Shown here: piece by piece, positions 1 to 59,897 of the stretch | Numbering within the stretch: position 1 is the stretch's first letter | Layout: each line of letters starts with the position of its first letter | DNA from: Candidatus Saccharimonadales bacterium | GTDB taxonomy: Bacteria > Patescibacteriota > Saccharimonadia > Saccharimonadales > CAIOMD01 | Assembly (NCBI GenBank): GCA_038245435.1 | Contig: JBBRSL010000001.1 | Coordinates: 1 to 59,897 of the forward strand | DNA length: 59,897 bases | Direction: 5' to 3' | Translations under genes and position numbers: made by a program | The notes under the pieces: model-generated | Told to the model about the DNA's origin: nothing | Seen by the model: the letters and a program-made list of their open reading frames with translations, nothing else | The model's database searches: none

Positions 1-104
1 CGATTGCCGGTACTGCTATGACTATGGGCGCACTAGTTGTGGATATACCCGAAAAACCAGTATTAGGTGCAGGCGCGCCAGGCCCAATGGGCTTAGACTA
101 CTGA
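1..104 (+). CDS. groEL: chaperonin GroEL, C-terminal end only (gene starts upstream of window)
   Basis: Open frame from the window edge (codons from nt 3) reads IAGTAMTMGALVVDIPEKPVLGAGAPGPMGLDY, then TGA at 102-104. The hydrophobic segment followed by a Gly/Pro/Met-rich tail is typical of the GroEL C-terminus. A strong terminator follows. Confidence 0.5.
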   Translation, partial: IAGTAMTMGALVVDIPEKPVLGAGAPGPMGLDY

Positions 105-130
105 CAGAAGTACGCTCGCTTTACGAAAAA

Positions 131-156
131 AAGACCCCAATCAAGGGGTCTTTTTG
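131..156 (+). terminator. intrinsic terminator after groEL
   Basis: aagacccc-aatcaa-ggggtctt hairpin followed by a T-run. Confidence 0.7.
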
Positions 157-166
157 ATTATGGCTA

Positions 167-195
167 TTGACAAAAAGCAATAAAAATAATAAAAT
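167..195 (+). promoter_or_regulatory. sigma70-type promoter (TTGACA-17-TAAAAT) facing GC-rich island 1
   Basis: TTGACA at 167-172, 17-nt spacer, TAAAAT at 190-195. It lies in low-GC DNA immediately upstream of the composition jump. Confidence 0.55.
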
Positions 196-334
196 TTTCA
201 CTTGAGGTGAGAGTAGTCTAGGGCAACCTAGCGGCCATAGGCAGGTGTACAAACCTCATACATGGTGACGGAGTTTCTGATCTCCAAAAAATCTGATGTA
301 CCTTCACCCCAAGGGCTACCCCATAGAGGGAACA

Positions 335-1441
335 ATGCCCGAGACTGGAAAGGTCAGCCAAGTGGCGACTACAACCGATCGACCCAGCATCAAGATCATC
401 AGCGGTGCGCTCGACGAGACCCCCACGGGGGACATCGTTCTGCGTGGCGTGGTCAGGTGTGACTCGCTCATCGACCTCCAGGTCGACGCCTACCAGCGCG
501 AGGCCATGGACAACGCCAAGGTGCGGCAGCTGCAGGCTGCCATCGCCAACGGTGGCGTCCCGGACATCGTGCTCGGCATGCGCGGTCAGGACTACTCCAC
601 CCGAGAGGCTGTGCTGTACCTCCGCGACGAGGTGTTCATCATCGACGGACTGCAGCGGGTGACCGCTGCGATGCGTGCGATGCAGGCCAACCCGGAGATG
701 AGGCCGCACCTCGGTGCGACCATCCACTTCGACACCACCAAGGAGTCGGAGCAGGAGATGTTCGAGAGGCTCAACCTGGGTCAGACCAGGCTCAGCCCGA
801 ACGTCACCCTGAGGAACTTCAAGGACAAGGTGCCGGCGGTGCAGTGCTTGCACAAGCTGTCGGCGGACAAGAACTTCGTCCTCTACGAGCTGGTCTCGTG
901 GGACCAGAACATGAAGCGTGGACAGCTCATCACGGCCAACACCTTCATCAAGACGGCCGCGATGCTGCACAGTCATGCTGGTCCCGGTCGGACGTCCAAC
1001 GTCTCCGACCTGGCCAACGGTCTGGGCAAGATCCACGACAACGTGGGCAGGAACAACTTCATCCAGAACACGCGTCTGTTCTTCGAGGTCATCGACTCGT
1101 GCTTCGGCATCCGTCGTGTCACCTACAAGAACGGCGCATCGTTCATCAAGACGACGTTCCTGCTGCAGCTGGCGAAGGTCATGAGCGACCACACGAACTT
1201 CTGGGACGGCGACAAGCTCGTCCTGGACGCTCGGATGGTCAAGAAGCTCTCGACCTTCCCCATCTCCGATCCGCAGATCGTGCAGCTGTGCTCCTCCGGG
1301 GGTTCGGCTGGCCAGATCCTGTACATGCTGATCGTCGACCACATCAACCACGGCAAGCGCACCGGGCGACTGGTGTCGCGTCGTGGGGACGAGATGGACG
1401 ACATCGACATCACCGACGGCTATAACAACGGCGGTGAGTGA
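335..1441 (+). CDS. DGQHR/ParB-fold domain protein (DndB-like), GC-rich foreign gene
   Basis: ORF 296..1441. ATG at 335 is preceded by AGAGGG (325-330). Motifs YQRE, FIIDGLQRVTA and FERLNLGQTRLSP match the ParB/sulfiredoxin-fold DGQHR (DndB-like) family pattern. Third codon positions are strongly G/C-rich. Confidence 0.6.
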   Translation: MPETGKVSQVATTTDRPSIKIISGALDETPTGDIVLRGVVRCDSLIDLQVDAYQREAMDNAKVRQLQAAIANGGVPDIVLGMRGQDYSTREAVLYLRDEVFIIDGLQRVTAAMRAMQANPEMRPHLGATIHFDTTKESEQEMFERLNLGQTRLSPNVTLRNFKDKVPAVQCLHKLSADKNFVLYELVSWDQNMKRGQLITANTFIKTAAMLHSHAGPGRTSNVSDLANGLGKIHDNVGRNNFIQNTRLFFEVIDSCFGIRRVTYKNGASFIKTTFLLQLAKVMSDHTNFWDGDKLVLDARMVKKLSTFPISDPQIVQLCSSGGSAGQILYMLIVDHINHGKRTGRLVSRRGDEMDDIDITDGYNNGGE

Positions 1442-2100
1442 TGTACGAAGCACGTGAGTGCGTTGCCCGGCTGGTCAACAACCAGCCGGGCGCGTACAGT
1501 TACCTCGCGAAGTTCTGTGAGGTGGAGCCGGCCACAGTGCTCAGTTGGACTGGTGGCAAGTTCTTCCCCAAGGGGGAGACTCTGGTGCGGCTCTACGTGG
1601 CCCTCTACGTGGTGGACATCGAGTTTATCGAGTGGTCTCGGATGTCCAAGCAGTCCCGTCTGCTGGCCAAACTCATCGCGTTCAGGATCATGCCAACCTT
1701 GGAGTTGCAGCGCGAACTGAACTACGCCGATATGAAGGGAGTCTATGACTTCATTCTGCGGGGTAGGGATGCTCAGCGTGAGCGGCTCTACAAGATCGAC
1801 AAGCTTGTCGATCGTTACGACGACGAGACTCGTCGAGACGAGCAAGAACTTCGTGAAGCTCTCGCTGCGGACTTCTCATCGACTGCGGCTTCTGCCGTGG
1901 AAGATCGAGTTGATGTAGCGATGGGCAGCAACGAAACAGTGTTGTCTGCAGCGCTCGTGCACTTAGTCATGGCGCTTGATGCCATGGCTCGGGCGGCCGA
2001 CGCAGACCCGTCTCGCGATCACATCGCACAGGTGCTCACCGAAGAGCTTCCGCCTGGACTCGCCAAGAGCGTGTCCGAGTGGCTCGACGGTATCGCCTAA
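1441..2100 (+). CDS. HTH (XRE-like) domain protein, partner of the DGQHR protein
   Basis: ATG at 1441 overlaps the upstream TGA (TGATG), which suggests translational coupling. The N-terminus YSYLAKFCEVEPATVLSWTGGKFFPKGETLVRL looks like an XRE-type helix-turn-helix. The remainder is helical and acidic with no recognised domain. Confidence 0.5.
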   Translation: MYEARECVARLVNNQPGAYSYLAKFCEVEPATVLSWTGGKFFPKGETLVRLYVALYVVDIEFIEWSRMSKQSRLLAKLIAFRIMPTLELQRELNYADMKGVYDFILRGRDAQRERLYKIDKLVDRYDDETRRDEQELREALAADFSSTAASAVEDRVDVAMGSNETVLSAALVHLVMALDAMARAADADPSRDHIAQVLTEELPPGLAKSVSEWLDGIA

Positions 2101-2165
2101 ACCGCTGACTGACGGTATCAGTCACAAGCGTAGCTTAGCTGCGAAGTCCTTGGAAATTCCCGGGC

Positions 2166-2194
2166 CCCCACACCTTAATTGGTGTGGGGTTTTT
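2166..2194 (+). terminator. intrinsic terminator closing island 1
   Basis: ccccacacc-ttaatt-ggtgtgggg followed by ttttt. Confidence 0.7.
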
Positions 2195-2239
2195 CATTTT
2201 AAGGTGCATGTTAAGCACAAGCACTAATATAATGATTTG

Positions 2240-2268
2240 TTGCTTTTGTAAATTAATGTGGTTACAAT
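2240..2268 (+). promoter_or_regulatory. putative promoter TTGCTT-17-TACAAT
   Basis: Hexamers at 2240-2245 and 2263-2268 with a 17-nt spacer, upstream of CDS 2292. Confidence 0.4.
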
Positions 2269-2291
2269 CATTTTATTAGGAGTAATGAGCT

Positions 2292-2783
2292 ATGGCACGA
2301 TTTTGGCAACGAACGAAAACTCAGTTAACTGCCCCAGCGCAGTATATTCAAACAACCGATAGGGTCAGTCGACCTATGGCGGTAATGATGAGTCTTGTCT
2401 TGTTTTTTGTAGCAATTGCAATTATTGTCGGCCTGGTTTTTGCAGGTATTTGGGGCTATAACAAAGTTACGGGCAATAGCAGTAAGCCGGCAAGTCCAAT
2501 TACAGGTATTTCAACAGGTGTGTCAACAGATTCAAAGAATGACGGCGCTACTCAAGGATCGAGCGGTGCAGCCGCGGTTACTTCAAACGGCACTGGCACC
2601 GCTACGGTTACGACAAATCAGCCGGCAAATAGCTCGTCTTCAGCGACGACGAACCAAAGTACCGCGACTACCGCTGGTTCGGTACCCAATACCGGTGCTG
2701 GCAGCACACTTGGGATATTTATCGCTGCCACAATTCTAGGTACGCTGCTATATAGATCAATACTTATTCGTAGGTTGCAATAA
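2292..2783 (+). CDS. small Ser/Thr-rich surface protein with sortase-type sorting signal (VPNTG + TM + RR)
   Basis: AGGAG lies 9 nt upstream. There is an N-terminal TM segment and a low-complexity S/T/N/G-rich middle. The C-terminus reads SVPNTGAGSTLGIFIAATILGTLLYRSILIRRLQ, which is an LPXTG-like motif, a hydrophobic helix and a basic tail. Confidence 0.6.
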   Translation: MARFWQRTKTQLTAPAQYIQTTDRVSRPMAVMMSLVLFFVAIAIIVGLVFAGIWGYNKVTGNSSKPASPITGISTGVSTDSKNDGATQGSSGAAAVTSNGTGTATVTTNQPANSSSSATTNQSTATTAGSVPNTGAGSTLGIFIAATILGTLLYRSILIRRLQ

Positions 2784-2784
2784 A

Positions 2785-2807
2785 ATAGCCCCAATTGGGG
2801 CTATTTT
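2785..2807. terminator. bidirectional hairpin between convergent genes
   Basis: tagcccc-aatt-ggggcta flanked by A-run and T-run. Confidence 0.6.
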
Positions 2808-2825
2808 AAAAGGTGTGCGGGATTA

Positions 2826-3341
2826 TTAACTTTGGTTTTGTGTAAAGTAATTAATCTCGTTTACGATATCAAGCAATGCTTGAGCCTTGGCTTTGTTATC
2901 GGTAATGGCTTGGGCAGAGGCATAGGCATCTGAAATAAGGTCTTGATTGTCCGAAGCCTGAATCATCATCATGGTTGTTTTAAACTTTTCTTCAGGTGAT
3001 TGATCAAGGTGACTTACGAGAGGAGAAAGCTCAGTTAAAGCTTTTTGCTTAATATCCATAAGGTCACTCGACCCGTTTACATCAGCAAACTGTGGCGGTG
3101 CCGTCACTTCAGCTACTTCTGTATCGGCCGTAGGAGCTGCCCAGTCGCTGTTAGCGGCCGGTACTGGTTGTTGCCAATCATTTTGTACTGGAGCTGCCAC
3201 AGGGTCAGTAGGCGGCGCAAATGGTTGTGGGGCAGGGGCCTCAATATTGTTCTCAACTGGTGCAGCTACTGGTTGACTCTGATCTACTGGTTGTTGCCAA
3301 CCTTGTGCGCCTTGCTGCTGTGAATCATCTTGTCCAAACAT
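2826..3341 (-). CDS. hypothetical protein (Pro/Gln-rich N-terminus, helical C-terminal half)
   Basis: ORF 2826..3362. ATG at 3341 is directly preceded by AAGGGGGTGGG on the minus strand. No recognisable domain. Confidence 0.55.
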   Translation of the reverse strand: MFGQDDSQQQGAQGWQQPVDQSQPVAAPVENNIEAPAPQPFAPPTDPVAAPVQNDWQQPVPAANSDWAAPTADTEVAEVTAPPQFADVNGSSDLMDIKQKALTELSPLVSHLDQSPEEKFKTTMMMIQASDNQDLISDAYASAQAITDNKAKAQALLDIVNEINYFTQNQS

Positions 3342-3447
3342 CCCACCCCCTTGAAGCCTCACCGGCTCTTTGTTTCAAATATTAATAGTTTCATCCTATA
3401 ATGTATCAAAAGCACTAGCGATAATAAATAGAGTAACGGAGATTCTT

Positions 3448-4479
3448 ATGCTTGATGACCTAAAACTTATTCATGAACGAGACGCGCAGGATGCGCTCGG
3501 TATTGCCGAAAAGCAGTGGCAGCAGCTAGAGCATGAGTTTAATGTTCCCGAACTTGAACATGATATCGACAATGTTGTCTTTGGCGGTATGGGCGGCTCA
3601 GCGCTCGCGGCAATCATAAGTCAAAGTTGGCCAGGTTACAGTATTCCGTTTGAAGTATGCAGGAACTATGACATTCCACGTTATGTGAACGAAAAAACCT
3701 TATTTATCGCATCAAGCTATTCTGGCAACACCGAAGAAACACTAGAGGCACTAAGCCAGGCTGAGGCAAAAAATGCCGTTATAGCGGTTATCGCGAGCGG
3801 TGGTAAGTTAGCTGAAATCGCCCTTCAAAAAGGCTACCCATTTGCAGAACTTCCAAAAGCGAGTCAACCTCGCTATGGCGTGCTTTACGGCCTTAAAGCC
3901 TTGGTGACAATCTTGGAGCGAGCCGGGTTGCTGCAGGCAACAGATATCGAAGGAACTCTTCAACGAACGACCCAGTACTTAAAAGAGAGTACCGCACAAT
4001 GGCGACCAGATGTTACGACACAAGATAATTATGCAAAGCAATTGGCGCTAGATTTTGTTGGCAAGAGCATGGTTATTTATGCTGGGCCCAAACTCGCGCC
4101 AGCTGCATATAAGTGGAAAATTAGCTTTAATGAAAACGCAAAAAACATAGCGTGGTTTAACCAGTATCCTGAGTTTAATCATAACGAGTTTCTGGGTTGG
4201 ACAAGCCATCCACTGGAAAAGCCTTACGCTGTAATTGATTTGCGTTCTAATTTAGAACACGAGCGCGTGCAAAAGCGCTTTGAAGTTTCTGAGCGTTTGT
4301 TGAGTGGTCGCCGTCCTGCACCTACTATTGTGCAGGCAGCTGGTGAGGATATCCTTGAGCAGCTGCTTTGGTTAATCGCGCTCGGCGATTTTGTCACAAT
4401 TTATACAGCCCTCTTAAATGGACTTAACCCAACTCCCGTAGATTTAATTGAGAAGTTCAAACACGAATTAAGCGCCTAA
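3448..4479 (+). CDS. bifunctional phosphoglucose/phosphomannose isomerase (SIS domain)
   Basis: ATG at 3448 follows GGAG. GGMGGSALAA and SYSGNTEETL SIS motifs are present, and the length of about 343 aa is typical of the PGI/PMI family. Confidence 0.75.
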   Translation: MLDDLKLIHERDAQDALGIAEKQWQQLEHEFNVPELEHDIDNVVFGGMGGSALAAIISQSWPGYSIPFEVCRNYDIPRYVNEKTLFIASSYSGNTEETLEALSQAEAKNAVIAVIASGGKLAEIALQKGYPFAELPKASQPRYGVLYGLKALVTILERAGLLQATDIEGTLQRTTQYLKESTAQWRPDVTTQDNYAKQLALDFVGKSMVIYAGPKLAPAAYKWKISFNENAKNIAWFNQYPEFNHNEFLGWTSHPLEKPYAVIDLRSNLEHERVQKRFEVSERLLSGRRPAPTIVQAAGEDILEQLLWLIALGDFVTIYTALLNGLNPTPVDLIEKFKHELSA

Positions 4480-5709
4480 CTACTCGTGGCGTAGTGCCTG
4501 GATTGGATCTTTGCGAGCAGCTTTGATAGCCGGCGCCATACCAAAGACCACACCAACGAGTGCTGCGACACCAGTTGCAAATAAAATTGTCTTTAATGAC
4601 AGTGAAGGTGTGAGGTCGGTTGTCATTTTAATACCGTAGGCGGCAATTGCCGAAAATAGCACGCCAATTATGCCACCGACAAAGCTGAGCACGAGCGCCT
4701 CAATTAAGAACTGGCCCAGTATTTGTTTGTTAGTTGCACCGATGGCTTTGCGTACGCCAATTTCTTTTGTTCGTTCACTGACACTCACCAGCATAATGTT
4801 CATAATGCCAATACCGCCAACGAGAAGGGAAATGCCAGCGATGGCGGCCACGAAAGTGGTTAGCACGCTGAATACTTGGCCGGTTGCATCTATAAATTCT
4901 GATTGTTTAAGAATCGTAAAGTCTGCCTGGCCACTATGGTTTTTAAGTAGTGTTTGATTGATTTGTTTTACGATTGAGTCAACATTTTTAGTATCTGCAG
5001 CTTTAATGCTCACTTCTCTAATTTCGGTAGTACCACCAGTGATGCGCTTACCGGTTTCGAACGGAATAAAGACAACATCGTTATAGTTTTGGCCGACATT
5101 CAATGGGTTACTTGGGAATGGTGCGTAAATACCGCGAACAACAACGTCTTGGCCACGAAGCGTCATGACTCGACCAATAGGATCGCGCTGCTTAAATACA
5201 TTTGCAGCCACGTTACTGCCAATGACAGCTTCGAGTTTTCTAGATGTATCATTTGTGAAGAAATCACCGAAATCCATCTTTTGATTCAGAATTCCTCCCA
5301 TATCGCTGGTAGTGGCGATTACGAGTGCACCGGCATAATCTTCGGTTTCTGGTGTACTTATGGCAGCTGTAATCTGTGAAGCAGGTGCAACTGCTGCGAT
5401 GCCCGTAATTTTGCGCACATCGGCAACATCTTTTTCAGTTATAGTGCTTGCACCAAAGCCTGCCACCAGATTGAACTTAGTTATTTTGCCGTTTGCATCG
5501 CGCTCAATAGTTTTGCCAGGACGAATGACAATAATGTCGTTCCCGAGCTGGTTTACTTGCTTAATAACCTGATTCTTGACGCCTTCGCCGAGCGAGACCG
5601 TAATAACCACACTCATAACGCCAATAATGATGCCAAGCATCGTGAGTGCGCTGCGGACTTTTGAGCTTCGTATGCTCGATAGCGCCATTTTTACGTTGGT
5701 GTATATCAT
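4480..5709 (-). CDS. ABC transporter permease, MacB/FtsX family
   Basis: N-terminal TM helix, a large periplasmic-type domain and a C-terminal FtsX-like 3-TM block. Its start overlaps the stop of the upstream ATPase gene. Confidence 0.8.
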   Translation of the reverse strand: MIYTNVKMALSSIRSSKVRSALTMLGIIIGVMSVVITVSLGEGVKNQVIKQVNQLGNDIIVIRPGKTIERDANGKITKFNLVAGFGASTITEKDVADVRKITGIAAVAPASQITAAISTPETEDYAGALVIATTSDMGGILNQKMDFGDFFTNDTSRKLEAVIGSNVAANVFKQRDPIGRVMTLRGQDVVVRGIYAPFPSNPLNVGQNYNDVVFIPFETGKRITGGTTEIREVSIKAADTKNVDSIVKQINQTLLKNHSGQADFTILKQSEFIDATGQVFSVLTTFVAAIAGISLLVGGIGIMNIMLVSVSERTKEIGVRKAIGATNKQILGQFLIEALVLSFVGGIIGVLFSAIAAYGIKMTTDLTPSLSLKTILFATGVAALVGVVFGMAPAIKAARKDPIQALRHE

Positions 5710-6479
5710 TTCTTGGCCTTTGATTTCTTTTGGCCGCGCTTTGTTTTGTCGATACTTGGTGCGTTATGGAGCTTAAAGATATCGGCAGTTTCGTTTTCAC
5801 GTAGCGGCTTATCTTGGTGAATGTGGCCATCAATCATATATACGACACGGCTCGCGTAAGCAGTAAGTTCAACGTTATGAGTCACCATGATAATCGTATT
5901 GCCGCCTTTATGAATATCTTTTAACAGATTCATAACAACTTTATTGCTTGCCGAATCAAGGTTGCCGGTCGGCTCGTCGGCAATTAGAATACTCGGTTTA
6001 TTAATGAGCGCACGGGCAATTGCTACGCGCTGTAGTTGGCCACCACTCAATTGACGCGGGTAGTAGTATTCACGAGTTTTAAGTCCGATTTTCTCGAGTA
6101 GTTCAGATGCACGATGTAAACGTCGTACGCCCGAAACGCCCTTATAGGCAAGCGGTAACGCTACGTTTTCGAGCACCGTCATGCGGGGCAATAGATTGAA
6201 ACTTTGAAATATAAAACCAATTTTATCGCGTCTCACTTTGGCGCGAGCGGCGCTATGTAGCCGCGAAACATTACGCGTATCAAGCTTGTAGACTCCTTGA
6301 CTGGGCCTATCAAGCAAACCAATAACGTTCATGAGCGTACTTTTACCACTACCGCTTGGCCCCATAATTGCAATAAACTCACCCTTGTCGACGCTCAAAT
6401 TCACATCATCAAGAGCAATGGTCGTGGCGTCGCCAAAACCAAATACCTTACTTACGTTTTGCAGCTCGATGATAGGCAT
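5706..6479 (-). CDS. ABC transporter ATP-binding protein (MacB/LolD-like)
   Basis: Walker A GPSGSGKST, signature LSGGQLQRVAIARAL and Walker B ILIADEPTGNLD. Confidence 0.9.
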   Translation of the reverse strand: MPIIELQNVSKVFGFGDATTIALDDVNLSVDKGEFIAIMGPSGSGKSTLMNVIGLLDRPSQGVYKLDTRNVSRLHSAARAKVRRDKIGFIFQSFNLLPRMTVLENVALPLAYKGVSGVRRLHRASELLEKIGLKTREYYYPRQLSGGQLQRVAIARALINKPSILIADEPTGNLDSASNKVVMNLLKDIHKGGNTIIMVTHNVELTAYASRVVYMIDGHIHQDKPLRENETADIFKLHNAPSIDKTKRGQKKSKAKK

Positions 6480-6673
6480 AGTTACCCTATACTACCTCTT
6501 TAAAAAGCTCATGTTCAAGTGTTTGTTGGTATATAATTGTCAAAGCCCGCCTGCAGCTAGCCAAATTTTGCAAACCAAGCCAAAGGCTGTTTGCAAAATT
6601 TAGAGGAAGAAGTGCGGTTTTGCCAGGTTTTTTGCAAAGCAAAAACTAAGGCCAAAAAAGCATCTTCTGACGA

Positions 6674-6763
6674 GGAGAGGTCGCATAGTGGCCTAGTGCG
6701 CCGCCTTGGAAAGGCGGTATATCCGCAAGGGTATCGAGGGTTCAAATCCCTCCCTCTCCGCCA
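6674..6763 (+). tRNA. tRNA-Ser (anticodon GGA), CCA encoded
   Basis: Acceptor ggagagg/cctctcc, anticodon stem ccgcc/ggcgg with loop ttGGAaa, long variable arm, T-arm gaggg-ttcaaat-ccctc, then G-CCA. Confidence 0.9.
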
Positions 6764-6795
6764 AATTACAGTCGAAACTGCTACAATTGAAGGTA

Positions 6796-7575
6796 ATGAG
6801 CGTAAAAACATATGCGGTTGTAACGGGTGCGAGTAGCGGTATTGGCCGTGAATTTGCGATTTTACTTGCTCACAAAAAACATAATTTGATTCTCGTTGCA
6901 CGCAATAAGCGGGCACTCGATGACTTACAAGAAGTTCTTAAACTTCAAGGAACTGACGTGGTTGTTATCGTTGCTGATTTGGCCGATGAAGCGCAGCGAA
7001 AGCGTTGTATTACAAGTTTGGTGAAATATAAAATCGATATGCTATTTAATAATGCTGGCTTTGGTGATTTTGGTGATTTCGTAAACTCTGACTGGCCAAA
7101 GCTAAACAGAATGTTGCAGCTAAATATTGTAGCGCTGAGTGAGTTAGCTCATATTGTGGGCGGTCAGATGCAACAAGAAGGGCATGGCCGTATTGTGAAT
7201 GTGGCATCTACGGCGGCATTTTTCCCTGGGCCAAAAATGGCAACCTATTATGCCAGTAAGGCATATGTTTTGAGCTTTAGCCAGGCTTTGGCGCATGAGC
7301 TTAAACCATATGGTGTGTCAGTCACAGCACTTTGCCCGGGCCCAACTGCCAGCGGTTTTCAAAAAGCAGCCAATCTCGAAAAGTCGAACCTGATGAAAGA
7401 TTTAGCAATGCCGCCAGCGGCGAGTGTGGCGGCTTTTGCGTATAAAAAAATGATGCAGGGCGCCGTTGTTGCCATTCCTGGTGCATCAAACAAATTGCAA
7501 GTACAGATACCAAGAATACTCCCAAAAAGTTTAATGGTTAAAGTCGTTGCCAATATCCAAAAAGAGTCAAAATAA
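6796..7575 (+). CDS. SDR family oxidoreductase
   Basis: TGASSGIG cofactor motif, NNAG and YxxxK (YYASKAY). ATG at 6796 follows GAAGG. Confidence 0.85.
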   Translation: MSVKTYAVVTGASSGIGREFAILLAHKKHNLILVARNKRALDDLQEVLKLQGTDVVVIVADLADEAQRKRCITSLVKYKIDMLFNNAGFGDFGDFVNSDWPKLNRMLQLNIVALSELAHIVGGQMQQEGHGRIVNVASTAAFFPGPKMATYYASKAYVLSFSQALAHELKPYGVSVTALCPGPTASGFQKAANLEKSNLMKDLAMPPAASVAAFAYKKMMQGAVVAIPGASNKLQVQIPRILPKSLMVKVVANIQKESK

Positions 7576-8252
7576 TGGCGCTTAATGGGCCAAAGATTCC
7601 CGCACCGGGCTTTGTAGTTTCACTCATTTCCCTCAGTGCATTTGCGGTTATTTTAAGTTTTGTGAGGTTTTTGATTTCGGGTACTACGCGCTATGATTTT
7701 TTAATTTGGAACCTATTCTTAGCATGGGTGCCACTTGTCTTTGCATGGTTATTGTACGTACGAACTCCAAAAGGGCTTGTATGGTCTTGGGGTAATTTTG
7801 GCCTATTCGCGGTTTGGTTGGCTTTTTTGCCAAATGCATTTTATTTGGTCACAGATTTTATCCATCTGCGACGAACGAGCCAAGTTGATATACTTTTTGA
7901 CATTATTTTGTTTAGTACCTATGCATTTTGCGGAATAATTTTAGGTCTCACTGCGCTCTACCTAGTACATGTGCGAGCTATAAAAAGATTTGGGATGAGG
8001 GCTCATTATTTACCAGTTGCTGTATTGCTTCTTTGTGGTTTTGCGATATACCTGGGCCGCTACTTGCGCTGGAATAGTTGGGATATTATCGTGAACCCAC
8101 TCGGACTTTTGTTCGATGTTTCGAGTAGTGTTATTGACCCCATAAATCATCCATTGACGTTTGGTACGACGCTACTGTTCTATGGTTTTTTGGGTCTTTT
8201 GTACTTAGTCGTTTGGCAGGCGATTGCAACTGCACGCAATTCAAAAAAGTAA
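7575..8252 (+). CDS. integral membrane protein, DUF1361-like
   Basis: Six or seven hydrophobic helices. WNLFLAWVPL and NAFYLVTDFIHL resemble DUF1361 motifs as I remember them. Confidence 0.45.
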   Translation: MALNGPKIPAPGFVVSLISLSAFAVILSFVRFLISGTTRYDFLIWNLFLAWVPLVFAWLLYVRTPKGLVWSWGNFGLFAVWLAFLPNAFYLVTDFIHLRRTSQVDILFDIILFSTYAFCGIILGLTALYLVHVRAIKRFGMRAHYLPVAVLLLCGFAIYLGRYLRWNSWDIIVNPLGLLFDVSSSVIDPINHPLTFGTTLLFYGFLGLLYLVVWQAIATARNSKK

Positions 8253-8271
8253 AATGCTACAATAAACAGAT

Positions 8272-9930
8272 ATGGAACAGCTACAAAATACTCTCATTAA
8301 AATCGTGAGCGATATATTTGATAAAGAAGACGTTAGTCTTGGGATAACAGTTCCTGAACCACAATTTGGTGATTTTACGAGCAATATTGCACTGAAATTG
8401 AGTAAAGAACTTGCAGCGAGTCCGCGAGAAGTAGCTTTAAAAATTAAGGATGCATTATCGCAAGAAAATTTTGAGTGGCTTAAAAGTGTCGAAATCGCGG
8501 GCCCAGGGTTCTTAAATTTTTCGCTGAGTGATTCAGCATTATGGCAACAAGCAACTGCGACGCCGCACCAAACTATGGATGGAACGCACGTCGTTCTAGA
8601 GTATTCATGCCCAAATGCCTTCAAAGAACTCCATGCTGGGCACCTTTACCAAACGTTAGTAGGTGATGTACTGGGTAATATGTTAGTTCGTGAAGGAGCA
8701 AAAGTTACAAGGACGAATTTCGGTGGTGATGTTGGATTGCACGTAGCGAAGAGTATGTGGGGCATACAGGATTTACTACAAGGTTTTGACATCGCAAAGC
8801 TTGAGGCAATGCCAAAAGATGAGCATGCAGCTTTTCTGAGCAAGGCCTATGTACATGGTGCAAAATCTTACGAAGATAATGACTTGGTGAAACTACAAGT
8901 CGAGGACTTCAATAAACAAGTTTATGGGCTCCACAGTAGTGAAAATGAGAACGATTTTTCAAAAGTGTATTGGATGTGCCGAGATTGGAGTTATGAGTAC
9001 TTTAAAGAATTTTATGAATCAATTGAAGTTGCTCCATTCGATCGTTTTTATCCTGAAAGCGAAACAGCGCCTGTCGGTCTTGGCCTAGTGCGCGGAGCAG
9101 TTGACGTGTTCGTGGAGTCAGATGGTGCCATTATTTTTAAAGGTGAAGACGTCGGTTTGCATACACGCGTATTTATTACGCGTGAGAATTTACCAACTTA
9201 CGAAACTAAAGATCTTGGCGTCATCAAGCTAGAGCACGACGAATATGATTTTGATAAGCGAGTATTAATTACCGGTAATGATCAAGCAGAATATATGAAA
9301 GTTGTCTTTGCGGCTGCAGCTCGAGTTATGCCCGATGTTGCTCAAAAAATGAAACATCTAACAAATGGCACGATTCGTTTTGGTGATGGTCAAAAAATGA
9401 GTTCGCGTTTAGGTAATGTGAGTCGTGCTATTGATGTTATTGATGGTGCCAGCCAATTAGTTGAGGCGGATAATGAAGACCTAAAAAAAGTACTTAGTCT
9501 TGGTGCGGTTAAGTATTCATTTTTAAAGCAGCGTTTTGGCGCCGATATTGCGTTTGACCTTGAAGAGTCGGTAAGCCTACATGGTAACAGTGGTCCATAC
9601 TTGCAGTACGCCTACGTGCGAGCACACAGTATTTTGCAAAAAGCTGAGGCCGTTGACGTAGAGCCAGAATTTACAGAAAGTGAAAGAGCTTTTGCGCAAA
9701 AAATAAGTCAATTCGAAGCTGTTATGGCAGATGCGGCTCGCGATTTAGCCCAACAAATTATATGCACTTATTTATATGAGCTTGCTCAAAGTTTTAATCG
9801 ATTTTATGAGGATAATAGAGTTATTGATGATGAACGACAAGCAGTCAGGCTCATGCTCGTTACGCGATACGCTCAAATCTTACATGACGGACTTGCAGTG
9901 CTTGGTATACGTGTACCAGAAAAAATGTAA
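8272..9930 (+). CDS. argS: arginine--tRNA ligase
   Basis: 552 aa. HAGHL (HIGH-like) and KMSSRLGN (KMSKS-like) motifs, a DALR-type C-terminal domain, and the protein ends in ...PEKM as ArgRS does. Confidence 0.9.
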   Translation: MEQLQNTLIKIVSDIFDKEDVSLGITVPEPQFGDFTSNIALKLSKELAASPREVALKIKDALSQENFEWLKSVEIAGPGFLNFSLSDSALWQQATATPHQTMDGTHVVLEYSCPNAFKELHAGHLYQTLVGDVLGNMLVREGAKVTRTNFGGDVGLHVAKSMWGIQDLLQGFDIAKLEAMPKDEHAAFLSKAYVHGAKSYEDNDLVKLQVEDFNKQVYGLHSSENENDFSKVYWMCRDWSYEYFKEFYESIEVAPFDRFYPESETAPVGLGLVRGAVDVFVESDGAIIFKGEDVGLHTRVFITRENLPTYETKDLGVIKLEHDEYDFDKRVLITGNDQAEYMKVVFAAAARVMPDVAQKMKHLTNGTIRFGDGQKMSSRLGNVSRAIDVIDGASQLVEADNEDLKKVLSLGAVKYSFLKQRFGADIAFDLEESVSLHGNSGPYLQYAYVRAHSILQKAEAVDVEPEFTESERAFAQKISQFEAVMADAARDLAQQIICTYLYELAQSFNRFYEDNRVIDDERQAVRLMLVTRYAQILHDGLAVLGIRVPEKM

Positions 9931-9995
9931 CGTATTTTGCGCAAACAGGGGCCGACGGTATACAATAACGCTAACGCTTCTAAAAAGGAACAATC

Positions 9996-11507
9996 GTGGC
10001 TAAAAATATACAATCTGCTTTAATCCTGCTCCCAAATCAGCTCTTTAATCCTGACTTTTTCCCAAAAGTTGATGTAGTAATTGTTGTTGAGGAGCCATTA
10101 CTGTTTGGTACTGACACCCAGTTTCCGCTGCCCATGCATAAACAAAAGTTAGTTTTGCATCGAGCAAGTGTGCGCCAATATATCGAGCAAGTTTTGTGGG
10201 CGCGCGACATTAATGTCGAATATATGGAGCTCGAAAGTGTTGAGTTTACGGCACAGCCGCTGGTACGTGCCCAGCATTTAGGGGCCGAACTTGTCTATAT
10301 GTTTGATCCTACTGATCACGCAATCGAACAACGCTATAAAAAAGCTCTCGAAACTGAAATCAAAACACCATTTGAGCTTCGTATCGAGCCAAGCCCGAGC
10401 TTTATGTTGCGACGTGGCGAAGTACAAGAATATTTCGGAGCCAAGATTAAGCATAAATTTGCGGATTTCTACCAGTGGCAACGTGAACGCTTTAATATTT
10501 TGATTGATGAAAACTATAAACCCGAGGGCGGTAAATGGAGTTACGATATAGAAAATCGTAAAAGTTTGCCAAAAGGGCATGTTGTACCAGGTTTTGCGAG
10601 TTTTGGCGCCAATAGCTATGTAGAAGACGCTAAAAAATGGGTTGAAAAGAACTTTAGTGATAATCCTGGTAGTGTTGAAAACTTTTTTTGGCCAACGAGC
10701 CATGAAGATGCAAAAGCTTGGTTGCAGGATTTTATCAAGACGCGTTTAACCGATTTTGGTCCTTTCGAAGATGCTATAGATGGCCAGGCAGTACTGCAGT
10801 ATCACAGTGGTTTATCAGCGCCTTTGAATATCGGATTACTCACCCCGAGCGAAGTTATTGAGGCGGTTGTTGAACATCACAAAAAGTCGCCCGTACCACT
10901 GCCAAGCCTCGAAGGCTTTATCCGTCAGGTTATTGGATGGCGTGAGTATGTACGTGGGCTGTATGTTACGCAACAGGTTTCGATGCGCAACGCCAACGAG
11001 CTCGGGCATAGCCGAAATCTTGGCCCGGCCTGGTGGAGCGCAGAAACTGGCATTCCGCCACTTGATGATGTCATCACAAAAGTGCAAGCACATGCATATG
11101 CGCATCACATAGAGCGATTAATGATAGTTGGTAACCTGATGCTACTCTGTGAAACCAAGCCAACAGAAGTTTACCGTTGGTATATGAGCCTGTTCATAGA
11201 TGCCTACGACTGGGTGATGGTGCCAAATGTCTATGGTATGAGCCAGTTCAGCGATTTAGGTAGTATGGTCACTAAGCCGTATATATCAGGTAGCAACTAT
11301 ATTTTAAAAATGAGCCACTACGAAAAGGGTGACTGGTGTGATGTTTGGGACGGCCTATTTTGGGACTTTGTCGAAAAACACTCGAGTCTACTTGCTAAAA
11401 ACCCGCGCACAAGCATGATGGTAAAGCAGTTAGGCAAGATTAACCCCGATAGGCGTCGTATCATTGCGTATCGGGCCCAAGACTTCTTAGCGTCTATTGC
11501 CCCTTAA
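9996..11507 (+). CDS. cryptochrome/photolyase-related protein (COG3046-type)
   Basis: GTG start follows AAAGGAA. 503 aa. The overall pattern (N-terminal alpha/beta domain, C-terminal FAD-binding helical domain with HHIERLM) matches the deoxyribodipyrimidine photolyase-related family. Confidence 0.7.
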   Translation: MAKNIQSALILLPNQLFNPDFFPKVDVVIVVEEPLLFGTDTQFPLPMHKQKLVLHRASVRQYIEQVLWARDINVEYMELESVEFTAQPLVRAQHLGAELVYMFDPTDHAIEQRYKKALETEIKTPFELRIEPSPSFMLRRGEVQEYFGAKIKHKFADFYQWQRERFNILIDENYKPEGGKWSYDIENRKSLPKGHVVPGFASFGANSYVEDAKKWVEKNFSDNPGSVENFFWPTSHEDAKAWLQDFIKTRLTDFGPFEDAIDGQAVLQYHSGLSAPLNIGLLTPSEVIEAVVEHHKKSPVPLPSLEGFIRQVIGWREYVRGLYVTQQVSMRNANELGHSRNLGPAWWSAETGIPPLDDVITKVQAHAYAHHIERLMIVGNLMLLCETKPTEVYRWYMSLFIDAYDWVMVPNVYGMSQFSDLGSMVTKPYISGSNYILKMSHYEKGDWCDVWDGLFWDFVEKHSSLLAKNPRTSMMVKQLGKINPDRRRIIAYRAQDFLASIAP

Positions 11508-11548
11508 TCAGTTAATGGTGTACACTGCCCCTATAACAGGAGAGTGCC

Positions 11549-11974
11549 ATGGATTTCGGGAGCGCAATCGGGAATCTAAACTGGTGGGCAGTCTTAGTGA
11601 GTTTGGGTGCAGTTATGGTGGTTAGCAGCCTATGGTATGCCAATTTTTTATTTGGTAAAGCGTGGATAGCTGCCGTTGGCAAGACACGGATTGAGCTTCA
11701 GCAGGGGAGATCGATGTTATGGCTCATGCTTGCAACGCTTTTTTGGTCGGCACTACTAGTACTAACTATTGCAGTTCTTGAGCAGTTTATGATAATCGGC
11801 GGCTGGCAAGATGGCCTTTTGCTTGGCCTAACGCTTGGGTTTGGTATCGCTGTTGCGAGCGGTAATTTACACGCACTACTTGAAAACAGATTTAACTCAC
11901 TCGTATGGATTACTTCTGGGCATAATGTCTTGGCCTGCGTTATCCCGGCTATTATTTTAGCTGTCTGGAAGTAA
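11549..11974 (+). CDS. DUF1761 family membrane protein
   Basis: 141 aa with 4 TM segments. LNWWAVLVS...LWYANFLFGKAW matches the DUF1761 N-terminal motif. Confidence 0.55.
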   Translation: MDFGSAIGNLNWWAVLVSLGAVMVVSSLWYANFLFGKAWIAAVGKTRIELQQGRSMLWLMLATLFWSALLVLTIAVLEQFMIIGGWQDGLLLGLTLGFGIAVASGNLHALLENRFNSLVWITSGHNVLACVIPAIILAVWK

Positions 11975-12061
11975 CGCTCGTTTAAAGTAGAGACAACTTT
12001 TTGTTGTGTTTTAGGATATCTATGGGTCTGCAATCGCAATAGACGCTTTATACTTAAAAGT

Positions 12062-12460
12062 ATGCATAAAACAAATGCCCAGTGGAAAAAAGAGCTCACA
12101 CCAGAACAATATTCTGTACTGCGCGAAAAAGCGATCGAAGCTCCATTTTCTGGTGAACTTTTATATAACGAGTAAGATGGTATGTATGTGTGCGCGGCCT
12201 GTGGTGCAGATTTGTTTGCGAGTCAGCACAAGTTTGAAGCCGCCTGCGGTTGGCCTAGTTTTTATGATGTGGCGAGCAGTGGTGATGTTCGCTTAGTTGA
12301 AGATAATGCACATGGCATGCGCAGGGTTGAGGTGCTCTGCAAGGCTTGCGAAGGCCATCTTGGTCATGTGTTCCGTGACGCGCCCGATCAACCAACCGGG
12401 ATTCGCTTTTGTATAAATTCGGTTGCACTCGATTTTAAAGCAGATAAGAAAGGCTTATAA
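12062..12460 (+). pseudogene. msrB: peptide-methionine (R)-S-oxide reductase MsrB interrupted by an in-frame TAA (12173-12175)
   Basis: ATG at 12062 encodes MHKTNAQWKKELTPEQYSVLREKAIEAPFSGELLYNE, then TAA. The same frame continues DGMYVCAACGADLF...GWPSF...CKACEGHLGHVF...RFCINS (ORF 12182..12460). Together the two pieces form a colinear full-length MsrB. Confidence 0.75.
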
Positions 12461-12462
12461 GC

Positions 12463-12837
12463 ATGATTCTTAAAACTGATAACCAAAACTTAATCATTGA
12501 GCTACACGGCAAAGAACAGGTACTCGCCGTAAAAGCTAAAGTAACGGTGCCTAAGAGTACCATTGTCACCTGTGAGTGGCGTGAAACGTTTCATGAGTGG
12601 CGTAAGTGGGAAGTCCGCCTGCCTGGCGCTGGAATCCCCAAGCGAGTCATAGCGGGTAGTTTCTGGACCGAAGAAGGTTGGGACTTTTTATACCTGTTAA
12701 AACCACATAGCTACATCAACCCATTCGTCCATAGCGTTTTATTTATCGAAACAACTGAAAATAAATTCAAGCGAATTGTTGTCAGCTGCAACAAAGAAGA
12801 GGCTGACAATATTGCCAAATGGGCGAAGAAAAAATAA
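12463..12837 (+). CDS. hypothetical protein
   Basis: 124-aa ORF. Its stop overlaps the orn start (TAATG). No recognised domain. Confidence 0.5.
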   Translation: MILKTDNQNLIIELHGKEQVLAVKAKVTVPKSTIVTCEWRETFHEWRKWEVRLPGAGIPKRVIAGSFWTEEGWDFLYLLKPHSYINPFVHSVLFIETTENKFKRIVVSCNKEEADNIAKWAKKK

Positions 12838-13373
12838 TGGCTGACGTTAAACATGCCATAAGCACAAAGTTGTTATGGGTTGATTTAGAAATGACCGGCC
12901 TTGAGCCAGAAACAGATAGAATTTTAGAAGTTGCGGCCATTGTGACCGATTTCGATTTTAATGAGCTTGGTAGATTTGAGTCTGCTGTAAATCAAGATAT
13001 CAGTGTTTTAAATGCTATGAATGATTGGTGTAAAGAAACGCACAATGCAAGTGGACTTGTAAAAAGAGTAATGACGGCACCGAGCGAACAAAAGGTGGCT
13101 GCAGATTTTAAGGCGTTTATTAAAAAAAACTTTGAAGAGCCGGCAGTACTTGCCGGCAACAGCATCCAACAGGACAGACGCTTTATTCGAAAGTGGTGGC
13201 CCGAAGTTGAGAGCCTGCTGCATTACCGCCTAATGGATGTCAGTAGCTACAAAATTATTATGCAGGGCAAGTATGGTATTGAATTTGATAAAAAAGAATC
13301 GCATCGTGCGCTTGATGACATCGAAGAATCAATAGCCGAGCTCAAATTTTATTTACAAAATACTAGAACCTAA
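12837..13373 (+). CDS. orn: oligoribonuclease
   Basis: LLWVDLEMTGLEP (DEDD exo I), a later exo motif in the family order, and H-x4-D (HRALDDI). Length about 178 aa. Confidence 0.85.
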   Translation: MADVKHAISTKLLWVDLEMTGLEPETDRILEVAAIVTDFDFNELGRFESAVNQDISVLNAMNDWCKETHNASGLVKRVMTAPSEQKVAADFKAFIKKNFEEPAVLAGNSIQQDRRFIRKWWPEVESLLHYRLMDVSSYKIIMQGKYGIEFDKKESHRALDDIEESIAELKFYLQNTRT

Positions 13374-13400
13374 CACCGATAACCTGTAACCTATAAGCAA

Positions 13401-13718
13401 ATGACCCATAAAGAGATTGAAGAATATATTTTAAGCATGCCAAATGCACGACTTGATTATCCATTCGGCAAGGACGTTGCCGTATATAAGGTCGAAGATA
13501 AAATGTTCGCTCTCATTGCTGAGGGCACGGACCCAATTCGGCTCAGTCTTAAGTGTGACCCGCAACTAGCAAAACTTTTGCGAGACAAATATGAAACCGT
13601 CATGGAAGGTTACCACTTAAATAAAAAGCACTGGAACACGTTACTTTTAACAGGGCAGGTACCCTTAGACGAAGTACAAGATCTTATTCGGCATAGCTAC
13701 GAACTTGTTATAGCTTAG
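13401..13718 (+). CDS. MmcQ/YjbR family DNA-binding protein
   Basis: 105 aa. PFGKDVAVYKV..KMFALI and HLNKKHWNT match the YjbR family pattern. Confidence 0.6.
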   Translation: MTHKEIEEYILSMPNARLDYPFGKDVAVYKVEDKMFALIAEGTDPIRLSLKCDPQLAKLLRDKYETVMEGYHLNKKHWNTLLLTGQVPLDEVQDLIRHSYELVIA

Positions 13719-14308
13719 TTTTTAGCAGCAGTACTCGGAACGAGCAAGTCGAGCTGGCGGTAAAAATCTGATAGTTGCTTTTTTTGCTTTGTAGAGCTGA
13801 TAGCGTTGTAGGCATTATTGAGCTTTGCGCGGTAAACTCCAACTTTGTCAGATAGAATTTTTTGATAAGTCGTATCGTAGACATTGTCTTCGGTCGCTTT
13901 TTTAAGGGTAGCGATATAGGTGGAGTCCTGATATATTTTTGCTTGCTTAGCAACGTCTTTACCAGCACCATACGATGCAAGTAGCTTTTTCGTATCGCCA
14001 TTTTGGCTGGTTACGGTTAGCTTAATCATCGTTGCATCAGACTTTAGTGTAGAATCACGTAGCTTAGTGTCGCCATCTTTTGTGAGTGCGATGATATCAG
14101 CTTGGGCTGCGGCTACTTCTAAGAGTGGTTTCTTTGGCCCAGAATTACCTGAAAATACAAAGCTAAAGACAATGCCGAACACAAGAACCAGAATACCCAC
14201 TACGACGATGATCTGAAGAATGCGACCTTTTTGTGTCGCGGCTCCGCCAAAACCTCGTTTAGGAGCTGGCGTATTTAAAAAATCGTACGGATTTTGGTTT
14301 GGTGGCAT
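13715..14308 (-). CDS. hypothetical membrane-anchored protein
   Basis: 197 aa. One TM helix (ILQIIVVVGILVLVFGIVFSFVF) follows a short Pro-rich N-terminus, and the extracytoplasmic part is helical. Confidence 0.55.
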   Translation of the reverse strand: MPPNQNPYDFLNTPAPKRGFGGAATQKGRILQIIVVVGILVLVFGIVFSFVFSGNSGPKKPLLEVAAAQADIIALTKDGDTKLRDSTLKSDATMIKLTVTSQNGDTKKLLASYGAGKDVAKQAKIYQDSTYIATLKKATEDNVYDTTYQKILSDKVGVYRAKLNNAYNAISSTKQKKQLSDFYRQLDLLVPSTAAKN

Positions 14309-14377
14309 TACGCTTTAGTTTACAGCAACGTGGTTATCCTTGCCAGTTACCCCATATTGCCTGATACTAGAAACTAA

Positions 14378-16120
14378 ATGGATGCAGTTGAAGATATAAA
14401 ATCACGGCTCACGATTGAAGACGTTGTTGGTGACTACGTCGAACTTAAACGTGCCGGCCGCAACTTTAAGGGATTGTCACCCTTTAACGCCGAACGCAGC
14501 CCGAGCTTTATGGTCAGCCCAGAAAAACAAATTTGGCACGACTTTAGTAGCGGTAAGGGTGGCAATATGTTCAGTTTTGTCATGGAAATGGAAGGTGTCG
14601 ACTTTAAAGGTGCGCTTGATATTTTAGCGCGCAAAGCCGGGCTCGATTTAAGCCTGTATGGCCGTGGTGATAGCAAAGTTCGTGAGCGAAAAGATAAAGC
14701 TCTTGAAGCACTCGAACTTGCGACGAAGTACTATCAGCAGAGTTTACTTGGGCAGCCTACAGCGCTTGATTACGTTCTTAAAAAACGGGGCTTTAATCGC
14801 CAGACACTCACCAGTTTTCGTTTGGGCTACTCACCAAACAGCGGTGCCGCATTATCGGATTTTTTGCATAAACGTGGTTTTACTGAAGAAACAATCAAGC
14901 TTGCCGGGCTCGGCTCTGTTAGTTCGCGAGGGCCTTACGACATGTTTCGCGGACGAATAATGGTACCACTTATGGACGGGCAGGGGTCGGTCATCGGTTT
15001 TACGGCCCGACTTCTCGAAGATGATCCAAATGCACCAAAGTACATAAATACTCCGCAGACGTTGCTTTACGATAAGAGCCGGCATGTCTTTGGCCTACAC
15101 CTTGCAAAAGATGCGATTCGCACAACCGGTTTTGCGGTTGTAGTTGAGGGCAACCTTGATGTCGTGAGTACACACCAAGCGGGCTATAACAATGTAGTTG
15201 CCACTGCCGGGACCGCCATCACGCAATCACATCTTAAAACAGTCAACCGCTTTACAAATGATATTCGACTTTGCTTTGACCAAGATAGGGCAGGTATTGC
15301 CGCAGCTGAGCGTGCAATTAGTGTTGCCCAAGCAGCTGGCACAAAACTTTCGATTATTACCATTCCAGACGGCAAAGACCCTGATGAACTAGTGCGCAAA
15401 GACCCGGCAGCCTGGGAAAAAGCAATTCACGAACCCCAATATGCCGTTGATTGGCTAATTGATAGGTATACCGATATGTATGACCTAAACACGGCACACG
15501 GTAAACGCATATTTAGTGATGTACTTCTTGCAACCGTAGCCAAGCTCGAAGACCAAGTTGAACAAGATCACTACTTGTTGAAACTTGCTAAAACGACAGA
15601 AGTAAGTGAGTCGGCAATCCGTACAAAACTGCAAATATTTAAGGGCGAAAAACAGTCACCACTCCGTAAACCGAAGCATCAGGTAGAAATGGTTACGAGC
15701 GACCCAACGTTATACGAAGACCAGCTGCTGAGCCTTGCGGTTACGTACTCGCTGACGCGTAGATTTTTGCAAACCGAAACGGGCAGGTTGATATTTGCGA
15801 CGCCTGAACGGCAACGTGTTTATGAGTATATTGAAGCAAATCCACATGCTTCATTTACAGATTCTATCCCTGAAGATTTGAAAGATGTCGAAGATTATGT
15901 AAAAATACTACTATTCAAGGCCGAAGAATTATATGCAGCCTTTGACGCCAACGAGCGTTTGCGTGAATTACGCGATCTAGTCCATAGACTAACAACGGAA
16001 TATCAAAAACAACAAAAAAAGGATTTGAGTGCTTTAATTCGCGAGGCAGAAACTGCCGGTGACGATAAGAAAGTCGACGAACTTCTAAACCAATTTAATA
16101 CTCTACTTAAAAAAGAGTAA
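14378..16120 (+). CDS. dnaG: DNA primase
   Basis: N-terminal DnaG zinc-finger-region pattern ([51 protein letters not shown]), although the canonical zinc-ligand Cys residues are not visible in it. A TOPRIM EGNLDV motif is present and rpoD lies downstream. Confidence 0.9.
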
Positions 16121-16133
16121 AGGAGAGCTGCCC

Positions 16134-17246
16134 ATGGCTGACGATAAAACGAGTATTGATATTAATGCGCTAAAAGTCCAATTACTCGAACAAGGTAAAA
16201 AAGATGGCAAGCTTGAGCAAAAAGAAATTTTTAAACTTATTGCAGATACTGCCGAGAATCTTGATACGCTCGATGCGTTATACGCTGAGCTCGTTGAAGC
16301 CAACGTAGAACTTGTAGCTGCTGAAGAGCCATCACCAGAAGAAATCGTTGCCGATGAATGGGCTACAGAAGATGAAGAAGAAGTCTTTGTAAATCCAACT
16401 GCCTATTTAGATGATGTTTCAGATGACTCGGTTCGTTTGTACCTACGTGAAATTGGTAAGATTCCACTTTTGACCGCCGAACAAGAACTGACACTCGCAC
16501 ACCGTGTTGTAGCGGGCGAAAAAGATGCTAAAGATAAAATGGCCGAAGCTAATATGCGTTTAGTCGTTTCTATCGCGAAGCGATATGTTGGCCGTGGACT
16601 TGATTTGCTTGATCTTATCCAAGAAGGTAACACTGGCTTACTCCGTGCGGTTGAAAAGTTTGACCCAGATAAGGGATTTAAGTTTAGTACCTACGCAACT
16701 TGGTGGATTCGACAGGCCATTACGCGCGCCATTGCCGACCAAGCGCGCACTATTCGTATTCCTGTACACATGGTTGAAACTATTAACAAGCTACTTCGCA
16801 CGCAACGTCGGTTAACGCAAGAACTCAACCGTGAGCCAACTAACGAAGAAATTGCCAAAGAAATGGAAATTGAAGTCGAAAAAGTTGAACACATCATGAA
16901 GATTAAGCAAGACATTCACTCGCTTGACCAGAGCGTACGTGATGACGAAGAAGACAGTGTGCTTGGTGACTTTGTCGAAGATGAGGATACTATTAGCCCT
17001 GAGGATTCAGCCGCTAATCAGTTATTGAAAGAGCAAGTTAAGGATTTGTTGAGTAGCCTTAGCGAACGTGAACAAAAAATTGTACGCCTTCGTTTTGGAC
17101 TTGAGGATGGCAAAAGCCATACCCTCGAAGAAGTTGGCCAAGAATTTAGTGTAACGCGTGAGCGTATCCGCCAAATTGAGGCAAAGGCACTAGCTAAACT
17201 TCGCAAGCACAAAGATAGCAAGCGCTTGCTCGACTACCTACGCTAG
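16134..17246 (+). CDS. rpoD: RNA polymerase sigma factor RpoD (primary sigma)
   Basis: Regions 1.2-4.2 are recognisable ([55 protein letters not shown]). Confidence 0.95.
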
Positions 17247-17822
17247 AGTAGTAATTATTTTGTTCTCTGCAAGCACTGCTTCGAGCTGTGAGTATAAGTC
17301 TGCAACTGCATTTGAACTATTGTTGAGTGTGTAATCTGCGTAGGCAATTGGACCGCCTTTTTCGAGGTTCTCAATTTCGCTTATTTCTCGAGTAATGAGC
17401 TCTTGTAGCGTATAGGTACGGTGCGAATCTTTACGGTTAAGTACTCGTTCGCGGCGTAGTTTTTTTGGAGCCGTAGTCGCTATCGTTAGCAATCTATCAC
17501 CGAACTCGTCGGCTAGATAGGTATATTCGCTCCAGCTGTATAATCCGTCGAGTAAAATAACAGGGTTTGCTTTTGCATCAAGATCTTTGATGGTAGTAGT
17601 GACGCGCTTTGCCAGTACGGCCGGGCCCTCTTGCCTGCGCATATCCTCCCGTACAAATATTTCATCATTAACGTTATGAAGTCCACGACGTGCAACTTCT
17701 TCGTATACCATGTTTCCAAAATGTAAAACTGGCCAACCGTATTTTTGAGATAAATAGTCGCTGCAAGTACCTTTACCACTTCCGGGCATTCCAACAAAAG
17801 CTATCACAAGTGGGCTATTCAT
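17238..17822 (-). CDS. P-loop nucleotide kinase (dephospho-CoA kinase / adenylate kinase-like fold)
   Basis: Walker [10 protein letters not shown] at the N-terminus and length 194 aa. Substrate specificity cannot be read from the sequence. Confidence 0.5.
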
Positions 17823-17861
17823 TACTCTGACAATACCAGAAACTACTTATTAGGTCATAGT

Positions 17862-17882
17862 CGTTTGTAAATAATACAAACG
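17862..17882. promoter_or_regulatory. perfect palindrome CGTTTGTA-AATAA-TACAAACG, candidate operator
   Basis: 8-bp arms around a 5-bp centre in the divergent intergenic region 11 nt upstream of the first carotenoid-operon ORF. It overlaps an AT-rich -10-like TAAATAAT. Confidence 0.4.
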
Positions 17883-17892
17883 GTTATCTATT

Positions 17893-19044
17893 GTGGGGCC
17901 TTCGTCAGGGATGTATGCTAATTTAATGACAAAAAGTACAACAGAACTAAGTAGTGTTGAATCTTTGGATCTGTTTAAGACAAAGCTTCAAGACTATAAA
18001 GTACTCATTGATACAGATATTGCGAACTATTCAAATGGATTCGAAGCACAGAGCGCTGAGCAATTTGGCGAAAACTCTCGTCGTTCTACGGTAGCTTTCA
18101 CAGAGCTATTAAATCGTGGCGGCAAACGTATCCGTGGTGGGCTAACTATGCTCGCCTATGAGATGTTCGGCGGTACCGATAAAGATGTAGCCATAACAGC
18201 AGCTCGCGTTATTGAAATGCTCCAAGCATATGTGCTTATTATTGATGATATTGCCGATCGTAGCCCCTCACGTCGAGGTGGGCCATCAGCACACATGCTT
18301 TTACGTGATTGGCACAAAAAGAATCGGCTTAAAGACGATTCGCAGCACTTTGGTGAATCAATTGCAACGCTTGCCGCTATGCTTGGTAGCCATGCGGCTA
18401 CGTCGCTCGTTAGTGACATTGACGTGCAGGCAGAGTATAAGGTTAACGCGCTCAGAACACTCAACCAAAACTTAATGGTTACAGCACATGGGCAATTTAA
18501 TGACATATTTAACGAAGTGCTCGAAACTGATGATGAATTATCTATCGAAAATGTTTTAGTTTGGAAGACTGCTTACTACACTTTTGTGAGCCCGCTGCAG
18601 TTTGGTGCTGAGCTCGCCGGCGTTGGTAATGGCAAGCTCGAAACACTTGCACAATACGGCTTGCATGCCGGCCGTGCATTCCAGATTGGTGATGATATTG
18701 TAGGCACTTTTAGTAAAGAACAGGAAAGCGGTAAAAGTCCGCACGATGATATCCGTGAAGGTAAACGTACGCTACTTATTGCCTATGCACTCAAGAAATC
18801 AAGTAAAGCTGACGCACATTATTTGCGAAATTGTTTAGGCAAACAAGATTTAACAAATGCTGAGTTTGAGCGCGCTAAAGCAATTATTGAAGATAGTGGC
18901 GCGCTTGAGCATGCACATGTCGAAGCCCAAAAATCTGCCGATGCGGCGTGTAAAGTATTAGCTACTCAGACAGATGGCTGGGACCCGCAATCAGTTGAGT
19001 TTTTGCGGCAGCTCGTGCAGTATTTGGTTATACGTAAATCATAA
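17893..19044 (+). CDS. polyprenyl diphosphate synthase (GGPP synthase-like)
   Basis: First Asp-rich motif IIDDIADRSPSRRG and second motif IGDDIVG. The start is uncertain (GTG 17893, ATG 17911 or ATG 17926). Confidence 0.8.
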   Translation: MGPSSGMYANLMTKSTTELSSVESLDLFKTKLQDYKVLIDTDIANYSNGFEAQSAEQFGENSRRSTVAFTELLNRGGKRIRGGLTMLAYEMFGGTDKDVAITAARVIEMLQAYVLIIDDIADRSPSRRGGPSAHMLLRDWHKKNRLKDDSQHFGESIATLAAMLGSHAATSLVSDIDVQAEYKVNALRTLNQNLMVTAHGQFNDIFNEVLETDDELSIENVLVWKTAYYTFVSPLQFGAELAGVGNGKLETLAQYGLHAGRAFQIGDDIVGTFSKEQESGKSPHDDIREGKRTLLIAYALKKSSKADAHYLRNCLGKQDLTNAEFERAKAIIEDSGALEHAHVEAQKSADAACKVLATQTDGWDPQSVEFLRQLVQYLVIRKS

Positions 19045-19065
19045 AAGGTTCGATGGGAGCTGCGA

Positions 19066-20541
19066 GTGTCTAAGAAAGTAGTGGTTATTGGTGCAGGTTT
19101 TGGTGGTCTAGCGGCCGCTGCGTATTTGGCCCGCGATGGTTATGACGTAACCGTACTCGAAAAGAATGCTCAACCGGGCGGTAGGGCACTCGTGCATAAG
19201 ACCAAAGGTTTTACATTTGACCTTGGCCCCAGTTGGTACATGATGCCCGATGTTTTTGACGATTTCTTTGCTGCATTTGGCAAAAAAACCGGCGATTATT
19301 ATAAGCTCGTACAACTCGACCCTTCGTATCGAGTATTTTCGTCGGGTAATGTGTTTGATGTACATAGCTTGGCGAATGGCGGGCTCGATGTATTCGAAAA
19401 AATAGAGCCTGGTAGTGCCAAAAAGGTTGCAAAGCTACTTAAAAAAACTAAAAAAGAATACGAACTTGTGAGGGGAAGTCTGCTGGATAATACCTACGAA
19501 AATCCGCTTAAAGTAGTTAACTCGGCTTCGCTCCAAATGGCGAGTAATCCGCTGCTGCTTGCCAGCTATCATCGTCGTATTAAGCGAACCGTTTCTCACC
19601 CCGATTTACAAAAGATTCTTGAATTTATGGTGGTATTCATGGGCGGTAGTCCAAAAAATATTCCCGCAATGTACACACTACTCACACATACGGACTTTGG
19701 CCTGGGTATTTGGTACCCGCTTGGAGGTTTTGGGGCCGTTGTGGATGGTTTTGAGACGCTCGGCCGTGAGTTAGGCGTTACGTACCGCTACAACGCAGAA
19801 GTCACGTCTATAGAAGCCACAAGCGGTAAAGTGCAGGCCGTGCATGTCGGTAAAGAGCGTATCGTTTGTGATGCGGTTATCGCTAACGCCGATTATCATC
19901 ATATCGATACAAAATTATTACCCACACAATACCGGAGTCATTCAGATAAGTATTGGGATTCGCGGGTTATGTCACCAAGCGGTGTCTTGCTCCACCTCGG
20001 CATCAACAAACGTGTAAAAAAACTACTACACCATACGATGTTTTTTGATGCAGACTGGGATGCCCATTTTAGGCAAGTATTTGATACGCACGAATGGTCA
20101 GAAAAGCCTCTTTTTTATGTTGGTACGCCGAGCAAATCTGACCCGAGAGTTGCCCCTAAGGGCTGTGAAAATATTTTTATACTTGCACCAATGAGCGGTG
20201 GGGTAGCGCCAACTAAAAAACAAATTGATGCTCTTGTTGATAGCCTCATTGATAGGCTCGAATCTGAACTTGGCGAAAAACTCCGCGATAACATTGTTGT
20301 AAAAGAGATTCGCAGCGAGCAATATTTCGAAGATGCGCTTAATGCATACAAGGGTAACGCCTTTGGTCTCGCGCATACACTCAAGCAGAGTGCCATGCTA
20401 AGGCCGAGCCTAAAAAGTAAGAAGCTAAGCAATCTCGCATATGCTGGCCAATACACAAATCCAGGAACAGGGGTGCCAATGGTCGTCTTATCTGGTAAAC
20501 TAGCGGCACAGATAACTGCGAAGACTTTACGTGAGAACTGA
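19066..20541 (+). CDS. crtI: phytoene desaturase
   Basis: GTG follows GGGAG. N-terminal dinucleotide fold VVVIGAGFGGLAAAAYLARDGYDVTVLEKN, 491 aa, C-terminal GQYTNPGTGVPMV. Confidence 0.85.
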   Translation: MSKKVVVIGAGFGGLAAAAYLARDGYDVTVLEKNAQPGGRALVHKTKGFTFDLGPSWYMMPDVFDDFFAAFGKKTGDYYKLVQLDPSYRVFSSGNVFDVHSLANGGLDVFEKIEPGSAKKVAKLLKKTKKEYELVRGSLLDNTYENPLKVVNSASLQMASNPLLLASYHRRIKRTVSHPDLQKILEFMVVFMGGSPKNIPAMYTLLTHTDFGLGIWYPLGGFGAVVDGFETLGRELGVTYRYNAEVTSIEATSGKVQAVHVGKERIVCDAVIANADYHHIDTKLLPTQYRSHSDKYWDSRVMSPSGVLLHLGINKRVKKLLHHTMFFDADWDAHFRQVFDTHEWSEKPLFYVGTPSKSDPRVAPKGCENIFILAPMSGGVAPTKKQIDALVDSLIDRLESELGEKLRDNIVVKEIRSEQYFEDALNAYKGNAFGLAHTLKQSAMLRPSLKSKKLSNLAYAGQYTNPGTGVPMVVLSGKLAAQITAKTLREN

Positions 20542-21376
20542 AGACCAAATATTTAAAGACGGAAGCACAACCTACTACTGGAGTAGTCGATTTTTCTCGC
20601 CGCACATAAAAGCCGATGTACTAAAGCTGTACAGTTTTGTTCGTATCGCTGATAACTATGTCGACGCAGTCCCGCAAGATATAAAAAGTTTTAAAAAGCT
20701 CGAAAAACTATGGCAAACAAAAAAAGTATCCAATACAGATAATGAACTGAACTTAGCAGTTCGTAACATGATTGACGTTGATGAGCGCTATAATTTTGAT
20801 GCAAAATGGACGGCAGCATTTTTAGACTCAATGCGTATGGATACAAAAGATACACCGTACAAAAAGCAAAAAGATACTCTTAAGTATATTTACGGTTCTG
20901 CCGAAGTTATCGGGCTTATGATGCTGGCAATTTTGCGGCCCGATTTACGAGATGGTGAAGAGGCGAAAAAAGTGCAGCACTACGCTGTACTACAAGGTCG
21001 CGCTATGCAATATATTAATTTTATTCGAGACATCTCAGAAGATATCGAACTCGGACGATGTTACTTTGCGAAAAAAGAATTAGAGTTTTACGGACTCGAT
21101 AATCTAAGTCAAAACAGTGTGCGACGCCACCCTGCTGATTTTCGTGAATTTATGCAGGCGCAAATTAAGCTATACGAGCAGTGGCAGGCCGAGGCAAACA
21201 AGGGTTTCGCCTTTATCCCTTGGCGTGAACGTATTGCGTTGCGCACAGCAGTAGACATGTATAACTGGACTGCCCAAAAGATTGCTGCAGACCCGTTTAT
21301 CGTGTACCAAAAAAAGGTAAAGCCTTCAAAACTACGAGTCATAAGCCGGGCTCTGATACGCTGTATATATGCGTAA
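20531..21376 (+). CDS. crtB: phytoene synthase
   Basis: Overlaps the crtI stop by 11 nt. It has the squalene/phytoene synthase pattern (YSFVRIADNYVD ... YINFIRDISED). Confidence 0.8.
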   Translation: MRTEDQIFKDGSTTYYWSSRFFSPHIKADVLKLYSFVRIADNYVDAVPQDIKSFKKLEKLWQTKKVSNTDNELNLAVRNMIDVDERYNFDAKWTAAFLDSMRMDTKDTPYKKQKDTLKYIYGSAEVIGLMMLAILRPDLRDGEEAKKVQHYAVLQGRAMQYINFIRDISEDIELGRCYFAKKELEFYGLDNLSQNSVRRHPADFREFMQAQIKLYEQWQAEANKGFAFIPWRERIALRTAVDMYNWTAQKIAADPFIVYQKKVKPSKLRVISRALIRCIYA

Positions 21377-22049
21377 TTACATATATCTTATTTTTAACCT
21401 TGCCGTGTTACTGCCGCCACTGTTAATAAGTATTTTTTGTGATGTAAAAACGTATAAAAATTGGCGCGCATTGGGCTTGGCTGTACTGGCTGTTAGTGTG
21501 CCGTTTGTGCTGTGGGATATATGGGCTGCCGCAAATGGCCATTGGTTTTTTAGTAGCAGCTACATAACGGCACCCAGGTACTTCGGTTTGCCGCTCGAAG
21601 AGATTTTATTTTTTATAACAGTACCGTTTGCGATGTGTTTTGTATGGGATGTTTTGGCGAAATATATACCCAATAAGCCTGTTTCGGATATTTTGGCAGC
21701 AACAGCAATATCGCTATTATCGCTTACATCATTTGTGTTACTTTTTGCGCAGTGGGATAGGGGCTATACCCGTTCGGCTGCCATAGCCATGGCGCTATCT
21801 ATTGTGGCAGTAGTAGCAAGCGGCTGGTGGCGTCGGAATCGGTTTTGGTGGTTTCAGCTGTTACTCTTCACGATATTTTTTATCGCGAATACTTTTTTGA
21901 CCGCCTTACCGGTTATTTCATATGGAGTAAACTCGGCGATTGGGTACCGTATTGGGACTATTCCAATCGAAGATTTTTTGTTTAACTTCGCACTCATAAA
22001 TCTCTTTGTAATTGCCTACGATTACGTGTGCCGAAAAACGCAAATGTAA
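21369..22049 (+). CDS. lycopene cyclase domain protein (fused CrtYc/Yd type)
   Basis: Overlaps the crtB stop by 8 nt. 226 aa and polytopic, with two internally similar halves each carrying a PxEE(I/F)LFF-type motif (PLEEILFFITVP ; PIEDFLFNF). Confidence 0.7.
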   Translation: MRNYIYLIFNLAVLLPPLLISIFCDVKTYKNWRALGLAVLAVSVPFVLWDIWAAANGHWFFSSSYITAPRYFGLPLEEILFFITVPFAMCFVWDVLAKYIPNKPVSDILAATAISLLSLTSFVLLFAQWDRGYTRSAAIAMALSIVAVVASGWWRRNRFWWFQLLLFTIFFIANTFLTALPVISYGVNSAIGYRIGTIPIEDFLFNFALINLFVIAYDYVCRKTQM

Positions 22050-22886
22050 TTACTTTGGCAGGGTATTGTTGTGCTCAGCAATAAAGTTTTCAACACTGGT
22101 AAGTTCACCGCGCTTTGGTAGTTTTTTATACCCGGGTCTTCGTTGTAAACCTTCGTCGAGCAAACTAAACATTTGGCGTAAACTTTCGGCTATTTGTGCG
22201 CTTTCTATGACCATGCCAATGGCCTCTTTACCAAATGAAATAATCGAAACCTTATTGCCAAAAACGCTCCACTCAACAGGGGCTGTGTAATCTTCTTGCA
22301 AGTACCAGGTGCGGCTAAGCAGATATTTTTTGTCTGCTTCTTCGACATCTATTGGCACTTCTGGTGCGTCTGGCGTAAAGGCATGCCGGCTGATGTTAGC
22401 CTGGGGGGCTAAGATGCGAATTTCGTGCATAAACTGGAACCCAAAAAACTCAATATCAGCACGCGTCTTTAAAAACTGGATTGGCTTAGCTTCTTCGATT
22501 TGCTCCAAATAGATTTCTTTAATACCTTCTTTGCCCTGGTAAAAGCGAACGCTTGGCTGTTCGTGGGTGGCGTAGTACTGCTTAAGTAGATTTGGTACGG
22601 CTGACTTAAGTTGCGACTCTTCGACTTCGAGCGCATCTTTTCGCTCACGAGCAAGTGTTAGCAAGTGGGCAGGGCTTTCTGCCTGGTAGTGTAGTTTTTT
22701 GCCAATGTCGAATCGCTTAGCAAGCCCACGCTCGACAAGTTCATCGAGTAGCTTATAGGTGTTTGGGCGAGATTCGCCAATAGACAACGCAAATTCACTT
22801 GGGCTAATAGTGTCCACATTGAGTAGTGAAACGTATGCTTTTGCGAGTGAGCCCTGTATGCCTGCGGCGAATAATGATTCTTCCAT
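22050..22886 (-). CDS. TrmB-family transcriptional regulator
   Basis: N-terminal winged HTH (AKAYVSLLNVDTISPSEFALSIGESRPNTYKLLDELVERGLA) and a C-terminal effector-type domain. It is convergent with and abuts the carotenoid operon. Confidence 0.55.
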   Translation of the reverse strand: MEESLFAAGIQGSLAKAYVSLLNVDTISPSEFALSIGESRPNTYKLLDELVERGLAKRFDIGKKLHYQAESPAHLLTLARERKDALEVEESQLKSAVPNLLKQYYATHEQPSVRFYQGKEGIKEIYLEQIEEAKPIQFLKTRADIEFFGFQFMHEIRILAPQANISRHAFTPDAPEVPIDVEEADKKYLLSRTWYLQEDYTAPVEWSVFGNKVSIISFGKEAIGMVIESAQIAESLRQMFSLLDEGLQRRPGYKKLPKRGELTSVENFIAEHNNTLPK

Positions 22887-22984
22887 ATCTGTATACTAGC
22901 ACAAATATACACAAATGTAAATAAAAAAGTGACAAAATAAAGTATTAAATAACAGTAATACATACATATTACGATAAAATAGTA

Positions 22985-23013
22985 TTGACAAAAAGTGTGT
23001 TTTGAAGTATGAT
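22985..23013 (+). promoter_or_regulatory. near-consensus promoter TTGACA-17-TATGAT
   Basis: Hexamers at 22985-22990 and 23008-23013 at the end of a long AT-rich spacer. Confidence 0.65.
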
Positions 23014-23040
23014 AGTACGTATCCTAAAAGGAAGGCTTTT

Positions 23041-23175
23041 ATGAAGGGTGCAACACTCGCAGATGCAGCAATCATGAGCGCAGACATACTCTATACAGAA
23101 ATAGAGCAACTTCGCGCGCAAAACCAAAACTTACAAATCGAAAATCAGCTACTTAAAGCATTAATCGGAGAATAA
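23041..23175 (+). CDS. 44-aa coiled-coil peptide (not in ORF track)
   Basis: AAGGAAGG lies 7 nt upstream of the ATG. Sequence MKGATLADAAIMSADILYTEIEQLRAQNQNLQIENQLLKALIGE shows heptad Leu/Ile spacing. Its stop lies 2 nt before the next ATG. Confidence 0.5.
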   Translation: MKGATLADAAIMSADILYTEIEQLRAQNQNLQIENQLLKALIGE

Positions 23176-23177
23176 TT

Positions 23178-23948
23178 ATGAAGTACGGAAAAAAGGCCGC
23201 CGTTAAACACCCGGCGATTAATGACATGGAATGCTATGGGCTTACGCGCTTTAACGCGCGTGATCCATATTCATTTGGCAGTTTCGTTACAAGTATCGCT
23301 CAAAGGCAGGGTGAAATCTTACCCCTAGAACTCGGCAGGGTTAACTACTTTCAACAGAAGCAGTTTATAGCTGAGCTTGGAGAATCAATAATTGTGCGTG
23401 GTGGTCAAGCGTTCGAACCATATCCAGATGGTACCGCTCGTGAAGCACGCATAGTCGGTAAGGCTGATGTGCATGAAAGCCGGGTTGAGCTACACAGAAA
23501 ATTAAGAATATTTGGCCCATTGGGCGGCGGTGCGCTTAGGGAAAGTGGCATTAGGCTTGTTTTTAGCGACACTGAAGAAGAACAGGATTTTATGCCATTT
23601 ATGTTAGGTGTTACTAAGCCAAACATGAGGACCGGCTCGTACCAAGAGCAAGGTCTCGCCCTTATTTCTGCCGAGGAAATCCTTAAAGCAGAAGAGGTAG
23701 ATGATGGTTATATTAATCGCTTGAGTCACGATTATATTGATAATACGGACCGTAGATATGGCTTTGATTATGGCAAACATGGAAAGCTTGAATCGCACCG
23801 TAAGCAGGAACTTGCAGAAGCAGAGGCCATAGAAGCTGCGAATATCTACGTAACAATGCCAGATGGATCTAAATGGATTCAGTACAGTAGTTTAAGTGGT
23901 TTATCCTACACTGGGCCAGATGATTTAGCCGGTTATTATGATGTATAG
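23178..23948 (+). CDS. hypothetical protein
   Basis: 256 aa. GGAG lies 7 nt upstream. No recognised domain. Confidence 0.6.
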   Translation: MKYGKKAAVKHPAINDMECYGLTRFNARDPYSFGSFVTSIAQRQGEILPLELGRVNYFQQKQFIAELGESIIVRGGQAFEPYPDGTAREARIVGKADVHESRVELHRKLRIFGPLGGGALRESGIRLVFSDTEEEQDFMPFMLGVTKPNMRTGSYQEQGLALISAEEILKAEEVDDGYINRLSHDYIDNTDRRYGFDYGKHGKLESHRKQELAEAEAIEAANIYVTMPDGSKWIQYSSLSGLSYTGPDDLAGYYDV

Positions 23949-23950
23949 AA

Positions 23951-23979
23951 TTGACAAATAAGTAAATATGGAGTATAAT
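23951..23979 (+). promoter_or_regulatory. consensus TTGACA-17-TATAAT inside the operon
   Basis: Hexamers at 23951-23956 and 23974-23979. It overlaps the first two candidate ATGs (23968, 23980) of the next gene, so either it is an internal promoter and the gene starts at ATG 24010, or it is a chance match. Confidence 0.4.
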
Positions 23980-25131
23980 ATGTCATTAGAAATCAACCAA
24001 AAAACAAACATGTCAAAAGAAGTTCGCAGCACACCAGAAGCAATCGGTATCACCACATATCATGTCGGTATAGATACTATTTCTGCCATTACTAAGCTTG
24101 ATGGCGAAGGCAAAATTGGCAATGTTGTCGTCCGTTCATGCCCGGTTTTTAGCGGTGAAAAAGCGGAGCGCAAAAGCCGCATTATCAGTGAACTTACTGC
24201 AGACGGCGAAGATGAAAAAGATGCTACGAAAAAAGCAGAAGGGCTTGCCACTAAAGAAGCCCAGAATTTTTGTTTAGGGGCCTGTGCAATGCGCGCACTT
24301 ACAGTAGAGGCTTACCGTCGTGGCGAAGATCTTGAATGTGCCGAAAAGAATAGTCTTGATGCGCTCGAGCGCTTAGGCGTTTCACCAGAACAGGCAATAT
24401 TTGTTGCTGTAACAGGTGACAGAGTTGGCTTTTCTGATTCATTTGACGACTATGTCGCTGATGGCTCAGGCGTTGTTAACCCAGAAGGTTGGCGCCAGGT
24501 CACTGGCTTTAACTCGTTCTTTAGCGATGTCGCTGAAGCGCCGGCACTTGCACGACGCTTAGCAGATTGTGGCGACGTAAACATGGAATTTAAGACTAAA
24601 GATGGCAAGACGATCATTGGATTTATGCACCTTACACGCCCAGGCCAAACTTTTGGTAAAGACGTGCGCAAGTTTGAATTCGAAGGACAAAAAGTTTCGT
24701 ATGTAGAGCACGCATTACGCGAAGCTGCGGCCCAATACGATATTGATTGGTCTAGTTTTTCTATGACGCTAAGAACGGCAATTGAAGCCGAAGATTTTCA
24801 GAAGCATTTTGACAGCTACGAAGCAATGGAAGGCCACGTACCGGGCTGGCTCGCAGACGGATTTTTAAAGAATGCGACAAATCCAGATTGGAAGCCAGGA
24901 GATGAAATTGTTAAATCGGACACTTTTTACGCTGACTTTAAGGGTATTATTACTCGTGATATCGCAGAAGCTTTCGAGCATTTAAGCCTTTCAAGCGAAC
25001 AGCTCGATATGACTAACATGCTTGAAACCATGCACGACCCATCGCAATCTTCATACGAACGTGCAATGCGTGAAAAAATTCTTGATACGCGTGATTTGTA
25101 TATGACGATTCACCATTCGGCACTACAATAG
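23980..25131 (+). CDS. hypothetical protein, faint YfiH/PgeF (DUF152)-like pattern
   Basis: ORF 23968..25131, with alternative starts at 23968, 23980 and 24010. LADCGDV...IIGFMHLTRPG and the C-terminal SSYERAMRE..TRD loosely recall ADC.P...HAGWRG and FSYRR..TGR of the DUF152 family, but the family Cys is missing. Confidence 0.3.
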   Translation: MSLEINQKTNMSKEVRSTPEAIGITTYHVGIDTISAITKLDGEGKIGNVVVRSCPVFSGEKAERKSRIISELTADGEDEKDATKKAEGLATKEAQNFCLGACAMRALTVEAYRRGEDLECAEKNSLDALERLGVSPEQAIFVAVTGDRVGFSDSFDDYVADGSGVVNPEGWRQVTGFNSFFSDVAEAPALARRLADCGDVNMEFKTKDGKTIIGFMHLTRPGQTFGKDVRKFEFEGQKVSYVEHALREAAAQYDIDWSSFSMTLRTAIEAEDFQKHFDSYEAMEGHVPGWLADGFLKNATNPDWKPGDEIVKSDTFYADFKGIITRDIAEAFEHLSLSSEQLDMTNMLETMHDPSQSSYERAMREKILDTRDLYMTIHHSALQ

Positions 25132-25135
25132 ATTT

Positions 25136-25756
25136 ATGAGCGATAGAATCAAATCAACTCGCGAAACAGATATGGGGGCAGTAGTTATTGTTGATTCAAT
25201 GATGATGCGGCCCGACGCGTTACGGCAGAACCCTGAGTGCCCATGTCCACCCGAAATACTCGAAAAACAAGTGCTACTAACAGTAAGACATGAAGGTTTT
25301 GATAATCGATTGCACGAAGGTCAAATTATTATTGATGGCCGTCTCGAGCACGATCTACGCTCATTTTTCGAACTCGCTACAATGCTCGAGTTTCCAATTG
25401 ATAAAGTTGCTCCGGCCGTACAGTTTAACTGGGGCGACGATGTTTTAATGGATCAAAATATCAGCTCAGGCTTCAATTATCGAACCATTGCCGGCACAAA
25501 CGAAGTTTCGCTCCATGGCAAGGGTATGGCCTTTGATATAAACCCGCGATTAAACCCGTACTATCGGTTTGAAAACGGTCAAGAACTTGTTTCGCCCGAA
25601 GGCGCAATTTACGACACGACTGTACCAGGTACGTTAACCGCAAATCACCCCCTCGTTCTGCATCTTAAATCACTCGGTTGGGAATGGGGCGGTGACTGGT
25701 TGCCCGAATCTGGCCGTGTTGATTATCAGCATTTTCAAAAAAACCTTGGCGAATAA
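25136..25756 (+). CDS. M15 (LAS superfamily) zinc peptidase, D-Ala-D-Ala / L-Ala-D-Glu peptidase-like
   Basis: SLHGKGMAFDINP (H-x6-D zinc ligands) and LGWEWGGDW....VDYQHFQ (the third His), as in VanY and phage M15 endolysin-type peptidases. Confidence 0.7.
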   Translation: MSDRIKSTRETDMGAVVIVDSMMMRPDALRQNPECPCPPEILEKQVLLTVRHEGFDNRLHEGQIIIDGRLEHDLRSFFELATMLEFPIDKVAPAVQFNWGDDVLMDQNISSGFNYRTIAGTNEVSLHGKGMAFDINPRLNPYYRFENGQELVSPEGAIYDTTVPGTLTANHPLVLHLKSLGWEWGGDWLPESGRVDYQHFQKNLGE

Positions 25757-25784
25757 TTGACAAGGGTGCACCGAAGTATATAAT
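25757..25784 (+). promoter_or_regulatory. promoter TTGACA-16-TATAAT
   Basis: Hexamers at 25757-25762 and 25779-25784, immediately after the peptidase stop. Confidence 0.55.
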
Positions 25785-25857
25785 TAAAAGCATAAGTAGC
25801 AAGTGCAATGCTTGCTTGTACCAAAACCAATAACTAAATAAAAAAGGGAAACTACAC

Positions 25858-27087
25858 GTGGACAGCGCAAATGTGCAACCACGGTACTTTGGGGGCCATC
25901 GAAAAAATAACGATGCGCTTTCATCTGCGAGTAGCCACGAACCAGTGGCTGTAGTACTAAGGGAGCAAGCATTAATTAGGGAACTTACCGCAGGGCAAAC
26001 AGCACCTGTAGTTACGCTTGATTTTGCTGCTGGCGCTAAGGCCTACAAAAAATATCGTGCAAAAAGCGGTATTTTTAGAGGCCTTAAAGTTGCGACTAGT
26101 ATCACCATGGTTGTGGTCGTCGTATTGGGCGTTTTTGGTTTTTGGCTCAATCACAAATATGCCGGCCGTGCGCTACCGTTTAGTTACGTTGGCGGTTTAT
26201 CTGTTGGCGGGCTTAATCAAGCTCAAATCAAAGAGGCGCTCGATAATCGAACAAAAGAGTTGAAAGTAACTTTTGTCGATGGTGGTTTAACGCGTACGGT
26301 ACCCGCCAGCATGTTTGGTGCTATCTTTGACACCGCTACTGCTAGCAAACAAATTATCCCCGAATTTAACCCATTTGCCTTCTTGGATAGGCGTAGTATG
26401 GATATCCCTGTTACTATTAAGGACTATCAGGTTGATGGTTATATGCGTATCAATATACACCCAGGCCAAACTAAGCCGAGTGATGCAACTATTATCAAAG
26501 ATAAGACCAAGTTAGCCGTAAAACCGCAGGTGTTAGGCTTTCGCTCCGACCCTAAGTTCGCAGCCGAAAGTATTAAGCGTGGTTTGGCGAACCTAGAAAG
26601 CCCTGTTATCAATGTAAACGCCGTTACGCTTAAGCCAACGGTTGCGGCAACAGATTTAAATGACGATGTTATTAGGGCGAATAAGCTGCTGAGCACTAAT
26701 GTGACCATTGCTTACGGCTACTCAATGAACGTTGTTACACCAGCGCAAAAAATGGCCTGGATGCAGTTTGATACAGCGGGTGGCGGTAAAGATATACAGA
26801 TTAACTTTTCGCGTAGTTTGGTTCGCCAGTTTGTAGTCGATTTAGCTAAAAAGTATCAAACACCTGTACCGGTTTTGCCAACGGCAGTTGCTTCTGCAGA
26901 TGCTGCTGCTGTTGCAGCACCAGTTACGCCACGTGATTCTATCGATAATATCGAGCAAGTCACCGATGCGATTGTAGCAGGGCTTAATAGCGGGCAGGCA
27001 ACGGCGTCTAAGTTTATTGCCAGCAAAGCTGCCGCTCCGCAACCAGTATCGGCATTACCCGAACAAAATCTTGTCGCGAACCGCTAA
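25858..27087 (+). CDS. membrane-anchored extracytoplasmic protein (possible YoaR/VanW N-terminal-like repeats)
   Basis: GTG start. One TM helix (ITMVVVVVLGVFGFWL). VGGLSVGGLNQAQIKEAL resembles peptidoglycan-binding-type repeats of YoaR/VanW-like proteins, but the match is weak. Confidence 0.35.
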   Translation: MDSANVQPRYFGGHRKNNDALSSASSHEPVAVVLREQALIRELTAGQTAPVVTLDFAAGAKAYKKYRAKSGIFRGLKVATSITMVVVVVLGVFGFWLNHKYAGRALPFSYVGGLSVGGLNQAQIKEALDNRTKELKVTFVDGGLTRTVPASMFGAIFDTATASKQIIPEFNPFAFLDRRSMDIPVTIKDYQVDGYMRINIHPGQTKPSDATIIKDKTKLAVKPQVLGFRSDPKFAAESIKRGLANLESPVINVNAVTLKPTVAATDLNDDVIRANKLLSTNVTIAYGYSMNVVTPAQKMAWMQFDTAGGGKDIQINFSRSLVRQFVVDLAKKYQTPVPVLPTAVASADAAAVAAPVTPRDSIDNIEQVTDAIVAGLNSGQATASKFIASKAAAPQPVSALPEQNLVANR

Positions 27088-27162
27088 GTACTTTGGTTAA
27101 CAGGCTACTATCACTTTGGCACCAGGGGTGTATACTTAGTTTAATAAAACAAAGGGTACATT

Positions 27163-29787
27163 TTGAGCGAAGCTGCGAGCGCTAAAAAAAGGTTAGTTTT
27201 AATCGACGGTAAGAGTGTTTTTTATCGTGGTTACTACGCCATGCCAAACCTGAGCACAAAAGATGGTACGCCGACTGGTGGCGTATATGGATTTGCTGTG
27301 CTAAGCCTTGATGTCATTAAAAAACTCAACCCTGATTACGTGGCTGTCGCATGGGATAAGCCTAAAACCAATATCCGTAAACGGCTCGAAATTTACCCCG
27401 AATATAAAGCAGGTCGTAAGCCCGCACCACCAGATTTTTATGCGCAGATTCCCATCTTACATGAACTGCTCGATGCGTTTGGCTGGCCAATGTACGAACT
27501 CGACGATTACGAAGCAGACGATATTATGGCGGGGCTTGCCAAAAAGGCTCAGGCCGAAGATATCGAGGTTATTTTAGTAACAGGCGACTACGATTCGTTG
27601 CAGTTACTTAATGCCACTACGCACGTGTACTTGCCGCAAAAAGGCTTTAATGTAGACTTGTTTAAAGAAGACGCTTTCGAAGAAAAATACGGTATAAAGG
27701 TCGAGCAATTTTTAGATTACAAATCACTTGTTGGCGATACGAGCGATAACATTCCTGGGGTACCGGGCATCGGTGCAGTTGCTGCAAAAAACTTACTTAA
27801 CACGTATGCCACTCTCGACGAAATCTACGATAACGTTGAACTTATTAGCGGTGCTGTACATAAAAAGTTAGTCGCTGGTAAAGAATCGGCATATCTAAGC
27901 AAGCAACTTGCCACATTATTTATCGATGCACCAATCGATTTAGACCTCGATGGCATGAATGTCCACAAATTTGATGCCGCCCGTTTGAGGGCAAACCTCG
28001 AAAAGCTTGAATTTAAGGCGATTATTCGCCAAATGGCAGACTTGCCAAAACATACCGATATTGTATCCGAATCAGACATTGTACCGGCTCGTTCTAGCCT
28101 TGCCGCGCAGGCCACTGTTTCGTTAATTGCTCCAGAGGCAGCAGATTTCGAAAATGAACCCGAGCTCTACGTCTACGCCCGTAGCCGCGGTGCTCATGGA
28201 GACCGGCCCGAACTTATTGTAGTTGGCGGTAAAACCTGGGTAACAATTATTGATCCTAAATATTTTGAAAGTTACGCCCAGTATTTCAATAAACCACTCA
28301 TTGGGTATGATGTTAAGCACAGTATCAAAAGCTTGCTAACGCTCGGCGTAAAAAACCCTGTAGTTGGGCATGATGTGCAGGTATGTGCCTTTTTACTTAA
28401 TTCACTCGATAGAGCACTGGGGCTTGATGATTTAGCAGAGCGCCTCAATATGCAAGCGACTAACTTGCAAGACGTACCAACCGAAGATATCGGCGAATTT
28501 GCCCCAGGTTATATTGCGGCGCTTGTGGCCCTAACACACGAACAGCGCGATGAAGTACCCGAAGATTCGTCGTTCGAAAAGCTCATGCGTGATATCGAAT
28601 GGCCGGTCATCCCAGTGCTTGCCCATATGGAGCAGCGCGGTATAGGTATTGATGTGCCATATTTTGAAACCATGAGCAAAAAAATGGCTGACGAGATTGC
28701 TGGCCTCGAGCAGAAAATTTATGGCCATGCCGAGCGCGAATTTAACATTAGTAGCCCGCAGCAATTAGCCGTGGTTTTGTTCGAAGATATGGGCTTGCCA
28801 ACCAACGGTATTAAAAAAGGTAAAACGGGTTACAGCACCGCTGCTAACGAACTCGATAAACTCCGCGCCTATAACCCAATTATTGATCTTATTACGCAGT
28901 ACCGCGAACTTTCTAAGCTTAAAAGTACCTATGTAGATGCGTTGCCAAAATTGGTCGATGCTAATAGCCGCTTGCATACAACGTTTAACCTAACCGTTGC
29001 CCAAACTGGGCGCTTAAGCAGTGCCGACCCTAACCTGCAAAACATACCAGTGCGTAGCGACCTCGGGCGTACTATTCGCACAGGGTTTGTAGCACGGCCA
29101 GACCACGTTTTTGTCAGTGCCGATTACAGCCAGTTCGAACTCCGTTTAGCGGCCGTAATGGCAGGTGATACCGACATGATAGAAACGTTTAATAGTGGCG
29201 CAGATATTCATACCCGCACGGCTGCAGAAGTGTATGGTATTTCGCTCGATGATGTAACCAAAGACATGCGTAGTAATGCTAAAACTATTAACTTTGGCGT
29301 GCTGTATGGCATGAGCCCACACGGTTTAGCAATTGCCACGGGTATGACTTTTGGTGATGCTAAAGAATTTATTGACCGTTACTTTGCCAGCCGCCAGCCA
29401 CTGGTTGATTATATTGCAAAGCTAAAACACCAGGCAAAAGAGCGGGGATATGTTGAAACGCTATTTGGTCGCCGTCGCCCAACACCAGACGTACACAGCT
29501 CTAACTTTATTGTGCGCCAAGCAGCTGAACGCCAAGCTGTTAATATGCCCATTCAAGGTACTGAAGCCGACCTTATGAAAATGGCTATGATAACCGTAGA
29601 TAAACGCTTGCCAAACGATTGTGTGCAGCTGTTGCAAATACATGACAGCATTTTAGTTGAGTGCCCCGAAACCCGTGCCGAAGAAGTAGAAACACTACTT
29701 AAGGACACCATGGAAAACATTCACCCGAGCCTTGGTATTACGCTGAGCGTTGATGTACACACTGGCAAAAACTGGGGCGAATTATAG
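27163..29787 (+). CDS. polA: DNA polymerase I
   Basis: 874 aa. 5'-nuclease domain (LIDGKSVFYRGYYA), a middle domain and Pol A motifs (DYSQFELRLAA, RSNAKTINFGVLYG, QIHDSILVE). TTG start. Confidence 0.95.
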   Translation: MSEAASAKKRLVLIDGKSVFYRGYYAMPNLSTKDGTPTGGVYGFAVLSLDVIKKLNPDYVAVAWDKPKTNIRKRLEIYPEYKAGRKPAPPDFYAQIPILHELLDAFGWPMYELDDYEADDIMAGLAKKAQAEDIEVILVTGDYDSLQLLNATTHVYLPQKGFNVDLFKEDAFEEKYGIKVEQFLDYKSLVGDTSDNIPGVPGIGAVAAKNLLNTYATLDEIYDNVELISGAVHKKLVAGKESAYLSKQLATLFIDAPIDLDLDGMNVHKFDAARLRANLEKLEFKAIIRQMADLPKHTDIVSESDIVPARSSLAAQATVSLIAPEAADFENEPELYVYARSRGAHGDRPELIVVGGKTWVTIIDPKYFESYAQYFNKPLIGYDVKHSIKSLLTLGVKNPVVGHDVQVCAFLLNSLDRALGLDDLAERLNMQATNLQDVPTEDIGEFAPGYIAALVALTHEQRDEVPEDSSFEKLMRDIEWPVIPVLAHMEQRGIGIDVPYFETMSKKMADEIAGLEQKIYGHAEREFNISSPQQLAVVLFEDMGLPTNGIKKGKTGYSTAANELDKLRAYNPIIDLITQYRELSKLKSTYVDALPKLVDANSRLHTTFNLTVAQTGRLSSADPNLQNIPVRSDLGRTIRTGFVARPDHVFVSADYSQFELRLAAVMAGDTDMIETFNSGADIHTRTAAEVYGISLDDVTKDMRSNAKTINFGVLYGMSPHGLAIATGMTFGDAKEFIDRYFASRQPLVDYIAKLKHQAKERGYVETLFGRRRPTPDVHSSNFIVRQAAERQAVNMPIQGTEADLMKMAMITVDKRLPNDCVQLLQIHDSILVECPETRAEEVETLLKDTMENIHPSLGITLSVDVHTGKNWGEL

Positions 29788-29799
29788 TTAGGAATACTG

Positions 29800-30297
29800 A
29801 TGGCAAATTATAAAGGGCATATAGTTGGGGGTTTTGGGGCATCTGCTGCATATGCGGCGGTTATATCTTTAACGCCTATTCAGCACTATGCCGAACGCGT
29901 AGATTTACTGCATAGCTGGCAAGCACTGGCCGCAGTATTTGTTATTGGCATGCTGTTTGGCTTGTTCCCAGATGTAGACACCAATAGTAAAGCCCAAGAT
30001 ATATTTTTTTGGACTGTGTTTCCGCTCGATATACTGCTGCTGGCTACGGGTAGCATTCAGGCCGCGGCATATTTGGGGATAATCGCTATGTTGCCCATTG
30101 TGGGGCACCACCGTGGCTGGACGCACAAAGTGTGGGCGATGTTTGTAGTACCGCTACCAATTTTGATTGTGCCATATTTATACAACCAAAACGTGTTGCC
30201 AATTGCGGCCATGTATTACGGTGCCGCGGTAGTCGGCTACTTTAGCCATTTATTGCTAGATGGCCTTATCATTAAAAGCATCCGCGTAAAAGGCTAA
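29800..30297 (+). CDS. membrane-bound metal-dependent hydrolase (DUF457/YdjM-like)
   Basis: 165 aa and polytopic. N-terminal KGH, HHRGWTH and C-terminal HLLLD are conserved His/Asp positions of the family. Confidence 0.5.
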   Translation: MANYKGHIVGGFGASAAYAAVISLTPIQHYAERVDLLHSWQALAAVFVIGMLFGLFPDVDTNSKAQDIFFWTVFPLDILLLATGSIQAAAYLGIIAMLPIVGHHRGWTHKVWAMFVVPLPILIVPYLYNQNVLPIAAMYYGAAVVGYFSHLLLDGLIIKSIRVKG

Positions 30298-30317
30298 GTG
30301 CGTGCCATACTTAAACT

Positions 30318-30710
30318 ATGAATAGCACCGACTGGTATCACCAACTTAAAAAGCCATTTTGGGCACCTGCAGATTGGGTTTTTGGTACTGTTTGGAGCAT
30401 TGTGTACCCGATTATATTTGCGGTAAATATTTACGTTTTATATCTGTTAACTCAGCACAAAATTACCTGGTTAATTGCGCTACCATTTTGGTTGAACCTA
30501 TTTTTTAACGCTATTTTTACACCCATTCAGTTTGGGCTTCGCAATAACGCATGGGCGTTTGTAGATATTTTGCTTATTTTGGTGACTATAGTGTGGGCAA
30601 TTATTGCCATTTGGCCACATGCCAAAATTGCATCCATCGCTTTTGTGCCATATTTAATTTGGGTGAGTATCGCTACCGCACTACAGCTCAGCATTACTAT
30701 TAAAAACTAG
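30318..30710 (+). CDS. TspO/MBR family protein (short, about 4 TM)
   Basis: WYHQLKKPFWAPADWVFGTVWSIVYP is the TspO signature region. At 130 aa it appears to lack the first helix of canonical members. Confidence 0.7.
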   Translation: MNSTDWYHQLKKPFWAPADWVFGTVWSIVYPIIFAVNIYVLYLLTQHKITWLIALPFWLNLFFNAIFTPIQFGLRNNAWAFVDILLILVTIVWAIIAIWPHAKIASIAFVPYLIWVSIATALQLSITIKN

Positions 30711-30745
30711 TGCTATACTTTTGTAGCTAACACGAAAGAAACACC

Positions 30746-31162
30746 ATGATAATTTATTACACCGACGGCAGTTGTGAACCAAACCCGGGCAAGGGTGGTT
30801 TTGCGGTTATAAAAAATATGAAACCTCACGTTTTAGGCGGTGAACCTGAAACGACTAATATTCGCATGGAAGGTTTGGCGATTATTGCAGCACTTAAAGA
30901 CGCAGCAGGCGAGCATGCCGAAATCTATAGCGATAGCGAATTTTGGATAAACGTTATTACCAAATGGTCTATCCCATGGGAGGCAAACGGCTGGAAGAAA
31001 AAAGGTGGAGAGATTAAAAACATCGACATTGTACAAGAAGTTGTACCGCTATACCGTGAAAGTAACGCTACACTGGTTTGGGTGCGCGGCCACAACGACG
31101 ACCCCGGTAACGAACTAGCTGACGAATGGGCCAATAAAGCTCGCACCGGCGAACGCATTTAG
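30746..31162 (+). CDS. rnhA: ribonuclease HI
   Basis: IYYTDGSCEPNPGKGG ... EGLA ... SDSEF ... GHNDDPGNELADEWA catalytic DEDD pattern. Confidence 0.9.
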   Translation: MIIYYTDGSCEPNPGKGGFAVIKNMKPHVLGGEPETTNIRMEGLAIIAALKDAAGEHAEIYSDSEFWINVITKWSIPWEANGWKKKGGEIKNIDIVQEVVPLYRESNATLVWVRGHNDDPGNELADEWANKARTGERI

Positions 31163-31187
31163 AGTAATAAATGCTAAAATAGTACGA

Positions 31188-31661
31188 ATGAGTAAAAAAC
31201 TAATTTTAGGTATTGTAGTCTTAATTGCTCTTGCAATAGCGGTATACTTTGTATTTTTTACCGCCAATGAAGCAGCAGCCCCCGCAGAAACTGTCCAAGT
31301 ACAACCCACACCCACCCAGCAGGTGGCAACCGAAGCACAATCGACCGTAGATCAGCCCGGGGAATACAAAGATTATAGCGAACGTGATGCTAACGCGACT
31401 CAGGGTACTAAGCTTTTGTTTTTTCATGCACCGTGGTGCCCGCAATGTCGCTCACTTGACTCTAGTATTAAATCTGGCACAGTTCCAAGGGGTACGACCA
31501 TATACAAAGTAGATTACGATAGCAACCAAGCATTGCGCCAAAAGTACGGCGTGACGATTCAAACGACAGTAGTAAAAATAGACGATAATGGTAACCTCGT
31601 TAAAAAATATGTTGCTTACGACGAACCAACACTTGCTGCTGTAATTAAAAACCTACCGTAA
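31188..31661 (+). CDS. membrane-anchored thioredoxin-family protein
   Basis: N-terminal TM helix and a WCPQC active site in FFHAPWCPQCRSL. Confidence 0.8.
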   Translation: MSKKLILGIVVLIALAIAVYFVFFTANEAAAPAETVQVQPTPTQQVATEAQSTVDQPGEYKDYSERDANATQGTKLLFFHAPWCPQCRSLDSSIKSGTVPRGTTIYKVDYDSNQALRQKYGVTIQTTVVKIDDNGNLVKKYVAYDEPTLAAVIKNLP

Positions 31662-32390
31662 ATGGGTTTACTGTTCGCATCATTTTTGGCAGGCGTTTTA
31701 ACAGTTGCAGCACCTTGTATCTTGCCACTTTTACCGGTGGTAATTGGCGGTGTTGCACTTCAGGGCGATAGACCAAAATCTAAATGGTCACATGCGGTTA
31801 TTATTTCGCTAAGTTTGGCAGTTTCGGTCGTTGTTTTTACATTGTTACTTAAAGCCACTACTGCACTTTTGGGCATCCCGCAAGAAGTTTGGAGCATAAT
31901 TTCGGGCGGCATCGTGCTACTTTTAGGGGTTTATTTTTTGTTCCCGGCTTTATGGGATAGTTTTTCTGCAAAAGTAGGTCTCGGTACCAAAACTAATGCA
32001 TTAATGGGTAAATCATTTGGCAAAAAGGGTATAACCCGGGATATTTTAATTGGCGCGAGCCTTGGCCCAGTATTTAGCAGTTGTAGCCCGACATATGCAC
32101 TTATAGTTGCGCTTGTATTACCGCAATCGTTTGCCAAAGGTTTTGCGTATTTACTTGCTTATGCACTTGGTTTGGCCACCATATTACTGTTGTTGGCCCT
32201 ATTGGGCAGTAAGCTAGTTAAGGGTTTGGGCTGGCTAAGTAACCCACATGGCTTGTTTAAAAAAGTAATGGGTGTGCTATTTATAGTTGTGGGTATAAGC
32301 GTAATGTTTGGGTTTGATAAATCAATACAGAGCTATGTTTTAGAACAAGGGTGGTATGACCCAATCATAAAAATTGAACAACGCTTCTAG
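31662..32390 (+). CDS. ccdA: cytochrome c biogenesis protein CcdA / DsbD-family thiol-disulfide transporter
   Basis: Start abuts the thioredoxin stop. Six TM helices with conserved Cys in TM1 (AAPCILPLLP) and TM4 (SSCSPTY). Confidence 0.8.
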   Translation: MGLLFASFLAGVLTVAAPCILPLLPVVIGGVALQGDRPKSKWSHAVIISLSLAVSVVVFTLLLKATTALLGIPQEVWSIISGGIVLLLGVYFLFPALWDSFSAKVGLGTKTNALMGKSFGKKGITRDILIGASLGPVFSSCSPTYALIVALVLPQSFAKGFAYLLAYALGLATILLLLALLGSKLVKGLGWLSNPHGLFKKVMGVLFIVVGISVMFGFDKSIQSYVLEQGWYDPIIKIEQRF

Positions 32391-32445
32391 AACTAAAGTG
32401 CAAATGGTTTGCAAAATATAATTTATATTATATAATGTAAGTTAT

Positions 32446-33042
32446 ATGGATTACAGAGTTGCCAGGTTCTTACGAATCTTAATTTACATCTTACTTGGGC
32501 TGTTATGTCTGTTTATTTTGTATGTTGGCTTTAAGGGTATACAAAACACCTTAAAAAGCAGCAATGTTAAGCAAGAAGTACCTAAGTCGGTTAAGCTCAG
32601 TGATAATCAAAACAATGGTTCTCAGATGCGCTACGTTATAACAGGCCCCGTTGTTGCGAATCCGAATTTTAGAAAAACAACCATTATTGTTTCTGCGAAG
32701 CAGTCAGTGGTAGAAGTGACTAAAGGCTACGAAAGCGCACCTTCGTTGAGCCAAGCATTTACGAATAACCAAACCGCCTACAACACGTTCTTATCTGCAC
32801 TCGGCGTTGTTGGGTTTACCAGTACAAAAGCCGTGCCAGCTGGCGCGAGCCGTGAAGGCTCTTGCGCAACAGGCAATAAATATAGCTACCAGATTTATGC
32901 AAATGGTGCGTTTACGCAGGATACCTGGAACACAAGCTGTGATTCACGAACAGGTAGCTTTAACGGCAGTACGTCTCGTGTACAATCACTCTTTCAGGCT
33001 CAAATACCCAACTACAGCTCAATCGTTGGCTCTGTTCAGTAA
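32446..33042 (+). CDS. hypothetical membrane-anchored protein
   Basis: 198 aa with one N-terminal TM helix. The promoter-like sequence TTGCAA...TATAAT lies upstream (32419-32446 region). Confidence 0.55.
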   Translation: MDYRVARFLRILIYILLGLLCLFILYVGFKGIQNTLKSSNVKQEVPKSVKLSDNQNNGSQMRYVITGPVVANPNFRKTTIIVSAKQSVVEVTKGYESAPSLSQAFTNNQTAYNTFLSALGVVGFTSTKAVPAGASREGSCATGNKYSYQIYANGAFTQDTWNTSCDSRTGSFNGSTSRVQSLFQAQIPNYSSIVGSVQ

Positions 33043-33063
33043 GCTTGTGCCATAATAGGCACG

Positions 33064-33501
33064 ATGAATATTGAAATAAAAAAACTTCGCGAAAATGCAA
33101 TATTACCCGAATATCAAACAGAGCATGCCGCTGCGTCAGATTTGTGCGCGTGTATTGATGCACCGATAACGCTTAAGCACGGTGAATTTAAGGTTATACC
33201 AACCGGTATCGCTATTGCGCTGCCCCCAGGCTTTGAGGCCCAGATACGTGGTCGTAGCGGTAATGCAGCCAAGTTCGGCATAAGTGTCGTGCACGGTGTT
33301 GGTACGATTGATGCAGATTATCGTGGTGAACTCGGAGTTATCTTAATTAATCACGGACAAGATGATTTTGTAATTAATCACGGCGACCGAATCGCTCAAA
33401 TGATTATTGCTGCCCACGAACGTGCAGAGTGGCAAGAAGTTGCTGAACTCGACGAAACCAACCGCGCTACTGGCGGCTTTGGCAGCACTGGCAAAAACTA
33501 A
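33064..33501 (+). CDS. dut: dUTP diphosphatase
   Basis: [30 protein letters not shown] and C-terminal GGFGSTG motifs. Confidence 0.95.
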
Positions 33502-33569
33502 AACTGTTCATAAACGCTTGCGCTTTTGCTTAGGTAGGCGTATTACAGGTATATAACAGGAAAATAAAA

Positions 33570-34289
33570 ATGAGCCACGAAACAAACAATAAGCGAGAAT
33601 ATTTAATTAATCGTATTGAACGAGTTTCGTTGCCAGCTATCGAGCTTTTTACAGACCAACGAAAGTTTGATTTTTACTTAGAATTTATGCAGCGCTATGC
33701 AGGCGAATCGCATGGCACTTTACCGAAAATAGAACGTGACAGGGGCGGTGGTATGGTTGAGTATGATGGAACTGTCGTATCGGCAATGACCGATGACGGC
33801 TCGCATTTTTTACATATACGTCGCGGACATAGCCACGATATGCGCGGCCTTGAACCTGTTTTGCAGTTCTTCCCGGTTACGGCCGATTTTGAAACATTCG
33901 ACGTGAGTGAACTATGGGTAAACGGTGTTAATACGAACGCTATTGGTGGACCAACTCGGCTAGAGCTCACGCTAAGCCATCAGCCAGTGCACGAAGTAGA
34001 AGCTCTTTTTGAAATTAGTGATGAAGTATCGCTGCTCGAACGGGCAACTATACGTGGTATGCAAAAAATTGCTCAATCACGAAAAACTTCAAATGCTATA
34101 CGCTATGTACACGAAAACCAACGCTCGTACTTTACTTGGGGTAACGGTAGCCCGATTCAAACATTGCATAGTAATGAAGTAATTCAACACGATTTGAGGG
34201 CGCTCCATTATGCAGAGCAACAGGGGATTCTCGACAAAGAAGTGCGAAGCCATCAGGCTATTCGAGACTATATTATACGCGCGGCTTAA
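33570..34289 (+). CDS. hypothetical protein
   Basis: 239 aa with no recognised domain. The protein ends ...RDYIIRAA. Confidence 0.55.
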   Translation: MSHETNNKREYLINRIERVSLPAIELFTDQRKFDFYLEFMQRYAGESHGTLPKIERDRGGGMVEYDGTVVSAMTDDGSHFLHIRRGHSHDMRGLEPVLQFFPVTADFETFDVSELWVNGVNTNAIGGPTRLELTLSHQPVHEVEALFEISDEVSLLERATIRGMQKIAQSRKTSNAIRYVHENQRSYFTWGNGSPIQTLHSNEVIQHDLRALHYAEQQGILDKEVRSHQAIRDYIIRAA

Positions 34290-34313
34290 AAGATTATTTT
34301 TATAAATGCATAT

Positions 34314-34898
34314 ATGAAAAACATAGCAGCTATCGATATGATGCATCATCGAATTCCCGGAGGGCTTGATATTGATACGGTGCATGCAAACCCTGAAATA
34401 GAATGCATAAATGTGCACTGTTGGGTACTGAGCAGTGACGGCAAATCTGTACTTATGCAGCGTCGCTCATCAACCGTTTTGACCTACGCAAACATGTACG
34501 ATATTTCGATGGCGGGGCACGTTGATGGTGATGAGCTACCACTGCAAGCAATGCTGCGCGAATCGCTCGAAGAGGGCGCGCTAGACTTAACTGGTAGACT
34601 TATTGTGCCTGACATCCCCGTAGATGTCGCCGAAGCTGGTCGTTATGCAAAGGGCCCCCCATGGCTACACAATCAGCTCGTGTACATTTATTTTGTAGTG
34701 CTTGACCCAGCAGAAGTAGCGCTCAGGGCAGGTGACGGTGAGGTGGGCTCGTTTGAATGGTGGAACCTTGATACATTTGCACTAAGAGCCGCAAACCCTA
34801 TGAGTAAGCGTTTAGTGCCACATCCAAACTGGTATTACCAAATGGTTATTAAAAAACTTTATGAGCTCAGCCGCACACGTGCGAAAATAGCTGCGTGA
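34314..34898 (+). CDS. NUDIX hydrolase (IDI-like subgroup possible)
   Basis: Nudix box GHVDGDELPLQAMLRESLEEGAL. The region before it (VHCWVLSSDGKSVLMQRRSS...YANMYDISMAG) resembles isopentenyl-diphosphate isomerase type 1-like Nudix proteins. Confidence 0.7.
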   Translation: MKNIAAIDMMHHRIPGGLDIDTVHANPEIECINVHCWVLSSDGKSVLMQRRSSTVLTYANMYDISMAGHVDGDELPLQAMLRESLEEGALDLTGRLIVPDIPVDVAEAGRYAKGPPWLHNQLVYIYFVVLDPAEVALRAGDGEVGSFEWWNLDTFALRAANPMSKRLVPHPNWYYQMVIKKLYELSRTRAKIAA

Positions 34899-35476
34899 TA
34901 AAAGCAATTATTTTTGACTGTTTTGGAGTGCTCTATGTGCATCGTGGCCCAGAGTTTTTACGAGCCCATGCCGTAAATTATCAAGAAGTAAAACCGCAGC
35001 TTAAAGACCTCAGTAACCAAACCGATTATGGGCTTATATCGCAACAGGATTACGTACAAGCAGTTACCGAATTAACAGGATTAAGCGTTGAAGAGGTTGA
35101 TGCGCATTCAGCGCGTGGTTTTGGTCGCAACGATGAACTTATGGATTACATCGAAAACACACTTCGCCCTCATTATAAAATTGGACTACTCAGTAATATT
35201 AGTCGTGGCACGATAGAGCAGTACTTTAGTGAAAAAGAACGAGCGCAATTATTTGATGCAGCTGCGTTATCGAGCGAAACAGGGATGATTAAACCAAATA
35301 TGGTTGCCTTTGAACACATTTGTGAGCAATTAGGTGTTGATACAAGCGAAGCAATCATGATTGACGACAATGCCGATAACTGCCGTGGGGCGGTGCTTGC
35401 TGGTATGCACGCCATTGACTATGATGGCCTGGCGCACTTACAGCGTAGTCTCGAAACAATACTACCCAAAAAATAA
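34895..35476 (+). CDS. HAD-superfamily hydrolase
   Basis: GTGA start/stop overlap. Motif I IIFDCFGV, motif II LLSN, motif IV MIDDNADN. Confidence 0.8.
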   Translation: MIKAIIFDCFGVLYVHRGPEFLRAHAVNYQEVKPQLKDLSNQTDYGLISQQDYVQAVTELTGLSVEEVDAHSARGFGRNDELMDYIENTLRPHYKIGLLSNISRGTIEQYFSEKERAQLFDAAALSSETGMIKPNMVAFEHICEQLGVDTSEAIMIDDNADNCRGAVLAGMHAIDYDGLAHLQRSLETILPKK

Positions 35477-35532
35477 AAAAAGGCGTACTATGCTTTGTAT
35501 AAGGTAGTTCCTAAAGAGCAAAATCCAAAAAT

Positions 35533-36579
35533 ATGAGTGCGCTAACCAGTGAGTTCTATAAAGCTCCAGATAGTCAGCCCTACCAGCCGACCGTTGCTGA
35601 ATTGCAAGAAATACTTATAGATTTTCCAAATGCCGAACGCGAAGCTCGGCAGATGAGCGCAATCGAAAATATCATTCTAGAACACGAAGGTAAGCCGTTT
35701 CATCTGACTTCGTTCCGTCCAACTGATGGGCTGCGCACGTGGACGAATGAATTTGGTGACGAGGTTCAGTATCCCGAATTACTTATGGTGCACGGTGTTG
35801 CGAGTGACGAACGATACTTTTGGTCATTATTCCAAAAAATGAATAAGCTCGGTATTGCATGCTCTGCGATTGAACTGCCGCGGGAGCATGGTGTTATTCA
35901 TGATGCCCAAGGGCTGCTGGATTGGCAGGTAGGCGCAACTGTTGCTACGCAGAAGTTTTTACAAGAACAGCATAGCAACCAGCACGTTGTACTTGGCGGG
36001 CATAGCAGGGGCTCGATAGTGACCGTAAAAGCAGCAGAACGAATCGTTGCAGAAAATGGCTCTGGCGCCATTGATGGTATTTTATTACTTGCACCATCGG
36101 TAGAGCCGAAAAGCCTTGGGCGTGTTGGTCTTAACCTATTTACCTTGGCATATAACTCATTTAAGCACTCGCGCGATATCCGCTTAGTTTCACGATACGT
36201 TCTTATGATTGCTGAGGTCGTGGCTGAAAATGTTCAACAAAGTATTATTGAAACAAAACAGGCATTGACGATAAATGTGAAAGAAGAAATGTACCACTCA
36301 TTGAAAGATGTATCTTTCTTTATTCCTGCCGGTGAAAATGATGAGTTTGTTGATCACAAAGCGCTCGCACAGCTCGCGCTTTTTGCCCCAGAAGGGAACA
36401 TATCTATTACAACGCTGAACACAAATCACATGCTTGGTGAGCGTGAACAGCAGGGCGTCCGTAGCCAGGCGGACCCGCGGTTATTATCTGGGCAAGTACT
36501 GAGTTGGTTGCAAAGTTTAACGAAAACATACCGACCGCTTTCACTAACACATGGCTATACAAAAACTAAGCGACTATAG
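35533..36579 (+). CDS. alpha/beta-fold hydrolase
   Basis: Nucleophile elbow GGHSRGS, an upstream HGV oxyanion region and a C-terminal His (TNHML). Confidence 0.6.
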   Translation: MSALTSEFYKAPDSQPYQPTVAELQEILIDFPNAEREARQMSAIENIILEHEGKPFHLTSFRPTDGLRTWTNEFGDEVQYPELLMVHGVASDERYFWSLFQKMNKLGIACSAIELPREHGVIHDAQGLLDWQVGATVATQKFLQEQHSNQHVVLGGHSRGSIVTVKAAERIVAENGSGAIDGILLLAPSVEPKSLGRVGLNLFTLAYNSFKHSRDIRLVSRYVLMIAEVVAENVQQSIIETKQALTINVKEEMYHSLKDVSFFIPAGENDEFVDHKALAQLALFAPEGNISITTLNTNHMLGEREQQGVRSQADPRLLSGQVLSWLQSLTKTYRPLSLTHGYTKTKRL

Positions 36580-36581
36580 GT

Positions 36582-36818
36582 TTAACCAATACGAATAACG
36601 AGTTTGCCGGTCAGCTGACAGCGTCGATTAATCTCAGGGAATCGCATACGAAGTTCGGTTGCTAAAATTCCGTTAGGCGCATAGAGCCAAACGGCATCTT
36701 TACGCACCTGTAATTTTGGTGTGAAATTGAACTGGGCCTGACAATATTCACGTAGAGCAGTCACCTCCGTCGGTTCATCTAAATTCTTTTTCACTAAAAG
36801 GTCTTTTAAGCTATCCAT
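36582..36818 (-). CDS. DUF721 (DciA-like) small protein
   Basis: 78 aa. VWLYAPNGILATELRMRFPEINRRC....LVIRIG matches the DUF721 C-terminal pattern. Confidence 0.4.
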   Translation of the reverse strand: MDSLKDLLVKKNLDEPTEVTALREYCQAQFNFTPKLQVRKDAVWLYAPNGILATELRMRFPEINRRCQLTGKLVIRIG

Positions 36819-36824
36819 TGTATT

Positions 36825-36888
36825 AAGAGTAAAGAGTAAAGAGTAAAGAGTAAAGAGTTTGCTGAGACTACTCTTAACTCTTTACTCT
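36825..36888 (+). repeat. tandem heptamer AAGAGTA x5 forming the 5' arm of a hairpin with a C/T/A-rich 3' arm
   Basis: aagagta aagagta aagagta aagagta aagagtt (36825-36859), loop tgctgagac, then tactcttaactctttactct (36869-36888). agagtaaagagt pairs perfectly with actctttactct. Confidence 0.85.
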
Positions 36889-36902
36889 ATACTGGTAGGT
36901 AT

Positions 36903-37784
36903 ATGCCAGAGTTGCCAGAAGTTGAAACGGTGCGGGTGGGCCTGCAGCGATTGTTGCCGGGCCGCTTTGTTGCGGGCGTCGACTTTGATTGGCCCAAAGG
37001 ATTTCCAAACGCCCCAAGCGATGTAAAAGCTTTTTTCGTAGATGCCGAAATCATAGCCGTGCGTCGTCGTGCAAAAGTTTTGATGATTGATTTGAGCACT
37101 CAGTATAGCCTCGTGATTCATTTAAAAATGACAGGGCAGTTAGTGTTTCGAGGGGCAGAGAACTTTGGTGCGGGGCATCCTAATGAGAGCTTAATTGGTG
37201 AATTACCCGATAAATCAACGCGAGTAACAATTTCGTTCAAGGATGGTTCGAAGCTGTTCTTCAATGATCAGCGTAAATTTGGGTGGGTACGTTTAATGCC
37301 TACTATCGAGATTCCAAATATTGATTTCATGAAAAAAGTAGGCCCTGAGCCGCTTGAGAAAGCTTTCACTTATCTGGTATTTATTGATAGGCTTATGCGC
37401 CGTAAAAATAGTAATATTAAGGCAGTGATTCTAGATCAAACAGTGCTGGCGGGAGTCGGTAATATTTATGCCGATGAATCATTATTCGCTGCCAAAATTC
37501 ACCCAACTAGCATCGTGAATGCTATCCCTAAAAGTAAACTTATAGACTTGCACCGTGAGCTTGTCGCCGTGTTGAAGTTGAGTATCGAAAAAGGTGGCTC
37601 AACAGATAGAAACTACGTTAATGCTGAAGGTAAACGGGGTAGTTATATTGATTTCGCAAAAGTGTTCCGGCGCGAAAAACTAGCATGCCCGGTATGCGGC
37701 CGCGAAATAAGCAAAACAAAAGTTGCCGGCCGTGGTACGCACACGTGTGAACATTGCCAAAAGAAATATGGAGTAGCAAAGTGA
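36903..37784 (+). CDS. mutM: formamidopyrimidine-DNA glycosylase
   Basis: N-terminal MPELPEVE, an H2TH region and a C-terminal zinc finger CPVCGREI...CEHCQ. Confidence 0.9.
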   Translation: MPELPEVETVRVGLQRLLPGRFVAGVDFDWPKGFPNAPSDVKAFFVDAEIIAVRRRAKVLMIDLSTQYSLVIHLKMTGQLVFRGAENFGAGHPNESLIGELPDKSTRVTISFKDGSKLFFNDQRKFGWVRLMPTIEIPNIDFMKKVGPEPLEKAFTYLVFIDRLMRRKNSNIKAVILDQTVLAGVGNIYADESLFAAKIHPTSIVNAIPKSKLIDLHRELVAVLKLSIEKGGSTDRNYVNAEGKRGSYIDFAKVFRREKLACPVCGREISKTKVAGRGTHTCEHCQKKYGVAK

Positions 37785-38701
37785 TAATTTCTTTTATTGG
37801 CGATAATTCTTTTGCGCGCGAAAAAGCAGCTCGTGAGTTTACCGATGGCTTTATTGGTGCCCACGGTACCCATGCGGTCGACCGGTTTATTGCAACAGAT
37901 ATCGAGCTCGATACGCTGAGCGGGGCAGTAACTACAATGCCATTCTTGTCACAGCGTCGCTTAATAATTGTGCGCGATATTAGCGCCAACAAAATGATTG
38001 CCGAGCGGTTTGAAGATATCTTGCAGCAAACAGCCGATACGAGCGATTTGGTTGTTATTGAATCGCACATTGATGGGCGCAGTAAATACCTACAAATTTT
38101 GCGTAAAATGACCGATTGTCGTGAGTTTGCACAACTTGACGGTGGCGAGCTTGCCGGTTGGATTGTGTCGCACGTAAAAGAACTGGGTGGTGCCATACAA
38201 CATGGTGATGCTCAATATTTGGTAGAGCGTGTAGGCAATAATCAACAACTCGTGAGCCAAGAGATCGATAAACTCCTCCTCTATAGCGAAACAGTTAGCA
38301 GAGAAACTATCGATAAACTAACCGAATATACCCCCCAAAGTAGTATTTTTGCCATGCTCGAAGCAGCTTTTGGGGGCGATATTAAAAATGCGCTTGGTTT
38401 ATACGAAGAACAGCGAGCACAAGGCATGGAACCGCAAGCGATACTTGGCATGATTGCCTGGCAGCTTCATATTTTGGCGCTCGTAAAGACTGGGCAGGAT
38501 AAAGGCCCAGCTGCACTTGCCAGCGCAGCTAAACTAAATCCGTTTGTGGTACGAAAAAGTATGGCCATTACGCGTAGTCTGAGTTTTTCTGACCTTTCTG
38601 ACCTTTTAGAACTTGCAACAAATACTGACTACAAACTTAAAACCAGCAAAATGAATGCCGATGCGGCAGTGAGTGCACTACTTTTGGCATGCGCCAAGTA
38701 A
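37781..38701 (+). CDS. holA: DNA polymerase III delta subunit
   Basis: GTG at 37781 overlaps the mutM TGA (GTGA). It shows the delta-subunit pattern (PFLSQRRLIIVRD, EIDKLLLY). Confidence 0.7.
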   Translation: MIISFIGDNSFAREKAAREFTDGFIGAHGTHAVDRFIATDIELDTLSGAVTTMPFLSQRRLIIVRDISANKMIAERFEDILQQTADTSDLVVIESHIDGRSKYLQILRKMTDCREFAQLDGGELAGWIVSHVKELGGAIQHGDAQYLVERVGNNQQLVSQEIDKLLLYSETVSRETIDKLTEYTPQSSIFAMLEAAFGGDIKNALGLYEEQRAQGMEPQAILGMIAWQLHILALVKTGQDKGPAALASAAKLNPFVVRKSMAITRSLSFSDLSDLLELATNTDYKLKTSKMNADAAVSALLLACAK

Positions 38702-38725
38702 CTAGAATCTTGAACATTAAACAAT

Positions 38726-38755
38726 AAAAGAAAAACTGCCCAGCAAAGGGCAGTT
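38726..38755 (-). terminator. intrinsic terminator of rpsT
   Basis: aactgccc-tttgct-gggcagtt followed by tttttcttt on the minus strand. Confidence 0.65.
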
Positions 38756-38782
38756 ACGTAATACGAAAATACGTATTGCTAG

Positions 38783-39169
38783 TTATTTCTTAGTAGCTGG
38801 TTTCTTTGCAGCAGGCTTTTTAGCTGGAGCCGCCTTTTTAACAGGGGCTTTCTTGGCTGCTGGCTTTGCAGCAGGCTTTTTAGGTGCAGCTTTGGCAGTG
38901 CTTTTAACACCAGCTTTTTTAGCAGCAGCGCTGAGCTGAGCTTTTTTGCGAGCAGCTTTGTTCTTGTGTAGAACATTCTTTTTTGCAGCAGTATCAATAG
39001 CACTGTTGGCTTTTTTGTGAGCTGCTTCTACTTCGCTTGCTTTGCCACCAGCAATAGCAGTTGTAAATGCTTTTACAGCTTCGCGCAGAGTGCGCTTAGT
39101 TTTTGCATTACGCACAGTAGCTTTGCTGCTAACTTTTACGCGTTTTTTTGCGGATTTGATAATCGGCAT
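38783..39169 (-). CDS. rpsT: 30S ribosomal protein S20 with Ala/Lys/Pro-rich C-terminal extension
   Basis: MPIIKSAKKRVKVSSKATVRNAKTKRT... is canonical S20 for about 85 aa. It is followed by about 45 aa of AKKPAAK-type repeats. Confidence 0.9.
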   Translation of the reverse strand: MPIIKSAKKRVKVSSKATVRNAKTKRTLREAVKAFTTAIAGGKASEVEAAHKKANSAIDTAAKKNVLHKNKAARKKAQLSAAAKKAGVKSTAKAAPKKPAAKPAAKKAPVKKAAPAKKPAAKKPATKK

Positions 39170-39315
39170 AGTGTCTTAATCGTCCTTTTTAGGGTTATTG
39201 AAATGTCAATTTGCAATTATAGCCTAAAAATCCTTTTTTTACCAGAGTGATGCTTGCGAAATCAAAGTTATTATGGTAATCTGACCTCTATAAAGCCTTA
39301 AAAAGAAAAAACAAA

Positions 39316-41067
39316 ATGGAATCAAACCCTAAAACCCAGGTAGTTGAACGCTTAAAAGAAGCACAAAATGTGCTGGTAACGGTTAGCGCGAATCCAAGCG
39401 TTGATCAGCTAGCCGCCGCCATTGGTTTTACGCTGATGATGAACAAACTGGGCAAGCATGCAACGGCTGTATTTAGTGGTAACGTGCCAAGTACGCTTGA
39501 GTTTTTGAAGCCAGAGGCAACACTTGAACAAAACACTGACAGTCTACGAGATTTTATTATTTCACTCGATAAAGCTAAAGCCGACAAGCTGCGTTATAAA
39601 GTTGAAGATGATTTTGTAAAAATATTCATTACTCCATATCGAACGAGTTTAACGAGTGATGACCTTAATTTTAGCCAGGGCGATTTTAACGTTGATGTTG
39701 TGATGGCGCTTGGCGTGGATCAACGCGACCACGTTGATCAAGCGATTTTAGAACACGGCCGAATTTTGCACGACGCTACTGTTATTGGGGTAATGGCTGG
39801 GCCAAACCAAGTTGACGTTGGTAGCATTAATTGGCAGGATCCTGCAGCGAGTAGTTTATGCGAAATGCTTGTGAGCATTAGTGAATCATTTCAGAGCGGT
39901 CTACTTGATGGCCAAATGGCAACTGCATATCTTACTGGTATCGTTGCCGAAACAGAACGCTTTAGTAACGACAAAACAAGCCCGAAGGTTATGACCATGA
40001 GCGCCCAACTTATGGCAGCCGGCGCCAACCAGCAGCTTATTGCAACGCAACTTACACAGGCAGAACCTGAGTTCTCAGCAGATTTGCCAGCACCAGTAGA
40101 ATACGGAGAACCATCTGACCCGAACGAAGCGGTGCTCGATTTACACCATGAAGATGATGATATCCATATCGATGAACACGGACAAATGGAGACGCACGAA
40201 GAACTAGCTCAGGCCGTGAATGATGTACAGCAAACTGCTTCGAACTCGCACAGAATTATTGAACCACTACATGACGGACACGAGCAACAAGCGGAGCCAA
40301 CGCAACCTGCTGAGCCGGTGCAAGAAACGAGCCGCTATATTTATGAACCACCATCAAATGGCGGTACATTAACCGCAAGCGGGCAACCAGAAAACTTTGA
40401 TCCGAGTACCGACCCGATGAGCGCGACTCCTCAATATAATCTCAATACTCAAGAACACGAAAAGTCAGTTGTTTCACCGCTGTTAGGAGTTACGGATGAT
40501 GCCGAATCAGTACAAGCACCAAGCATGCCTTCTACCGAAACTCCACTGTTATCGTCTGATGGTGAGACCGACCAGAACCCTGTATCGGAGCCTGATCCAA
40601 ATGCAGATATACCCGCAGCGAGTGACGATGTAGAGTCAGATATCCCAGTTATCGATAAACTCGGGCCTGAAGTACATGCACAAGATACATTAGCTGATAT
40701 TGAAAATGCCGTACAAGATTTTAGCGGTACTGCACCGCATCCAGCTTCGGAACCAGATCTGAATGCTGATGCCGCTCGACAAGCCGTCATGGACGCGGTG
40801 CAGGCAGGTGGGTTTGATGCAAATCGTCCTGATCCAATACAGGCTTTAAACGCCCAAGAATTTATCGAAACTCCAGCTCCACAGTTTGAAAGTCCTGCTC
40901 CTGTAGCAGAGCCAACTGCAGAACCGATTATCGAACCTACCGTGCCGCCATCTGTACCAGAGATATCTCCAGATGCGCCACCAAGCGTGCCGCCACCAAT
41001 GTTGCCGCAGTTCCCAATTCCGGGTGCTGAAGTTTACGAACCAGATCAAGATCCAAAAAATCAGTAG
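39316..41067 (+). CDS. DHH-family phosphoesterase homolog with degenerate catalytic motifs and a long acidic/Pro-rich tail
   Basis: The N-terminal 240 aa follow the NrnA/DHH-DHHA1 layout (VTVSANPSVDQLAAAIGF..., ATAYLTGIVAETERFSN), but the DxD and DHH positions are replaced. The C-terminal 330 aa or so is low-complexity and rich in D, E, P, Q and A. Confidence 0.4.
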   Translation: MESNPKTQVVERLKEAQNVLVTVSANPSVDQLAAAIGFTLMMNKLGKHATAVFSGNVPSTLEFLKPEATLEQNTDSLRDFIISLDKAKADKLRYKVEDDFVKIFITPYRTSLTSDDLNFSQGDFNVDVVMALGVDQRDHVDQAILEHGRILHDATVIGVMAGPNQVDVGSINWQDPAASSLCEMLVSISESFQSGLLDGQMATAYLTGIVAETERFSNDKTSPKVMTMSAQLMAAGANQQLIATQLTQAEPEFSADLPAPVEYGEPSDPNEAVLDLHHEDDDIHIDEHGQMETHEELAQAVNDVQQTASNSHRIIEPLHDGHEQQAEPTQPAEPVQETSRYIYEPPSNGGTLTASGQPENFDPSTDPMSATPQYNLNTQEHEKSVVSPLLGVTDDAESVQAPSMPSTETPLLSSDGETDQNPVSEPDPNADIPAASDDVESDIPVIDKLGPEVHAQDTLADIENAVQDFSGTAPHPASEPDLNADAARQAVMDAVQAGGFDANRPDPIQALNAQEFIETPAPQFESPAPVAEPTAEPIIEPTVPPSVPEISPDAPPSVPPPMLPQFPIPGAEVYEPDQDPKNQ

Positions 41068-41070
41068 TAG

Positions 41071-41766
41071 TTAATCTTTGTACGTGTAGAAGTATTCTTC
41101 ACGGGAAGGCATAGATTCAGCCCGCTCTATGAGCATTTCTGCGTCAGCTCGTTGGCTTTTATGCGCCCGCATAATTTCTTTTTTTTGTTCAAAAACAGAG
41201 GTAATGTCACTGATAATATCGATTTCTTTAGCGCTTCGGCCCTTAGATCGAAATACAAAACTGGTATCTGCATGGGGGAGCATTTTTTCGCTTACACAGG
41301 TATAGCGCAATTCTTTAAAGCGCTTGTCTTGTGCTCGTAGTGCAACAAATACAAATGTTGCGACATAACTCATAACTATGTGATCTATGTGGCCAGAAAT
41401 ACCATTCTGATCCATAGTTACGAAAGTGAATTCAGTTTTTTCGCCATATTCCTGAGTAATTGATTCGACAATTGCTTTGCAATCATCAGCAATCTGGCGA
41501 AAATAATAATTGTTCAGTTCACCGTCTAAGTACCACAACTGATGCTGTGTTTTTGCGCCGAGTAATTTTCCGGCTTCGAGCCATTCTTCGTTACGAACTT
41601 CGCCGAGTTCTTCATGATCATCGGGGTTGCTGCCACTTTGGCCAGCTGTTGCACAGATTAAATGTACGTCTGCTCCGTTTGCGATTTCGAGAAGCAGGGT
41701 ACCGCTTGGGCCAAAAGATTCGTCGTCTGGGTGGGCAAATATGCCAATAATAACTTTTTTACTCAT
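41071..41766 (-). CDS. PIG-L/LmbE family deacetylase
   Basis: MSKKVIIGIFAHPDDESFG is the PIG-L signature and HxDH (GHIDHIV) follows later. The longer ORF to 41955 overlaps truB and has no support. Confidence 0.75.
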   Translation of the reverse strand: MSKKVIIGIFAHPDDESFGPSGTLLLEIANGADVHLICATAGQSGSNPDDHEELGEVRNEEWLEAGKLLGAKTQHQLWYLDGELNNYYFRQIADDCKAIVESITQEYGEKTEFTFVTMDQNGISGHIDHIVMSYVATFVFVALRAQDKRFKELRYTCVSEKMLPHADTSFVFRSKGRSAKEIDIISDITSVFEQKKEIMRAHKSQRADAEMLIERAESMPSREEYFYTYKD

Positions 41767-41788
41767 TCGCATATTGTACAATGCACGA

Positions 41789-42475
41789 GTGATAGAAGGC
41801 ATACTTTTAATTGATAAACCCGAAGGCATCAGTAGTTTTGGTGTCGTTGCAAAAGTGCGTGGTTGCGCAAAAGTGCTAACGGGCATTAAGAAGATTAAGG
41901 TCGGCCATAGCGGCACGCTCGACCCAGCCGCAACCGGCCTACTAGTTATTGCCATCGGTAGTTATACCAAGCGCATACCTGAACTTATAAAAAAAGATAA
42001 AACCTACGAAGTGACCATGCACCTAGGGCAAACAAGTACTACTGCTGACAAAGAAGGTGAAATAACTGTAGTATCTGACACTGTGCCGACAAAAAATGAG
42101 CTTGAGACTGCTCTACAGGCCTTTGTGGGCGATATTATGCAGACACCACCCATATTTAGTGCTATTAAAGTAAACGGCCAGAGAGCCTATGATTTAGCAC
42201 GCAAAGGCAAGTCGGTGACTATGCAACCGCGCCCAGTGACCATATATAGCAACGAGCTTACTTCTTACGAATACCCATTCGTGAAATTCATAAGTAAAGT
42301 CGGCAGTGGTACCTATATCCGTAGTTTAGTAGAAGATGTAGGCAAAGAACTCGGTACCGGCGCTTACATGAGTGACCTCCGCCGCACGCAAGTAGGGAAA
42401 TTTGATATTAATGGTGCGGTTACGCTCGAACAAATCAATCCTGAATCTCTTGAGCCATTTTTGATTACTTTTTAA
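41789..42475 (+). CDS. truB: tRNA pseudouridine(55) synthase
   Basis: GILLIDKPEGISSF, KVGHSGTLDPAATGLL (catalytic Asp), GSGTYIRSL. Start is GTG 41789 (or TTG 41774). Confidence 0.85.
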   Translation: MIEGILLIDKPEGISSFGVVAKVRGCAKVLTGIKKIKVGHSGTLDPAATGLLVIAIGSYTKRIPELIKKDKTYEVTMHLGQTSTTADKEGEITVVSDTVPTKNELETALQAFVGDIMQTPPIFSAIKVNGQRAYDLARKGKSVTMQPRPVTIYSNELTSYEYPFVKFISKVGSGTYIRSLVEDVGKELGTGAYMSDLRRTQVGKFDINGAVTLEQINPESLEPFLITF

Positions 42476-42485
42476 GTCTCTGTAC

Positions 42486-42514
42486 TTGCAAAAGTGGTCG
42501 GTATCTGATAGAAT
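42486..42514 (+). promoter_or_regulatory. promoter TTGCAA-17-TAGAAT upstream of rpsO
   Basis: Hexamers at 42486-42491 and 42509-42514. Confidence 0.5.
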
Positions 42515-42570
42515 ACTTCGTAACGCCATCAAATCTCTTTATTAACGATAACGATTAAAGGACAACTGAA

Positions 42571-42837
42571 TTGATTTCGACCGCTAAAAAAGCCGATCTA
42601 GTAAAGACACACCAAAAGGGTGCAACAGACACTGGTTCACCTGAAGTACAAGTGAGTATTATGACTGCTCGTATTACTGAAATTACCGAGCACCTTAAGG
42701 TGAACAAGCATGACTTTATGGCTCGCCGTGGTTTGCTACAACTTGTAGGCAAGCGCCGCCGCCAACTTAAGTACTTGGCCGCTCAAGACGAACAAGCTTA
42801 CTTAGACCTCATCGCAAAACTTGGCATCCGCCGTTAG
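42571..42837 (+). CDS. rpsO: 30S ribosomal protein S15
   Basis: TTG start follows [33 protein letters not shown]...[18 protein letters not shown]. Confidence 0.9.
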
Positions 42838-42851
42838 TTTTTAGACCGCGA

Positions 42852-42874
42852 GGCTACAAAAACCTTTTGTAGCC
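42852..42874 (+). promoter_or_regulatory. rpsO-pnp intergenic hairpin (attenuator / processing site)
   Basis: ggctacaaaa-acc-ttttgtagcc, a 10-bp stem with no T-run. It sits where rpsO-pnp operons usually carry an RNase III/terminator hairpin. Confidence 0.45.
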
Positions 42875-43002
42875 GAATCTATCTAAAAAGTAGAACCGGC
42901 TTTATACTGTAAGTACATATAAAACCAAAGGTGATAGAGCACAGCTATGCAAAATATGCATACCTGAACCCTGTCACCTTGGTAAAACGAAAGGACTCTT
43001 CT

Positions 43003-45120
43003 ATGGGGCAAATCATTAACCCATTAGGTAAAAAAATAACAAAAGTCGAAACTGACTTTTTAGGCAAAACTCTCACGTTTGAAATTAATCGTCTTGGTTT
43101 TCGAACTAGTGCATCTGTTTTGGTAACGTACGGTGAAACTGTCGTGCTCGGCACGGCTATGGTAAGCCCAAAGCGCCTCAGTGGCTTTGACTACTTTCCA
43201 CTCAGCATCGATTACGAAGAAAAAATGTATGCAGCTGGCAAAATCAGCGGTAGTCGTTTTATCAAGCGCGAAGGTCGCCCAAGCGATGATGCTATCCTCA
43301 TCGGTCGTTTAATCGATCGCCCAATTCGCCCACTATGGCCAAAAGGCTATCGTCACGAAGTACAAGGCGTGGCTAGCGTATTAAGTCTCGACCCAACCTT
43401 CCGCCCAGATATGATTGCCATGATTGCTTTGAGCGCTGCATTTAGCCTCACCGGTGCACCATTTGATGGCCCCGTTGCCGGTTTGCGCGTTGGTGTTGTT
43501 GATGGCAAGTTTCAGGCATTTTTGTCTGCCGAAAGCTATGACACAGGTGATTTAGATCTCGTTGTCGCTGGTACCGAAAATGGTGTCATGATGGTTGAAG
43601 CTGGTGCAAGTGAAGTCAGCGAAGAGCTCGTTGCCGACGCTATCGCCTGGGCATTTGACGCAATGCAACCAGCTATTAAGCTCCAAAAAGAGCTTGTGAA
43701 AAAAGTCGGTGTGACCGCACAAGAATTTGAACTTGATTTACCGAACGATGAAATCCAAACAACCGTTAACACATGGGTTGATGGCAAGCTTGGCCACAAT
43801 ATTCGTGCACCGTATCCAGAACGTAATGATTTAGTGAATGCGCTTCGCAATCAGTTTCATGATGCTATGGAAGACACGATTGGCGAAAACTACGCAGAAC
43901 ACAAGAATGAATATGACGAAGCCTTTACACTTGCCGTGCACAAAGATGTACGCGCCGGTATTATCAAAGACAATATTCGCCCAGACGGTCGTAAACTAAC
44001 CGAAATCCGTACTCTTAGTAGCGAAGTTGGTATTTTGCCACGCGTGCACGGTAGTAGCATCTTTACTCGAGGCCTTACACAAGCTTTGAACATTGTGACG
44101 CTTGCACCGCTTAGCTACGCCCAAATGGTAGATACTATGGAAAAAGAAGGCGAACGCCGCTATTTCCACCACTATAATGCTCCTGGCTACACTGTTGGTG
44201 AAGTTAAGCGACTTGGTTCACCAGGCCGCCGCGAAATTGGCCATGGCTACCTCGCCGAACGCGCACTTGCAGCAGTTTTGCCAAGCGAAGTCGAGTTCCC
44301 ATATACGATTCGAACCGTAACCGAAATTATGAGCCAAAACGGGAGCACCAGCATGGCCGCTACTTGTAGCAGCACATTGGCATTACTTGATGCTGGCGTG
44401 CCTCTCAAAGCTCCTGTGAGCGGTATCGCTATGGGCCTTATGGTCGAAGGTGATAAAACCTTTATTTTAAGCGATATTGCCGACGCTGAAGACTTTGCAG
44501 GGGATATGGACTTTAAGGTGACCGGTACTTCAAAAGGCATCACGGCTATTCAGATGGACATGAAAGTTCATGGTTTGCCAACGGATGTTCTTAGGGCTGC
44601 ACTTTTGCAGGGTAAAGATGGCCGAGCTTTTATTTTAGAGCACATGATGACCACTATTTCTGAACCACGAGCCGACCTAAGCCCATATGCACCACGAGTC
44701 GTTTCAATATCAATTAACCCAGACAAGATTCGCGACGTTATTGGTAAGGGTGGCGAGACCATTAACAAGATTATCGCTGAAACTGGCGCTGATATTGATA
44801 TTAAAGATGATGGTACGGTATTTATTTCGAGCCCCGACAAGACCAGTATTGACGCAACGATTAAGTGGATTGAAAGCCTTACCGAAGAACCTGAAGTTGG
44901 CAAGATTTACACGGGTAAAGTTGTGAAGATTATGGACTTTGGCGCATTCGTAAACATCATGCCAGGCACTGATGGTATGGTGCATGTCAGTGAAATGGCT
45001 GACGAACGCGTTGAACACCCGAGTGATGTTGTGCACGAAGGCCAAGACGTTGACGTGAAACTTGTGGCTATTGATGATCGCGGACGCTTACAGCTCAGCA
45101 TGAAAGCAGCCAAGAAATAG
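43003..45120 (+). CDS. pnp: polyribonucleotide nucleotidyltransferase (PNPase)
   Basis: ATG at 43003 follows AAAGGA. Two RNase PH domains, KH (GKGGETINKI) and S1 (GKVVKIMDFGAFV). Confidence 0.95.
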   Translation: MGQIINPLGKKITKVETDFLGKTLTFEINRLGFRTSASVLVTYGETVVLGTAMVSPKRLSGFDYFPLSIDYEEKMYAAGKISGSRFIKREGRPSDDAILIGRLIDRPIRPLWPKGYRHEVQGVASVLSLDPTFRPDMIAMIALSAAFSLTGAPFDGPVAGLRVGVVDGKFQAFLSAESYDTGDLDLVVAGTENGVMMVEAGASEVSEELVADAIAWAFDAMQPAIKLQKELVKKVGVTAQEFELDLPNDEIQTTVNTWVDGKLGHNIRAPYPERNDLVNALRNQFHDAMEDTIGENYAEHKNEYDEAFTLAVHKDVRAGIIKDNIRPDGRKLTEIRTLSSEVGILPRVHGSSIFTRGLTQALNIVTLAPLSYAQMVDTMEKEGERRYFHHYNAPGYTVGEVKRLGSPGRREIGHGYLAERALAAVLPSEVEFPYTIRTVTEIMSQNGSTSMAATCSSTLALLDAGVPLKAPVSGIAMGLMVEGDKTFILSDIADAEDFAGDMDFKVTGTSKGITAIQMDMKVHGLPTDVLRAALLQGKDGRAFILEHMMTTISEPRADLSPYAPRVVSISINPDKIRDVIGKGGETINKIIAETGADIDIKDDGTVFISSPDKTSIDATIKWIESLTEEPEVGKIYTGKVVKIMDFGAFVNIMPGTDGMVHVSEMADERVEHPSDVVHEGQDVDVKLVAIDDRGRLQLSMKAAKK

Positions 45121-45149
45121 ACGTTAGGTATTTGACGTTGGACGTTAGA
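45118..45149 (+). repeat. heptad-register array of GACGTT(A/G)G words starting at the pnp stop codon
   Basis: tagacgttagg tatttg gacgttg gacgttag, with copies at 45120, 45134 and 45141 (offsets 14 and 7). It shares the 9-mer gacgttgga with the hairpin after ftsK. Confidence 0.7.
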
Positions 45150-45159
45150 AATAACTGCA

Positions 45160-45738
45160 ATGACACAGACGAAACAAGAACTTCTTGATCAGATTAGGGC
45201 AGATATCCTTGAACAAGATATCTGCTCAGATTTGGCCAAGCAGGCCACGAACCTGGTTTTCGGAGACGGAAATCCAAATGCCGACATTGTGATTATTGGC
45301 GAAGCGCCCGGCAAGCGCGAAGATGAGCAGGGCGCTCCTTTTGTTGGGGCCAGCGGCAAGTTTTTAGCCGAAATGCTCGCCAGTATAAATATGCGGCGCG
45401 AGCAAGTGTACATTACCAATATCGTTAAGTATCGGCCGCCAAACAATCGCGACCCATTACCGGACGAAAAAGCAGCTTTTTTACCATTTTTAGAGCGCCA
45501 GCTCGATGTTATTCAACCACTATTAGTTGTGACATTAGGCCGGCACTCTATGAACTGCTTTTTACCGGGCTTACAAATAAGTGAGGTTCATGGAGAGCCT
45601 AAACGAAAAGGCGACAGGGTATTTCTACCACTTTACCATCCAGCCGCAGCTCTCTATAACGGAGGTTTGCGACAGACATTGGTTGAGGATTTTCAGAACA
45701 TACCCCAGACCCTCCAATTAATTAGAAAAAGAAAGTAA
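45160..45738 (+). CDS. uracil-DNA glycosylase, family 4
   Basis: IIGEAPGKREDEQGAPFVGASGKFL and the HPAAAL motif. Confidence 0.85.
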   Translation: MTQTKQELLDQIRADILEQDICSDLAKQATNLVFGDGNPNADIVIIGEAPGKREDEQGAPFVGASGKFLAEMLASINMRREQVYITNIVKYRPPNNRDPLPDEKAAFLPFLERQLDVIQPLLVVTLGRHSMNCFLPGLQISEVHGEPKRKGDRVFLPLYHPAAALYNGGLRQTLVEDFQNIPQTLQLIRKRK

Positions 45739-45753
45739 AGGATTAACTAAATT

Positions 45754-47820
45754 ATGGATGAACAATCTAAGAAAAGAGCGCCTCAAAGACCAAACACTGG
45801 TCAGCGCTCAAACAACAAACCTAACAACAGTGCTGCTAGTCAGCAAATAGCACCACGGAGCGTATCGCGCGGGGCAGCTATTCGCGCCCAAAAGCGCAAC
45901 AGTGAAATGGCAAACAAGCTTGCCAATGAATATCTCGATGCTTCATCGACAAAACTCGAAAAGCGCGCGAACCTCATCGACGACAGCCAACGACTCAAGA
46001 TTATTGGTCTTGGTGGTATGGATGGTGGTGGCTCAAAGAACATGATTCTTATTGAGTATAAAAACGATGCAATCGTGATTGATGCTGGTAACGACCTTGG
46101 TGTCGACTTGCCAGGCATTAACTACGGCATTGCTGACGTAACTTACCTCGAAAGCATTAAGCATAAACTGCGTGCATATATTATTACGCACGGTCACCTC
46201 GACCACATTGGCGGCTTACCGCACATCGTGCCAAATATTCCGGCGCCTATTTATGGTAGTAAGTTTACGATTGGCCGTGTCGAAGAAATTTTCGGTAACT
46301 TTGGCTTACCAATGCCCGAAGGCTTTGAGCTTAATACGATTATGATGAACGAAAATACCCATGAACGTCTCAAGATTGGTGAATTCTTTGTTGAACTCGT
46401 GCGTGTCACACACTCAATCCCTGGTAGTACTGTCGTGGTTGTTGACACACCCGTTGGCCGTATCATTAATACTGGCGACTTTAGGCTCGACCCAGATCCA
46501 CTTGACCACGAAAAAACTGACATCGACCGTCTTAAGCAACTTGGTGACGAAGGCGTACTTGCACTTTTAAGTGAAAGTACCACTACTGAGCGCCCAGGTC
46601 GTACACCGAGTGAAAGTACTATCGAACAAAGCTTTGTTGATATTTTGCAGCAAGCACCAGGCCGCGTATTTATCGGGCTATTCTCGACCAATATCAACCG
46701 CGTACAAATGATTATCAATGCTGCCGTGCACAACAACCGCAAAATTGCGATAGATGGTCGCAGCATGGTAAGTACGCTCGAAATGGCCGTTCGTCATGGG
46801 TTTGTAAAAATTCCAAAGGGTACGTTTATCCCGATTAACAGCGCCAATACTTTGCCTGATGACAAAATCGTCGTAGTTTGTACAGGTAGCCAGGGTGAGC
46901 CAAGTGCTGCCTTGGTACGTATGAGTACCGGTGATCACCGTCATATTAAGATGAAACCACAAGACACCGTGGTGCTGAGTTCGACACCTATTCCATACAG
47001 TGGTAACGATGCAAATATTCGCTCGATGGTAGATGATTTGCTCAAAAAAGATGTACACGTCTACCGACACGAAACGCGCGAAGTCGACGGTTGTGGCCCG
47101 CTTCACGTGTCTGGCCATGCCAGCCAAGAAGAGTACAAAGATATGATTAACTACATTCGACCAAAGTTTTTTGTGCCAATTTATGGCGACTTTACGGCTA
47201 AGAAGTATCATATCGAACTTGCTGTCGAAGAAGGCATTCCACGTAAGAATACCCTTAACGTTGATAACGGCGATGTCATAACCTTTACCTCTGACAAAAT
47301 GGAGCTTAGTGGCCAAGTGCCACACGGCACGGTACTTGTCGACCAAACAGGTGCCATTGTCAGTAATGTCGTCGTAAAAGACCGTATTATGATGAGCCAA
47401 GATGGCCTCGTAACAGTGGTGCTAACCGTTGACCGCAAAACCGGCCAGGCGCTGACCAGCCCTGACATCATTAGCCGTGGATTTATCTACATGCGCGATA
47501 ATGAAGAACTCATGAACGAGCTTCGTGGCGAGCTACGCCGAGCAGTACAGCAGCGCTTTAAGCGCATCGATCTTGACCGCTTTAAACAAGAAATCCGTGA
47601 GCATGTTACGCACTTCTTGTACGACAAAACGCAGCGCAGCCCGATTATCATCCCTGTTGTTAATGTGATTGGTAAGGGTGGTACTGTTGCGCCAAATGGT
47701 ACCAACGGTGAGGCGCCTGCAAAACCAGAGGTTGATCCACAAACAGAAGCTATTAGCCAAGCACGCCGTTTTGCGCAACTGCGACAGCAGCTGCTCAACC
47801 AAGACGCTCGTACTGATTAA
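45754..47820 (+). CDS. rnj: ribonuclease J with basic low-complexity N-terminal extension
   Basis: Metallo-beta-lactamase HGHLDHIGG, a beta-CASP region and a C-terminal domain. The first 80 aa or so are rich in K, R, N, Q and S. Confidence 0.9.
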   Translation: MDEQSKKRAPQRPNTGQRSNNKPNNSAASQQIAPRSVSRGAAIRAQKRNSEMANKLANEYLDASSTKLEKRANLIDDSQRLKIIGLGGMDGGGSKNMILIEYKNDAIVIDAGNDLGVDLPGINYGIADVTYLESIKHKLRAYIITHGHLDHIGGLPHIVPNIPAPIYGSKFTIGRVEEIFGNFGLPMPEGFELNTIMMNENTHERLKIGEFFVELVRVTHSIPGSTVVVVDTPVGRIINTGDFRLDPDPLDHEKTDIDRLKQLGDEGVLALLSESTTTERPGRTPSESTIEQSFVDILQQAPGRVFIGLFSTNINRVQMIINAAVHNNRKIAIDGRSMVSTLEMAVRHGFVKIPKGTFIPINSANTLPDDKIVVVCTGSQGEPSAALVRMSTGDHRHIKMKPQDTVVLSSTPIPYSGNDANIRSMVDDLLKKDVHVYRHETREVDGCGPLHVSGHASQEEYKDMINYIRPKFFVPIYGDFTAKKYHIELAVEEGIPRKNTLNVDNGDVITFTSDKMELSGQVPHGTVLVDQTGAIVSNVVVKDRIMMSQDGLVTVVLTVDRKTGQALTSPDIISRGFIYMRDNEELMNELRGELRRAVQQRFKRIDLDRFKQEIREHVTHFLYDKTQRSPIIIPVVNVIGKGGTVAPNGTNGEAPAKPEVDPQTEAISQARRFAQLRQQLLNQDARTD

Positions 47821-47844
47821 CGCATACCAGTATTTGAGTTAAAA

Positions 47845-47870
47845 AGAGGCCCCGCATAAGGGCCTCTTTT
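47845..47870 (+). terminator. intrinsic terminator after rnj
   Basis: agaggccc-cgcataa-gggcctct followed by tttt. Confidence 0.7.
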
Positions 47871-47882
47871 CAGTGCTTAAGC

Positions 47883-47911
47883 TAGACAATAAGGGTAATC
47901 TGTGTTATAAT
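47883..47911 (+). promoter_or_regulatory. promoter TAGACA-17-TATAAT
   Basis: Hexamers at 47883-47888 and 47906-47911. The ATG at 47919 is only 8 nt after the -10, so the mRNA would be leaderless or nearly so. Confidence 0.5.
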
Positions 47912-47918
47912 TAACAAC

Positions 47919-48389
47919 ATGAAAGAATCATCAAGAAGATTTCTAAGAGAACTTCGCATAGACACCGAAGAACCACAAGAATCACTTGTTGAAGTTGCAG
48001 CAACGCCGAAGGATATTGGTGATAAACTCGGTGCTTTTGCTCCAAAAAAATTTAAAGATGCCAGTAGCGTTATGGTGAACGGGTATATTGCACGCGCAGA
48101 TGACGACTCAACGCATAAACGCTTAAATATTAAGTATTATAACCCCGAAGACCAACCAGCATTTATGCAGCTTTTTGCAGAACTAGCCTATAGAGACTTA
48201 ATGGTTCCCGAGCACAGTATTAGTAAGTTTTACCTACGATTTGTGAGCGATGAGCTACATTTACAAAAGCTGGTTCGAAAACCAGGTGAATCAGCGTTAA
48301 AATATGTTGATTGCGATCAAGATACCGTTGATAGAGTTGCTGAATGGCTTGATACATATCATGTAATGAGGGTAGCTAAGCTAATTTAA
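47919..48389 (+). CDS. hypothetical protein
   Basis: 156 aa with no recognised domain. Confidence 0.5.
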   Translation: MKESSRRFLRELRIDTEEPQESLVEVAATPKDIGDKLGAFAPKKFKDASSVMVNGYIARADDDSTHKRLNIKYYNPEDQPAFMQLFAELAYRDLMVPEHSISKFYLRFVSDELHLQKLVRKPGESALKYVDCDQDTVDRVAEWLDTYHVMRVAKLI

Positions 48390-48439
48390 CGAGCCCGCTA
48401 TATAACAAAAACTAACAAATAGGCTACAATAAAACAGAT

Positions 48440-50665
48440 ATGGCTAAGAAGAAAAAGACAACCAAGAAAAAGAAAGTACAAAAAGAAACTCCTGAAATGA
48501 AAACGGGGAGTTATTTTTGGCGTCAAGTAACGGCGTTTATTATGATTGTGCTCGCGCTATTTGTGCTTATCGGCGGCTTTGGTTTGGGAGGTACGTTCCC
48601 AGTACATCTATTTAAAACGAGTGCTTGGTTTGTAGGCTATAGTGCTTTTTTGGTGCCTTTTGTACTTATATTTTTGGCAATTGCTAAGCTCAAGCACGAA
48701 GAGTACCAAATTCCGTTTTCAAAGCTTGTTACCAGCCTTATATTTTTGGCAATGCTAGCTGGCATGTTGCACGTGGTGCTTGACGCCGGCAATGCAGCCG
48801 ATTACGCAAAAGCAGGGCAGTACGGTGGCCAAGTCGGCAATGGGTTACGTAACTTTAGTTTGATGTTCTTGAGCCAAACGACCGCTTTTATTAGCTTTTT
48901 TGTACTGGGTTGGATTGCCTTTATGTTCATGTTTGGCCTATCACCAAAGCGTATGGGTAAAAGCTTTATGAGTATGTTCCAGCGTGAGCAACGCGAACCA
49001 GACACTGATTTACGAGAACTTAAAGCTAAGGGCGAAACCGACAAAGGTTTTCAATTACATGAAGGTGTGCCAATTGAGCACCATACGGCAGCCGAAAAGG
49101 CAGCTAAGCTATCAACTATCAAAAACACCGCTACCAAGCTCAGCGTAGCCGAAGATCACGCCGCGCTCACCACAGTCACCGATGTTGACTGGAAGTTCCC
49201 AGGTGTTGAATTGCTTGATCAAAAGCAAGATAAAGCCGACCCTGGCAATATCAAAGAAAACGCCGATATGATTAAAGATACACTGGCTAACTTTAATATT
49301 GATGTCGAAATGGAAGGTGCCAATGTAGGCCCGCGCGTCACGCAATATACTCTTCGTCCACCTGCCGGAGTTAAGATGAACAAAATTGCTGGACTGGCAG
49401 ATAACATCGCACTTGATTTAGCTGCTCAATCAATTCGTATCGAAGCACCTATCCCCGGTAAACGAGCCGTTGGTGTCGAAGTGCCAAACCTCAAGTCGGC
49501 AACGGTACGCCTTGCCGGAATCCTCAATAGTAAAGAGTGGAAAGAGCAATCATCGACACTTGGTTTCGCGATTGGTAAAGATATTGCGGGTGACCCGGTT
49601 GTCGCTCAGCTCGATAAAATGCCGCATATGCTCGTTGCTGGTCAAACTAACTCAGGTAAGTCAGTGATGATTAATACTTTGCTTACGAGTTTGCTTTATC
49701 GCAATAGCCCGTCAGACATGAAACTGATTTTGGTTGACCCAAAACAGGTTGAACTTACGCCGTATAACGATATTCCGCACCTGCTCACGCCAGTGATTAC
49801 TGAACCCGAAAAGTGTATTAGCGCACTCAAATGGGCTGTTGCCGAAATGGAGCGCCGCCTTAAGGCATTCGCGGGCGAGAAGAAGCGCAATATTTCTGAG
49901 TATAACGCGATTGCTGAGCTCGAAAGCATGCCCTATATCGTGATCGTGATTGATGAGCTTGCAGACCTTATGATGATGGCCGCCAAAGACGTTGAATCAT
50001 TAATTGTACGTTTGGCGCAAAAAGCTCGTGCAGCTGGTATCCACTTAGTATTGGCAACGCAGAGCCCACGTGTCGATGTTATTACGGGTCTTATTAAGGC
50101 CAACGTCCCGGCTAAGATTTCATTTACCGTATCTAACCAAATTGAATCACGCATTATTATTGACCAGCCAGGCAGTGAAAAGCTGCTCGGTATGGGTGAT
50201 ATGTTGCTGTTAACGCCTGCTATGGGCAAGCCTAAGCGCGTACAAGCCGCTTACATTAGCGATGAGGAAACGTTGCGGGTTACAGACTTTTTACGAGCGC
50301 AGAGGGGCCCACAATACGATGATGAAGTTGTGAGCATGCCGGTGGTTCTTAATGGTCGTGGGGGTATTGTCGTAGAGCACACTAGCCATGATGATGCCGA
50401 TGATGACATGTGGGAAGATGCTGTACGCGTAGTGATTGAAAACCAAAAAGCTAGTACTAGTCTGTTGCAACGTCGCTTACGTATTGGCTATGGCCGTGCC
50501 AGTCGTATTATGGACATCATGGAAGAAAAGGGTATCATTGGCCAGGCTGACGGCCAGCGCCCACGTGAAGTGCTGGTAAGTAGCATGAGTGATGTCTTTG
50601 GGAGCACCGAACCGACTCAAATTGAAGTCAGCGACGACCCGCGCGATGAATATCTCACGAGGTAG
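48440..50665 (+). CDS. ftsK: DNA translocase FtsK
   Basis: N-terminal TM helices, motor domain with Walker A GQTNSGKS and Walker B IVIVIDELADL, and a gamma winged-helix domain (STSLLQRRLRIGYGRASRIMD). Confidence 0.95.
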   Translation: MAKKKKTTKKKKVQKETPEMKTGSYFWRQVTAFIMIVLALFVLIGGFGLGGTFPVHLFKTSAWFVGYSAFLVPFVLIFLAIAKLKHEEYQIPFSKLVTSLIFLAMLAGMLHVVLDAGNAADYAKAGQYGGQVGNGLRNFSLMFLSQTTAFISFFVLGWIAFMFMFGLSPKRMGKSFMSMFQREQREPDTDLRELKAKGETDKGFQLHEGVPIEHHTAAEKAAKLSTIKNTATKLSVAEDHAALTTVTDVDWKFPGVELLDQKQDKADPGNIKENADMIKDTLANFNIDVEMEGANVGPRVTQYTLRPPAGVKMNKIAGLADNIALDLAAQSIRIEAPIPGKRAVGVEVPNLKSATVRLAGILNSKEWKEQSSTLGFAIGKDIAGDPVVAQLDKMPHMLVAGQTNSGKSVMINTLLTSLLYRNSPSDMKLILVDPKQVELTPYNDIPHLLTPVITEPEKCISALKWAVAEMERRLKAFAGEKKRNISEYNAIAELESMPYIVIVIDELADLMMMAAKDVESLIVRLAQKARAAGIHLVLATQSPRVDVITGLIKANVPAKISFTVSNQIESRIIIDQPGSEKLLGMGDMLLLTPAMGKPKRVQAAYISDEETLRVTDFLRAQRGPQYDDEVVSMPVVLNGRGGIVVEHTSHDDADDDMWEDAVRVVIENQKASTSLLQRRLRIGYGRASRIMDIMEEKGIIGQADGQRPREVLVSSMSDVFGSTEPTQIEVSDDPRDEYLTR

Positions 50666-50738
50666 ACATTGGATGCTAGACGTTGGATGTTGGAGCAGGC
50701 GCAGTTTTTTAGTATCTAGTATCTGACGTCTAACATCT
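50663..50738 (+). repeat. long imperfect hairpin with heptad/14-nt word structure starting at the ftsK stop codon
   Basis: 5' arm tagacattggatgc tagacgttggatgt tgga and 3' arm tagtatc tagtatc tgacgtc taacatc ta. Aligning gatgctagacgttggatgttgga against the 3' arm gives 23 positions with one true mismatch and five G.U pairs that exist only in the plus-strand RNA. Confidence 0.75.
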
Positions 50739-50740
50739 AA

Positions 50741-50771
50741 AAAAGAGCTTGTGTTTATAAGCTCTTTTTTT
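50741..50771 (+). terminator. intrinsic terminator after ftsK
   Basis: aaagagctt-gtgtttat-aagctcttt followed by ttttt. Confidence 0.75.
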
Positions 50772-50818
50772 GTACACTGCAGACAAGGTAGAGAACTAAA
50801 AGAAACAGGAGCGTGTGT

Positions 50819-51628
50819 ATGAGCTTCGAGATACAACACAACATAGAGGACGCTGAGGCTGATGCTGGGGCGTCTTTTTTTATTGAGCAGGCACTCATAA
50901 GTCCGGCTTTTATAGATGAATTTACTGGTCTGCCGTTGCCGATTCTGCCTGTAGAAAACTTCTACAGTTCATTTAATGATCAGCACCATGCATTTTTTTC
51001 TGACGATAGATCTGTCTACAAAGACGAAAGCGGTCGCGTGCTACGACATTCTCGCTTGCAGTATGGCCCCCGAAGGTTGCATAGCCGCTATCACGATTTT
51101 TTTGATGGCGTGCCATTGCCGCAAGACCCTGTACAGCGCTTTGGCATGGCAGTGCTAGCATACGCTGGCTATATCCCCGAACAAGCGGTTGATGTACGCG
51201 GCTCAAGGCCTGAACGAGTTATATTAACCCCCGATGAAAGACTGTACCTACAAAGCGGCGAAGTAATTTATACTGAACGTCGCATGAGCTCGCTCACGGG
51301 TCGCGATACGAACAACATCAAAAGGGGCGTGTACTTTATGAAGCACGCCATGGCCCAGGGTTTTGATTACCTCAAACAAAGCCAATTAGATGAATTTGTA
51401 ACGACAGAAGATTCACACAGGCGCCTTGAGCTTGGTATGTTTATTGTGAATCAAGCATTTTTAAGAGCTGTTGAGCCGATCGAGGATTTGTACAGGGTTG
51501 CTCATAAACATGGCCATATTCATCCAGAGGAGCGCCGGCACCCAGTTGGGATTCTTGAAAAAGTAACCAAAGGCTATCAGCCGGATTATTTTGATGAAAT
51601 ACAGCGCATTATCATTACTGCAGCTTAG
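50819..51628 (+). CDS. hypothetical protein
   Basis: ATG at 50819 lies 8 nt after AGGAG. 269 aa and His/Arg-rich (DQHHAFF, RLHSRYHDFF). The protein ends ...QRIIITAA. Confidence 0.55.
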   Translation: MSFEIQHNIEDAEADAGASFFIEQALISPAFIDEFTGLPLPILPVENFYSSFNDQHHAFFSDDRSVYKDESGRVLRHSRLQYGPRRLHSRYHDFFDGVPLPQDPVQRFGMAVLAYAGYIPEQAVDVRGSRPERVILTPDERLYLQSGEVIYTERRMSSLTGRDTNNIKRGVYFMKHAMAQGFDYLKQSQLDEFVTTEDSHRRLELGMFIVNQAFLRAVEPIEDLYRVAHKHGHIHPEERRHPVGILEKVTKGYQPDYFDEIQRIIITAA

Positions 51629-51629
51629 C

Positions 51630-51658
51630 TTGCATAACAGGGGCGAATAGGCTATAAT
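51630..51658 (+). promoter_or_regulatory. promoter TTGCAT-17-TATAAT of the rpsF-ssb-rpsR operon
   Basis: Hexamers at 51630-51635 and 51653-51658. A leader of about 65 nt precedes rpsF. Confidence 0.6.
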
Positions 51659-51728
51659 AGCAGTACTATTAACTTCGGCTCACAGCTTTTATGCATGTGG
51701 GCGATAACCAGAGGAAGGAATTCTCTCT

Positions 51729-52112
51729 ATGACAAGCAGCTATGAAATAGCCGTTTTATATCACCCGGATCTAGAAATAGATATCGAAAAACCTGCCGCC
51801 AAGGTAGTTAAAATCTTTACCGATAACGGTGGTAAAGTAACCGCAGAAGATAACTGGGGCAAGCGAAAGCTGGCATACACGGTTAAGGGCCACGATCACG
51901 CTGTATACGTTTTTTATACGGTTGATATCCCTGGCGAAAACGTTGCCAAGATTGAATCAATCTTGAACATCACTGACGAAGTAATCCGTTTTTTGATTAC
52001 CAAGCCAGATACTAAAGCTATTGAAAAGGCAGAAGCCTTTAAGGCAGAGCGTGCGAAAAAGAATGCTGGCCGCGAAGCTGCAAAAGCAGCCGGCGAAGTT
52101 ACTGAAAACTAA
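51729..52112 (+). CDS. rpsF: 30S ribosomal protein S6
   Basis: YEIAVLYHPDLE...NWGKRKLAYTVKGHDHAVYVFY, with a Lys/Ala-rich tail. Confidence 0.9.
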   Translation: MTSSYEIAVLYHPDLEIDIEKPAAKVVKIFTDNGGKVTAEDNWGKRKLAYTVKGHDHAVYVFYTVDIPGENVAKIESILNITDEVIRFLITKPDTKAIEKAEAFKAERAKKNAGREAAKAAGEVTEN

Positions 52113-52145
52113 GGTTACAAAAGACATTTAACGGAGAACAAGAAC

Positions 52146-52598
52146 ATGGCACGAAGTTTTAACCAAGTAACACTTATGGGCAACCTAACCCGTGACCCAG
52201 AACTACGCACCACGCCAAATGGCCAAAGTGTCTGTAGCTTTAGCCTTGCGCTAAATCGCAGCTACAAAGGTGCCGATGGCAACTATGTAGAAGCAACTGA
52301 CTTTGTTGACGTAACGGCTTGGGGCCCACTTGGTGAGCGCGTTAGCCAGTACGTGACTAAAGGTCGCCCAGTGCTTGTAAGCGGTCGTTTACAAAGCCGC
52401 GCATGGGAACAAGATGGCCAAAAACGTAGTAAGGTTGAAGTTGTTGCGCAAGACGTCACATTCCTCGGCGGCCGTGGTGAAGGCGAAGGTGGCTCAGCTC
52501 CACAAGCAAGTGAAAAGAGTGCACCAGCACCGAAAAAAGACGTCGCAATCGAAGACATTAGCGACGAACCAATTGATTTAAGTGAAATACCATTCTAG
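52146..52598 (+). CDS. ssb: single-stranded DNA-binding protein
   Basis: OB-fold NQVTLMGNLTRDPELR..., a Gly-rich linker and the acidic tip DLSEIPF. Confidence 0.95.
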   Translation: MARSFNQVTLMGNLTRDPELRTTPNGQSVCSFSLALNRSYKGADGNYVEATDFVDVTAWGPLGERVSQYVTKGRPVLVSGRLQSRAWEQDGQKRSKVEVVAQDVTFLGGRGEGEGGSAPQASEKSAPAPKKDVAIEDISDEPIDLSEIPF

Positions 52599-52608
52599 TA
52601 GAACAGAA

Positions 52609-52678
52609 CTTGGGAATAGGGCTCAGGTAATGGGTAATGGGGTTCGCCCCAGTTCCTAGTTCCCAACCACTAACCCCT
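52609..52678 (+). repeat. G-rich / C-rich arm hairpin with UUCG loop in the ssb-rpsR spacer
   Basis: cttgggaatagggctcaggtaatgggtaatgggg-ttcg-ccccagttcctagttcccaaccactaacccc. Words repeat every 7 nt (ggtaatg ggtaatg ; tcctagt tcccaac). The 5' arm has almost no C and the 3' arm almost no G. Confidence 0.7.
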
Positions 52679-52704
52679 AAATTCAACAAAGGAGAATTTA
52701 AACT

Positions 52705-52911
52705 ATGGCTAAGAACAATCGAAAACCAGTAACCGGAACCGTTTATTTTGACTACAAAGATGTCAAAACCCTACAACGTTTCGTAAACCAATTTGGGCAA
52801 ATCGAAGTACGCAAGCGTACCGGTTTAACCGAAATGCAACAACGTCGTCTTGCAAAAGCTATCAAGCGCGCTCGACACATTGCATTACTTCCATTTATTG
52901 CATCAAACTAA
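52705..52911 (+). CDS. rpsR: 30S ribosomal protein S18
   Basis: FDYKDVKTLQRFVNQFGQIEVRKRTGLTEMQQRRLAKAIKRARHIALLPF. Confidence 0.9.
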   Translation: MAKNNRKPVTGTVYFDYKDVKTLQRFVNQFGQIEVRKRTGLTEMQQRRLAKAIKRARHIALLPFIASN

Positions 52912-52914
52912 ACA

Positions 52915-52984
52915 TTTGAATAACGAATATTGAAGAACGAATAATGACGTTCATTATTCAATCTTCAATATTCTAAATTTCAAA
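52915..52984 (+). repeat. about 70-nt near-perfect palindrome in the rpsR-efp spacer
   Basis: The core is gaatattgaaga-ac-gaataatga-cgt-tcattattc-aa-tcttcaatattc, with a 9-bp and a 12-bp perfect stem. An outer tttgaa/ttcaaa pair reaches the efp RBS. The sequence parses into 7-nt words. Confidence 0.85.
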
Positions 52985-52996
52985 GGAAATTTAATT

Positions 52997-53563
52997 ATGG
53001 CATTTGGCATAACAGATTTAAAAAAAGGCACTGTCTTTCAACTCGAAGGACACCCCTATAAAGTGCTCGAATACGGCCAAAAAGTTATGGGCCGTGGCGG
53101 TTCAATTGTGAACGTTCGCATTAAAAGTGTTATCGACGGTAAGGTGCTTTCAAAAACGTTTAAAGGCAACGAATCTATCGAACCAGCAGAAGTTGGCTAT
53201 CAAAACGTGCAGTATCTGTATAAGGATGCTGATAAGTTTTATTTTATGGATAACGATAGCTATGAGCAGATAGAAGTAAGTACCGAAATGATTGATGAAG
53301 GTGCCGGCTACTTAAAAGAGGGTGATAACGTAAAAGCTCAAAACTTTGACGGCCAGATTATTAATATCGAACTACCTAAGAATGTGTATCTCGAAGTCAC
53401 CTATACCGAAAGCGTTACGAAAGGTGATACAACCAGCAGTGTGCAAAAAGATGCCACGCTCGAAACAGGCATCACTATTAAAGTTCCGTCATTTATTAAG
53501 CAGGGCGACATTGTGTCTGTCGATACTGAAACTGGCGCATACCGCGAGCGCAAAAAAGACTAG
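52997..53563 (+). CDS. efp: elongation factor P
   Basis: DLKKGTVFQLEGHPYKVLEYGQKVMGRGGS... and three OB/KOW-like domains. 188 aa. Confidence 0.95.
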   Translation: MAFGITDLKKGTVFQLEGHPYKVLEYGQKVMGRGGSIVNVRIKSVIDGKVLSKTFKGNESIEPAEVGYQNVQYLYKDADKFYFMDNDSYEQIEVSTEMIDEGAGYLKEGDNVKAQNFDGQIINIELPKNVYLEVTYTESVTKGDTTSSVQKDATLETGITIKVPSFIKQGDIVSVDTETGAYRERKKD

Positions 53564-53639
53564 AAAATCTGCGCAAAACGGGTGTACACTATTTAGCAGA
53601 TAGCACCAATATACATAATTTAAACAAAAGGATATAACC

Positions 53640-53789
53640 ATGACATTTGGCGAACAAAGAGTATTTAGTGTTACTGATGAATTAGAGCTTGGAACAGACG
53701 TTGTAGCTGCAATTGAATCACAAGATGCTATGGAGCGATTCCAGGCTGTTGCTGAAGCGGCCGGCGACCTGGCTATTCGCGCAGCTTAA
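53640..53789 (+). CDS. 49-aa acidic peptide (not in ORF track)
   Basis: AAGGA lies 8 nt upstream. Sequence MTFGEQRVFSVTDELELGTDVVAAIESQDAMERFQAVAEAAGDLAIRAA. Its stop lies 7 nt before the tlyA ATG. Confidence 0.4.
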   Translation: MTFGEQRVFSVTDELELGTDVVAAIESQDAMERFQAVAEAAGDLAIRAA

Positions 53790-53796
53790 GAGGTTT

Positions 53797-54582
53797 ATGC
53801 AAAAATTACGGCTAGACTATTTTGTAAATAAAATTGGGCTCGCCGAAACACGCAGTCAAGCTGAAAACTATATAAAACTTGGCTATATTACCGTTGATGG
53901 CCAAGTTGTTACAAAACCTGGTTATTTTGTGCGCTCTGATGCTCAAATACGTAATATTCAAAGCCAAAAGTACGTGGGCAGGGCAGGCTTAAAGCTGGCG
54001 AGTGTTGCAGAGGCGCTCAAGCTCAAGCTCAAGTTTAAAGGTAAAATAGTGCTTGATGTCGGCAGTAGTACTGGTGGTTTTACCGATTATGCGCTGCAAA
54101 ATGGGGCTACAAAAGTTTTTGCAGTTGATGTAGGCACAAATCAGCTGCACCCAAGCTTGCACGGTAATCCAAAGATAGAACTTCATGAAAAAACCAACAT
54201 CTTAGATGTTGGGAGTTTGGAGTTAGGAGCTAGAACCGATAAGCGCCAACTCCCAACTCTGAGCTCCCAAATTCTAATTCCTGTGCCCGATATCATTGTT
54301 ATCGATGTGAGCTTTGTGAGCTTACGAGAATTATTACCCCATATTGCAAGCTTAAGTGGGCCAAAAACACTGATTGTTGCCATGGTTAAGCCACAATTTG
54401 AGGCTGGAGCGGCCACTAAACACAAGGGCGTGATTAAAAATGATTCGGTGCGCCGCGATATTATGAAAGATTTTGAACTGTGGGCTAAGCAACACTTTAC
54501 GATCCTGGATAAAGCCGATTCAGACGTAACTGGTGCCAAAGGTAACCGCGAGCGCTTTTACCTCTTAAAAATTATAAAGTAA
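53797..54582 (+). CDS. tlyA: TlyA-family rRNA (cytidine-2'-O)-methyltransferase carrying a 21-aa in-frame insertion
   Basis: ATG at 53797 follows AGAGG. N-terminal S4 domain (RLDYFVNKIGLAETRSQAENYIKLGYITVDG), the SAM motif VLDVGSSTGGFTD and DVSFVSL. The upstream ORF extension from 53713 is unsupported. Confidence 0.8.
   Translation: MQKLRLDYFVNKIGLAETRSQAENYIKLGYITVDGQVVTKPGYFVRSDAQIRNIQSQKYVGRAGLKLASVAEALKLKLKFKGKIVLDVGSSTGGFTDYALQNGATKVFAVDVGTNQLHPSLHGNPKIELHEKTNILDVGSLELGARTDKRQLPTLSSQILIPVPDIIVIDVSFVSLRELLPHIASLSGPKTLIVAMVKPQFEAGAATKHKGVIKNDSVRRDIMKDFELWAKQHFTILDKADSDVTGAKGNRERFYLLKIIK
54208..54270 (+). repeat. 63-nt imperfect palindrome inside the tlyA coding sequence
   Basis: Positions 54209-54231 pair with 54270-54248 as 18 Watson-Crick pairs, 3 G.U pairs and 2 mismatches. 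The arms are heptad words (ttgggag tttggag ttaggag / ccaactc ccaactc tgagctc ccaa). It encodes VGSLELGARTDKRQLPTLSSQ. Confidence 0.8.
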
Positions 54583-54585
54583 GAC

Positions 54586-54614
54586 TTTACAAAAATTGGC
54601 AAAAGTGTTATAAT
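54586..54614 (+). promoter_or_regulatory. promoter TTTACA-17-TATAAT facing GC-rich island 2
   Basis: Hexamers at 54586-54591 and 54609-54614 in AT-rich DNA, 4 nt after the tlyA stop. Confidence 0.55.
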
Positions 54615-54719
54615 TCGCCCAAGTTCTGTGGTCTAAGTGCCCTCGCAATCCAGCGTTGACCTACCATAAACAGAACCTTTCCAATTCGCTCTACAACAGA
54701 TCCCTAGAAGGGGGACATT

Positions 54720-56234
54720 GTGAACCGTTTCACCAAAAGGGTGGTAGTGGGCCTTGTGTTCGCTGCGCTCTTGTTTGGGTCTGGTGCAGCTTTGGCTGCT
54801 CCGGTTCAGGCTGCGACGTACGACCCGTCATTCGTGACGGCTAGCTACAGCAACCCTGTGTGTCTAAGCGGGGTACTCGACAACGACTCGACCGTCACGA
54901 GCTTCAACGCTCCTGGCGGGTTCGAGTCCATCACGTTCAGTCTTGACGGTGTAGCTCTCCCGGGCTACCCGTACGCACTCGCCACGGGTACGGAAGTTCG
55001 TTTCGACGATGTTGTCCCTGCCAATACGCTTGTGGGCAACCACACGCTGACGGTCGACAACTTCGGGTTCACGCTGGCGACCTACCCGTTCACGCTCGCT
55101 GAGCCCTGTGTGGCGGTCAGCCCGTCTGACTTCACGGCCAACCTCGACACTCAGTTCACTAGTCCTGACGGTTCGTTCGGACAGGTCCTTGAGCTCGGTA
55201 ACTTCAGTGAGGCCTCGCGCCAAGCTGTAGTCTGGGTGAACGATGTCCTGGTCTGGGCGCCTGTCTTGGCGGTGGGAGACTTCCCGACGTTCAAGCTGTC
55301 CATCCCGACCTGTCAGGCTTACAGCGTGAAGGTGAGTTTCGGGTTCCCCGATCTCGCTCTCGACACTGCTCAGCCCGCCTACGGGTGCAACACAGTCGAC
55401 GCCGCGAACTTCGTGGTTACGCCGAAGTCACCGGTTTGCTCAGTAGCCGTTCCGACACAGGAAACCTCCGTCACAAGTGCAGACCCTGTCTCTCGCTTTG
55501 TGAAGGTGACCTACGGCAACGGCGGTTACGAGTACACCGCATCTGGCACGATGGCGCAAGGTGAGATGCGTTCGTTCGTGGGGCAACTCCCCCCGGGCGA
55601 GGCGTATCGCATCTTCGTCTACGTTGATGACGAGCTTGTGTATAACCAGCTCCAGCCAGCGTTCAGTTGCGGCACGCCTCCAGTGCGACTGACTGGTCCG
55701 AGTATCTCGGGCAGGGCACAGGTTGGGTACGTCCTGACCTGCAACGTGTCGTACTCCGGTACGGCTCCGGTCATGGCTGCGTACAGGTGGTACCTCAACG
55801 GTGTGTTGACGGCGGGTTCATCCCGCACGCTCACGCTCACCGCTACCCACTACAACAAGCGGCTTGCTTGCGCATCCAGCGCCAGTAACGGCTTCGGTAG
55901 TGCACCATCCGCAACCAGCGCAGCCAGTGCTGTTGTGGTCCTCGGTTCGGCACTCAAGATCGTCGGTACCTACTACCCGAAGGTCACTGGCACAGTCCGG
56001 GTTGGCAAGACGGTCAAGGCGTATGTCGGCAAGTGGACTCCCGCTCCGACAAAGTACTTGTATCAGTGGTACAAGTACAGTGGCGGCAGGTGGGTGGCCA
56101 TCAAGTACGCGACCAAGTACTACTACGTCATTCCTCGGGCTCTGAAGGGCTACAAGATCGCTGTTCGCGTGACGGCTCTTAAGCCGGGCTATGCGAGCGG
56201 CGTTCGACTTTCTGCTGGCGTCCACGTTGGCTGA
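54720..56234 (+). CDS. secreted beta-rich protein with two C-terminal Ig-like repeats, GC-rich foreign gene
   Basis: GTG follows GAAGGGGGA. Signal peptide MNRFTKRVVVGLVFAALLFGSGAALAAPVQA-AT. There are Cys-delimited modules and two copies of the P.I.G...VG..L....G.W.....Y.W...G pattern (about 55695-55935 and 55971-56220). G/C dominates third codon positions. Confidence 0.65.
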   Translation: MNRFTKRVVVGLVFAALLFGSGAALAAPVQAATYDPSFVTASYSNPVCLSGVLDNDSTVTSFNAPGGFESITFSLDGVALPGYPYALATGTEVRFDDVVPANTLVGNHTLTVDNFGFTLATYPFTLAEPCVAVSPSDFTANLDTQFTSPDGSFGQVLELGNFSEASRQAVVWVNDVLVWAPVLAVGDFPTFKLSIPTCQAYSVKVSFGFPDLALDTAQPAYGCNTVDAANFVVTPKSPVCSVAVPTQETSVTSADPVSRFVKVTYGNGGYEYTASGTMAQGEMRSFVGQLPPGEAYRIFVYVDDELVYNQLQPAFSCGTPPVRLTGPSISGRAQVGYVLTCNVSYSGTAPVMAAYRWYLNGVLTAGSSRTLTLTATHYNKRLACASSASNGFGSAPSATSAASAVVVLGSALKIVGTYYPKVTGTVRVGKTVKAYVGKWTPAPTKYLYQWYKYSGGRWVAIKYATKYYYVIPRALKGYKIAVRVTALKPGYASGVRLSAGVHVG

Positions 56235-56260
56235 GTAGTCCTCTGATGTAGAGCGAATGA

Positions 56261-56328
56261 GCCCTAGTGTGGCGCAGAGTGTGGTCTCCGGTAATCCAAC
56301 CGTAGCTCTCTCTGCGCCCACTAGGGCG
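56261..56328 (+). repeat. 18-19 bp GC-rich inverted repeat at the right edge of island 2
   Basis: gccctagtgtggcgcagag (56261-56279) and ctctgcgcccactagggc (56311-56328) give 18 bp with one bulge and a loop of about 30 nt, followed by ccaactttt. Confidence 0.7.
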
Positions 56329-56349
56329 CTCCAACTTTTGCATGCAAGC

Positions 56350-56375
56350 CCCCTGATTTAACAGGGGTATTTTTT
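56350..56375 (+). terminator. intrinsic terminator (native low-GC type)
   Basis: cccctg-atttaa-cagggg followed by tatttttt. Confidence 0.65.
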
Positions 56376-56459
56376 ATATCTAAAATTCTTGCTAATTGAC
56401 AAAACGCTCGTAAAGTGCTAGTGTATATACAAGGTAATTAAAACAAAAAAAGAGTAACA

Positions 56460-56903
56460 ATGCCACAAGAACAAGTAGCTTCACCAGAACGAATATCATT
56501 AGCAGAGATAACAACTAAGCTAATGGCTGATGTTGAGTCGCACAAAGATACAACTGAAAAAATAGTTACCAAAGAAGCAGATGGAACTTTTACCAGTTTT
56601 AAGCTAGATACAAAAGGGCATTCAATCGAATGCACCCAGCTTGATGATGGCGCAGAGCAGTGGCAAGTTGTCGGTGTTCAAAATGTTTCAATTGGCAAAG
56701 ATGTATGGGATAGATACCCTCATGCTACAACCTATAAAGTCGAAGCAATTGCTCATGACGGTAAAGTTCTGTTGCGCGAAGTGGTAAGTGGCCTTGTTGA
56801 CGGCAGGCCTCATACCGAAAAAATAACTGCCGAAACAGACGAACAACGCTCACCACTCTATGATGTACTTATAGATGCTACCCAAGCACTTAAGGCTAGC
56901 TAA
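56460..56903 (+). CDS. hypothetical protein (orphan block gene 1)
   Basis: 147 aa, acidic, no TM segment and no recognised domain. Confidence 0.5.
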   Translation: MPQEQVASPERISLAEITTKLMADVESHKDTTEKIVTKEADGTFTSFKLDTKGHSIECTQLDDGAEQWQVVGVQNVSIGKDVWDRYPHATTYKVEAIAHDGKVLLREVVSGLVDGRPHTEKITAETDEQRSPLYDVLIDATQALKAS

Positions 56904-56907
56904 AATT

Positions 56908-57552
56908 ATGAGCCACGAACTACCCCCCAAGCAGCGCGAACAAGCGCTTCAGTTCAATAAATTTATACTTGATAACTATGTACCGGTACTACGGGATATC
57001 GCAAGTGCAGGTAACATTAACCAAGAGTCGACTGATGGTTGCGATAAGTACCTATCGGTTGTACTTGCAAATGGCGACTACTATTCTGTGGGTGTTACTG
57101 ATATCACACAGTATGTACCGGGTAAGGGCGGGCCTCATACTGAAATTGAAATAATGCGTTTACTCGAGCAAGCTGACGGTACTCCGTATGAAACATTGCG
57201 TCAGTATTCATATGATTCTATATTTTCCACAAGAGTAATTACCACCAGGACCGCAAAAGTTGATGAAGATAAACCGGGCAATTCGCTTGGTATTTCATCG
57301 GTGGATGACCCCAAAGAAACATTATTGCTGTTTGGGCAATTTGCTACAATTACCGATACGGGTGATGTAGCCCAGACTTGTGAAATCATTGATGCAGGGC
57401 CGGCAACAGAGCTTTTATACAAGCATGAAAAAGAAAAAGAAAAACTATTTAGAAAAATAGAGCTTCTTAAAAAACACCGTTCCCCAAGACTCAAGAAACC
57501 ACTTCTCGACAGAATTATGGGCGAAAACGGGAACAGCTGGAACTGGAAATAA
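56908..57552 (+). CDS. hypothetical protein (orphan block gene 2)
   Basis: ATG at 56908 lies 4 nt after the previous stop. 214 aa. The N-terminus MSHELPPKQRE resembles MSHETNNKRE of CDS 33570. Lys/Arg-rich C-terminal tail. Confidence 0.5.
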   Translation: MSHELPPKQREQALQFNKFILDNYVPVLRDIASAGNINQESTDGCDKYLSVVLANGDYYSVGVTDITQYVPGKGGPHTEIEIMRLLEQADGTPYETLRQYSYDSIFSTRVITTRTAKVDEDKPGNSLGISSVDDPKETLLLFGQFATITDTGDVAQTCEIIDAGPATELLYKHEKEKEKLFRKIELLKKHRSPRLKKPLLDRIMGENGNSWNWK

Positions 57553-57592
57553 TCAGCCTAGTATTTCAATAAATTTACTGCAGAATAAAAGT

Positions 57593-58159
57593 ATGTCGCT
57601 TAATCAACAAAATCCTCTTAATGCACGCACACCAGAAGCAATAGAGTACGATGAGCTACTCGTTCAGTCAGCGCAAAATTTTTTGATTGGGCTTGGCTTG
57701 GTTGCGCAGCATGCACGTAAGCAGGGCTTGGTATTTGAATCGCGCGGCTCTGATGACGATAAGCTTGTATACGTCGCGACACCAGCCGGCAATACTGGCT
57801 TAGTTCGGGTAAGCCATGCACAGAATAGGCTTGGCTACAGCCTATGGTCGCCCGTGAGAGGTGGTATATATAGTCGCAACAACACTGTTTATTATGAAAC
57901 CATTGAAGCAGCCGTTGACGGTTCAAGAATTATTGTAAATCGAAATCCGTACCCTGGCGAAAATACTGTTTTGCCTCGTAGAGTTGAAGTCGATGATATA
58001 TACAAATCACGAATGCTAGAGTTGCTCGTAACAGACATGCAACCTATTGGGCAGCGTGAGTTTTCGCAGCTACTTGAAGTGAATATTAAAAGCGAACGAG
58101 CCGTGCGCGAAAAAAGTGCCGGATCAAAAATGGCGCGTTTTTTTGGCCGTAAAAGATAG
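57593..58159 (+). CDS. hypothetical protein (orphan block gene 3)
   Basis: 188 aa. The C-terminus is basic: ...KSAGSKMARFFGRKR. Confidence 0.5.
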   Translation: MSLNQQNPLNARTPEAIEYDELLVQSAQNFLIGLGLVAQHARKQGLVFESRGSDDDKLVYVATPAGNTGLVRVSHAQNRLGYSLWSPVRGGIYSRNNTVYYETIEAAVDGSRIIVNRNPYPGENTVLPRRVEVDDIYKSRMLELLVTDMQPIGQREFSQLLEVNIKSERAVREKSAGSKMARFFGRKR

Positions 58160-58218
58160 CCATTAGTAGAATCATTTACCACATAGCGCTACAATAGGCG
58201 GTATCTTAAAAGTTACCC

Positions 58219-58845
58219 ATGGATTTTGAATCAAACAGAAATGAATTTGCGCAAGAAACTCTTGCAAGTAATCGGCTGCAGCAAGCAATCGCAGGTGTAT
58301 TTGTTGAATCTGCCGAAAAGCTTGTAACGAACCCTACTATTGAAACGTTTTACCGACGTGGTAAAACTGATAGGCAAGCGGTTTGCCAGTTTGATAACGG
58401 GCTACACTACCTTATTCATTACGAAGAAGAAACCCGCAAACAACAAGTCTTTTATTGGCGTATTAAAATTGAATCACTTGATACCGAACGGTTAACGCAT
58501 CACTATAATTCGCTCATTACCGAAGAAGCAGTCGTGCTTTCAAACCAGGGTTTGCCTCACTTGTTTCGTGATGGGCCTGTTCCGAATGAGAGAATGCAAC
58601 TGCCTTTTTTGTTTCCATATGGTGATATTTCCACAGCCGAATCGCTTGAGGAGCTAAGGCAAGGAATTCAATCGAGTTATGTGTGGCCTTTAGATGCGAC
58701 CAAAAAGTTGCTAAAGCAGCGCAAGGCTGAGGATGAATGGGAGCTGCGAAAAACTGTTTGCCACAGTATAGGCGGCCACGTTTTATTTATGGCAGGTGTT
58801 AAATTTCGGCTTTTCAAAACAAATATGTTTAAAAACGGTAGTTAA
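58219..58845 (+). CDS. hypothetical protein (orphan block gene 4)
   Basis: 208 aa. The C-terminus is basic and hydrophobic: ...VKFRLFKTNMFKNGS. Confidence 0.5.
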   Translation: MDFESNRNEFAQETLASNRLQQAIAGVFVESAEKLVTNPTIETFYRRGKTDRQAVCQFDNGLHYLIHYEEETRKQQVFYWRIKIESLDTERLTHHYNSLITEEAVVLSNQGLPHLFRDGPVPNERMQLPFLFPYGDISTAESLEELRQGIQSSYVWPLDATKKLLKQRKAEDEWELRKTVCHSIGGHVLFMAGVKFRLFKTNMFKNGS

Positions 58846-58871
58846 AAGCAGAGCTAAACAGTGCTATAAAC

Positions 58872-58900
58872 TTTACATAAAGTATTATTTGTGGTATAAA
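58872..58900 (+). promoter_or_regulatory. promoter TTTACA-17-TATAAA with TG extension, facing GC-rich island 3
   Basis: Hexamers at 58872-58877 and 58895-58900, with TGG immediately before the -10. Confidence 0.5.
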
Positions 58901-58940
58901 TAACGAGTTACGCTTTGTAAGTGGAGCGTAAAGTACAGAG

Positions 58941-58966
58941 CACCCGGAAATACCGGGTGTTTGTTT
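58941..58966 (+). terminator. terminator-like hairpin inside the leader of the island 3 gene (or terminator of the orphan block)
   Basis: cacccgg-aaata-ccgggtg followed by tttgttt. It is preceded by a second hairpin, ttacgct-ttgtaagtgg-agcgtaa (58913-58936). Confidence 0.55.
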
Positions 58967-58989
58967 CCATCGGAAGGATGTGAAGCCCC

Positions 58990-59897
58990 GTGCAGGGCAG
59001 CATCAAGAGAGAGAACCGGCGCTTGACGCCGGCTCGGCTGATCAGCGCGCTCCTCGGGGCCCTGCTGGTCATGACTGGAGGTGCGATGGTTATCGCAGCT
59101 CCGGCCAGTGCAACGACGCTCGCGTCGTCGTTCGTGCGTGACAGCGCGAACTGCAACGCAGGTGTTCTGACCATTGCAGGTGCAACTTCGAGCTCGACGC
59201 TCGACGCTGTCATCTCCTGGCAGTACAACTCGAACACCGTGAGCTCCGAGTACCTCGGAACAGGCGGTTCTGGCTCCAGCTGGAGCCACATGTTCGATGT
59301 CTCTGCCGACATGAAGGTGTTCCCGGTGACTGCTTTCAACATGACCGTCAAGGTCTTCGATGAGGGCGGCAACCCCGTGCTCGACGAGGTCGTTTCGGTC
59401 GCCGGCTGTGGCACGCCGCCGACTGTCGACTACGCCGCCGTGACCGGTTACGCGCCGTTCTCGAGTGACGCCAATCACCCTGGCTACTGGGGAGCCGACT
59501 GTGTCAAGGTCGACAACCCGGGCGGGAGCACCTACGTGCTGCCGGCCGGTACCTACAGCAAGGTGATCGTCAAGGCGGGTGCCAACGAGCAGGGCAACTA
59601 TGCCAACACGATCTTCGCCGCGCCTCCCAAGGCCGGACAGACTGTGTGGGCAGACAGCAACGGGAACGGTGTATTCGACGAAAGCGACAAGACGATTTCA
59701 CACGTGATCATGTGTGCAGCCGAGTCCTCGCCCACGCCGACGCCGACGGAGACCACTCCGACCCCGACGCCGACAGTGACGACGCCCACGCCGACGCCGA
59801 CGGAGACCACTCCGACCCCGACGCCGACAGTGACGACGCCCACGCCGACGCCGACGGAGACCACTCCGACCCCGACGCCGACAGTGACGACGCCCAC
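58990..59897 (+). CDS. secreted protein with Thr/Pro-rich tandem repeats, GC-rich foreign gene, 3' end outside window (not in ORF track)
   Basis: My own translation from GTG 58990 reads VQGSIKRENRRLTPARLISALLGALLVMTGGAMVIAAPASA-TTLASSFVRDSANCNAG...VAGCGTPPTVDY...HPGYWGADCVKVDNPGG...SSPTPTPTETTPTPTPTVTT repeated. The frame stays open to the window end. The listed minus-strand ORFs here are antisense artefacts. Confidence 0.7.
   Translation, partial: MQGSIKRENRRLTPARLISALLGALLVMTGGAMVIAAPASATTLASSFVRDSANCNAGVLTIAGATSSSTLDAVISWQYNSNTVSSEYLGTGGSGSSWSHMFDVSADMKVFPVTAFNMTVKVFDEGGNPVLDEVVSVAGCGTPPTVDYAAVTGYAPFSSDANHPGYWGADCVKVDNPGGSTYVLPAGTYSKVIVKAGANEQGNYANTIFAAPPKAGQTVWADSNGNGVFDESDKTISHVIMCAAESSPTPTPTETTPTPTPTVTTPTPTPTETTPTPTPTVTTPTPTPTETTPTPTPTVTTP
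59731..59897 (+). repeat. perfect 54-bp tandem repeat (at least 3 copies, continues past window)
   Basis: The unit cccacgccgacgccgacggagaccactccgaccccgacgccgacagtgacgacg starts at 59731, 59785, 59839 and 59893. Copies are identical and in frame, encoding PTPTPTETTPTPTPTVTT. Confidence 0.9.

What the first reader, a model, noticed from the sequence alone, without database searches (positions are those of the whole stretch)
196..2196. High-GC island 1: orphan DGQHR/ParB-fold (DndB-like) protein plus HTH partner, wired to a native-type promoter
Between the groEL terminator (131-156) and about nt 2196 the composition jumps from the window background (mid-40s % GC by eye) to clearly GC-rich DNA. 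Third codon positions are dominated by G/C (roughly 60 % GC by eye, not computed).

The island holds exactly two genes whose stop and start overlap (TGATG at 1439-1443):
- A protein of about 368 aa with ParB/sulfiredoxin-fold motifs of the DGQHR/DndB family (YQRE, FIIDGLQRVTA, FERLNLGQTRLSP).
- A protein of about 219 aa with an XRE-like HTH at its N-terminus.

No dndCDE or ssp genes, methyltransferase, integrase or transposase is adjacent. A near-consensus promoter built from low-GC DNA (TTGACA-17-TAAAAT, 167-195) sits just outside the island, and a GC-rich hairpin plus T-run (2166-2194) closes it. The cassette therefore looks expressed rather than a dead remnant.

Inference: it was acquired laterally from a high-GC donor (Actinobacteria or their phages or plasmids). 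A stand-alone DndB-like plus HTH pair is a candidate DNA-surveillance/defence module or mobile-element maintenance module of unknown function.
Basis: partly seen in the sequence, partly recalled or inferred. Interest (0 to 1): 0.75.

Follow-up and report, generated by a model that had tools for sequence, protein, structure and literature searches.

The report
GC-rich ParB-like operon with RNA leader
A real 2-kb GC-rich stretch in a Saccharibacteria genome is not a recent import from Actinobacteria but a long-resident operon: a DndB-like DNA-binding protein and its helix-turn-helix partner, preceded by a previously undescribed structured RNA leader, and kept GC-rich for reasons still unknown.

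Summary
Window 196-2196 has 0.59 GC against 0.45 elsewhere, and gene A has GC3 of 0.88 against a median of 0.41. It holds two overlapping genes with a promoter and a terminator.

Gene A is a ParB/sulfiredoxin-fold protein on the DGQHR/DUF262/DndB branch, but it falls below every curated threshold. It belongs to a compact, unnamed family of about 525 clusters found in CPR bacteria and in uncultivated phages. Gene B is a fast-evolving partner with a weak XRE-type helix-turn-helix signal. It sits next to A in about 15 loci and is fused to it in one.

The cassette lies between groEL and the same downstream genes in related Saccharibacteria, and A diverges about as fast as those neighbours. Recent transfer from Actinobacteria is therefore not supported.

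Two findings are new:
- GC excess is a family-wide trait in CPR genomes (55 of 61 loci, mean +0.09). A's GC stays near 0.57 whatever the host GC, whereas phage copies match their own genomes.
- A conserved, structured 5' leader of about 160 nt (hairpins P1-P4) precedes gene A. It shows covariation, has no Rfam match, and other CPR loci carry a second leader class.

The mechanism is inferred: an NTP-gated DNA-binding module under RNA-level control.

The parts
167..195 (+). Sigma-70-type promoter TTGACA-17-TAAAAT, made of AT-rich DNA; the transcription start is expected near 202
   Evidence: 11 of 12 matches. The syntenic locus L037 has an equivalent TTGACA-17-TAAAAT directly after its groEL terminator.
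202..361 (+). Structured 5' leader RNA (type I). P1 is 218-222/227-231 with a GCAA loop. P2 is 234-237/263-266, plus 239-241/254-256. The P3 region is 270-296 with an A-run at 286-291. A single-stranded box UGUACCUUCAC lies at 297-307. P4 is 313-316/337-340 with an inner stem 319-321/328-330. The RBS GGAAAGG is at 347-353.
   Evidence: RNAalifold and pair counts on the sequence-based alignment A6: 98% paired, 9 of 13 pairs with compensatory changes, covariation 0.65 against 0.30 for shuffles. P4 seed: 86% paired, 9 of 12 pairs compensatory. The P4 model hits window 313-340 and lies only upstream of gene A in 22 loci out of 1.12 Mb searched. The leader is 88% identical to that of L007. There is no Rfam match.
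362..1441 (+). Gene A, 359 aa from GTG 362 (an in-frame ATG at 335 would give 368 aa). It has an N-terminal ParB/sulfiredoxin-fold domain with YQRE and DGLQR (GxxRxxA-type) motifs, and a family-specific helical C-terminal domain with invariant H212, N245 and H336 (368-aa numbering).
1441..2100 (+). Gene B, 219 aa, translationally coupled to A through TGATG. It has a conserved N-terminal domain of about 125 aa (XRE-like HTH; invariant W36, P43, G45, Y95), a variable low-complexity linker, and a C-terminal helical segment of about 55 aa.
   Evidence: A natural A-B fusion exists in L065.
2101..2165 (+). Conserved 3' UTR with two small hairpins (2106-2112/2118-2124 and 2129-2134/2138-2143)
   Evidence: 84% identical to L007, with compensated stem changes read from the sequences.
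2166..2194 (+). Intrinsic terminator (9-bp GC-rich stem plus T-run) that ends the GC-rich transcription unit

Best explanation
The island is one conserved transcription unit that has long been resident in this Saccharibacteria lineage. Its order is: AT-rich sigma-70 promoter, a structured leader RNA of about 160 nt, gene A, gene B, a conserved 3' UTR and a terminator.

Shown:
- A folds as a ParB/sulfiredoxin-type nucleotide-binding domain of the DGQHR/DUF262/DndB branch, followed by a helical domain.
- B is its dedicated partner.
- The leader has evolutionarily conserved base-pairing on the sense strand.
- The unit is inherited together with its housekeeping neighbours.
- Its GC excess is a trait of the whole CPR branch of the family.

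Inferred:
- A acts like DndB or ParB, as a nucleotide-triphosphate-gated DNA-binding switch.
- B supplies a helix-turn-helix, a flexible linker and a C-terminal helical (probably dimerising) segment. A plus B would then rebuild, on two polypeptides, the domain order of a ParB protein: NTPase domain, HTH, linker, C-terminal domain.
- The leader, whose last hairpin P4 ends 6 nt before the ribosome-binding site, controls translation or mRNA stability, either through binding of A or B (autoregulation) or through a small ligand.
- Phage relatives sit in replication/recombination modules, so the likely biological role is control or surveillance of replicating or incoming DNA.
- The high GC3 is actively maintained by a gene-specific force of unknown nature and is not a relic of transfer.
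For: Fold:
- The AF2 model has pLDDT 86.
- Foldseek probability is about 1.0 to pNOB8 ParB-N, ParB-CDP, PadC, Noc, BrxU and Srx.
- There are whole-length matches to viral DndB-like and GmrSD_N proteins, with TMt up to 0.66.
- Weak DGQHR hits occur in 16 of 26 family members and GmrSD_N hits in 8 of 26.

A-B partnership:
- The stop and start codons overlap.
- B-type genes are adjacent to A in about 15 loci, and the two are fused in L065.
- B gives HTH_3 hits in 3 of 13 members, and its profile aligns to the HTH of P22 C2 and 3bs3.

Leader:
- Covariation statistics support the structure.
- The P4 model hits only upstream of A, in 22 loci including two that were not in the seed.
- In a metagenome pattern scan, all 4 matches with a proper inner stem have A downstream.
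- The leader is 88% identical between the window and L007, against 61% at third codon positions of A.
- G-U pairs place the structure on the sense strand.

Residence: synteny is shared, and pairwise identities of A track those of SIS (r = 0.70).

GC:
- 55 of 61 loci are richer than their flanks.
- The regression slope is 0.35 and the offset falls from +0.16 to +0.04 as host GC rises.
- dS is not depressed.
- Third positions are largely re-sampled between the window and L007, yet GC3 stays at 0.77-0.89.

Phage context.
Against: - No biochemical function is shown.
- All family-model hits are below curated cut-offs.
- The C-terminal domain of A has no structural match.
- The structure of B could not be modelled (pLDDT 48), and its HTH assignment rests on weak hits.
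- Most CPR loci have A without B, so B is not essential to the family.
- No terminator or anti-Shine-Dalgarno expression platform was found in the leader, so how it regulates is unknown.
- The P4 seed sequences were hand-picked, which inflates its pairing statistics.
- The deep phylogeny is unresolved and phage clades interleave with CPR clades, so horizontal spread within CPR cannot be excluded as a contributor to the GC pattern.
Confidence: 0.5

Rival explanations
1. One reading: the cassette was recently acquired from a high-GC donor (Actinobacteria or their phages or plasmids), and its GC content is the donor's signature.
For: The GC and GC3 contrast is real. Cultivated Saccharibacteria live on Actinobacteria (PMC10633639). 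Relatives exist on high-GC uncultivated viral contigs, where they match the local GC.
Against: - Named homologs are CPR bacteria, not Actinobacteria.
- The position is syntenic in five related genomes, and A's divergence equals that of its neighbours.
- The same GC excess occurs in 55 of 61 CPR loci.
- Third positions have turned over while GC3 stayed high.
- Phage copies lack the CPR-specific leader and B.
- There is no match in 50,697 isolated phages or 72,556 plasmids.
- Arg codon use (AGG and CGT together 14 of 25) is not typical of Actinobacteria (count; the comparison is from my own knowledge).
Confidence: 0.07
2. The leader-A(-B) unit is a small mobile cassette that circulates among CPR lineages from a GC-rich pool, which may be fed by phages. 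It is exchanged often enough that its composition reflects the pool and not the host, and the groEL-SIS junction is a recurrent landing or exchange site.
For: - A's GC is nearly constant whatever the host GC (slope 0.35).
- The family is sporadically distributed and sits in varied genomic contexts.
- The cassette is inverted in L018, and B is absent in L020 and L037 at the same junction.
- A serine-recombinase-like gene neighbours A in L036, and a T4SS-type ATPase does so in L005/L023.
- Phage and CPR clades interleave.
- A 12-nt imperfect inverted repeat flanks the cassette.
Against: - The window and L007 share the cassette with the same divergence as neighbouring genes (70% against 70%), so there has been no replacement since their split, yet GC3 stays at 0.77-0.89.
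- No integrase, transposase or target-site duplication is present at the window locus.
- The flanking inverted repeat is short, AT-rich and could be chance.
Confidence: 0.2
3. The conserved 'hairpins' upstream of A are DNA operators (palindromes) bound by B or A, and not RNA structure. The apparent covariation then reflects co-evolution of the two half-sites with the protein.
For: P1 is a near-perfect palindrome lying 16-30 nt downstream of the predicted transcription start. DndB autoregulates by binding palindromic DNA in its own promoter region (PMC4507180). The P1-P3 domain is seen mainly in the clade that has B.
Against: - Loop lengths vary from 4 to 8 nt in P1 and from 3 to more than 25 nt in P4, which would break half-site spacing.
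- G-U pairs occur on the sense strand, for example in 5 of 9 sequences at the first P2 pair.
- P4 has asymmetric bulges with strand-specific conserved sequence (GCUAU / AGCUWA).
- P4 occurs in many loci that lack B.
Confidence: 0.12
4. The long antisense ORF (218-1453, minus strand, 411 codons) is a real overlapping gene, and its need for an open frame explains the avoidance of A-ending codons.
For: The ORF spans the whole of gene A in register. TTA, CTA and TCA are absent from A. Pooled over the family, CTA plus TCA make up 5.6% of their codon families against 12.6% A-ending use in control fourfold families.
Against: Homologs with lower GC3 carry 7-13 stops in that frame. An open antisense frame is the expected by-product of 2% A at third positions. 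CTA and TCA are commonly rare codons in any case (my own knowledge).
Confidence: 0.03
5. Assembly chimera: the GC-rich block was mis-joined into a low-GC contig.
For: None beyond the sharp change in composition.
Against: Independent assemblies show the same gene order and the same GC contrast (L007, L013, L020, L037, and L001-L004 from four sources).
Confidence: 0.01

Closest known systems
DndB (regulator of the dnd DNA-phosphorothioation operon; PF14072 / TIGR03233) and the wider DGQHR domain (TIGR03187)
   Same: Both have a ParB/Srx-fold N-terminal domain with a DGxxR motif, followed by a helical domain, and are similar in size (about 350 aa). A gives weak profile hits to DGQHR over residues 98-217, and its model matches viral 'DNA-sulfur modification-associated' proteins. 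DndB is an ATP-modulated, autoregulating DNA-binding protein (PMC4507180, PMC10853773), which is the working model used here.
   Different: A scores far below the curated cut-offs (14 bits against 328 and 29; 28.6 against 58.85). The motif reads DGLQR, not DGQHR. There is no dndCDE, ssp or dpd linkage in the window neighbourhood or in more than 60 related loci. A has its own partner (B) and its own RNA leader. The family is restricted to CPR bacteria and uncultivated phages.
DUF262 / GmrSD_N NTPase domain of type IV restriction enzymes (GmrSD, BrxU, SspE)
   Same: The N-terminal motifs follow the DUF262 pattern ((F/Y)QR, DGxQR, F..LN....LS) (PMC4619093). PF03235 is the best Pfam hit, and BrxU appears in the fold search.
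   Different: No DUF1524/HNH nuclease domain is detected. The C-terminal half is a different helical domain with no detectable relatives. The PF03235 score is below the gathering threshold.
Chromosomal and plasmid ParB, Noc and KorB (CTP-gated DNA clamps)
   Same: The top structural matches are ParB N-domains, including the CDP-bound form. The motif is of the GxxRxxA type. A plus B together reproduce the ParB domain order (NTPase, HTH, linker, C-terminal helices), and the L065 fusion places them in that order.
   Different: The domains lie on two polypeptides. No ParA partner and no parS-like repeats were found in or around the cassette. Most family members lack B altogether.
Cis-regulatory 5' leaders (autoregulatory protein-binding leaders and riboswitches)
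   Same: The leader is multi-hairpin with covariation and conserved unpaired nucleotides. It lies between the promoter and the RBS and is tied to a single gene family. Two structurally different classes precede orthologous genes, as happens with several riboswitch ligands.
   Different: It matches none of the 4,227 Rfam families. No ligand, no expression platform and no binding protein are known.

Membership tests
ParB/sulfiredoxin superfamily | ParB-N/Srx alpha-beta fold | tested here: met
   The AF2 model has pLDDT 86. Foldseek probability is 0.97-1.0 to 5k5d, 6sdk, 6ryk, 7ng0 and 3cyi, although E-values are only about 1e-3 and the match is at domain level. The viral library gives E-values down to 1.6e-10.
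ParB/sulfiredoxin superfamily | Phosphate-binding GxxR(xxA) motif | tested here: met
   D104-G-L-Q-R108-V-T-A111 is invariant or nearly so in 26 sequences.
ParB/sulfiredoxin superfamily | NTP binding or hydrolysis | not testable with these tools
   Requires biochemistry.
DGQHR domain (TIGR03187) | Score at or above the curated cut-off (58.85 bits) | tested here: not met
   The score is 28.6 bits, E = 1.1e-6. 16 of 26 family members give similar sub-threshold hits.
DndB (TIGR03233 / PF14072) | Score at or above the curated cut-off | tested here: not met
   14.1 bits against 328, and 14.7 against 29.1. Only 1 of 26 members reaches E < 0.01.
DndB (TIGR03233 / PF14072) | Operon linkage to dndCDE (or sspABCD, or dpd) | tested here: not met
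   The neighbours in the window are groEL, a small membrane protein, orf178, a SIS-domain protein and an ABC transporter. Neighbour clustering over about 60 loci finds only B and the local synteny genes.
GmrSD / DUF262-DUF1524 type IV restriction enzymes | PF03235 at or above the gathering score | tested here: not met
   24.1 bits against 33.2. 8 of 26 members reach E < 0.01.
GmrSD / DUF262-DUF1524 type IV restriction enzymes | C-terminal DUF1524 His-Me nuclease domain | tested here: not met
   There is no Pfam, NCBIfam or PADLOC hit on residues 155-368, and no structural match to a nuclease.
Canonical ParB partition proteins | HTH and C-terminal dimerisation domain in the same chain, with a ParA partner and parS sites | tested here: not met
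   A has no HTH, no ParA gene is adjacent, and there are no palindromic or iterated sites. The HTH, linker and C-terminal helices are carried by the separate protein B.
XRE/Cro-C1 helix-turn-helix (for B) | Significant match to HTH_3 or to solved XRE-type domains | tested here: inconclusive
   The window's B has no hit. 3 of 13 orthologs hit HTH_3, best E = 0.0027. The profile against PDB gives 3bs3 at E = 0.05 and P22 C2 at E = 0.14, over the expected HTH span. The structure model is unusable.
Any Rfam family (for the leader) | Covariance-model match | tested here: not met
   Nothing overlaps the leader at E <= 10 in the window, L012 or L056. At gathering thresholds the whole window yields only a tRNA.
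Riboswitch | Conserved structure with covariation, upstream of a coherent gene set | tested here: met
Riboswitch | Ligand binding and a ligand-responsive expression platform | tested here: inconclusive
   No terminator and no conserved anti-SD pairing were found by inspection. Ligand binding cannot be tested here.
Known anti-phage defence systems (PADLOC) | Match to a defence-system protein model | tested here: not met
   There are only marginal hits, to NsnA (E = 0.0024) and DzbA (E = 0.031), and none for B.

The most novel reading that the evidence does not exclude
The CPR-specific leader, in at least two structural classes upstream of orthologous genes, is a new riboswitch-like sensor. It controls a DndB-like NTPase, and the transcription unit itself is under selection for nucleic-acid composition: it is held near 57% GC in hosts ranging from 33 to 58% GC. 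That would mean the DNA or the mRNA of the operon is itself a functional component. It could, for example, be a self-marking or titration platform for the ParB-like protein, or an unusually stable message in an AU-rich cell.
Probability: 0.15. Interest if true: 0.85.

Novelty: new variant of a known kind. Interest (0 to 1): 0.62.

Why it matters
CPR bacteria make up a large share of bacterial diversity, and few of their regulatory RNAs or DNA-handling accessory systems have been characterised.

- **A new operon type.** This locus defines an unnamed ParB/DndB-like family shared by CPR bacteria and uncultivated phages, a dedicated HTH partner, and candidate cis-regulatory RNA motifs that are missing from Rfam.
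- **A caution for HGT calls.** A sharp GC island need not mean recent horizontal transfer. This one is syntenic, co-diverges with its neighbours, and is GC-rich in dozens of genomes. That points to a gene-specific compositional force that current models (amelioration, translational selection, biased gene conversion) do not obviously explain.
- **Testability.** Saccharibacteria are now genetically tractable (PMC10633639), so the predictions can be tested.

Tried and rejected
- **Overlapping antisense gene** as the cause of high GC3: rejected, because homologs with lower GC3 carry stops in that frame.
- **Extra constraint on synonymous sites** (low dS): not seen.
- **parS-like palindromes or iterons inside the island:** none found.
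- **Anti-Shine-Dalgarno pairing** from the P3 loop or the single-stranded box: not conserved across loci (inspection).
- **A preQ1-like or other known riboswitch:** no Rfam hit.
- **A second regulon member:** weaker P4-model hits in L019, L021 and L022 turned out to lie on the antisense strand of 23S rRNA.
- **B homologs through the indexed protein search:** only a self-hit and one relative were returned. They had to be recovered from the loci with a custom HMM.
- **A PDB sequence-profile search for A:** no hits.
- **Isolated phages and plasmids:** no relatives.
- **A generic hairpin finder for P4:** too permissive, so I replaced it with hand curation plus a covariance model.
- **Column-based scoring of P3:** failed because MAFFT misaligns it. 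P3 therefore rests on direct reading of the sequences.
Full report
**1. The observation**

The compositional island is real. Window 196-2196 has GC 0.593 against 0.451 for the rest of the 59.9-kb window. Two-kb windows elsewhere have mean 0.448 and SD 0.023, and the only other outlier is a second island near 55 kb.

The excess sits at synonymous sites. Gene A has GC1 0.58, GC2 0.39 and GC3 0.88, and gene B has GC3 0.70. The median GC3 over 52 proxy genes is 0.41, SD 0.07. Third positions of A are 50% C, 39% G, 9% T and 2% A.

The island holds two genes whose stop and start overlap (TGATG, 1439-1443).

One correction concerns the start of A, which is most likely GTG at 362 (RBS GGAAAGG at 347-353, giving 359 aa).
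- This register matches the RBS-start spacing in all related loci.
- It also matches the N-termini called for the closest homologs (MGNDQ.SIK).
- In L007 the equivalent of ATG 335 is out of frame.

**2. The proteins**

A gets only sub-threshold hits:
- GmrSD_N/DUF262: 24 bits against a cut-off of 33.
- DGQHR (TIGR03187): 28.6 bits against 58.85.
- DndB: 14 bits.
- A ParB-like PHROG: E = 7e-6.

At family level, 16 of 26 members touch DGQHR, 8 of 26 touch GmrSD_N and 1 of 26 touches DndB.

An AlphaFold model built on 26 homologs is confident (pLDDT 86, pTM 0.73).
- Its N-terminal half matches ParB N-domains (pNOB8 ParB, ParB-CDP, PadC, Noc), BrxU and sulfiredoxin. Probability is about 1 but E-values are modest.
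- Against viral models it matches DndB-like 'sulfur modification' proteins and GmrSD_N proteins over most of its length (TMt up to 0.66, best E = 1.6e-10).
- The motifs YQRE, DGLQR (GxxRxxA type) and F..LN....LS are invariant or nearly so.
- The C-terminal helical half (invariant H212, N245, H336) has no match.

An exhaustive profile search finds a compact family: 525 clusters at 50% identity with E <= 1e-3. Almost all are 340-390 aa and match over their full length. A is therefore a new family on the DGQHR/DUF262/DndB branch of the ParB/Srx superfamily. It is not a DndB, a GmrSD or a canonical ParB.

B evolves fast, and the indexed search found only itself. Direct comparison with downstream genes in related loci shows three parts:
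- a conserved N-terminal domain of about 125 aa (27-33% identity);
- a variable low-complexity linker;
- a C-terminal helical segment of about 55 aa.

A custom HMM finds B-type genes next to A in about 15 loci, one lying 1.7 kb away, and one fused to A in a single ORF in a complete genome (L065).

HTH support is weak but consistent. HTH_3 hits occur in 3 of 13 orthologs, and the profile aligns to the HTH of P22 C2 and 3bs3. The structure prediction failed for lack of permitted homologs.

**3. Origin**

The close homologs that carry names are Saccharibacteria and other CPR phyla.

The window's arrangement is groEL -> A-B -> orf163 -> orf178(-) -> SIS -> ABC permease(-) -> ABC ATPase(-).
- It recurs in L007, L013, L020 and L037. 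L037 has groEL directly upstream, and L020 and L037 lack B.
- It recurs in L018 with the cassette inverted between the same landmarks.

Pairwise identities of A resemble those of SIS and correlate with them (r = 0.70, 15 pairs). For the window against L007, both are 70%.

Independent assemblies with the same order and the same GC contrast exclude a chimera.

**4. The GC excess is a family trait**

In 61 species-level genomes, A is richer in GC than its flanks in 55. Over the 56 loci with adequate flanks the mean offset is +0.095 and the Wilcoxon p is 4e-10.

A's GC stays near 0.55-0.59 while host GC ranges from 0.33 to 0.58. The regression slope is 0.35, and the offset falls from +0.16 in the lowest-GC hosts to +0.04 in the highest.

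The excess is not a relic.
- Between the syntenic pair, window and L007, third positions of A are only 61% identical, where composition alone would give 36%.
- Fourfold sites within identical residues agree in 52% of cases.
- Even so, GC3 is 0.89 and 0.77, against 0.41 and 0.35 for SIS.
- dS of A is not lower than that of its neighbours in closer genome pairs. The sites are therefore not individually constrained. A directional force maintains the composition.

The GC-rich stretch coincides with the transcription unit, and the promoter is AT-rich. I could not identify the force. An antisense overlapping gene is rejected, and Arg codon use is not typical of Actinobacteria (count; comparison from my own knowledge).

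**5. A phage branch**

Thirty-eight IMG/VR contigs encode relatives at 32-45% identity.
- There the gene matches its surroundings in GC (mean difference +0.002).
- It lacks both B and the leader.
- It sits in replication/recombination modules. In one group the order is ParB-like partition protein (overlapping A's start), A, exonuclease, Sak4-like annealase, SSB, ERCC4 nuclease and an ExoV/Dda-like helicase. Another group has GcrA-like, RusA and HNH genes.

An NJ tree interleaves phage and CPR clades on long, unresolved branches. No relative exists among 50,697 isolated phages or 72,556 plasmids.

**6. The leader RNA**

The roughly 160 nt between the promoter and gene A are conserved across distant loci, with compensatory changes.

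On a purely sequence-based alignment of nine leaders, P1, the outer part of P2 and the outer part of P4 behave as follows:
- They are 98% paired.
- Nine of 13 pairs show double changes.
- The covariation score is 0.65, against 0.30 for shuffles (0 of 500 reach it) and at most 0.13 for slid registers.

G-U pairs place the structure on the sense strand. P3 covaries on direct reading: UUGGU/ACCAA, UCGGU/ACCGA, CAGAU/AUCUG, ACCAU/AUGGU and CUGGU/ACCAG.

P4 is the most widespread element. It has an outer stem, a GCUAU bulge, an inner CCC/GGG stem, AGCUWA, and then the closing outer stem, and it ends 6-10 nt before the RBS.
- A 21-sequence seed is 86% paired, with 9 of 12 pairs compensatory. This seed was hand-picked.
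- The covariance model hits 22 loci at E < 0.03 in 1.12 Mb searched on both strands. Every hit lies immediately upstream of A, and two were not in the seed.
- The only other weak hits are on the antisense strand of 23S rRNA.
- In a metagenome pattern scan, the four matches with a proper inner stem all precede an A homolog.

The leader is 88% identical between the window and L007. That exceeds codon positions 1 and 2 of A (76% and 82%). The 3' UTR is 84% identical, with compensated hairpins.

A homolog's annotated N-terminal extension (P0003, 'MYLHPKGYP...') is a translation of this leader across shifting frames. This confirms that the conservation is at the nucleotide level.

A second leader class, CUCGRACAUAAGGC-hairpin-ACUGCUUCGRG, precedes A in another CPR clade and also covaries. 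L037 has yet another leader. None of them matches Rfam, and no paper in the searched library describes the protein family or the RNA.

**7. Mechanism (inferred)**

By analogy with DndB and ParB, A is taken to be an NTP-gated DNA-binding switch.

B contributes an HTH, a flexible linker and C-terminal helices. A plus B thus reproduce the domain order of ParB on two chains. Translational coupling and the natural fusion argue for a physical complex.

The leader probably sets translation or mRNA stability, through autoregulatory binding or through a ligand. The phage context suggests a role in handling replicating or incoming DNA.

These steps are hypotheses. What is shown is the fold, the partnership, the conserved RNA structure, the synteny and the family-wide GC excess.

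**8. Verdict**

The locus is a new variant within a known superfamily. It adds an undescribed cis-regulatory RNA and an unexplained, actively maintained GC excess, which together make it moderately to highly interesting.

Noticed in passing
window 54720-56234 (+): A second high-GC island (GC about 0.60, GC3 0.71). It encodes a 504-aa protein with a signal-peptide-like N-terminus and repeated Ig-like segments. Its codon usage resembles that of genes A and B (few A-ending codons).
   Followed up: partly
window 173-184 and 2236-2247: A 12-nt imperfect inverted repeat (AAAAGCAATAAA / TTTGTTGCTTTT) brackets the cassette. In L018 the cassette is inverted between the same flanking genes. The repeat could be chance in AT-rich DNA or a substrate for inversion.
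   Followed up: no
L016, L027, L029, L035, L038, L039, L046, L056, L060 (about 60-130 nt upstream of the gene A homolog): A second structured leader class, CUCGRACAUAAGGC-hairpin-ACUGCUUCGRG. Its outer helix is 96% paired and 4 of 6 pairs have compensatory changes. It has no Rfam match. The loci that carry it form one clade of the A tree.
   Followed up: partly
L065:9917-11575: In a complete CPR genome (CP064960.1), A and the N-terminal domain of B are fused in a single ORF. B's linker and C-terminal segment are missing.
   Followed up: partly
L083, L084, L087, L088, L090, L107 (around 6.5-11.5 kb): In uncultivated phages, a classical ParB-like partition protein ends 6-9 nt inside the start of the A homolog. 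Two ParB/Srx-fold proteins are therefore translationally coupled, at the head of a recombination module (exonuclease, Sak4, SSB, ERCC4, ExoV/Dda helicase).
   Followed up: partly
L005/L023 (4365-7013) and the contig of P0005: In two unrelated Saccharibacteria contigs, the A-B pair lies directly downstream of an ATPase of about 870 aa with DUF8128, TrwB and TraG-like domains (a T4SS coupling-protein type).
   Followed up: no
L036:10977-11780: The gene next to the A homolog in this contig has a serine-recombinase-like N-terminus (judged by eye). The contig is labelled Acidiferrales and has 0.58 GC. This is one of the few hints of mobility.
   Followed up: no
window 1441-2100: The collection's own gene call for B is only 122 aa (P0121, starting at the internal Met of 'MKGVYDF'). 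Orthologs show that the full 219-aa ORF, including the conserved HTH-like N-domain, is the real gene.
   Followed up: yes
window 39316-41067: A mild GC bump (0.50) with strong AT skew. It corresponds to the acidic, proline-rich, low-complexity C-terminal tail of a 583-aa protein. It is not an island of the same kind.
   Followed up: partly
L009:12486-13947: In the L009/L011 genome pair, the least conserved neighbouring genes (51-66% aa identity) also have raised GC3 (0.50 against about 0.37). Fast-evolving accessory genes in these CPR genomes may generally be richer in GC.
   Followed up: no

Follow-up and report, generated by a model that had tools for sequence, protein, structure and literature searches.

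An in-frame palindrome of heptameric repeats in tlyA of a Saccharimonadales bacterium, probably one copy of a dispersed class

Tandem repeats of seven nucleotides have been described as heptameric simple-sequence repeats in Xanthomonas (GGGAATC) and Nostoc/Anabaena (GGGGAYT), besides the STRR heptanucleotides of Calothrix (Rehm et al., 2015, PMC4692102). The Xanthomonas and Nostoc heptamers are dispersed and strongly enriched in non-coding DNA, where they lie within about 50 bp of stop codons or overlap them, and they are reported to be under-represented in coding regions (PMC4692102). Convergent inverted-repeat pairs are frequent, with 70-75 per Xanthomonas genome, and close relatives differ widely in the length and sequence of the repeats at a given intergenic site (PMC4692102). 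According to an idea passed on in the same paper, the footprint of the polymerase makes heptamers prone to slippage (PMC4692102).

The present locus belongs to a stretch of 59,897 nucleotides from a Candidatus Saccharimonadales bacterium (contig JBBRSL010000001.1, hereafter the window), in which a palindrome stands in frame inside tlyA and had been likened, by description, to Rickettsia palindromic elements (RPEs). Descriptions of CPR/Patescibacteria genomes usually stress their small size and paucity of repeats. RPEs, reportedly described by Ogata et al. in 2000, are said to lie in frame within protein-coding genes; they measure about 100-150 bp, occur in many copies per genome, have a recognisable family consensus and contain no tandem heptads. 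Among other short palindromes, REPs carry a conserved sequence (e.g. 5′ GTAG) recognised by a RAYT transposase, and MITEs (e.g. Correia, ERIC) are recognised by their terminal inverted repeats, by target-site duplications and by a parent IS. The features at tlyA are as follows.

53797..54582, plus strand: tlyA coding sequence from the ORF list, host of the insert; 261 aa, with an S4 domain and an FtsJ-type 2′-O-methyltransferase domain.
54202..54277, unstranded: full imperfect palindrome of 76 bases; arms 54202-54229 and 54250-54277, loop 54230-54249.
54208..54270, plus strand: segment named in the original prediction; 63 nt, 21 codons, in frame with tlyA (start 53797), translation VGSLELGARTDKRQLPTLSSQ.
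54208..54233, plus strand: G-rich 5′ arm heptad array, GTTGGGA GTTTGGA GTTAGGA GCTAG (TRF period 7, lag-7 autocorrelation).
54246..54270, plus strand: C-rich 3′ arm heptad array, CCAACTC CCAACTC TGAGCTC CCAA (TRF period 7).
54196..54210, unstranded: NILDV codons AACATCT-T-AGATGTT; mini-palindrome (7+1+7) in which a C-type heptad is paired with a G-type heptad.

Pairing of positions 54209-54231 with 54270-54248 had been predicted to comprise 18 Watson-Crick pairs, 3 G.U pairs and 2 mismatches. Checked by hand, this count is exact: the G.U pairs are T54216-G54263, T54218-G54261 and G54219-T54260, and the mismatches are A54225-C54254 and C54230-A54249. The palindrome is real but longer than had been proposed, the full inverted repeat having 28-nt arms that are 79% complementary around a 20-nt loop. 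That the arms consist of heptad words had merely been touched on, and it turns out to be their defining feature: autocorrelation at lag 7 reaches 0.70, as against 0.15-0.35 at other lags, a value matched in 0 of 10,000 permutations, and TRF detects GTTAGGA x3.7 in the 5′ arm and CCAACTC x3.6 in the 3′ arm. The NILDV mini-palindrome forms the left edge of the insert-type allele, 'NIL' tracking the presence of the insert; QLPTLSSQILIPVPDIIVIDVSFVSLR is an example of the insert peptide stretch in TlyA.

Like the heptamers of Xanthomonas and Nostoc, the Saccharimonadales sequences have arms of tandem 7-nt units, with convergent complementary arrays close together, and they are dispersed, mainly intergenic, near stop codons and variable between relatives, the tlyA copy being a coding exception. 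However, the words differ, and most of them (TTGGGAG, TTGGACG, AAGAGTA, GAATATT) cannot form a G-quadruplex. GGG, of which at least four units would be needed, occurs in one unit of the tlyA 5′ arm and is absent from TTGGACG, AAGAGTA and GAATATT; the copy between ssb and rpsR, with its GGG/GGT units, comes nearest. The setting differs too, the host being a reduced-genome CPR bacterium with an in-frame copy in a conserved housekeeping gene, retained across the clade. With RPEs, the tlyA element shares its palindromic nature, its translated in-frame position in a conserved gene, its surface location and the existence of related non-coding copies, but it spans 63-76 nt and its copies have a common design without a consensus. 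The two hosts, from Saccharimonadales and Alphaproteobacteria (Rickettsia), are unrelated. REP/BIME and MITE sequences are likewise short intergenic palindromes, strain-variable and often just 3′ of genes. No consensus common to the copies in the window and at the relatives' loci was found. PARCELs are also translated coding DNA with dyad symmetry, yet they are 25-residue tandem protein repeats in membrane or surface ORFs, whereas the tlyA element is a single hairpin of 7-nt units in an enzyme. By analogy, the closest known relatives would be the heptameric inverted pairs of Xanthomonas and Nostoc rather than RPEs; the likeness to the latter holds for the in-frame palindrome, for which RPEs may be taken as the analogue, and fails for the tandem heptamer arms.

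Heptad arrays recur in the 60 kb of this genome covered by the copy census.

50663..50740, unstranded: heptad-array hairpin starting on the ftsK stop codon, TTGGATG CTAGACG TTGGATG ... TCTGACG TCTAACA TCTAA.
52606..52690, unstranded: heptad-array hairpin in the ssb-rpsR spacer, GGGAATA GGGCTCA GGTAATG GGTAATG ... CCTAGTT CCCAACC ACTAACC.
52916..52973, unstranded: heptad-periodic hairpin in the rpsR-efp spacer, GAATATT GAAGAAC GAATAAT / TCATTAT TCAATCT TCAATAT; lag-7 autocorrelation 0.75.
36825..36893, unstranded: heptad-array hairpin between a divergent 78-aa ORF and fpg (upstream of fpg), AAGAGTA x4.9 / TACTCTT x3.6.
13363..13396, unstranded: single CTATAAC-type heptad array of 4.9 copies spanning a stop codon and spacer, with no hairpin (TRF, ORF ends).

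Five hairpins as strong as the tlyA element are present in the window, as compared with a mean of 0.03 over 40 first-order Markov resamplings. The tlyA word is sometimes shared within the class: TTGGGA and TCCCAA recur, as predicted, in the ssb-rpsR hairpin, and the word of the ftsK-downstream hairpin, which is followed by a classical terminator, is of the type used by most relatives' tlyA inserts. In the window, no further exact or near-exact copy of the tlyA arms was found; their pattern, with up to three mismatches, occurs once, and their 9-mer words show a marginal excess (18 vs 12 by chance). Relatives often differ in whether they have a given hairpin. The one downstream of ftsK is missing at the same place in L083; the ssb-rpsR spacer, 107 nt long in the window and 98 nt in L082, has a length of only about 21 nt in L081, L083 and L086; and the rpsR-efp spacer of L081 and L086 holds a different heptad hairpin (xxxxGAG units). 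In 2.06 Mb of loci from Saccharimonadales there are 64 arrays with period 7 and at least 3.5 copies, against 12, 10, 5 and 2 for periods 4, 5, 8 and 10. Although the sequence is mostly coding, 49 of 78 arrays lie outside long ORFs. Convergent complementary pairs amount to 16 in the loci examined, 4 of them in the window, and in 11 of the 12 inverted pairs that could be scored the G-rich arm precedes the C-rich one. Lag-7 periodicity is not general among long hairpins in 1.4 Mb of loci: strong cases are concentrated in the window's clade, with scattered heptad hairpins beyond it (L001, L012, L014, L073, L125, L126, L188, L189).

Taken with the design of the arms, these observations suggest that the tlyA segment is probably a member, translated in frame, of a dispersed class of inverted arrays of heptameric repeats in this Saccharimonadales clade. 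In this class, each arm is a short tandem 7-nt array, the second being the inverted complement of the first, and the arrays sit mostly in short intergenic spacers, at stop codons or just past them.

Dispersal and variable presence between close relatives would also be expected of a discrete non-autonomous mobile element (MITE-like or RPE-like), cut or copied into tlyA and the spacers by a transposase or HUH-type enzyme encoded elsewhere. In L189, the same heptad word is found after pnp, after ftsK, in the ssb-rpsR spacer, in tlyA and at 13022, and one word at at least five loci within 20 kb suggests a copying mechanism or a word-recognising protein. In L126, the rpsR-efp spacer holds a unit of about 150 nt with heptad-array ends resembling terminal inverted repeats. 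Moreover, no frame of the heptads contains a stop, as has been reported for RPEs. However, no sign of movement as a discrete unit was seen. No target-site duplication or flanking direct repeat was found at the tlyA element and, in the aligned relatives, no clean boundary with insert-free alleles, the flanks differing too. No loop or flank sequence is common to the copies in the window and at the relatives' loci; some of the five L189 sites are single arrays, and other loci have one arm only or two non-complementary arms. The five copies in the window, while sharing the heptad design, all use different words. Unlike for MITEs with their parent IS, the nine window ORFs scanned gave no significant transposase match, the sole match to a transposase family being a weak, sub-threshold zinc-ribbon on Fpg. 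Finally, the tlyA copy is old and inherited and does not stem from a recent insertion. A mobile element of this kind is therefore regarded as unlikely, and the dispersed palindromic element originally proposed is retained as regards similar hairpins of variable presence in the window and in relatives' spacers.

The history of the insert was followed in TlyA relatives. Between ELHEKT and DVSF, 83 of 119 close homologues have a loop of 16-17 aa, as against 36 aa in the present protein, which bears out an in-frame palindromic insertion at this place; the same short-loop pattern, with the longer loop here, is seen in 76 GTDB loci. The 63 nt do correspond to 21 codons in frame, but the net gain over the nearest insert-free relatives is 60 nt. 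'NILD', which had been taken for a conserved flanking block, belongs to the insert-type allele, the family consensus at the left flank being DIRDF. Nor is the insertion lineage- or strain-specific, as had been supposed: many TlyA genes of Saccharimonadales, with identities as low as about 60%, carry a homologous 'NILDV...' insert. Heptad-armed inserts are present in the window and in L081, L082, L190, L185-L189, L014, L073, L126 and L125, with arm words TTGGGAG / CTCCCAA in the window and TTGGACG / CGTCCAA in most relatives. Perfect tandem 3′ arms, a pattern typical of slippage, are common (AACGTCC x3.9 in L186, TCCAACG x3.7 in L187, TCCAACA x7.7 in L189), and the orthologous 3′ array of L082 is a perfect CCAACTC x3. 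A metagenome scan with the DNA pattern GARYTNYAYGARMARACNRAYATHYTNGA, aimed at 'HEKTNILD' alleles, gave about 12 useful loci, most matches belonging to a different 'DIFDF' TlyA clade because YTN also encodes Phe. Chance or an assembly artefact is rejected, since the insert recurs in independent JGI, Logan, ENA and GTDB assemblies, and an intein, an intron or translational bypass was dropped, the insert being too short, always in frame and stop-free.

TlyA is an rRNA 2′-O-methyltransferase with an N-terminal S4 RNA-binding domain and an FtsJ-type class I methyltransferase domain, as supported by Pfam (S4, 1.7e-14; FtsJ, 2.3e-32), by PDB sequence matches to TlyA structures (7s0s_B, 3hp7, 3opn, 5ks2) and by a Foldseek TM-score of 0.74 between the model and 7s0s_B. 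The mean pLDDT of the model is 84.5 and falls below 50 at residues 144-156. The insert stretch protrudes with low confidence; it is absent from the solved TlyA structures among the PDB matches. The low-pLDDT stretch lies between β3 (127-130) and β4 (166-170), and the insert is modelled as part of a surface loop, β3-β4, in the methyltransferase domain. At the base of the loop, the low-pLDDT stretch is bordered by two short strands (138-140 and 159-161).

It may then be asked whether the extra residues, about 20 in number, constitute an adaptive protein loop, for instance a CPR-specific contact with the ribosome, the palindromic DNA being only a trace of its origin. Unrelated inserts of 24-75 aa occur at exactly this loop in many lineages, and all the insert-bearing tlyA genes examined are in frame and without stop codons. 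In addition, the insert is strictly linked with 'NILDV' upstream and 'DVSFVSL' downstream, i.e. with the nearby changes NILDV, FVSL and RELL. This linkage could mean structural co-adaptation, in which case the peptide would matter, and the strands modelled at the base of the loop would fit such a role. On the other hand, about 70% of the homologues, including sisters of insert-bearing genes, do with a short loop, the peptide is poorly conserved and tracks the heptad DNA rather than a peptide motif, and confidence in the modelled loop is low. Synonymous sites of the linked patch are also more diverged, which points to recombination and not to selection on residues. An adaptive loop is accordingly considered quite unlikely; nothing in the data implies that TlyA function or susceptibility of the capreomycin type is affected.

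On the TlyA gene tree, insert-bearing and insert-free alleles are interleaved. The sister pairs L125/L191 and L082/L192 show a patch of low identity, roughly 100-170 nt long, that surrounds the insert and continues downstream of it; they are about 62-76% identical inside the patch and mostly about 76-98% identical outside. Inside this patch, L082 is nearest to other insert alleles. When flank and patch were compared in fixed windows, the L082 result alone was usable because upstream indels (an extra KL in the window's gene, indels in L125/L191) spoiled the comparison. The interleaving hints at frequent homologous recombination in this group. Saccharibacteria are a group now known as naturally transformable.

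A further possibility would be a functional nucleic-acid structure in tlyA, such as a ribosome-pausing mRNA element, a site for RNase III or another RNase, an antisense terminator or a DNA cruciform, the arms being kept complementary by selection. The fold of 54200-54280 is indeed very stable, at -34.3 kcal/mol (z = -6.3) on the plus strand and -38.8 kcal/mol (z = -6.7) on the minus strand, and 0 of 200 shuffles folded as well on either. As the stability is comparable on both strands, the G.U pairs, put forward as a feature of the sense RNA, are no evidence for a sense-strand-specific structure. The hairpin is, however, entirely missing from close relatives, and not every insert-bearing lineage has preserved it whole: several show decayed pairing, L082 giving an E+ of -11.4 with z = -0.1, and L186 and L127 also being weak. 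The better-folding strand varies as well, since E- lies far below E+ in L186, L189 and L082 but E+ far below E- in L014, L073 and L126, so that neither strand is consistently favoured. Searches for known signals gave little. The tlyA hairpin is not a GC-rich hairpin followed by a U-run as in an intrinsic terminator: no T-run follows it on the sense strand (the sequence past 54277 is TTCCTGTGCCC), and the plus strand was unflagged in the scan. A minus-strand terminator-like site at 54212-54194, in the NILDV mini-palindrome, is a consensus match only. In Rfam 15, no family reached its gathering score, the matches being generic hairpins far below threshold (mir-240, 25.9 vs 67.5 bits).

As for the arms, mean complementarity is slightly higher for self than for cross pairs (12.2 vs 10.7, p = 0.03). 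The L126 5′ arm nevertheless scores 25 with the L186 3′ arm and 11 with its own, and the L188 3′ arm is uniformly CCAAAGT without a matching change in its 5′ arm; as far as can be read from the sequences, compensation between arms is not consistent. Both arms did switch together between the two heptad types, TTGGACG/CGTCCAA to TTGGGAG/CTCCCAA representing two substitutions per unit, exactly complementary in both arms and in all units. Slippage alone would be insufficient for such a switch, which requires arm-to-arm templating or replacement by another element. On balance, a selected structure is held to be highly improbable.

Returning to an in-frame copy of a dispersed heptad class, its persistence in tlyA might have two reasons. 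Its heptads encode no stop in any frame (TTGGGAG gives LGVGSWE and CTCCCAA gives LPTPNSQ), and the β3-β4 surface loop would tolerate insertions. Within an arm, heptads would be gained, lost and homogenised by replication slippage, strand switching templated by the hairpin (template switching) would occasionally copy one arm onto the other, and homologous recombination between lineages would move the whole insert-bearing gene segment as an allele. These three processes probably shape the array, the hairpin and the extra peptide being taken to be neutral or nearly so.

A bolder view may also be imagined, namely that the heptad-array palindromes are an actively propagating class in Saccharimonadales, with units recognised or written by a dedicated protein, spreading between lineages by recombination or gene conversion and invading coding genes thanks to stop-free units; the allele in tlyA, domesticated or driven, would then change an enzyme that modifies the ribosome. 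Were this so, the dedicated unit-writing protein would explain why one word is found at many loci and why the G-rich arm comes first, and units without stops in every frame would explain how arrays can invade coding genes. This view is considered unlikely.

In a narrow literature check, no earlier description of heptad-repeat hairpins in CPR bacteria was found. The 7-nt-repeat palindromes of Saccharimonadales form a class that varies between close relatives and marks gene ends. Such arrays are written into proteins in tlyA at least and, in L189, as single in-frame arrays in ychF and in a UDG gene, a natural case of simple-repeat DNA lengthening protein loops. They could serve as hypervariable markers for strain typing of uncultured Saccharibacteria. 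They also call for care in annotation, as heptad arrays are called as spurious small ORFs. When the peptide of an ideal heptad hairpin (LDVGRWT x3 ... RPTSNVQ x3) was searched against 5.8 billion proteins, it matched 153 short hypothetical proteins of 39-93 aa, without any Pfam domain and from unrelated bacteria. These are probably miscalled intergenic arrays, the search being uninformative as to whether other genes have been colonised.

The pairing that the original prediction placed inside tlyA, between 54209-54231 and 54270-54248, is exact, with 18 Watson-Crick pairs, 3 G.U pairs and 2 mismatches. The segment 54208-54270 spans 63 nt, is in frame with tlyA (53797-54582) and encodes VGSLELGARTDKRQLPTLSSQ; the palindromic segment as a whole is confirmed. 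A repeat finder places its arms at 54202-54229 and 54250-54277 (28 nt, 79% complementary, 20-nt loop). The corresponding 81-nt RNA folds with -34.3 kcal/mol on the plus strand (z = -6.3) and -38.8 kcal/mol on the minus strand (z = -6.7), and none of 200 shuffles equalled either value. The G.U pairs had been proposed to work only in the sense RNA. However, they do not single out the sense strand, because the minus strand folds as significantly. Five hairpins of this strength are found in the window, against a mean of 0.03 over 40 Markov resamplings.

Both arms are arrays of heptamers. TRF finds GTTAGGA x3.7 in the first, G-rich arm and CCAACTC x3.6 in the second, C-rich arm, and the lag-7 autocorrelation of the arms is 0.70, compared with 0.15-0.35 at other lags, a value reached by 0 of 10,000 permutations. 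In most relatives, the first-arm unit is TTGGACG, encoding LDVGRWT, and the second-arm unit is CGTCCAA, encoding RPTSNVQ, hence the recurrence of peptides like LDVRLRTLDVG...NVQRPTSNVQ. Perfect-repeat second arms are frequent (AACGTCC x3.9 in L186, TCCAACG x3.7 in L187, CCAACTC x3 in L082 and TCCAACA x7.7 in L189, by TRF; L-numbers designate DNA loci of relatives, P-numbers homologous proteins). Since 7 and 3 have no common factor, the three frames of an array all yield one and the same peptide, periodic over 7 aa. Units of the TTGGACG/CGTCCAA type are free of stop codons in all frames, and this would account for such DNA being housed in a gene. TTAGACG-like units would bring TAG into frame once in three units, which coding copies avoid, L188 having TCAGACG there. 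All insert-bearing genes seen keep the frame and lack stop codons. Elsewhere in tlyA, (GCTCAA) x3 at 54015-54033 adds an extra KL (ALKLKLKF), absent from all relatives, and is a second slippage event, of a hexamer. Arrays of (TTGGACG)n are also annotated as short hypothetical proteins with LDVGRWT repeats (P0121-P0240) in unrelated bacteria, for example Glaesserella parasuis and Cellvibrionaceae, apparently an artefact that heptamer repeats cause in annotation generally.

The tlyA product is a TlyA-type rRNA 2′-O-methyltransferase with S4 and FtsJ domains (Pfam), matching Mycobacterium TlyA (7s0s_B) and the homologues 3hp7 and 3opn in the PDB sequence comparison; the names of its homologues assign the organism to Saccharimonadales, a group of the Patescibacteria (CPR). 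Relative to the solved structures, 16-17 query residues are unmatched between the '...EKTN' and '...DVSF' strands. The stretch from ELHEKT to DVSF measures 36 aa in the window and 16-17 aa in 83 of the 119 closest motif-bearing homologues, and 76 GTDB loci show an agreeing pattern. At the DNA level, the net gap with the nearest insert-free relatives (L083, L084, L086) is 60 nt. The flanks differ too, 'NILDV...ILIPV' facing 'DIRDF...VPSVK', and therefore neither a clean insertion boundary nor a target-site duplication is found against these three loci. In the AlphaFold2 model (mean pLDDT 84.5, pTM 0.77; Foldseek TM-score of 0.74 with 7s0s_B), the insert sits between β3 (127-130) and β4 (166-170), where short strands (138-140 and 159-161, DSSP β residues) bound a tip (144-156) whose pLDDT falls below 50. 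On this model, the insert may thus be read as a surface loop that protrudes. Many lineages, a separate 'DIFDF' clade among them, have unrelated inserts in the same loop, 24-75 aa long, and the loop is therefore insertion-tolerant. In that clade (metagenome loci L087, L088, L101, L106, L114, L154), the inserts are 38-75 aa long and rich in charged residues.

The insert had been interpreted as an in-frame palindromic insertion resembling Rickettsia palindromic elements (RPEs) and specific to the lineage or strain. The first part of this interpretation stands; the second does not, since alignment of TlyA orthologs reveals a homologous insert in relatives at 85-93% protein identity (P0001-P0004; DNA of L081, L082, L190, L185) and down to about 60% identity (P0016-P0023, P0028, P0034, P0037 and others; more distant insert-bearing DNA in L014, L020, L073, L125, L126, L127, L142, L149 and L186-L189). 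In all of them the insert starts with NILDV or a close variant, and nearly all insert-bearing genes continue with DVSFVSL, against DVSFISL in insert-free ones. Sequence comparison thus indicates an old insert, shared among relatives. When the loop is masked, a neighbour-joining tree of TlyA intermixes genes with and without the insert (P0002 groups as sister of P0006, P0008 and P0011, and P0016 as sister of P0026). Two sister pairs differing in the insert show a patch of about 100-170 nt, surrounding the insert and extending downstream, in which DNA identity is about 62-76% and many differences are synonymous; outside it, identity is mostly about 76-98%. Inside the patch, L082 is nearer to other insert alleles than to its own sister. 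Such a pattern is as expected if the central tlyA segment were swapped as an allele via homologous recombination; it is suggestive rather than proof.

Besides the tlyA copy, the window has four heptad-periodic hairpins, every one in a spacer, and two further in-frame arrays occur in L189:

50663-50740, heptad hairpin beginning on the ftsK stop codon, units TTGGATG/CTAGACG
52606-52690, heptad hairpin in the ssb/rpsR spacer
52916-52973, heptad hairpin in the rpsR/efp spacer
36825-36893, heptad hairpin in the spacer between a divergent small ORF and fpg
L189 13588-13618, in-frame array in ychF, CTCTCCA x4.4, peptide EWRVESGEWR
L189 2232-2272, in-frame array in a UDG gene, TTCGAAT x4.7

The units downstream of ftsK are of the word type of most tlyA inserts. 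The presence of spacer hairpins varies among close relatives. The ssb-rpsR spacer measures 107 nt in the window, 98 nt in L082, with a clear xAGGGTx x4 hairpin, and about 21 nt in L081, L083 and L086. Downstream of ftsK, L083 lacks a heptad hairpin, and in the rpsR-efp spacer L081 and L086 carry a different one, with xxxxGAG units. L126 repeats its tlyA word in its rpsR-efp spacer. Across 2.06 Mb of loci, 64 period-7 arrays of at least 3.5 copies are counted, versus 12, 10, 5 and 2 for periods 4, 5, 8 and 10; 49 of 78 arrays lie outside long ORFs. Inverted pairs number 16, the G-rich arm leading in 11 of the 12 scorable. As this order is identical on both strands, it belongs to the DNA palindrome itself.

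The nearest described parallel is provided by the heptameric repeats of Xanthomonas (GGGAATC), Nostoc (GGGGAYT) and Calothrix (STRR), dispersed 7-nt units that mostly overlap a stop codon or lie no more than 50 bp from one, with 70-75 convergent pairs per Xanthomonas genome and wide variation at the same site between close relatives (PMC4692102). Compared with those of Xanthomonas and Nostoc, the Saccharimonadales words differ and are mostly unable to form G-quadruplexes, the host is a CPR bacterium, and one copy is retained in frame in a housekeeping gene. A narrow full-text literature search returned nothing on such elements in Saccharibacteria.

We consider that the tlyA segment is probably one copy, translated in this case, of a dispersed inverted array of heptameric repeats. 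Slippage would reshape such arrays, with occasional hairpin-templated strand switching and recombination between lineages, and the permissive TlyA loop would tolerate the translated product. RPEs are likewise palindromes inserted in frame, but length, consensus sequence and heptad build are not common to RPEs and the tlyA segment. In L189, copies of the tlyA word (ATCCAAC/ATCTAAC) are found downstream of pnp and ftsK, in ssb-rpsR and at 13022 as well, some being single arrays or non-complementary pairs, and no two of these same-word copies have a common loop or flank. Together with the absence of target-site duplication and the differing words among copies, this makes a discrete transposed element of MITE or RPE type unlikely. 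An adaptive protein loop is quite unlikely, as about 70% of homologues have a short loop, the peptide is poorly conserved and model confidence is low.

Evidence from the sequences that selection maintains the tlyA hairpin is weak. In an alignment-free test scoring each first arm against its own and foreign second arms, own pairs average 12.2 and foreign pairs 10.7 (permutation p = 0.03), but foreign arms can outdo native ones (L126 x L186 scores 25, L126 with itself 11; more such pairs exist). Pairing has decayed in several lineages (L082, plus strand, z = -0.1; L186 and L127 weak as well) and the better-folding strand is not constant, G-to-A decay in the first arm favouring the minus strand and C-to-T decay in the second the plus strand. 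The second arm of L188 is uniformly CCAAAGT, with no corresponding change in the first. The sole clear coordinated change, TTGGACG/CGTCCAA versus TTGGGAG/CTCCCAA, involves two complementary substitutions per unit in every unit of both arms, and thus calls for one arm having templated the other, or for substitution by another element. Despite the strong fold, a functional RNA or DNA hairpin is very improbable, given this decay, the inconsistent strand preference, its absence from sister genes, the lack of a U-run and an Rfam search without match.

Other features were noted. Three GC islands (1-2100, 54720-56300 and 58885-59897; 54-58% GC versus 42-47% elsewhere) may be foreign DNA: the first has an ORF with a weak GmrSD_N match, the second a 504-aa ORF that immediately follows tlyA, has a hydrophobic N-terminal stretch and lacks a Pfam match, and 21-nt repeats of CGACGCC type (59738-59882) close the third. 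An imperfect palindrome with 27-nt arms at the start of a UDG-family gene (45181-45243), kept in place in L008, L024, L060, L070 and L076, is either forced by the protein sequence or a conserved site. Shortly upstream of tlyA in L189, a GIY-YIG gene has on its flanks a repeated hairpin of another kind (9390-10005; GTCATCCTGAACTCGTTTCAGGATCC and its variants), which recurs at L011 13424-13507, an unrelated Saccharibacteria contig. Perfect palindromes at contig ends (L030 1-191, 94 nt per arm; L040 12472-12592, 59 nt per arm) are probably fold-back assembly artefacts. Finally, tlyA is immediately preceded, in every close relative, by a conserved small ORF (49-56 aa) that has no match in Pfam (window 53640-53790; L081 1748-1897; L083 7529-7678).
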